Below, piece after piece: positions 1-11,441 of a stretch of DNA of 11,441 bases (positions are counted from its first letter, which is position 1; each line of letters starts with the position of its first letter). The notes below the pieces were generated by a model. The model was not told where the DNA came from, did not search any database, and saw only the letters and a list, made by a program, of their open reading frames with translations. The stretch is from a virus. The DNA lies in UHGV virus genome UHGV-0368337; one strand, 5' to 3'. A program made the translations under genes and the position numbers.

Positions 1-111
1 GATTTTGTATTCTTTGCATATTTTACTGATGCGTTCTGCAATTTCTTTGAGTTCATTTATTGCATCAGGACTGGTTTTGGAAAATATTTCATTTTGCGCA
101 AGTTCTTTCAT
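1..111 (-). CDS. hypothetical protein, 5-prime part only (continues past left edge of window)
   Basis: Minus-strand ATG at 111..109 followed by 37 sense codons (MKELAQNEIFSKTSPDAINELKEIAERISKICKEYKI) with no stop before the window edge. Same orientation as, and downstream of, the Kil-sized gene. RBS weak. Not in the ORF track because it is incomplete. Confidence 0.3.
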   Translation of the reverse strand, partial: MKELAQNEIFSKTSPDAINELKEIAERISKICKEYKI

Positions 112-194
112 TTTGATTTTTCCGTGATTGATAATTAATGCGGTTTTATTTCGGCTTGTCTGTTACAGATATGGAAGGTGTATTTTATTACTCG

Positions 195-416
195 TCACAA
201 CGACGCTGCTTTTACGGGTAAGCCATCGCGCCCGATGAAAACTTTAATCATGCAGTCGGTAATGCATGTTTTTGTTGTGAAGTTACGAATATAGAGTTTT
301 CTCTTTTCAATATTGTTTGCTGAAGCGATATATGTCCGACCTTCATGAAGAACATAATCGCCAGGCGTCACGCACTGACGTGGTATTTCATCAGTTCCGA
401 AGTGATGAGCAATCAT
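195..416 (-). CDS. small protein (73 aa), possibly a Kil-like host-killing protein
   Basis: ORF track 195..434; preferred start is the ATG at 416 ([10 protein letters not shown]...) with GGAGA 5 nt upstream. It lies at the distal end of the leftward operon, where kil genes sit in lambda/Rac-type prophages. Identity rests on position and size only. Confidence 0.5.
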
Positions 417-872
417 AATTATCTCCATTTTCACAAATGAACTTTGTTGATGCGGTGCCTGGTGCCTCCAGGTGGCGTTAACCAGTTAACAATTAACGCC
501 GGGTCAGGGGACGATGACTTTCCGTGACATCCTGTCGGTTTAACTGTTCCGCGTGCGCTGAGCCGCATTCACCGCATCACAAAATTCACTTTAAAAAGGG
601 CGGACATCAGCAATCGGCAAACCGATATCCGCCAAGGGTTACACACAGCAATGTTGTTATTCACAACCGGAAGCGCACGGTCGAAGAAATCTAACGACAA
701 TCCTTCTATGGGAAAGAGTCTTCGCCTCGCGCTTTCGTGTAGTACCCTGGCTTTCAGGGTAATGTCTGTTCAGTAAACTGAGAGTGCAGGAACTCCCCCG
801 TGTCCGGCGCACGATCTCCACCTCACCCGTGGAGAACTCCTCAACTACAAACCCCGTAAGGAGAGTGAATTT

Positions 873-1082
873 ATGACACAAGAAGAAAAAGTGATGTTTC
901 TGATGCGGCTGGCTGTCGATACTTACAACACACAATTTACGGAGAAAGATATACCTCAAAAGGCAGTTCCTGCCGCGGTAGATAAGGGCGGTGCTATTGC
1001 CGTATTTTACGATGCATTTGAATCATTTTTTAATGAAAAACTCGACGCTGTTAGCGACTTCGGAACATCGAGTAATAAATAA
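873..1082 (+). CDS. hypothetical small protein (69 aa)
   Basis: ATG at 873 preceded by a strong Shine-Dalgarno AAGGAGAG; clean ORF to a TAA stop. No recognisable motif. Its 3-prime end overlaps the convergent ORF 1051..1410 by 32 nt. Confidence 0.5.
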   Translation: MTQEEKVMFLMRLAVDTYNTQFTEKDIPQKAVPAAVDKGGAIAVFYDAFESFFNEKLDAVSDFGTSSNK

Positions 1083-1410
1083 CGTTCATTACGGTTCTTA
1101 AACAACAATCAGTGGGCTTGATGTTGTTCTTTTCAAGCTCACTTGCCATCACTTCCATTATTCTTGCACTTACACGAATTATTTGGTGGCTGTAAGCGAC
1201 GCAACTGTCGCTGATATTGCTGTTTATTTCTATTACTTCATTTTCACTGGCGGCGCTAAATTTGGATATGCCGTTTCCATTGTCCTGTTTCAGTGCTGTT
1301 TCCGCTATCCGGATGCGTTCCTGCGTTGCGGAATTTGGGCTAAGTCGATAAACCTGTCTGGCATCTTCCAGAAGCAGGGCGATAATGTGCTTCAGTTCTG
1401 TTTCATTCAT
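1051..1410 (-). CDS. hypothetical protein (119 aa)
   Basis: ORF track 1051..1431; preferred start ATG at 1410 (MNETELKH...) with GGAG about 8 nt upstream. Lies in the leftward operon downstream of N. No recognisable motif. Confidence 0.5.
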   Translation of the reverse strand: MNETELKHIIALLLEDARQVYRLSPNSATQERIRIAETALKQDNGNGISKFSAASENEVIEINSNISDSCVAYSHQIIRVSARIMEVMASELEKNNIKPTDCCLRTVMNVIYYSMFRSR

Positions 1411-1547
1411 AGTTAACTCCGGTAGTTGCAATTTATTAATATCAGGCGGTCAGCTCTTTAAGCTTCTGAACTGCTTTATTCATTTCATCCATACAGTCGA
1501 TGAATTCGTCCAGTTTAAGCTGCATTTTTCCGGCGGCCTGAAGAATT

Positions 1548-1829
1548 TCAAGTTTTAAGGGCGCAAGTTTTTTGTTGTAATCGACGCAGGTTATTAACTC
1601 GCGGCCAGTAATATTTTGGCTTGGCACGAGATCCGGGTCTTGAACCTACACAAACTATATAGCTCTCTTCTTTCCTCGGAAGGCCAGGTGCATCTAGCAG
1701 ACGGCCTAGTTCGAATTTTTTTACGTTGACACCAGGAGGAATCACCTCGACGATAAACCCGATTTTTACCTTCGTTACACCGTTTGATGAGCTTGACCAT
1801 TTAACTTCATCGTTCAATTTGAACTTCAT
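1548..1829 (-). CDS. hypothetical protein (93 aa as read; may continue to 1442 through a frameshift)
   Basis: Start ATGATG at 1832/1829 with GAGG overlapping the N stop codon, i.e. tightly coupled to N. The adjacent 61-aa ORF 1442..1627 is in another frame, has only a GTG start with poor RBS, and ends 31 nt before the next gene. Confidence 0.45.
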   Translation of the reverse strand: MKFKLNDEVKWSSSSNGVTKVKIGFIVEVIPPGVNVKKFELGRLLDAPGLPRKEESYIVCVGSRPGSRAKPKYYWPRVNNLRRLQQKTCALKT

Positions 1830-1837
1830 CATTAACC

Positions 1838-2143
1838 TCAATCGTAATAAGCCGGAATTGATTTTCCGCGTTGTTTCTGGCGGCCTGAGCAAGTCACACC
1901 CATTTCACTGCGTGGTTTGCGGTAGTAAATACGGTTCTGTTTACTCTCGACTTCTTCTGCCTTCTTGCAGCGAAGGCTTCCGAGTGATACTGCTTTGTCT
2001 GCTCCGACGCAACCAGAGATCTTTAGCGCAATCTTCCGTGTCAGTCTTTCACTACTGCGCCGCTCTGCAATAAGTTCTTCCCTGCGAGCTTTATAGCGGC
2101 TTTTTGCCGTACCTTTGGATTCTTTCCAGATTATGGTTACCAT
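1838..2143 (-). CDS. N: transcription antitermination protein N (phage-21-type arginine-rich motif)
   Basis: ORF track 1838..2242; preferred start ATG at 2143 with AAAGGAGA upstream. N-terminus MVTIIWKESKGTAKSRYKARREELIAERR matches the phage 21 N arginine-rich boxB-binding motif as I recall it. boxA/boxB nut sites lie in its leader and again after cro. Confidence 0.75.
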   Translation of the reverse strand: MVTIIWKESKGTAKSRYKARREELIAERRSSERLTRKIALKISGCVGADKAVSLGSLRCKKAEEVESKQNRIYYRKPRSEMGVTCSGRQKQRGKSIPAYYD

Positions 2144-2253
2144 GATGGTCTCCTTTAAGTGGCTTTGGTGTATGACGCGTCGAGGTGTTTTTCTTCTCGA
2201 TCGCGGCCTTGCAACTGAAATTCGCGTCATCCCCAAAACCACTTAGATTTTGG

Positions 2254-2294
2254 TCTCAACGGTTAGGTTGAGAGTCCATCAATGTTAAAGAGCC
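2254..2294 (-). promoter_or_regulatory. nutL: boxA (GCTCTTTAACATT) plus boxB hairpin
   Basis: On the minus strand: GGCTCTTTAACATT, 7 nt, then hairpin TCTCAAC-CTAACC-GTTGAGA. The same boxA 13-mer and a CTAACA-loop hairpin recur at 3902..3942 after cro. Confidence 0.6.
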
Positions 2295-2339
2295 GGCCAA
2301 TCTGTTCCGTTTGGCTTCCAGCGTCCTGCTGTTGAATTG

Positions 2340-2381
2340 AAGATAACCTAAGTTATCTGGTTGTGCAATAACTATATTTAT
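2340..2381 (-). promoter_or_regulatory. PL candidate promoter overlapping OL operators
   Basis: Minus strand TTGCAC (2368..2363), 17 nt, TATCTT (2345..2340). Operator-like palindromes ATAACctaaGTTAT (2343..2356) and ATAACtataTTTAT (2368..2381), centres 25 bp apart, match the OR half-sites. Confidence 0.5.
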
Positions 2382-2476
2382 CATTTTATGAAAAACGTTA
2401 TAAATGACTGATAACAAAAATATTTTATTTTTTGTGGTATCCGCGTGATATTTTCAAGGGGGAAAGGCTGATTGTT

Positions 2477-2698
2477 ATGGGTGATTGCATGTTAATCGAA
2501 GGGGAATTTGGTGTGTTGCACCAGCGGGTAGTCGAAATTCTAGGGGTGTCGTTGCTTGAGGTTATTGCTACTGGGGAAGCTATTTCAGCAGATGCTATTG
2601 CGGGAATGATCCGAGTGCTTCACCATGATGAATTGGATGATCTCGCTGTGAAGTTAGCTATAGATGTGTTACTTCAGGATATGCGACTGTGTAATTAA
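2477..2698 (+). CDS. hypothetical protein (73 aa)
   Basis: ORF track 2432..2698; preferred start ATG at 2477 (MGDCMLIEGEF...) preceded by a purine-rich GGGGGAAAGG. Sits between PL and the 3-prime end of cI on the opposite strand. No recognisable motif. Confidence 0.4.
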   Translation: MGDCMLIEGEFGVLHQRVVEILGVSLLEVIATGEAISADAIAGMIRVLHHDELDDLAVKLAIDVLLQDMRLCN

Positions 2699-2726
2699 GT
2701 AAATAAAACCCGGCACTGGAGCCGGG
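2699..2726 (-). terminator. candidate rho-independent terminator downstream of cI
   Basis: Hairpin CCCGGC-ACTGGA-GCCGGG at 2709..2726. On the minus strand it is followed by a U-rich tract (rc of 2699..2708 = TTTTATTTAC). Confidence 0.4.
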
Positions 2727-2851
2727 GGGATTTAGAAATGGCATTTTATGAATTGGCTACTTGGCGAATGGTTTACCATCGGTGGTATTGAGCACAATAA
2801 AAGGCCGTTCTTCGTGAGTGTTCTTATAGCAAAAGTTCAGTTGGAGTCTGA

Positions 2852-3559
2852 TTACCAGCTATGTGATGACCAGAACACTCGCCCTATGATTCTTACGTTT
2901 TTGTAGAATTCTTCTCTGTTCATTACTTCATCAGGATACTCTTCGCGGTTTATCGATCTGATAATTACCGATGTTGGCGTGGCTATGAGCGTTTTTACCC
3001 TTAACAAATCAGCTTGGCAAATTGCATATGTTTTACCATCCCTGATGCTCGTATCTCGCGTGTTTACCCCCACCACATCACCATCATGGAGTGTTGGCTC
3101 CATGCTTTGCCCAACAACCCTGACCAACTTTGCCGCTTTTTCTGGAACTCCCATTTTTTTCAGGTAATAGCGCCTAAAAACTAGAGAGAATTCTGCGGAC
3201 TCCTCCAATGCACAACTTCCTCCGCCAGCTGAAAGTGAAATATTTAGAAGGGGGAGCGCAACAAATTCTTCATTATCATTTTGATGATCATCCCAGGCGA
3301 TAGCTTTTAAAGATGATTCCCGAGCATTAGATGGCTCTTCTGCGCTCTGTGGTCTCATTGACCCTATACCAGAGCTTAGCCATTCAGGGCGAACTCTTAA
3401 CGCGTTGGCTAATTCGACCATTTTACGTGATCCGGTTGTTTTACCAGATGACATCTTTTGTATGGCTGGTTGTGATACCCCCACCATGTCTGCAAGTTGT
3501 GCTTGTGACAACCCGGCTGAACTCATGGCGGCATTTAGTCTTTCTGCGAATGTTTTCAT
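2852..3559 (-). CDS. cI: CI-type prophage repressor (N-terminal HTH, C-terminal S24/LexA-like autopeptidase)
   Basis: 235 aa. N-terminal HTH (LSQAQLADMVGVSQPAIQKM), Ala-Gly cleavage region (LSAGGG), catalytic serine motif GQSMEP and downstream lysine (RVK). Divergent from the cro-like gene with operators between them. Confidence 0.9.
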   Translation of the reverse strand: MKTFAERLNAAMSSAGLSQAQLADMVGVSQPAIQKMSSGKTTGSRKMVELANALRVRPEWLSSGIGSMRPQSAEEPSNARESSLKAIAWDDHQNDNEEFVALPLLNISLSAGGGSCALEESAEFSLVFRRYYLKKMGVPEKAAKLVRVVGQSMEPTLHDGDVVGVNTRDTSIRDGKTYAICQADLLRVKTLIATPTSVIIRSINREEYPDEVMNREEFYKNVRIIGRVFWSSHSW

Positions 3560-3570
3560 ACCTGTAATCT

Positions 3571-3636
3571 ATAACCACGGTTATCAAAAGTAAAACAACA
3601 ATTGTTATTGCCCTGGTGTATAACTCATATTATTTT
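3571..3636. promoter_or_regulatory. OR region: three operator palindromes plus candidate PR (and PRM)
   Basis: ATAACcacgGTTAT (3571..3584), ACAACaattGTTAT (3596..3609), ATAACtcatATTAT (3620..3633), centre spacing 24-25 bp. Candidate PR TTGCCC (3608..3613), 17 nt, TATTTT (3631..3636), about 30 nt upstream of cro. PRM hexamers not resolved. Confidence 0.6.
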
Positions 3637-3669
3637 TGGTTATGCTTTATTTGCTGTAGAGGTATGCTC

Positions 3670-3894
3670 ATGAATTTAGTGATTCAGCGAGCCTTGAATA
3701 TTGTTGGCAGTCAAAAACGACTTGCAGCTGATTGCGGCGTATCACAGCCCGCTGTTCATAAATGGTTGCGAGGCGGAAAAGTTTCTCCTGAAAAAGTTTT
3801 CGCTATCGTTAATGCCACCAATGGTCAGGTTAAGGCTTACGAAATTCGCCCGGACTTACCGCACCTGTTTCCTCATCCGAACCAGGCTGAATAA
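3670..3894 (+). CDS. cro: Cro/YdaS-like HTH regulator
   Basis: ORF track 3616..3894; preferred start ATG at 3670 (GAGG 9 nt upstream), alternative 3664. HTH segment QKRLAADCGVSQPAVHKWLRGG. First gene rightward of the operators, divergent from cI. Confidence 0.75.
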   Translation: MNLVIQRALNIVGSQKRLAADCGVSQPAVHKWLRGGKVSPEKVFAIVNATNGQVKAYEIRPDLPHLFPHPNQAE

Positions 3895-3901
3895 GTAACA
3901 C

Positions 3902-3942
3902 CGCTCTTTAACATTGCTGGTCGTTCACCTCTAACAGGGTGA
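3902..3942 (+). promoter_or_regulatory. nutR: boxA (CGCTCTTTAACATT) plus boxB hairpin
   Basis: CGCTCTTTAACATT at 3902..3915, then hairpin TCACCT-CTAACA-GGGTGA at 3925..3942, immediately after the cro stop and before cII. Confidence 0.65.
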
Positions 3943-4010
3943 GCAAACATCAGTGGCAAACCCATTGGGGATTGCCGCTTAACCCCATATCAATATAGGA
4001 AAATTAACAA

Positions 4011-4307
4011 ATGTCACAAACAAGTTACAGCAAACTGTCACAGCGCGATATCGATCGCGCTGAAACGGATTTACTTATCAACCTGTCAGCTCTGACGCAA
4101 AGGGGACTGGCGAAGATGATTGGCTGCCATGAATCGAAGGTCAGTCGTACCGACTGGCGATACATCGCGGCGATTTTATGCGCGTTCCAGATGGCATCTG
4201 ATATCAGTCCGATCAGCCGGGCTTTCCAGCATGCCATTAACGTTCATGCAAATAAAAAACGTCCGGTTGGGGCCGGACGTTCTGAGCAAATCCTGATGAA
4301 CATCTGA
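4011..4307 (+). CDS. cII: CII-family transcriptional activator
   Basis: 98 aa. C-terminal ...NKKRPVGAGRSEQILMNI parallels lambda CII ...NKKRPAATERSEQIQMEF; HTH region in the middle; AGGAAA RBS. Position between cro/nutR and the replication genes is as in lambda. Confidence 0.8.
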   Translation: MSQTSYSKLSQRDIDRAETDLLINLSALTQRGLAKMIGCHESKVSRTDWRYIAAILCAFQMASDISPISRAFQHAINVHANKKRPVGAGRSEQILMNI

Positions 4308-4371
4308 TATTCAGGCAGGGCATGGAGCAATACACGGGAATAATTCTGCCACATCTGGAAGAATTTCGCCA

Positions 4372-4440
4372 GCAACAACACCAACCGCAGCAGCCTGAAG
4401 CCGATTGGGTTAACCCGGGAGATACCGGGACCGTCTGCGG
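4372..4440. repeat. diverged partial copy of internal O-gene segment 5121..5212
   Basis: 4372..4406 matches 5121..5155 with 1 mismatch and 4407..4440 matches 5179..5212 with 2 mismatches. The 23 bp 5156..5178, bounded by a GAAGCCGATT direct repeat, are missing from the upstream copy. Confidence 0.8.
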
Positions 4441-4470
4441 TATGGAGTAAATCTTGTATGCGAGGGGACT

Positions 4471-5553
4471 ATGCGTAATTACGCAACAATTTCACCTCAG
4501 TTCTGGTTAGGCGATACAGGGCGAAAACTAAGGAAGTCTGGTCCGGAAAGTATGGTAGTGGCGTTGTATATGATGACCTCGCCTCATTCCAATATGCTGG
4601 GCCTTTATTACCTGCCTGTTTTGTACATTGCTCACGAAACCGGACTTGATCCTGAAGGGGCTTCTAAGGGGCTTCAAATGGCTTGCGAGGCTGGTTTTTG
4701 CAGCTATGACCATGATTCTGAGGTTGTATGGGTGCATGAAATGGCAGCATGGCAGGTTGGTGAATCGCTGAAACCTGGCGATAACCGTTGTGCTGGGGTA
4801 AGAAATGAATATTCCGCGTTGCTGGAAAATCCTTTTTTATCATCCTTTTATGATAGATATAAGGATGATTTCCACCTGGATGTCAGACGTGAATCATGTC
4901 GGAAAATTGAAGCCCCTTCAGAGCCCCTTTCAAGCCAAGAACAGGAACAGGAACAAGAACAGGAAAGGGATAAAACCCTTCTGGTCCATGGCGAAAAAAT
5001 CGCCACGGACCCACAGGGGGATTTTTGTCCTGTTCTGACTGAACGTCCAGGACCAGCGGGCACGACACCGGAAGCAGATTCCGGGCGTTGTGTGCAGCAG
5101 GTGCTGATCGTCGAACCGGAGCAACAACGCCAACCGCAGCAGCCTGAAGCCGATTCCGCGATGAGCGGGAAGCCGATTGGGTTAACCCGGGCGATGCCGG
5201 GACCGTCTGCGGGACGAGTTGATTATCCTGACGTGTTCGAACGGGTCTGGCGTGAATATCCGCATCGGGCAGGGTCAAACCCGAAGAAATCCGCGTTCAA
5301 TGCCTGGAGGGCCAGATTACGCGAAGGGGTGTCACCGGATGTCGTGCTGGATGGCGTGAGGCGTTACGCAAGATACCTGGAGGCTACCGGGAAAGCGGGA
5401 ACTGAATTTGTTCAGCAGGCATCGACGTTTTTTGGCCCGAACAGGAATTTCGAAAATCCGTGGTCGCTGCCGAAGGCTGGCGCAGTCAGCCTGCGTTGCG
5501 TGAATCACATTTCTGAACCGGACACCGAAATTCCGCCGGGTTTCAGGGGGTAA
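4471..5553 (+). CDS. phage replication initiation protein (O-like/YdaU-like), with QEQEQEQE linker
   Basis: 360 aa; GAGGGG RBS. Immediately upstream of, and stop-start coupled to, the DnaC-like gene. Acidic/Gln-rich interdomain linker; C-terminal F-E-R-V-W-R-E-Y-P...A-F-N-A-W segment. Function inferred mainly from position. Confidence 0.7.
   Translation: MRNYATISPQFWLGDTGRKLRKSGPESMVVALYMMTSPHSNMLGLYYLPVLYIAHETGLDPEGASKGLQMACEAGFCSYDHDSEVVWVHEMAAWQVGESLKPGDNRCAGVRNEYSALLENPFLSSFYDRYKDDFHLDVRRESCRKIEAPSEPLSSQEQEQEQEQERDKTLLVHGEKIATDPQGDFCPVLTERPGPAGTTPEADSGRCVQQVLIVEPEQQRQPQQPEADSAMSGKPIGLTRAMPGPSAGRVDYPDVFERVWREYPHRAGSNPKKSAFNAWRARLREGVSPDVVLDGVRRYARYLEATGKAGTEFVQQASTFFGPNRNFENPWSLPKAGAVSLRCVNHISEPDTEIPPGFRG
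4937..5036. other. candidate replication origin inside the O-like gene
   Basis: Four tandem hexamers GAACAG/GAACAA (4939..4962), A-tract hairpin GGCGAAAAAATCGCC (4990..5004), and TCCTGTTCT (5028..5036), which is the reverse complement of AGAACAGGA in the repeats. Location parallels lambda ori inside O. Confidence 0.3.
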
Positions 5554-5559
5554 TCAGCC

Positions 5560-6300
5560 ATGAAAAACATTTCGACTGGAGGGATTCTTGAACGGGTGCG
5601 CCGTCTGGCACCACCGCACGTGGCAGCACCGTTCCGGACGACCGACGAATGGCGGGAATGGCAACTGGCTGAGGGCCGTAAGCGCAGCGAGGAAATTAAC
5701 CGCCTGAATCATCAGGCGCGGGTTGAAAAAATCCTGAACCGTGCGGGCATCCAGCCGCTTCACAGGAAGTGCTCATTCGGGAACTACCGGGTGCAGAACG
5801 ACGGTCAGCGCCATGCTCTGAGCCAGGCGAAATCCATTGTCGATGAATTGATGACCAGTTATACAAACTTCGTGTTCAGCGGGAATCCGGGAACCGGAAA
5901 AAATCATCTGGCGGCGGCTGTGGGTAATCGTCTGCTGAAGGCCGGTAAATCCGTGATAGTGGTCACCGTGGCGGATGTGATGAGCGCGTTACATGCCAGC
6001 TATGACGACGGACTGTCAGGGGAAAAATTTTTGCGTGAACTGTGCGAAGTGGACCTCCTGGTTCTTGACGAAATTGGCATCCAGCGTGAGACGAAAAACG
6101 AGCAGGTGGTACTGCACCAGATTGTTGACCGCCGGACGGCATCACTGCGCAGTGTCGGGATGCTGACAAACCTGAATCATGCCGCAATGAGCACGCTTCT
6201 TGGTGAGAGGATTATGGACCGGATGACCATGAACGGTGGTCGTTGGGTGAATTTTAACTGGGAGAGCTGGCGGTCAAACGTTGGACGTCAGGGTATGTGA
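5560..6300 (+). CDS. DnaC-like helicase loader / replication protein (P-analog, YdaV-like AAA+ ATPase)
   Basis: 246 aa. Walker A FSGNPGTGKNHLAAAVG and Walker B DLLVLDEIG, characteristic of DnaC/IstB-type loaders. AGGGGG RBS. Confidence 0.9.
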   Translation: MKNISTGGILERVRRLAPPHVAAPFRTTDEWREWQLAEGRKRSEEINRLNHQARVEKILNRAGIQPLHRKCSFGNYRVQNDGQRHALSQAKSIVDELMTSYTNFVFSGNPGTGKNHLAAAVGNRLLKAGKSVIVVTVADVMSALHASYDDGLSGEKFLRELCEVDLLVLDEIGIQRETKNEQVVLHQIVDRRTASLRSVGMLTNLNHAAMSTLLGERIMDRMTMNGGRWVNFNWESWRSNVGRQGM

Positions 6301-6325
6301 GAATTTTTGACGAGGTAAATTTTCG

Positions 6326-7096
6326 ATGGAAACCGTATTGCATGCACTGAAAGCGATGGGAAAAGCCAATTCTGTTGAACTGGCGGCGCGGCTTGATATC
6401 AGCCGTGAAGAAGTTCTCAACGAACTGTGGGAGCTCAAAAAAAATGGCGTTGTTGATAAAACGGGTCACACCTGGTTTCTGGCTGTCGAAGGTGAAGCCG
6501 GGGTAACCGAAGAGCGGCCAGTAAAATCTGAAACACAGGATATGCTGACCGAAGAGGTCGCTCCAAAAGTTAGCGCTGACATGATGATTGAGTTTATCTC
6601 TCAGGAGGGGGCTAAAACCTGTGAGGAACTGGCGGGGAAGTTCGGTGTCAGCACTCGTAAGGTTGCTTCCACGTTGGCGGTGGTAACAGCAGCGAGACGC
6701 CTGGTACGCGAGATCAGCAACGGAAAATTCCGTTACAAAATGCCTGATGTCGAAAACGGCGATTTGAGCGCCTTATCATCGCAGAATAAGCAATCACACC
6801 ATGACGCAGAAAACAGCGCGGCAGGCGATGAAATGAATCGTTTTCCGTTGGCATCAGAGAGCACGGCAAAGGCCAGTACAGATGAGTTTATCCGAGAAGT
6901 TCCATCATTCACCGAAAAATCTGCCAGTTCGGTGATGCTTCCATCGCTGCATGCTGCCAGTCGAGAACTTCGTCGCGCCAAAAAACAGGTCCAGAAGTGG
7001 GAGCGAGTCTGCGCCGCGCTGCGGGAGCTGAACAAGCACCGGGATATTGTTCGACAGATTGTCGATTCATCCGGTCGTATTGTGTCGGAAAAGTGA
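6326..7096 (+). CDS. hypothetical protein with two tandem winged-helix-like N-terminal segments
   Basis: 256 aa; GAGG RBS. Two similar segments (HALKAMGKANSVELAARLDISREEVLNELWELKKNGVVDK and IEFISQEGAKTCEELAGKFGVSTRKVASTLAVVTAARRLV) followed by a low-complexity acidic/Ser-rich tail and a basic coiled C-terminus. Function unknown. Confidence 0.65.
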   Translation: METVLHALKAMGKANSVELAARLDISREEVLNELWELKKNGVVDKTGHTWFLAVEGEAGVTEERPVKSETQDMLTEEVAPKVSADMMIEFISQEGAKTCEELAGKFGVSTRKVASTLAVVTAARRLVREISNGKFRYKMPDVENGDLSALSSQNKQSHHDAENSAAGDEMNRFPLASESTAKASTDEFIREVPSFTEKSASSVMLPSLHAASRELRRAKKQVQKWERVCAALRELNKHRDIVRQIVDSSGRIVSEK

Positions 7097-7111
7097 TTGC
7101 CGGAGGCGCTT

Positions 7112-7507
7112 ATGGCGAAACCTTTTACACACGAACAGCGGGAAGAACTGAAGGCACGAATTATCGGATTGGTACGCAAAAATGAACGCATGACGATATC
7201 GCAACTGGAGAGAGCGACGGGAGCAGGCTGGCATTCAGTCAGACGTTGCCTTGTGGATGTACTGGCTTGTGGCGATTTATACATGTCCGGTAAATACGGT
7301 GTTTTTGCATCAGAACAGGTGTATCGCGTATGGCGTAAGACACCGGAGAAAACAACTGACCAGACATTGATTCGAAAGTTACCAGACGGAGAAATTCGCC
7401 GCTACGATAGACGCCTGAACATAATCTGTCGCGAGTGCCGGAATAGTGAAGTTATGCAGCGCGTGCTGGCTTTCTATCAGGGGAATTTTCAGGAGGCGGT
7501 ACTGTGA
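7112..7507 (+). CDS. hypothetical protein (131 aa), possible winged-helix fold
   Basis: ORF track 7097..7507; preferred start ATG at 7112 with GGAGG 7 nt upstream. Stop overlaps the next ORF. No recognisable catalytic motif. Confidence 0.6.
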   Translation: MAKPFTHEQREELKARIIGLVRKNERMTISQLERATGAGWHSVRRCLVDVLACGDLYMSGKYGVFASEQVYRVWRKTPEKTTDQTLIRKLPDGEIRRYDRRLNIICRECRNSEVMQRVLAFYQGNFQEAVL

Positions 7508-7563
7508 GTAAATTAGCTATCAGGCTTCAATTGTCGCTGGCATTCGCATCAAAGGAGAATGAG

Positions 7564-8148
7564 ATGACCACTTTTACAAAAGAGCAGTTAATCAGTCATG
7601 TTAGTGAAAATGTAAAGGCGATGAAATTTGCAGTAAAACAGACAGCATTCAAAAATTCTCTCGAGGCAATTGAGTTGGATTTAGCACTGGCCCTTGTTGC
7701 TCAGGCTTCGCTGGAAGCAGAGCCCGTGCTTTATATGAATCGATTTACCGGAAAGACATTCTCACTGGAAGAGCAACCCGGTGCTGATAAGGAACCGGAA
7801 ATATACGTGCCGCTATATGCTGCCCCGCCAGACAGCGCCGCCATGCTTCAGGCTGGAAACTTTCGGGAAAAGAAGGGTTCGTCAACCAATAATTTTCGGG
7901 AAATCTCGGAAACGTCAACCAACCATCCGGTAACTCTGGATGGTTGGATAAGCTGTAGTGAGCGAATGCCGGATGACGGTCAGCACGTAATTATTTTATG
8001 TGATGGCGCATTCGTTCTTTATGCGCAATATCGAGACGGTGAGTTTTTTGATGTAGTCCGTGATGGTGATGAATTTTTCGAAACACAGAGCCGCAATGTA
8101 ACCGACTGGATGCCGCTACCAGAACCGCCGCAGGAGGTGCGCCAATGA
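7564..8148 (+). CDS. Ead/Ea22-like protein with DUF551-type C-terminus
   Basis: ORF track 7504..8148; preferred start ATG at 7564 (AGGAG 6 nt upstream); GTG at 7504 is an alternative. C-terminus ...WISCSERMPDDGQ...VTDWMPLPEPP matches the DUF551 signature as I remember it. Internal 32-bp tandem repeat at 7861..7925. Confidence 0.7.
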   Translation: MTTFTKEQLISHVSENVKAMKFAVKQTAFKNSLEAIELDLALALVAQASLEAEPVLYMNRFTGKTFSLEEQPGADKEPEIYVPLYAAPPDSAAMLQAGNFREKKGSSTNNFREISETSTNHPVTLDGWISCSERMPDDGQHVIILCDGAFVLYAQYRDGEFFDVVRDGDEFFETQSRNVTDWMPLPEPPQEVRQ

Positions 8149-8228
8149 ACTGGCCTGAAGCATTTGCAATTACAGGCGTTGCTATGGCTATCACTTTTTT
8201 AGTATATGTTATTTGTCGGTGGGGGTAA
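8145..8228 (+). CDS. small hydrophobic peptide (27 aa), putative single-pass membrane peptide
   Basis: ATG at 8145 overlaps the upstream stop (ATGA) with AGGAGG 6 nt upstream. MNWPEAFAITGVAMAITFLVYVICRWG. Below the ORF-track size cutoff. Confidence 0.4.
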   Translation: MNWPEAFAITGVAMAITFLVYVICRWG

Positions 8229-8263
8229 AAACGTTCGCCGGGATTAACACCAAAGGAGGGAAT

Positions 8264-8368
8264 ATGTCGGATGATATATCACTGGCAATGGAAGGTGCGC
8301 TGGCTGTTATTGCTGTTGTGGGCGTTTACTGCCTGGTTGTGTTTTTGATGGATCGACTAGGGAACTGA
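8264..8368 (+). CDS. small hydrophobic peptide (34 aa), putative single-pass membrane peptide
   Basis: ATG at 8264 preceded by AAAGGAGGG. MSDDISLAMEGALAVIAVVGVYCLVVFLMDRLGN. Below the ORF-track size cutoff. Confidence 0.4.
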   Translation: MSDDISLAMEGALAVIAVVGVYCLVVFLMDRLGN

Positions 8369-8377
8369 ATTCATTAC

Positions 8378-8399
8378 GATATGGGAATTCCCATATCGG
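8378..8399. repeat. perfect 22-bp palindrome CGATATGGGAATTCCCATATCG
   Basis: Sequence equals its own reverse complement. Lies between the second small peptide ORF and the candidate hok promoter; not followed by a U-tract on either strand. Confidence 0.85.
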
Positions 8400-8410
8400 G
8401 TAAAAACGGT

Positions 8411-8438
8411 TTGCGGTAAAGCGAGAGTTAAGTAGAAT
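8411..8438 (+). promoter_or_regulatory. candidate sigma-70 promoter of the hok-type transcript
   Basis: TTGCGG (8411..8416), 16 nt, TAGAAT (8433..8438). Would give a leader of about 170 nt containing the hairpin CTGTCTGCC...GGCAGACAG (8459..8493), as expected for hok-family mRNAs. Confidence 0.4.
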
Positions 8439-8499
8439 TGCTGCGGGTGCTTGAGGCTGTCTGCCTCGGGCATGCCACCGTAAGGCAGACAGAGAAAAG

Positions 8500-8565
8500 C
8501 CCCAGTTAACATTACGCGTCCTGCAAGACGCCTAACATTAATCTGAGGCCAATTTCATGCTAGAC
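8500..8565 (-). ncRNA. candidate Sok-like antisense RNA (hypothetical)
   Basis: Minus-strand promoter-like TTGCCT (rc of 8595..8600), 17 nt, TAACCT (rc of 8572..8577). The transcript would be antisense to the SD and start of the upstream in-frame ORF at 8557 and contain hairpin 8515..8530. No clean U-tract terminator. Confidence 0.25.
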
Positions 8566-8613
8566 ACATGTAGGTTAGCCTCTTACGCGCCGAAAGGCAA
8601 GGAGAAGCAGGCT

Positions 8614-8769
8614 ATGAAGCAGCAAAAGGCGATGTTAGTCGCCCTGATCGTCATCTGTATTACCGTCATTGTGACGGCACTGGTAACGAGGAAAGACCTC
8701 TGCGAGGTACGAATCCGAACCGGCCAGACGGAGGTCACTGTCTTCACAGCTTACGAACCTGAGGAGTAA
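8614..8769 (+). CDS. hok: Hok/Gef-family type I toxin (51 aa membrane peptide)
   Basis: MKQQKAMLVALIVICITVIVTALVTRKDLCEVRIRTGQTEVTVFTAYEPEE shows the Hok/Gef signature (TM helix, TRK-LCE-R-G-EVA-F-AYE). AAGGCAAGGAGAAG RBS. ORF track 8557..8769 includes an in-frame upstream start with its own GAGG. Confidence 0.85.
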   Translation: MKQQKAMLVALIVICITVIVTALVTRKDLCEVRIRTGQTEVTVFTAYEPEE

Positions 8770-8837
8770 GAGACCAGGCGAGGGAGAAATCCCTCGCCAC
8801 CTCTGATGTGTCAGGCATCCTCAACGCACCCGCACTT

Positions 8838-8859
8838 AACCCGCTTCGGCGGGTTTTTT
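8838..8859 (+). terminator. rho-independent terminator of the hok transcript
   Basis: AACCCGC-TTCG-GCGGGTT followed by TTTT, preceded by the strong 3-prime hairpin GGCGAGGGA-GAAA-TCCCTCGCC (8777..8798). Confidence 0.75.
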
Positions 8860-8978
8860 CACGTACTGTGGTTGTGAATACGATCGGTATTAGGCTATGC
8901 TAACAACATTAGCCTGACTAATTTTGTATTGACTTGATTTTTGTTAAAGAACAGGACGGAGAAGTAAGGGTACACCCA

Positions 8979-9245
8979 ATGAGCTACGCACTAAAAAAAC
9001 ACCCGCGATTGACTATTCCCCCTCGCGATAAAAGCGTTGTGGCAGCTCCGCGCCCGGCTATCGATGAAAATTGCACTCATCGTGAGCAGGTGAAAAATGC
9101 TTTCGATTTCGGTTTTCTCGTTACGAGAAGGCAATGGAAGAACTTTCAAAAGTGTAATGATGGGTATTGTGCTCTATGGCTGAGATTGTTGAAGGAGTGC
9201 ACTACCTTTCGTTTGATGATCTTACCGAAATTAATCGCCTTTTAA
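8979..9245 (+). CDS. hypothetical protein (88 aa) upstream of and overlapping the doc-like gene; possible non-canonical antitoxin or spurious ORF
   Basis: ORF track 8934..9245; candidate start ATG at 8979 with a purine-rich GGAGAAGTAAGGG upstream. Overlaps the Doc-like ORF by 70 nt in another frame. No Phd/YefM-like or other recognisable signature. Confidence 0.3.
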   Translation: MSYALKKHPRLTIPPRDKSVVAAPRPAIDENCTHREQVKNAFDFGFLVTRRQWKNFQKCNDGYCALWLRLLKECTTFRLMILPKLIAF

Positions 9246-9661
9246 TTGAGCTTCAAACACCAGATGAACCTGTTAGTGTGCTGAGTGTTGATAATTTAAG
9301 TTCTTCTCAGTCTCGTCCCAGCATGGTTCGATGGTATGAACAGACTAATGACATGTTTGTACTGGCATCAGTATTGATTGAAAGTCTGATTCAGAATCAT
9401 CCATTTGCTAATGCAAACAAACGAACAGCTATGATGGCTGGTTATGTCTTCTTGTTGTTGAATGGCTATGAGTTAACAGCACCAGGCGATGAAATCGTGG
9501 AAATGGCAGAGGGACTGGCCTGCAAAACCTATACTCGAGAAGATCTCGAGAACTGGTTGTGTTATTGGTCTCGTGCGTATGACGGCCGGGAATTATGTAA
9601 AACAGGCGCAACTGTTGTTTTGTATGAAACTATCAAGCTTAAAATAGAACAGCAAAACTAA
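9176..9661 (+). CDS. doc: Doc-family (Fic-fold) toxin
   Basis: ORF track 9167..9661 (TTG); first ATG at 9176. Contains HPFANANKRTAMMAGYVFLLLNGY, matching the Doc signature HxFx(D/N)(A/G)NKR rather than the canonical Fic motif. Size is that of stand-alone Doc proteins. Confidence 0.8.
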   Translation: MAEIVEGVHYLSFDDLTEINRLLIELQTPDEPVSVLSVDNLSSSQSRPSMVRWYEQTNDMFVLASVLIESLIQNHPFANANKRTAMMAGYVFLLLNGYELTAPGDEIVEMAEGLACKTYTREDLENWLCYWSRAYDGRELCKTGATVVLYETIKLKIEQQN

Positions 9662-9675
9662 AGGTGCTTCTAATG

Positions 9676-9697
9676 AAAACCCGCTTCGGCGGGTTTT
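9676..9697. terminator. bidirectional rho-independent terminator between doc-like and higA-like genes
   Basis: AAAA-CCCGC-TTCG-GCGGG-TTTT, A-tract on one side and T-tract on the other, between convergent genes. The stem is identical to the hok terminator at 8838..8859. Confidence 0.7.
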
Positions 9698-9711
9698 GTT
9701 GTATTGGAGTA

Positions 9712-10029
9712 TCATGATATTACCTGGATTCCGTTTTTCTCTACGACTGAAAGAAGGCGAAGAGCGGCACCTCCCGGCCGTTTTACACCACGTTCCCAGT
9801 CTGATATCAGGTTTTTACTGACGTTGAGGTATCTGGCAAAAACAGGTTGAGACAGATGCTCTCGTTCGCGCAGTGCACGGATCCTTTCCGGAGACATTAC
9901 CGGCGCTGGCTGGAGACAAGTTTCATCGAATTCTCGCATAGTCTGTTTCGTTACTGCGCCGATATCATGAAGCGATTCCATCATTTCATGTACGGATGCA
10001 AGCGCATCACTGCGGTAATTTTTACTCAT
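9712..10029 (-). CDS. HigA-like HTH (XRE-family) antitoxin
   Basis: 105 aa; GGAGG 7 nt upstream of the ATG at 10029. C-terminal HTH LSQPVFARYLNVSKNLISDWERG. Directly downstream of the RelE/HigB-like toxin reading frame on the same strand, i.e. toxin-first order. Confidence 0.75.
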   Translation of the reverse strand: MSKNYRSDALASVHEMMESLHDIGAVTKQTMREFDETCLQPAPVMSPERIRALREREHLSQPVFARYLNVSKNLISDWERGVKRPGGAALRLLSVVEKNGIQVIS

Positions 10030-10083
10030 TGGGTACCTCCGTAAACTGACCCTGTAGAATCAGTTGTGCCAGTTGTTCATCTG

Positions 10084-10391
10084 TTAGATTGAGTACGTGA
10101 GGAGCCCCTTCCGAAATGCACTTTCCTCAGTAGCGGTTATATTTTCACGTTCATTTTTTGCGTATGCATATACGAAAAAGGCCCTTGTGCCGACGCGATA
10201 GAAAATGATTGTGCGATAACCGCCAGATTTGCCGCCACCGACTCGTGGCAGACGTTGCTTGATAACGCCGTTACCCAGGTTTGCTGAGATAAGCCCGTTA
10301 TCAGCCTGTTTAACAATTTCGCGCAGTGATTGGTCGGATATTTTGTTTTGCGTGCAAGTCGCTCAAACCAGGCGTTTTTAAAAATGCGCAT
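10084..10391 (-). pseudogene. RelE/HigB-like type II toxin gene interrupted by a -1 frameshift
   Basis: N-terminus MRIFKNAWFERLARKTK from the ATG at 10391. The rest, including the hallmark GGGKSGGYRTIIFYR, is in the -1 frame (...ISDQSLREIVKQADNGLISANLGNGVIKQRLPRVGGGKSGGYRTIIFYRVG...TYSI, stop 10086..10084). Adding one base to the homopolymer at 10341..10344 restores a 102-aa ORF. Confidence 0.6.
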
Positions 10392-10458
10392 TTTTTGTTC
10401 CGTTATTAATGTATAACACATAGTGTTACATTGCGTAGGGATCTGCAATGCCATCAGT

Positions 10459-10488
10459 TTGACAACGTCGCGTGTTCGGGGCTATATT
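10459..10488 (+). promoter_or_regulatory. near-consensus sigma-70 promoter (TTGACA, 18 nt, TATATT)
   Basis: TTGACA at 10459..10464 and TATATT at 10483..10488. Divergent from the higB-like start; faces the structured region and the ORF6N-like gene. Confidence 0.5.
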
Positions 10489-10494
10489 CCTCAC

Positions 10495-10569
10495 GCGCCA
10501 GCAAAACCTGGCGTCGGGATTAGCACCCCGGATATCGAAACGGTGCATAACCGCGCTGGCGGTTTTTTT
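10495..10569 (+). ncRNA. candidate small RNA or transcriptional attenuator (about 75 nt)
   Basis: Starts about 7 nt after the promoter -10. Hairpins CGCCAG-CAAAAC-CTGGCG and GCACC...GGTGC, then terminator-like CCGC-GCTG-GCGG plus T7 (10551..10569). About 165 nt of further structured sequence precedes the next gene. Confidence 0.3.
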
Positions 10570-10733
10570 ATGCGCTAAGCACAGTCACATTCGCGATTTA
10601 TGGCGGGCTGTGTGGGGGAGCCGAAAGGCTCGCCGGATGTTTCGACCGGTAGTGCTAACCCCGCACAGTTCGCCACCACGATGATTAGCACCTGACGGTG
10701 GCGAGGTAAAAATTATCGAAACGCGAGGTCATT

Positions 10734-11354
10734 ATGGCTGTTCAAATTTCTGTCGAAAACCTTTCCCCTGTTACCTATAACCAGATCCCCGTAATTACTA
10801 CTGAACTGTTGGCTCACCTTTACGGAACAAAAATCAAAAACATTTCTGATAACTTTCTGAACAACACGACGCGATTCATGCCCGGAAAGCATTACTTTAA
10901 AATTGAAAAAAACGAATTACGCGAGTTTAAGAACAGACCCGAAACAATCGGGTTAGTTGGTAAAAATGCCCGCTCCCTCATCCTCTGGACAGAACGCGGC
11001 GCAGCCCGTCACGCAAAAATGCTCGAAACCGATCGGGCGTGGGAGGTATTCGAAAAACTGGAAGACTGCTATTTCAGCCAGGGAAAAACAGCACCAACCG
11101 AACAGCAGCCGCAGATTCAGCCACAATTCACAGCCGAAGAAATCATCCTCCTTTGCTACATGCAGCTCTGGATGGAAAAAGCCCAGGACATCAGCAAACA
11201 CCTGTATCCCATTATGAAAGAGCTGAACTCCTCATACACGAACAAGCTGTATGACATTGCGTTTGAGACCATCTACATGGTGACGAAGAACAGAGACGCG
11301 CTACTAAGGAAGGTGCGAATAAGCAGGTCATTTCTTCCCAAGCTGACTCGCTGA
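10734..11354 (+). CDS. ORF6N/KilA-N-like DNA-binding domain protein (phage regulatory or antirepressor-like)
   Basis: 206 aa; GAGG 6 nt upstream. N-terminal region (VTYNQIPVITTELLAHLYG...LILWTERGAARHAKMLETDRAWEVFEKLEDCYF) resembles ORF6N/KilA-N-type phage domains; C-terminal half is Gln/Pro-linked and unassigned. Confidence 0.7.
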   Translation: MAVQISVENLSPVTYNQIPVITTELLAHLYGTKIKNISDNFLNNTTRFMPGKHYFKIEKNELREFKNRPETIGLVGKNARSLILWTERGAARHAKMLETDRAWEVFEKLEDCYFSQGKTAPTEQQPQIQPQFTAEEIILLCYMQLWMEKAQDISKHLYPIMKELNSSYTNKLYDIAFETIYMVTKNRDALLRKVRISRSFLPKLTR

Positions 11355-11405
11355 TTAAAATTTCTCGGATCTGGGCCGATTTTTTTCCCGCAAACACATC
11401 GAATC

Positions 11406-11427
11406 AGCCTATTTAGGCTATTTTTTC
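11406..11427 (+). terminator. weak candidate rho-independent terminator
   Basis: AGCCTA-TT-TAGGCT hairpin followed by ATTTTTT, about 50 nt after the ORF6N-like stop. Short AT-containing stem. Confidence 0.3.
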
Positions 11428-11441
11428 CACCATTTCTGGCG

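What the first reader, a model, noticed from the sequence alone, without database searches (positions are those of the whole stretch)
10084..10391. HigB-like toxin inactivated by a 1-bp homopolymer frameshift while its HigA-like partner is intact
The N-terminus and the hallmark GGGKSGGYRTIIFYR core are in different frames; one extra base in the A/T run at 10341..10344 restores a 102-aa toxin. The downstream HTH antitoxin (9712..10029) is intact with a strong RBS. This is either a sequencing error or pseudogenisation leaving an orphan antitoxin, which could still act as a regulator or anti-addiction module.
Basis: seen in the sequence. Interest (0 to 1): 0.5.

Follow-up and report, generated by a model that had tools for sequence, protein, structure and literature searches.

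The report
Twice-frameshifted prophage toxin, intact antitoxin
A toxin gene of a toxin-antitoxin pair carried by an E. coli prophage is dead, broken by two real single-base deletions rather than one, while its antitoxin partner is intact; this is an ordinary, well-known way for such gene pairs to decay.

Summary
On the minus strand, 10391..10022 is the remnant of a 123-aa toxin of Pfam family PF06296 ("RelE"; nearest solved relative is V. cholerae HigB-2). Intact alleles in other E. coli prophages are 372 nt, and their stop overlaps the antitoxin ATG. The window lacks two bases. Adding one base therefore gives only a 102-aa product with a wrong, truncated C-terminus.

The same two-deletion allele is 100% identical in 17 complete E. 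coli assemblies, mostly O104:H4 outbreak-lineage genomes, and occurs in 4 IMG/VR contigs. It is not a sequencing error.

Other lineages carry each lesion alone or different ones: an extra 1-bp deletion, a 6-bp deletion, an IS66 insertion, and +G in a 77%-identical clade. The 105/106-aa HTH antitoxin (9712..10029) was intact in all 29 copies examined.

The window is the nin region of a decaying lambdoid prophage. Toxin-first erosion that leaves an orphan antitoxin is well documented, so interest is low. Whether the antitoxin is kept by selection is untested.

The parts
10022..10391 (-). Toxin pseudogene (PF06296 RelE-family, HigB-2-like). It is 370 nt where intact alleles have 372 nt / 123 aa.
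   Evidence: Alignment to intact alleles. In-silico repair of 2 bases gives a 123-aa protein 1 aa different from HCP4S3_I4. The intact allele hits PF06296 at E 1.7e-46.
10346..10349 (-). Lesion 1: A4 run where intact alleles have A5 (codon 16). It shifts the core out of the ATG frame.
10105..10108 (-). Lesion 2: GGGG where intact alleles have GGCGG (or GGTGG / GCTGC). The lost base shifts the last 27 codons into a third frame.
10140..10391 (-). What a ribosome starting at the native ATG would make: 84 aa, of which only the first 15 are native. Stop at 10139..10137.
   Evidence: Pfam gives only a weak match to the N-terminal profile positions.
10087..10362 (-). Open stretch of the core frame (PF06296 profile positions 15-95). 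It contains no ATG, GTG or TTG start.
   Evidence: E 3.1e-29. The ORF listing reports no ORF in this frame.
10022..10104 (-). C-terminal 27 codons (APHVLNLTDEQLAQLILQGQFTEVPNE plus stop) in a third frame. The stop TAA at 10024..10022 overlaps the antitoxin ATG region, as in intact operons.
9712..10029 (-). Intact 105-aa HTH (XRE-type) antitoxin, HigA-2-like. Identical to WP_000042397.1.
   Evidence: HTH_3 at E 1e-7. PDB HigA-2 5JAA at E 7.9e-8.
10036..10040 (-). GGAGG Shine-Dalgarno, 6 nt upstream of the antitoxin ATG.
   Evidence: Read directly from the sequence.
9676..9697 (.). GC-rich hairpin with U-tracts on both strands, between the convergent antitoxin and doc genes. Terminator-like.
   Evidence: sequence.

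Best explanation
10391..10022 (minus strand) is a dead copy of a type II toxin gene. It belongs to Pfam PF06296, the RelE-fold family whose nearest solved relative is V. cholerae HigB-2. It sits in the nin region of a lambdoid E. coli prophage.

Shown: two genuine 1-bp deletions split the 123-codon gene into three frames. These are A5->A4 at codon 16 and loss of a C at about codon 96. Translation from the native ATG gives 15 native residues followed by 69 missense residues. The core frame has no canonical start codon, and the C-terminal 27 residues are in yet another frame.

Shown: the downstream HTH antitoxin gene is intact and has its own GGAGG ribosome-binding site.

Inferred: no active toxin is made. 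The antitoxin is probably still transcribed from the operon promoter, translated independently, and acting as an autorepressor with nothing to neutralise. The module can therefore no longer kill on loss or abort infection. It is a decaying remnant, and the antitoxin has simply not been hit yet, or is weakly retained.
For: - Intact alleles of 372 nt / 123 aa, with the stop overlapping the antitoxin ATG, exist in HCP4S3_I4, 2013C-3033, JNEC-KY203, TUM1881 and O157 FDAARGOS_293 and in 6 IMG/VR contigs.
- PF06296 covers residues 1-120 of the intact protein, so both ends displaced in the window belong to the domain.
- The window's three frames carry consecutive parts of that domain.
- The identical two-deletion allele is in 17 complete assemblies at 100% over 821 nt, in AST198 and in 4 IMG/VR contigs.
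- Other toxin lesions exist: A4 alone (FORC_069, ML35, PS2C, LZHX12, phage PhiR12_3), dC+dA (23CRST047), dC plus a 6-nt deletion (L031), an IS66 insertion (NMBU-W12E19) and +G in the 77% clade (O91 RM7190).
- The antitoxin is full-length in all 15 genome or phage copies and all 14 IMG/VR copies.
- Between clades the antitoxin shows 24 nt but only 1 aa difference.
- The surrounding prophage carries other damage: an ISKpn26-like insertion and a private frameshift.
- Toxin-first pseudogenisation and abundant orphan antitoxins are documented (PMC13617665; PMC10790755).
Against: - No expression or toxicity data.
- No consensus sigma-70 promoter was detected upstream of the toxin on the minus strand, so antitoxin transcription is assumed.
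- RefSeq annotates the fragments as ordinary CDSs (68 aa from ATC, 112 aa from ATT), not as pseudogenes.
- The A4-only allele is common and present in an isolated phage. A residual function for that single-lesion allele cannot be formally excluded.
Confidence: 0.9

Rival explanations
1. The frameshifts are sequencing or assembly errors in the window's source, and the toxin is really intact.
For: The window has one private homopolymer deletion, T5->T4 at 9109..9112. None of the 122 complete E. coli genomes carrying that module has it. The source assembly may therefore contain indel errors.
Against: Both toxin deletions are present, base for base, in 17 complete assemblies from different laboratories, in AST198 and in 4 IMG/VR contigs. 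Lesion 2 is not a homopolymer-length error in the intact sequence (GGCGG).
Confidence: 0.03
2. The toxin is still produced by recoding: programmed -1 ribosomal frameshifting, transcriptional slippage at the A-run, or initiation at a non-canonical start. The antitoxin would then still be needed.
For: A -1 slip on CGC-AAA-A would recreate exactly the native sequence. PGAP models CDSs from ATT or ATC starts. The A4-only allele is widespread.
Against: - Relatives have a plain in-frame gene, so recoding is not ancestral.
- The window would need two separate -1 events.
- Runs of 4 are far below the lengths known (established knowledge) to give transcriptional slippage, and neither site is an X XXY YYZ heptamer (sequence).
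- The core frame has no ATG, GTG or TTG and no Shine-Dalgarno.
- The ATT used in FORC_069 is ACT in the window.
Confidence: 0.03
3. The orphan antitoxin is actively retained by selection. It would act as an anti-addiction or immunity factor neutralising related PF06296 toxins of incoming lambdoid phages, or as a transcription factor, rather than being a neutral leftover.
For: There are six distinct lesions in the toxin against none in the antitoxin across 29 copies. The antitoxin protein is nearly invariant between clades whose toxins differ by 18 aa: 1 aa versus 18 aa, so cross-neutralisation is plausible. Toxin-dead alleles are the majority of the near clade.
Against: - The numbers are small. 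If about 4 secondary lesions fell at random on 372+318 nt, all landing in the toxin has p of about 0.08 (own arithmetic).
- The near-clade alleles are almost identical, so there has been little time for decay.
- The examined O104:H4 genomes show a single copy of the module, so no partner toxin is present in the same genome (places_in_record = 1).
Confidence: 0.2

Closest known systems
Vibrio cholerae HigB-2/HigA-2 (PDB 5JAA, 5JA8, 8A0X)
   Same: Toxin-first operon. The toxin core carries the G-G-K-x-G-G-x-R-hIhh motif, matched at E 2.8e-3. The antitoxin has a C-terminal XRE-type HTH, matched at E 7.9e-8.
   Different: Only distant sequence similarity, covering 54 of 123 toxin residues. The window's copy is prophage-borne in E. 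coli rather than in a superintegron, and its toxin is frameshifted twice.
Pfam PF06296 'RelE toxin of RelE/RelB system' (intact E. coli prophage alleles, e.g. WP_077168034.1, WP_001217944.1)
   Same: The intact allele matches the full model (157.8 bits against a cutoff of 27). The window's core frame matches profile positions 15-95. Same position in the prophage, next to hokD and an ORF6N antirepressor-like gene.
   Different: The window's gene is not an open reading frame: two 1-bp deletions.
Orphan antitoxins and eroded type II TA loci (E. coli survey PMC10790755; Photorhabdus erosion study PMC13617665)
   Same: The toxin is pseudogenised while the antitoxin ORF persists. Multiple independent lesions across lineages (for the literature).
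   Different: Nothing of substance; this is one more instance.
Canonical HigB (Rts1-type, Pfam HigB-like_toxin)
   Same: Gene order with the toxin upstream of an HTH antitoxin.
   Different: The Pfam scan of the intact allele returned only PF06296 and no HigB-family model at E <= 0.01.

Membership tests
PF06296 RelE-family (HigB-2-like) type II toxin | Sequence matches the family HMM above its gathering score | tested here: met
   Intact allele: 157.8 bits, E 1.7e-46, profile 1-120. Window core frame: 102.1 bits, profile 15-95.
PF06296 RelE-family (HigB-2-like) type II toxin | A single uninterrupted ORF covering the whole domain (a functional member) | tested here: not met
   The domain is split over three frames by deletions at 10346..10349 and 10105..10108. 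It is a pseudogene of the family, not a functional member.
PF06296 RelE-family (HigB-2-like) type II toxin | Ribosome-dependent mRNA cleavage and growth arrest | not testable with these tools
   Needs a kill/rescue assay. No experimental data were found for this allele.
Type II TA operon, HigBA-type layout | Toxin gene immediately upstream of, and overlapping, a small HTH antitoxin gene | tested here: met
   In intact alleles the toxin stop overlaps the antitoxin ATG by 8 nt. The window keeps the same arrangement apart from the frameshifts.
HigA-2-like / XRE-HTH antitoxin | C-terminal XRE-type HTH with similarity to a solved HigA-2, and an intact ORF | tested here: met
   HTH_3 at E 1e-7. 5JAA at E 7.9e-8 over residues 45-99. 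The 105-aa ORF is intact.
Canonical HigB (Pfam HigB-like_toxin) | Match to a HigB-family HMM | tested here: not met
   PF06296 was the only family reported at E <= 0.01.
Orphan antitoxin | Cognate toxin non-functional or absent while the antitoxin ORF is intact | tested here: met
   One copy of the module per genome in the O104:H4 assemblies.
Orphan antitoxin | The antitoxin is expressed and active (DNA binding or toxin neutralisation) | not testable with these tools
   Only the Shine-Dalgarno and the ORF are seen. No consensus promoter was found on the minus strand.

The most novel reading that the evidence does not exclude
The antitoxin is kept on purpose after toxin loss. Under this reading the prophage uses the orphan HigA-2-like protein as an anti-addiction or immunity factor. 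It would neutralise the PF06296 toxins of related lambdoid phages: the antitoxin is 99% identical in protein between clades whose toxins differ by 15%. That would explain why toxin-dead, antitoxin-intact alleles dominate this clade.
Probability: 0.15. Interest if true: 0.35.

Novelty: already known. Interest (0 to 1): 0.12.

Why it matters
It matters little for biology. It is one more example of toxin-first erosion of a type II toxin-antitoxin module in a decaying prophage, in a lineage (E. coli O104:H4 and relatives) that has been sequenced many times.

The practical value is for annotation:
- RefSeq records list the fragments as ordinary 'RelE/ParE family toxin' CDSs, started at ATC or ATT codons, rather than as a pseudogene. 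TA censuses may therefore count a dead toxin as live.
- The locus shows that apparent single-frameshift pseudogenes should be aligned to intact alleles before being 'repaired'. Here one base would not have restored the gene.

The only open question with some interest is whether the orphan antitoxin is selectively retained.

Tried and rejected
- **Sequencing error.** Rejected because the allele is identical in 17 complete assemblies and 4 IMG/VR contigs.
- **Nested order of events (A4 first, then dC).** Rejected. All four combinations of the two sites exist: intact, A4 only, dC only (each time with a further deletion of its own) and both. This needs recombination between prophage alleles or recurrence.
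- **Programmed frameshift, transcriptional slippage or an alternative start.** Rejected on the sequence and on in-frame homologues.
- **Promoter and operator.** The consensus scan found no minus-strand promoter upstream of the toxin. The inverted-repeat search of 10385..10480 found nothing. The promoter and operator therefore remain undefined.
- **NCBIfam.** No model hit the toxin.
- **First literature search.** It returned nothing specific to this module.
- **Source of the window.** No complete E. coli genome or GenBank phage matches it end to end. The best are FORC_069 at 99.8% and AST198 at 99.7% up to 11314.
- **Not attempted.** Structure prediction, because the intact toxin is not encoded in the window. 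The large protein-database searches, because the family assignment was already unambiguous.

Full report
**What is in the sequence.** Read on the minus strand, an ATG at 10391 opens a frame whose first 15 codons are MRIFKNAWFERLARK. That frame then runs through unrelated residues to a stop at 10139..10137. The motif GGGKSGGYRTIIFYR lies in a second frame that is open from 10362 to 10087, with its stop at 10086..10084. A third frame carries APHVLNLTDEQLAQLILQGQFTEVPNE, and its stop at 10024..10022 overlaps the start of the next gene. The next gene, 10029..9712, is an intact 105-aa ORF preceded by GGAGG at 10040..10036. Pfam PF06296 ('RelE toxin') matches the second frame at E 3.1e-29 over profile positions 15-95. 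It matches the ATG frame only weakly, at the first positions. The split of one domain over different frames is therefore real and not a chance resemblance.

**Where the window comes from.** The 821 nt spanning toxin and antitoxin are 100% identical to 17 complete E. coli assemblies, mostly O104:H4 outbreak-lineage genomes. Over its whole length the window is closest to prophages of FORC_069 (99.8%) and AST198 (99.7%). No complete genome or GenBank phage matches it end to end. Annotation of those relatives shows a lambdoid prophage early/nin region. In order it holds kil, the cI/cro/cII-like regulators, replication genes, DUF551, hokD, a small gene plus doc, the antitoxin and toxin on the opposite strand, an ORF6N antirepressor-like gene, and then ninB...Q.

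**What the intact gene looks like.** Five other E. coli genomes carry an uninterrupted 372-nt, 123-aa gene at the same place, and its last 8 nt overlap the antitoxin ATG: HCP4S3_I4, 2013C-3033, JNEC-KY203, TUM1881 and O157 FDAARGOS_293. PF06296 covers residues 1-120 of that protein (E 1.7e-46). Aligned to these, the window lacks two bases:
- One A from GCAAAAACAAAAT. The window has A4 at 10346..10349, at codon 16.
- The C of GGAAGGCGGCTCC. The window has GGGG at 10105..10108, at about codon 96.

Restoring both in silico gives a 123-aa protein that differs from the HCP4S3_I4 toxin by one residue, F12L. That also restores the frame, but it is not where homologues show the loss. The 'restored 102-aa toxin' would end in GLLTYSI instead of the conserved 27-residue C-terminus.

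**Not a sequencing error.** The two-deletion allele is identical in 17 complete assemblies. It is also present in AST198 and in 4 of 14 IMG/VR viral contigs that carry the module. The window's source does have one private homopolymer deletion elsewhere, at 9109..9112 (see below), so its assembly is not above suspicion. The toxin lesions are nevertheless independently corroborated.

**Pattern across relatives.** About 217 of 5,426 complete E. coli genomes carry the module. In the near-identical clade I found the following states:
- Intact (A5 with the base at the second site present): HCP4S3_I4, 2013C-3033, KY203 and 6 IMG/VR contigs.
- A4 only: FORC_069, ML35, PS2C, LZHX12, the isolated phage PhiR12_3 and 3 IMG/VR contigs.
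- dC only at the two sites, each with a further deletion of its own: 23CRST047 with an extra dA, and L031 with an extra 6-nt deletion.
- Both lesions: the window, O104:H4, AST198 and 4 IMG/VR contigs.
- An IS66 insertion on a dC background: NMBU-W12E19.

All four combinations of the two sites occur. The simplest nested history is therefore excluded, and recombination between prophage alleles (or recurrence) is required. In the 77%-identical clade, O91 RM7190 has an independent +G in a G-run that splits the gene. The antitoxin is full-length in all 15 genome or phage copies and all 14 IMG/VR copies. Its protein is identical across the near clade and differs by 1 aa (24 nt) from the O157-clade copy, whereas the toxins of those clades differ by 18 aa.

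**Family.**
- The toxin is PF06296. By sequence the nearest solved structures are V. cholerae HigB-2 (E about 3e-3, residues 38-91).
- For the antitoxin the nearest are HigA-2 (E 7.9e-8, residues 45-99).
- The antitoxin has an XRE-type HTH (HTH_3 at E 1e-7) and sub-threshold similarity to MqsA/NadS-type models.
- No canonical HigB model matched. 'HigB-like' is acceptable only in the HigB-2 sense.
- PHROGs places the toxin and antitoxin in phrog_5869 and phrog_2104, both of unknown function.

**How it most likely works.**
- Shown: no reading frame can yield the domain. The native ATG gives 15 native plus 69 missense residues, the core frame has no ATG, GTG or TTG, and the C-terminus is in a third frame.
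- Inferred: no active toxin is made, so the module cannot mediate post-segregational killing or abortive infection.
- Inferred: the antitoxin, with its own strong Shine-Dalgarno, is probably still made and represses its own promoter. I could not define a promoter or operator.
- Recoding (frameshifting or slippage) is very unlikely. Relatives are plainly in frame, two separate -1 events would be needed, and the runs are only four bases long.

**Comparison with what is known.** Toxin-first erosion and abundant orphan antitoxins are documented. In Photorhabdus, most non-functional predicted type II TA systems had truncated toxin ORFs, and pseudogenised copies were detected for 41 of the 50 functional systems (PMC13617665). 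In E. coli, orphan antitoxins are highly abundant across sequence types (PMC10790755). This locus is another instance. The one point of practical note is that RefSeq lists the fragments as normal 'RelE/ParE family toxin' CDSs rather than pseudogenes: 68 aa from an ATC start in O104:H4, and 112 aa from an ATT start in FORC_069.

**Open point.** I counted six distinct toxin lesions and no antitoxin lesion in 29 copies. That hints at retention of the antitoxin, but the counts are too small to decide. If four secondary lesions fell at random over both genes, p is about 0.08 (my arithmetic). The alleles are also very young. I give the selected anti-addiction or regulator reading about 0.15-0.2.

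**Verdict.** This is a real, twice-frameshifted pseudogene of a known toxin family with an intact partner antitoxin, in a prophage that shows other signs of decay. It is ordinary and already-known biology, so interest is low.

Noticed in passing
window 9109..9112 (+), within 8978..9156: T4 where all 122 complete E. coli genomes with this module, and all fetched loci, have T5. It frameshifts codon ~47 of the 59-aa gene (phrog_2208, no Pfam hit) immediately upstream of doc (9176..9661, TIGR01550 at E 1.4e-35). That gene is the presumed Doc antitoxin. It is either a private mutation, which would be surprising if Doc is active, or a homopolymer assembly error in the window's source.
   Followed up: partly
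window ~11312..11441 (+): From about 11312 the window leaves all related prophages and becomes the end of a multi-copy element, with up to 43 copies per genome on chromosomes and plasmids. At one matching site the flanking CDS is annotated as an 'IS5-like element ISKpn26 family transposase'. It truncates the ORF6N antirepressor-like gene that starts at 10734.
   Followed up: partly
window 4377 (+): A 90-bp (in-frame length) deletion relative to FORC_069 and AST198. It falls in the 219-nt hypothetical gene downstream of the cII-like gene (L008 4522..4740).
   Followed up: no
window 10482..10680 (+), promoter-like site 10459..10488: Rfam finds isrK (10495..10569), C4 antisense RNA (10596..10680) and its a1/b1 target (10482..10534). 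They lie in the spacer between the toxin start and the ORF6N gene, downstream of an 11/12 sigma-70 match on the plus strand. This looks like a P1/P7-type C4 antirepressor control module diverging from the TA operon.
   Followed up: no
window 8445..8768 (+): A hok/sok type I TA: sok RNA at 8445..8619 (116.9 bits) and hokD at 8613..8768. With doc and the PF06296 pair, three TA modules sit within 2 kb. In HCP4S3_I4 and the O157 clade the doc module is absent, and hokD directly abuts the antitoxin.
   Followed up: partly
L001 6181..6387; L002 6112..6450 (RefSeq annotation): PGAP annotates the toxin fragments as ordinary CDSs using ATC or ATT start codons (WP_228355587.1, 68 aa; WP_226867305.1, 112 aa) rather than flagging a pseudogene. 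Automated TA counts may therefore be inflated.
   Followed up: partly
L012 1230..1601; L031 2562..2930; L002; L003: All four combinations of the two deletion sites exist among near-identical alleles. That implies recombination between prophage copies within about 240 bp, or recurrent loss of the same C.
   Followed up: partly
L010 1201..1573 (E. coli O91 RM7190) and other 375-nt hits: Independent inactivation of the homologous toxin in the 77%-identical clade by +G in a G4 run. It is annotated as two separate 'RelE/ParE' CDSs, and the antitoxin is intact.
   Followed up: partly

What the first reader, a model, noticed from the sequence alone, without database searches (positions are those of the whole stretch)
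10459..10733. Near-consensus promoter driving a short hairpin-terminator unit: candidate sRNA or attenuator
TTGACA-18-TATATT is among the best sigma-70 matches in the window, yet the first ORF with an RBS is about 240 nt downstream. Directly after the predicted start site are two hairpins and a GC stem plus T7 terminator-like element (to 10569), predicting an RNA of about 75 nt, or an attenuator gating the ORF6N-like gene. The decamer TATCGAAACG occurs twice (10532..10541 and 10713..10722), the second just before that gene's RBS, hinting at a shared binding site or base-pairing target.
Basis: seen in the sequence. Interest (0 to 1): 0.55.

Follow-up and report, generated by a model that had tools for sequence, protein, structure and literature searches.

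The report
Prophage IsrK–C4 antisense immunity module

Summary
TTGACA-18-TATATT (10459-10488) is the only 11/12 sigma-70 match in the window. Behind it lie two hairpins and a GC stem with U7, ending at 10569. The decamer is repeated, one base to the right of the stated coordinates (10533-10542, 10714-10723).

It is a known element. 10495-10569 matches Rfam isrK end to end (74.3 bits, cut-off 50), and 10482-10534 matches c4-a1b1. The decamer is the b1/b2 target of a C4 loop (GTTTCGA). A second repeat, GATTAGCAC (a1/a2), matches C4's GTGCTAA.

In 13 loci compared (this window, 11 diverse phages and P1), with Gifsy-1 checked separately, the C4 loops change together with both target pairs. No permutation of target assignments reached the observed fit (0 of 100,000).

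The downstream gene (ORF6N + P22_AR_C) is 80% identical over 144 aa to Gifsy-1 AnrP. Published Gifsy-1 compensatory mutations fall on the a1:a' pairs, and this window carries natural double changes at those positions.

Likely working: terminated transcripts give IsrK. Read-through gives C4 plus ant mRNA. C4 blocks the ant ribosome site, and IsrK competes for C4.

Already known; low interest. Here an IS5-like insertion cuts the end of ant.

The parts
10459..10488 (+). PisrK, a sigma-70 promoter: -35 TTGACA 10459-10464, 18-nt spacer, -10 TATATT 10483-10488. The predicted start site is G10495.
   Evidence: Only 11/12 match in the window. The -35/-10 are conserved in most homologous loci and are positionally equivalent to the annotated P1c4 (P51b) promoter of P1. 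The start site is inferred from position 1 of the isrK model; it has not been mapped.
10495..10569 (+). IsrK-family sRNA (75 nt). Hairpin 1 is 10495-10514. Hairpin 2 is 10515-10530 and carries a1 in its loop. b1 lies in a single-stranded stretch. The intrinsic terminator is 10549-10564 with U7 at 10563-10569.
   Evidence: Rfam RF01394 isrK: 74.3 bits (cut-off 50), model 1-77/77. Fold. Across 13 loci, hairpin 1 and the terminator stem show compensatory changes. c4-a1b1 (RF03163) covers 10482-10534 at 47.4 bits (cut-off 46.7).
10518..10526 (+). a1 site, GATTAGCAC. TTAGCAC (10520-10526) is complementary to a' of C4.
It is complementary to b' of C4.
10542..10576 (+). Outer helix that encloses the IsrK terminator. 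It can form only in read-through RNA (about 10542-10549 paired with 10569-10576).
   Evidence: Predicted in all 13 loci, with arms that co-vary: GCGCAU/AUGCGY, GCGACA/UGUCGU, GCGAUA/UAUCGUC, and GCGGACA/UGUCCGU in P1.
10596..10680 (+). C4 antisense RNA. The mature form is predicted at about 10602-10677, by alignment to the annotated 77-nt P1 c4. It has a long closing stem and two internal hairpins.
   Evidence: Rfam RF01695: 75.1 bits (cut-off 45), model 1-87/87. MFE -49.1, z -5.95. 14 of 27 consensus pairs show compensatory changes in 13 loci. P1 c4 annotation.
10639..10645 (+). b' (GTTTCGA), in the loop of the second C4 hairpin.
   Evidence: Perfect complement of b1 and b2 (pairs I6 and I7).
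10652..10658 (+). a' (GTGCTAA), in the single-stranded joint of C4.
   Evidence: Perfect complement of TTAGCAC in a1 and a2 (pairs I1 and I9).
10600..10695 (+). Small ORF (31 codons) that starts at the conserved ATG at the 5' edge of C4. It is the positional equivalent of Gifsy-1 orf45.
   Evidence: The ATG is at +106 here and at +107 in Gifsy-1. Across loci the ORF runs from 3 to 260 codons, and here it stops 38 nt before the ant ATG, so it is probably not a conserved coding unit.
10670..10704 (+). Alternative hairpin. The 3' strand of the C4 stem (TCGCCACC, 10670-10677) pairs with GGTGGCGA (10697-10704), which puts a2 in the loop.
   Evidence: pair I4. Predicted in 12 of the 13 loci; in P1 the equivalent pairing (CCTGCCACC/GGTAGCAGG, 8 of 9 pairs) was aligned by hand, and RNAfold there draws a shorter variant of the stem. 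The pairs co-vary (TCACCACC/GGTGGTGA in most loci).
10683..10691 (+). a2 site, GATTAGCAC, in the ant leader.
It ends 2 nt before the Shine-Dalgarno GAGG at 10725-10728.
10734..11354 (+). ant, the antirepressor gene (ORF6N + P22_AR_C domains). The native sequence runs only to 11314; the last 13 codons come from an inserted IS5-like element.
   Evidence: Pfam ORF6N 2.1e-20 and P22_AR_C 2.9e-07. 80% identity over 144 aa to Gifsy-1 STM2616 (AnrP). IS junction.

Best explanation
This is the regulatory front end of a P1-immI / Gifsy-1-type "IsrK–C4" antisense-RNA anti-immunity module in a lambdoid E. coli prophage.

The promoter at 10459-10488 starts transcription near 10495. Most transcripts stop at the intrinsic terminator (10549-10569) and give the 75-nt IsrK RNA, which displays site a1 in a hairpin loop and site b1 in a single-stranded stretch. 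Some transcripts read through. These carry the tRNA-like C4 RNA (10596-10680), which is probably cut out as in P1, followed by the ant mRNA.

C4 pairs through its two exposed segments, b' (GUUUCGA) and a' (GUGCUAA), with a2 (10683-10691) and b2 (10714-10723) in the ant leader. b2 abuts the Shine-Dalgarno sequence, so antirepressor translation is blocked and the prophage stays repressed.

IsrK carries the same two sites within a longer complementary stretch, both as free RNA and as the 5' part of the read-through RNA. It therefore competes for the C4 loops. When IsrK is in excess, the ant ribosome site is freed and antirepressor is made.

Shown here: family membership, architecture, complementarity and covariation. 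Taken from experiments on homologues: the two isoforms, activation by IsrK in trans, repression by c4, and processing of c4. Inferred for this locus: that IsrK works mainly by titrating C4.
For: - Three Rfam models hit in the expected order, each above its gathering score: c4-a1b1 at 10482-10534 (47.4 vs 46.7), isrK at 10495-10569 (74.3 vs 50) and C4 at 10596-10680 (75.1 vs 45).
- The same isrK-then-C4 pair, about 25 nt apart, sits upstream of an antirepressor-type or icd-like gene in 12 of 12 fetched phage loci. It is also present in Gifsy-1 and, with a weaker isrK match (35 bits, full length), in P1.
- Both repeats are exact complements of the C4 loops and occur nowhere else in the window.
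- Specificity covaries. For a' and b' against IsrK and against the ant leader, the cognate duplex is the best or shares the best score in most rows of the 13 x 13 energy matrices. The cognate sums are reached by 0 of 100,000 permutations in all four comparisons.
- Numbering the Gifsy-1 sequence shows that the published compensatory pairs G28A/C162U and G31A/C159U (PMC4825925) are a1:a' pairs. This window has A:U at both positions and C:G instead of U:A at the next one.
- The MFE of the 266-nt read-through RNA pairs a1/b1 with a'/b' in cis, like the published inactive "structure A".
- IsrK pairs more extensively with the C4 loop region than the ant leader does (-34.2 vs -23.5 kcal/mol).
- Ant is 80% identical over 144 aa to AnrP.
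- Literature: c4 RNA represses Ant synthesis in P1 (PMC8546580; P1 annotation). IsrK and STnc1160 are highly transcribed in Gifsy-1 lysogens (PMC7067206). An "IsrK-C4 immunity system" in P4, P1, P7, N15 and lambdoid prophages has already been named (PMC3632133).
Against: - There are no expression data for this locus. The start site, terminator efficiency, C4 processing and Hfq dependence are untested.
- The IsrK fold alone is not exceptional (z -1.5).
- The Gifsy-1 authors explain activation by remodelling of the mRNA and by translation of orf45 coupled to anrP through an AUGA overlap. Here that ORF ends 38 nt upstream of ant, and its length varies widely in the family, so that step may not apply.
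- In Gifsy-1, constitutive co-expression of STnc1160 (the C4 region) made the IsrK-mediated growth arrest stronger, not weaker. This does not fit a simple titration model.
- In this window ant is cut by an IS5-like element, so the output of the switch may be impaired in this strain.
Confidence: 0.85

Rival explanations
1. The Gifsy-1 model taken literally. The region after IsrK acts mainly as a small coding ORF (the orf45 equivalent, 10600-10695). IsrK opens its ribosome site, and ribosomes translating it switch on ant by translational coupling. C4 as a free antisense RNA plays no part.
For: - In Gifsy-1, mutating the first AUG of orf45 or inserting a stop codon lowers activation of anrP, and IsrK helps 30S binding (PMC4825925).
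- The ATG is conserved at the same position in all loci.
Against: - The ORF is 3 to 260 codons long across the 14 loci in the table and has no conserved peptide.
- In this window it stops 38 nt before the ant ATG instead of overlapping it as AUGA.
- No Shine-Dalgarno sequence is visible before ATG 10600.
- The sequence is conserved as RNA structure, with compensatory changes. The Gifsy-1 paper itself notes that the nucleotide sequence is conserved but the amino-acid sequence is not.
- The a2/b2 sites next to the ant ribosome site co-vary with the C4 loops, which this model does not explain.
Confidence: 0.1
2. P4/N15-style termination control. C4 binds a1/b1 on the nascent transcript and changes how often RNA polymerase stops at the IsrK terminator. 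The unit would then be chiefly an RNA-controlled attenuator that autoregulates C4 and ant transcription. This could operate alongside the main model.
For: - a1/b1 lie directly upstream of the terminator.
- A covarying outer helix encloses the terminator in read-through RNA.
- P4 CI RNA acts this way on seqA/seqC, and the Gifsy-1 authors raise the idea for STnc1160.
- Barquist et al. treat IsrK/C4 as structural homologues of seqA/CI.
- IsrK in trans raised the anrP transcriptional fusion 8-fold in Gifsy-1.
Against: - The translational effect in Gifsy-1 was much larger (139-fold).
- Co-expressing STnc1160 did not relieve the IsrK phenotype.
- Nothing here measures termination.
Confidence: 0.25
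3. IsrK is mainly a trans-acting, Hfq-dependent sRNA that regulates host genes. Its position upstream of ant is incidental.
For: - Rfam names the family "isrK Hfq binding RNA".
- It has a terminator hairpin plus a U-run, as Hfq-binding sRNAs typically do.
Against: - The Gifsy-1 study reports that IsrK acts in an Hfq-independent manner and on its own locus.
- a1/b1 co-vary with the neighbouring C4 in every locus, so the selected partner lies in cis.
Confidence: 0.07
4. A decaying remnant. The promoter, terminator and repeats are inherited, but the module no longer functions in this strain.
For: - ant is cut by an IS5-like element at 11314/11315.
- The neighbouring RelE/ParE-family toxin gene carries a 1-nt deletion relative to FORC_069.
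Against: - The RNA part (10440-10760) is 100% identical across the genomes listed. 158 genomes hold at least 80% of it, and the best place is at least 99% identical in 108 records.
- All pairing sites are intact.
- 193 of 221 Ant codons remain, including the whole ORF6N domain.
Confidence: 0.1

Closest known systems
IsrK / STnc1160 / orf45-anrP locus of Salmonella prophage Gifsy-1 (Hershko-Shalev et al. 2016, PMC4825925)
   Same: - Same order: promoter, IsrK with its terminator, C4-type RNA (STnc1160), then an antirepressor with an ORF6N domain.
- isrK and C4 models hit both loci.
- a1 occupies +24 to +32 in both, and the conserved ATG is at +106 here and +107 in Gifsy-1.
- Ant is 80% identical to AnrP over 144 aa.
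- Both lie in lambdoid prophages.
   Different: - The recognition sequences differ (a: GAUUAGCAC vs GAUUGGCGU; b: UCGAAAC vs UCACCG), so the two modules should be heteroimmune.
- The small ORF is 31 rather than 45 codons and does not overlap the ant start.
- No isrJ follows ant within the window.
- The upstream neighbour is a toxin-antitoxin pair, not antQ.
- ant is interrupted by an IS element.
immI operon of phages P1 and P7 (c4 antisense RNA, icd, ant1/ant2; Citron & Schuster 1990, cited from memory and through)
   Same: - Same order: a constitutive promoter, a1 and b1, the c4 RNA carrying b' and a', then a2 and b2 at the ribosome site of the first downstream gene. All of these are annotated in the P1 record.
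- The C4 model scores 68.8 bits in P1.
- Specificity differences between phages lie in the a/b sequences.
   Different: - P1 has icd between c4 and ant; here ant follows directly.
- The P1 leader matches the isrK model only at 35 bits, below the cut-off of 50, although over its full length and including a terminator-like hairpin.
- P1 has a C1 operator (Op51) at the upstream promoter. None is known here.
- The antirepressor proteins are unrelated in domain content, as far as was checked.
P4 immunity (CI RNA with seqA/seqC) and the N15 anti-immunity CA RNA
   Same: A processed small RNA lies between two copies of its own target sequence. Barquist et al. 2013 regard them as structural homologues of C4 and IsrK, and the Gifsy-1 authors draw the same comparison.
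   Different: In P4 and N15 the RNA causes premature transcription termination of replication or antirepressor genes. In P1, and by inference here, it blocks a ribosome site. These loci were not examined here.
P22 immI (sar antisense RNA, Arc/Mnt, Ant)
   Same: An antirepressor is held in check by an antisense RNA in a secondary immunity region. The Ant C-terminal domain here is of the P22 type (P22_AR_C).
   Different: sar is a true cis-antisense transcript from the opposite strand. There are no a/b repeats and no tRNA-like RNA. This comparison is from memory and was not tested here.

Membership tests
isrK (Rfam RF01394) | Covariance-model score at or above the gathering score (50 bits) over the whole model | tested here: met
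   74.3 bits, model 1-77/77, 10495-10569.
isrK (Rfam RF01394) | Two 5' hairpins followed by a Rho-independent terminator, supported by covariation | tested here: met
   Fold. In 13 loci, 5 of 6 hairpin-1 pairs and 3 of the 4 called terminator pairs show double changes (8 of 14 called pairs in all). The hairpin-2 stem is nearly invariant.
isrK (Rfam RF01394) | Own promoter, producing a short RNA plus a read-through mRNA into the antirepressor gene | not testable with these tools
   Only the promoter consensus and homology to the annotated P1 promoter and the Gifsy-1 experiments are available.
isrK (Rfam RF01394) | The middle part pairs with the downstream C4/orf45 region (published G28:C162 and G31:C159 pairs) | tested here: met
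   7 of 7 a1:a' pairs and 7 of 7 b1:b' pairs. There are natural double changes at the published positions.
isrK (Rfam RF01394) | orf45-type upstream ORF whose stop overlaps the antirepressor start (AUGA coupling) | tested here: not met
   The ORF 10600-10695 stops 38 nt before ATG 10734. Its length is not conserved across loci.
C4 antisense RNA (Rfam RF01695) | Covariance-model score at or above the gathering score (45 bits), with a long closing stem and two internal hairpins | tested here: met
   75.1 bits, model 1-87/87. MFE structure identical to the consensus, z -5.95. 14 of 27 pairs are compensatory.
C4 antisense RNA (Rfam RF01695) | Exposed a' and b' segments complementary to a2/b2 at the ribosome site of the downstream gene | tested here: met
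   GTGCTAA pairs with TTAGCAC (10685-10691) and GTTTCGA with TCGAAAC (10716-10722). b2 ends 2 nt before GAGG. Cognate specificity: 0 of 100,000 permutations.
C4 antisense RNA (Rfam RF01695) | Excised from a longer precursor (RNase P at the 5' end) to a stable RNA of about 77 nt | not testable with these tools
   The ends (about 10602-10677) are inferred by alignment to the annotated P1 c4.
c4-a1b1 (Rfam RF03163) | Score at or above 46.7 bits, located upstream of a C4 RNA | tested here: met
   47.4 bits at 10482-10534, only just above the cut-off, and 62 nt upstream of C4.
P1/P7 immI operon | c4 followed by icd and then ant1/ant2, with ant expression coupled to icd translation | tested here: not met
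   No icd-like gene is present. ant (ORF6N/P22_AR_C) starts 54 nt after C4.
P1/P7 immI operon | The antirepressor inactivates the primary prophage repressor | not testable with these tools
   Inferred from 80% identity to AnrP, whose expression induces Gifsy-1.

The most novel reading that the evidence does not exclude
IsrK may be a dedicated decoy (anti-antisense RNA) for C4. The leakiness of its terminator and the relative stabilities of the two RNAs would then set the threshold for antirepressor synthesis.

The many a/b sequence types among Stx and other lambdoid prophages would form a set of orthogonal "anti-immunity" channels. There are at least 7 a-types and 13 b-types in the 14 loci examined. 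The closest genome carries two different modules 1.6 kb apart in one prophage. These channels would decide which co-resident prophages can induce one another.
Probability: 0.35. Interest if true: 0.4.

Novelty: already known. Interest (0 to 1): 0.15.

Why it matters
It explains an unannotated 240-nt "empty" leader in a common E. coli prophage. 562 of 5426 complete genomes have a related copy, and RefSeq annotates only the ORF6N gene there.

It also ties three separately curated entries together as parts of one switch: isrK, c4-a1b1 and C4. Rfam places isrK outside the C4 clan, and a 2025 review lists IsrK and c4 as unrelated items. Barquist et al. made the link in 2013.

In practice, such modules control antirepressor-driven, possibly SOS-independent, induction of lambdoid prophages, including Stx-converting phages. 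As a discovery it adds nothing categorically new.

Tried and rejected
- A single MAFFT alignment of the whole region from 13 loci put the b sites out of register. I did not use it for pair counting. I used per-locus extraction with a cognate versus non-cognate duplex matrix and permutation tests instead.
- My first regular expression mis-parsed b' of one locus (L013), which made its row meaningless. This was fixed.
- The overlapping ORFs 10423-10578 (+), 10472-10684 (+) and 10426-10548 (-) were rejected as genes. RefSeq annotates none of them in an identical locus, and they overlie covarying RNA structure.
- ORF 10137-10454 (-) gave a weak partial RelE hit. It turned out to be the wrong frame of a frameshifted toxin gene.
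- tRNA scan: nothing found.
- Extra copies of the a or b motifs elsewhere in the window: none beyond chance.
- A possible pairing of the spacer motif GCACAGT (10579-10585) with the C4 5' strand was dropped, because it does not co-vary between loci by inspection.
- The P1 genome paper and Citron & Schuster 1992 are not held. Statements about RNase P processing and Rho-dependent polarity in P1 therefore rest on my own knowledge.
- The sub-threshold Rfam hits (a second isrK-like hit at 8778-8859, rsmX, istR, DicF, STnc100, MIR7532) were not accepted as family members.
Full report
**1. The observation**

- **Promoter.** TTGACA (10459-10464), 18 nt, TATATT (10483-10488) is the only 11/12 sigma-70 match in the window. 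All other sites score 9/12, and promoter-like sites as a class are not enriched (11 found against 15.4 +/- 4.5 expected).
- **Hairpins and terminator.** From 10495, RNAfold gives two hairpins (10495-10514 and 10515-10530) and a GC-rich stem (10549-10564) running into U7 (10563-10569). That makes 75 nt at -27.2 kcal/mol. The z-score of -1.5 is unremarkable on its own.
- **Decamer.** TATCGAAACG is present twice, at 10533-10542 and 10714-10723, one base to the right of the coordinates given.
- **First gene with a ribosome site.** ATG 10734 is preceded by GAGG at 10725-10728.
- **What was missed.** A second 10-nt repeat, GATTAGCACC, lies at 10518 and 10683. The segment between the two repeat sets holds the exact reverse complements of both motifs, GTTTCGA (10639-10645) and GTGCTAA (10652-10658).
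- **Chance.** In 5000 dinucleotide shuffles of 10495-10733, a direct repeat of 10 nt or more appears 111 times. Two motifs that are each repeated with their complement in between appear 8 times.

**2. What it is**

A scan against all Rfam families gives three full-length hits in a row on the + strand:

| Family | Coordinates | Bits | Gathering score |
|---|---|---|---|
| c4-a1b1 (RF03163) | 10482-10534 | 47.4 | 46.7 |
| isrK (RF01394) | 10495-10569 | 74.3 | 50 |
| C4 antisense RNA (RF01695) | 10596-10680 | 75.1 | 45 |

The C4 segment folds into the family's shape: a long closing stem with two internal hairpins, at -49.1 kcal/mol and z -5.95. b' sits in the loop of the second hairpin, and a' sits in the unpaired joint.

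The downstream gene (10734-11354) has ORF6N and P22_AR_C domains. It is 80% identical over 144 residues to STM2616 of Gifsy-1. STM2616 lies where the Gifsy-1 paper places AnrP, directly downstream of isrK and orf45.

**3. Surroundings**

The window is part of a lambdoid, Rac-like prophage. In order it carries:

- a CI-like XRE repressor, then cro/cII-like and replication genes;
- DUF1627, DUF977 and DUF551 genes;
- hok/sok;
- a Doc-type toxin, and a RelE/ParE toxin with an HTH antitoxin on the minus strand;
- then this module.

The RNA region is 100% identical in phage PhiR12_3 and in many E. coli chromosomes. 562 of 5426 complete genomes have a related copy and 158 have a full-length one. RefSeq annotates only the ORF6N gene there and no RNA.

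**4. Related loci**

I fetched twelve diverse phage loci: Stx1 and Stx2 phages, PhiR12_4, PA4, PA28, Nil2, a phiV10-like typing phage, Hafnia, Yersinia and Salmonella phages, and the aphid-symbiont phage APSE-8. All twelve have isrK followed about 25 nt later by C4. So do Gifsy-1 and P1. In P1 the leader matches the isrK model over its whole length, terminator-like hairpin included, but only at 35 bits.

The P1 record annotates exactly this layout: promoter P1c4 (P51b), a1, b1, the c4 RNA, a2, b2, then icd and ant.

Structure is supported by compensatory changes in 13 loci:
- In IsrK, 8 of 14 called pairs show double changes, mostly in hairpin 1 and the terminator stem.
- In C4, 14 of 27 pairs do.

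**5. The decisive test: recognition sequences change together**

Reading the loci side by side, each C4 has its own a' and b'. The same locus carries matching a1/b1 in IsrK and a2/b2 before the downstream start codon:

| Locus | a site | b site |
|---|---|---|
| This window | GAUUAGCAC | UCGAAAC |
| PhiR12_4 | GAUUUGCAC | (A)UCAACC |
| PA28 | GAUUGGCGU | GAAAAAGG |
| APSE-8 | GAUUCGCAU | CUAAACAGG |
| P1 | UGACAG | GUUAGUG |

I computed duplex energies of every C4 loop against every locus's IsrK and leader. The cognate partner ranks first in 12/13 (a' vs IsrK), 11/13 (b' vs IsrK), 7/13 (a' vs leader) and 10/13 (b' vs leader) rows, and no lower than third once a mis-parsed row is set aside. Five loci share one a-type, which limits the a' rankings.

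With that parsing error fixed, the summed cognate energies were reached by 0 of 100,000 permutations of target assignments in each of the four comparisons. The a and b motifs occur nowhere else in the window beyond chance.

**6. Link to experiments**

The Gifsy-1 study (PMC4825925) reports the following:

- The isrK promoter drives both a short terminated IsrK and a read-through isrK-orf45-anrP mRNA.
- The read-through RNA is translationally silent.
- IsrK supplied in trans raises anrP translation more than 100-fold.
- Mutations G28A and G31A in IsrK are compensated by C162U and C159U downstream.

When I number the Gifsy-1 sequence from the isrK model start, all published positions are reproduced: A107 of the first AUG, UG120-121, C18, G173 and C175. 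G28:C162 and G31:C159 turn out to be two of the seven a1:a' pairs. The published "helix b-I" is therefore the a1:a' (plus b1:b') interaction of the P1 scheme.

This window naturally has A:U at both of those positions and C:G instead of U:A at the next pair. That is a triple compensatory change relative to Gifsy-1. The MFE of the window's 266-nt read-through RNA also pairs a1/b1 with a'/b' in cis.

That paper does not cite the P1 c4 work. It compares the locus with P4 instead. Barquist et al. 2013 had already described an "IsrK-C4 immunity system" shared by P4, P1, P7, N15 and lambdoid Salmonella prophages (PMC3632133). APSE phage genomes are annotated with both RNAs. IsrK and STnc1160 (the C4 region) are highly transcribed in Gifsy-1 lysogens under all conditions tested (PMC7067206).

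**7. How it most likely works here**

- **Shown:** the parts, their order, their complementarity, and the covariation.
- **By homology:** the promoter fires constitutively. Most transcripts end at 10569 as IsrK. Read-through makes the C4 precursor and ant mRNA. In P1, c4 is a processed 77-nt RNA that represses Ant synthesis. RNase P processing and Rho-dependent polarity are from my own knowledge of the P1 literature.
- **Inferred:** C4 holds ant off by pairing with a2 and b2, and b2 ends 2 nt before the Shine-Dalgarno sequence. IsrK competes for the same loops and has the stronger predicted duplex (-34.2 against -23.5 kcal/mol). The IsrK:C4 ratio would then decide whether antirepressor is made.

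Two findings weigh against this simple form. In Gifsy-1, constitutive co-expression of the C4 region did not relieve the IsrK effect. The authors also attribute activation to translation of orf45 coupled to anrP.

In this window the corresponding ORF (10600-10695, 31 codons) ends 38 nt before ant instead of overlapping it. Across loci it varies from 3 codons to in-frame fusions. I therefore rate coupling as unlikely to be the general mechanism.

A P4-like effect of C4 on termination at the IsrK terminator remains possible. It is compatible with a covarying outer helix that encloses the terminator only in read-through RNA.

**8. Further conserved features**

- The outer helix around the terminator (about 10542-10549 with 10569-10576).
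- A hairpin in which the 3' strand of the C4 stem (TCGCCACC, 10670-10677) pairs with GGTGGCGA (10697-10704) and presents a2 in its loop. It cannot form at the same time as the C4 closing stem.

The outer helix is predicted in all 13 loci. The a2-presenting hairpin is predicted in 12 of them; in P1, RNAfold draws a shorter variant, and the full equivalent pairing was aligned by hand. Both features change compensatorily. Their roles are not known to me.

**9. Verdict**

It is already known.

The specifics of this copy are:
- its own recognition sequences;
- no AUGA-coupled upstream ORF and no icd;
- a toxin-antitoxin pair as its upstream neighbour;
- an IS5-like (ISKpn26-family) element inserted at 11314/11315, which replaces the last 28 codons of ant.

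Interest is low.

Noticed in passing
window 11315-11441: Similarity to the FORC_069 prophage stops at 11314. The rest of the window is the end of a multicopy IS5-like element (ISKpn26 family; up to 43 places per genome). The ant gene therefore loses its last 28 codons (221 aa in FORC_069) and gains 13 foreign ones.
   Followed up: yes
L015 (E. coli FORC_069) 16159-17093: The closest matching prophage carries a second promoter-isrK-C4-ant module 1.6 kb downstream, after ninB/ninE. It is of the PA4/Stx-phage type, with different a/b sequences (GAUUGGCGU; GAGACC/GAAACC). One prophage thus holds two presumably orthogonal modules.
   Followed up: partly
window about 10021-10359, minus strand: The RelE/ParE-family toxin gene of a toxin/HTH-antitoxin pair has a 1-nt deletion near 10107 relative to FORC_069, which shifts the frame of its C-terminus. 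The mechanical ORF 10137-10454 (-), annotated as a CDS in phage PhiR12_3, is a different frame of the same DNA.
   Followed up: partly
window 10408-10436: An imperfect palindrome, AATGTATAACAC-ATA-GTGTTACATT, lies in the divergent intergenic region between the toxin gene start and the -35 of the isrK promoter. It may be an operator of the toxin-antitoxin pair.
   Followed up: no
window 8445-8769: A hok/sok type I toxin-antitoxin locus. The sok model RF01794 scores 116.9 bits at 8445-8619, and the hok-like ORF is at 8557-8769 (hokD in RefSeq).
   Followed up: partly
window 8770-8865: A strongly structured stretch lies right after hok: a 9-bp GC hairpin plus a terminator, GGGUUUUUU-type (MFE -38, z -4.66). 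It gives only sub-threshold isrK (31 bits) and rsmX hits, and is probably the hok mRNA 3' end and terminator.
   Followed up: partly
window 10542-10576 and 10670-10704: Two covarying helices are not part of the Rfam models. One is an outer helix that encloses the IsrK terminator in read-through RNA, predicted in all 13 loci. The other is a hairpin that uses the 3' strand of the C4 stem to present a2 in a loop; it is predicted in 12 loci, with the P1 equivalent aligned by hand.
   Followed up: partly
window 598-647 (-) and 402-596 (-): Sub-threshold Rfam hits to DicF (29.2 bits, cut-off 48) and STnc100 (27.8 bits, cut-off 47) lie near the kil end of the prophage. A Rac-like prophage might carry a diverged dicF-type RNA there.
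   Followed up: no
Rfam hits in window 10482-10569 and in all fetched loci: Rfam families isrK (no clan) and c4-a1b1 (clan CL00128, with C4) overlap by about 40 nt on the same RNA in the 11 loci (including this window, P1 and Gifsy-1) where c4-a1b1 was detected. They describe one element under two names.
   Followed up: yes
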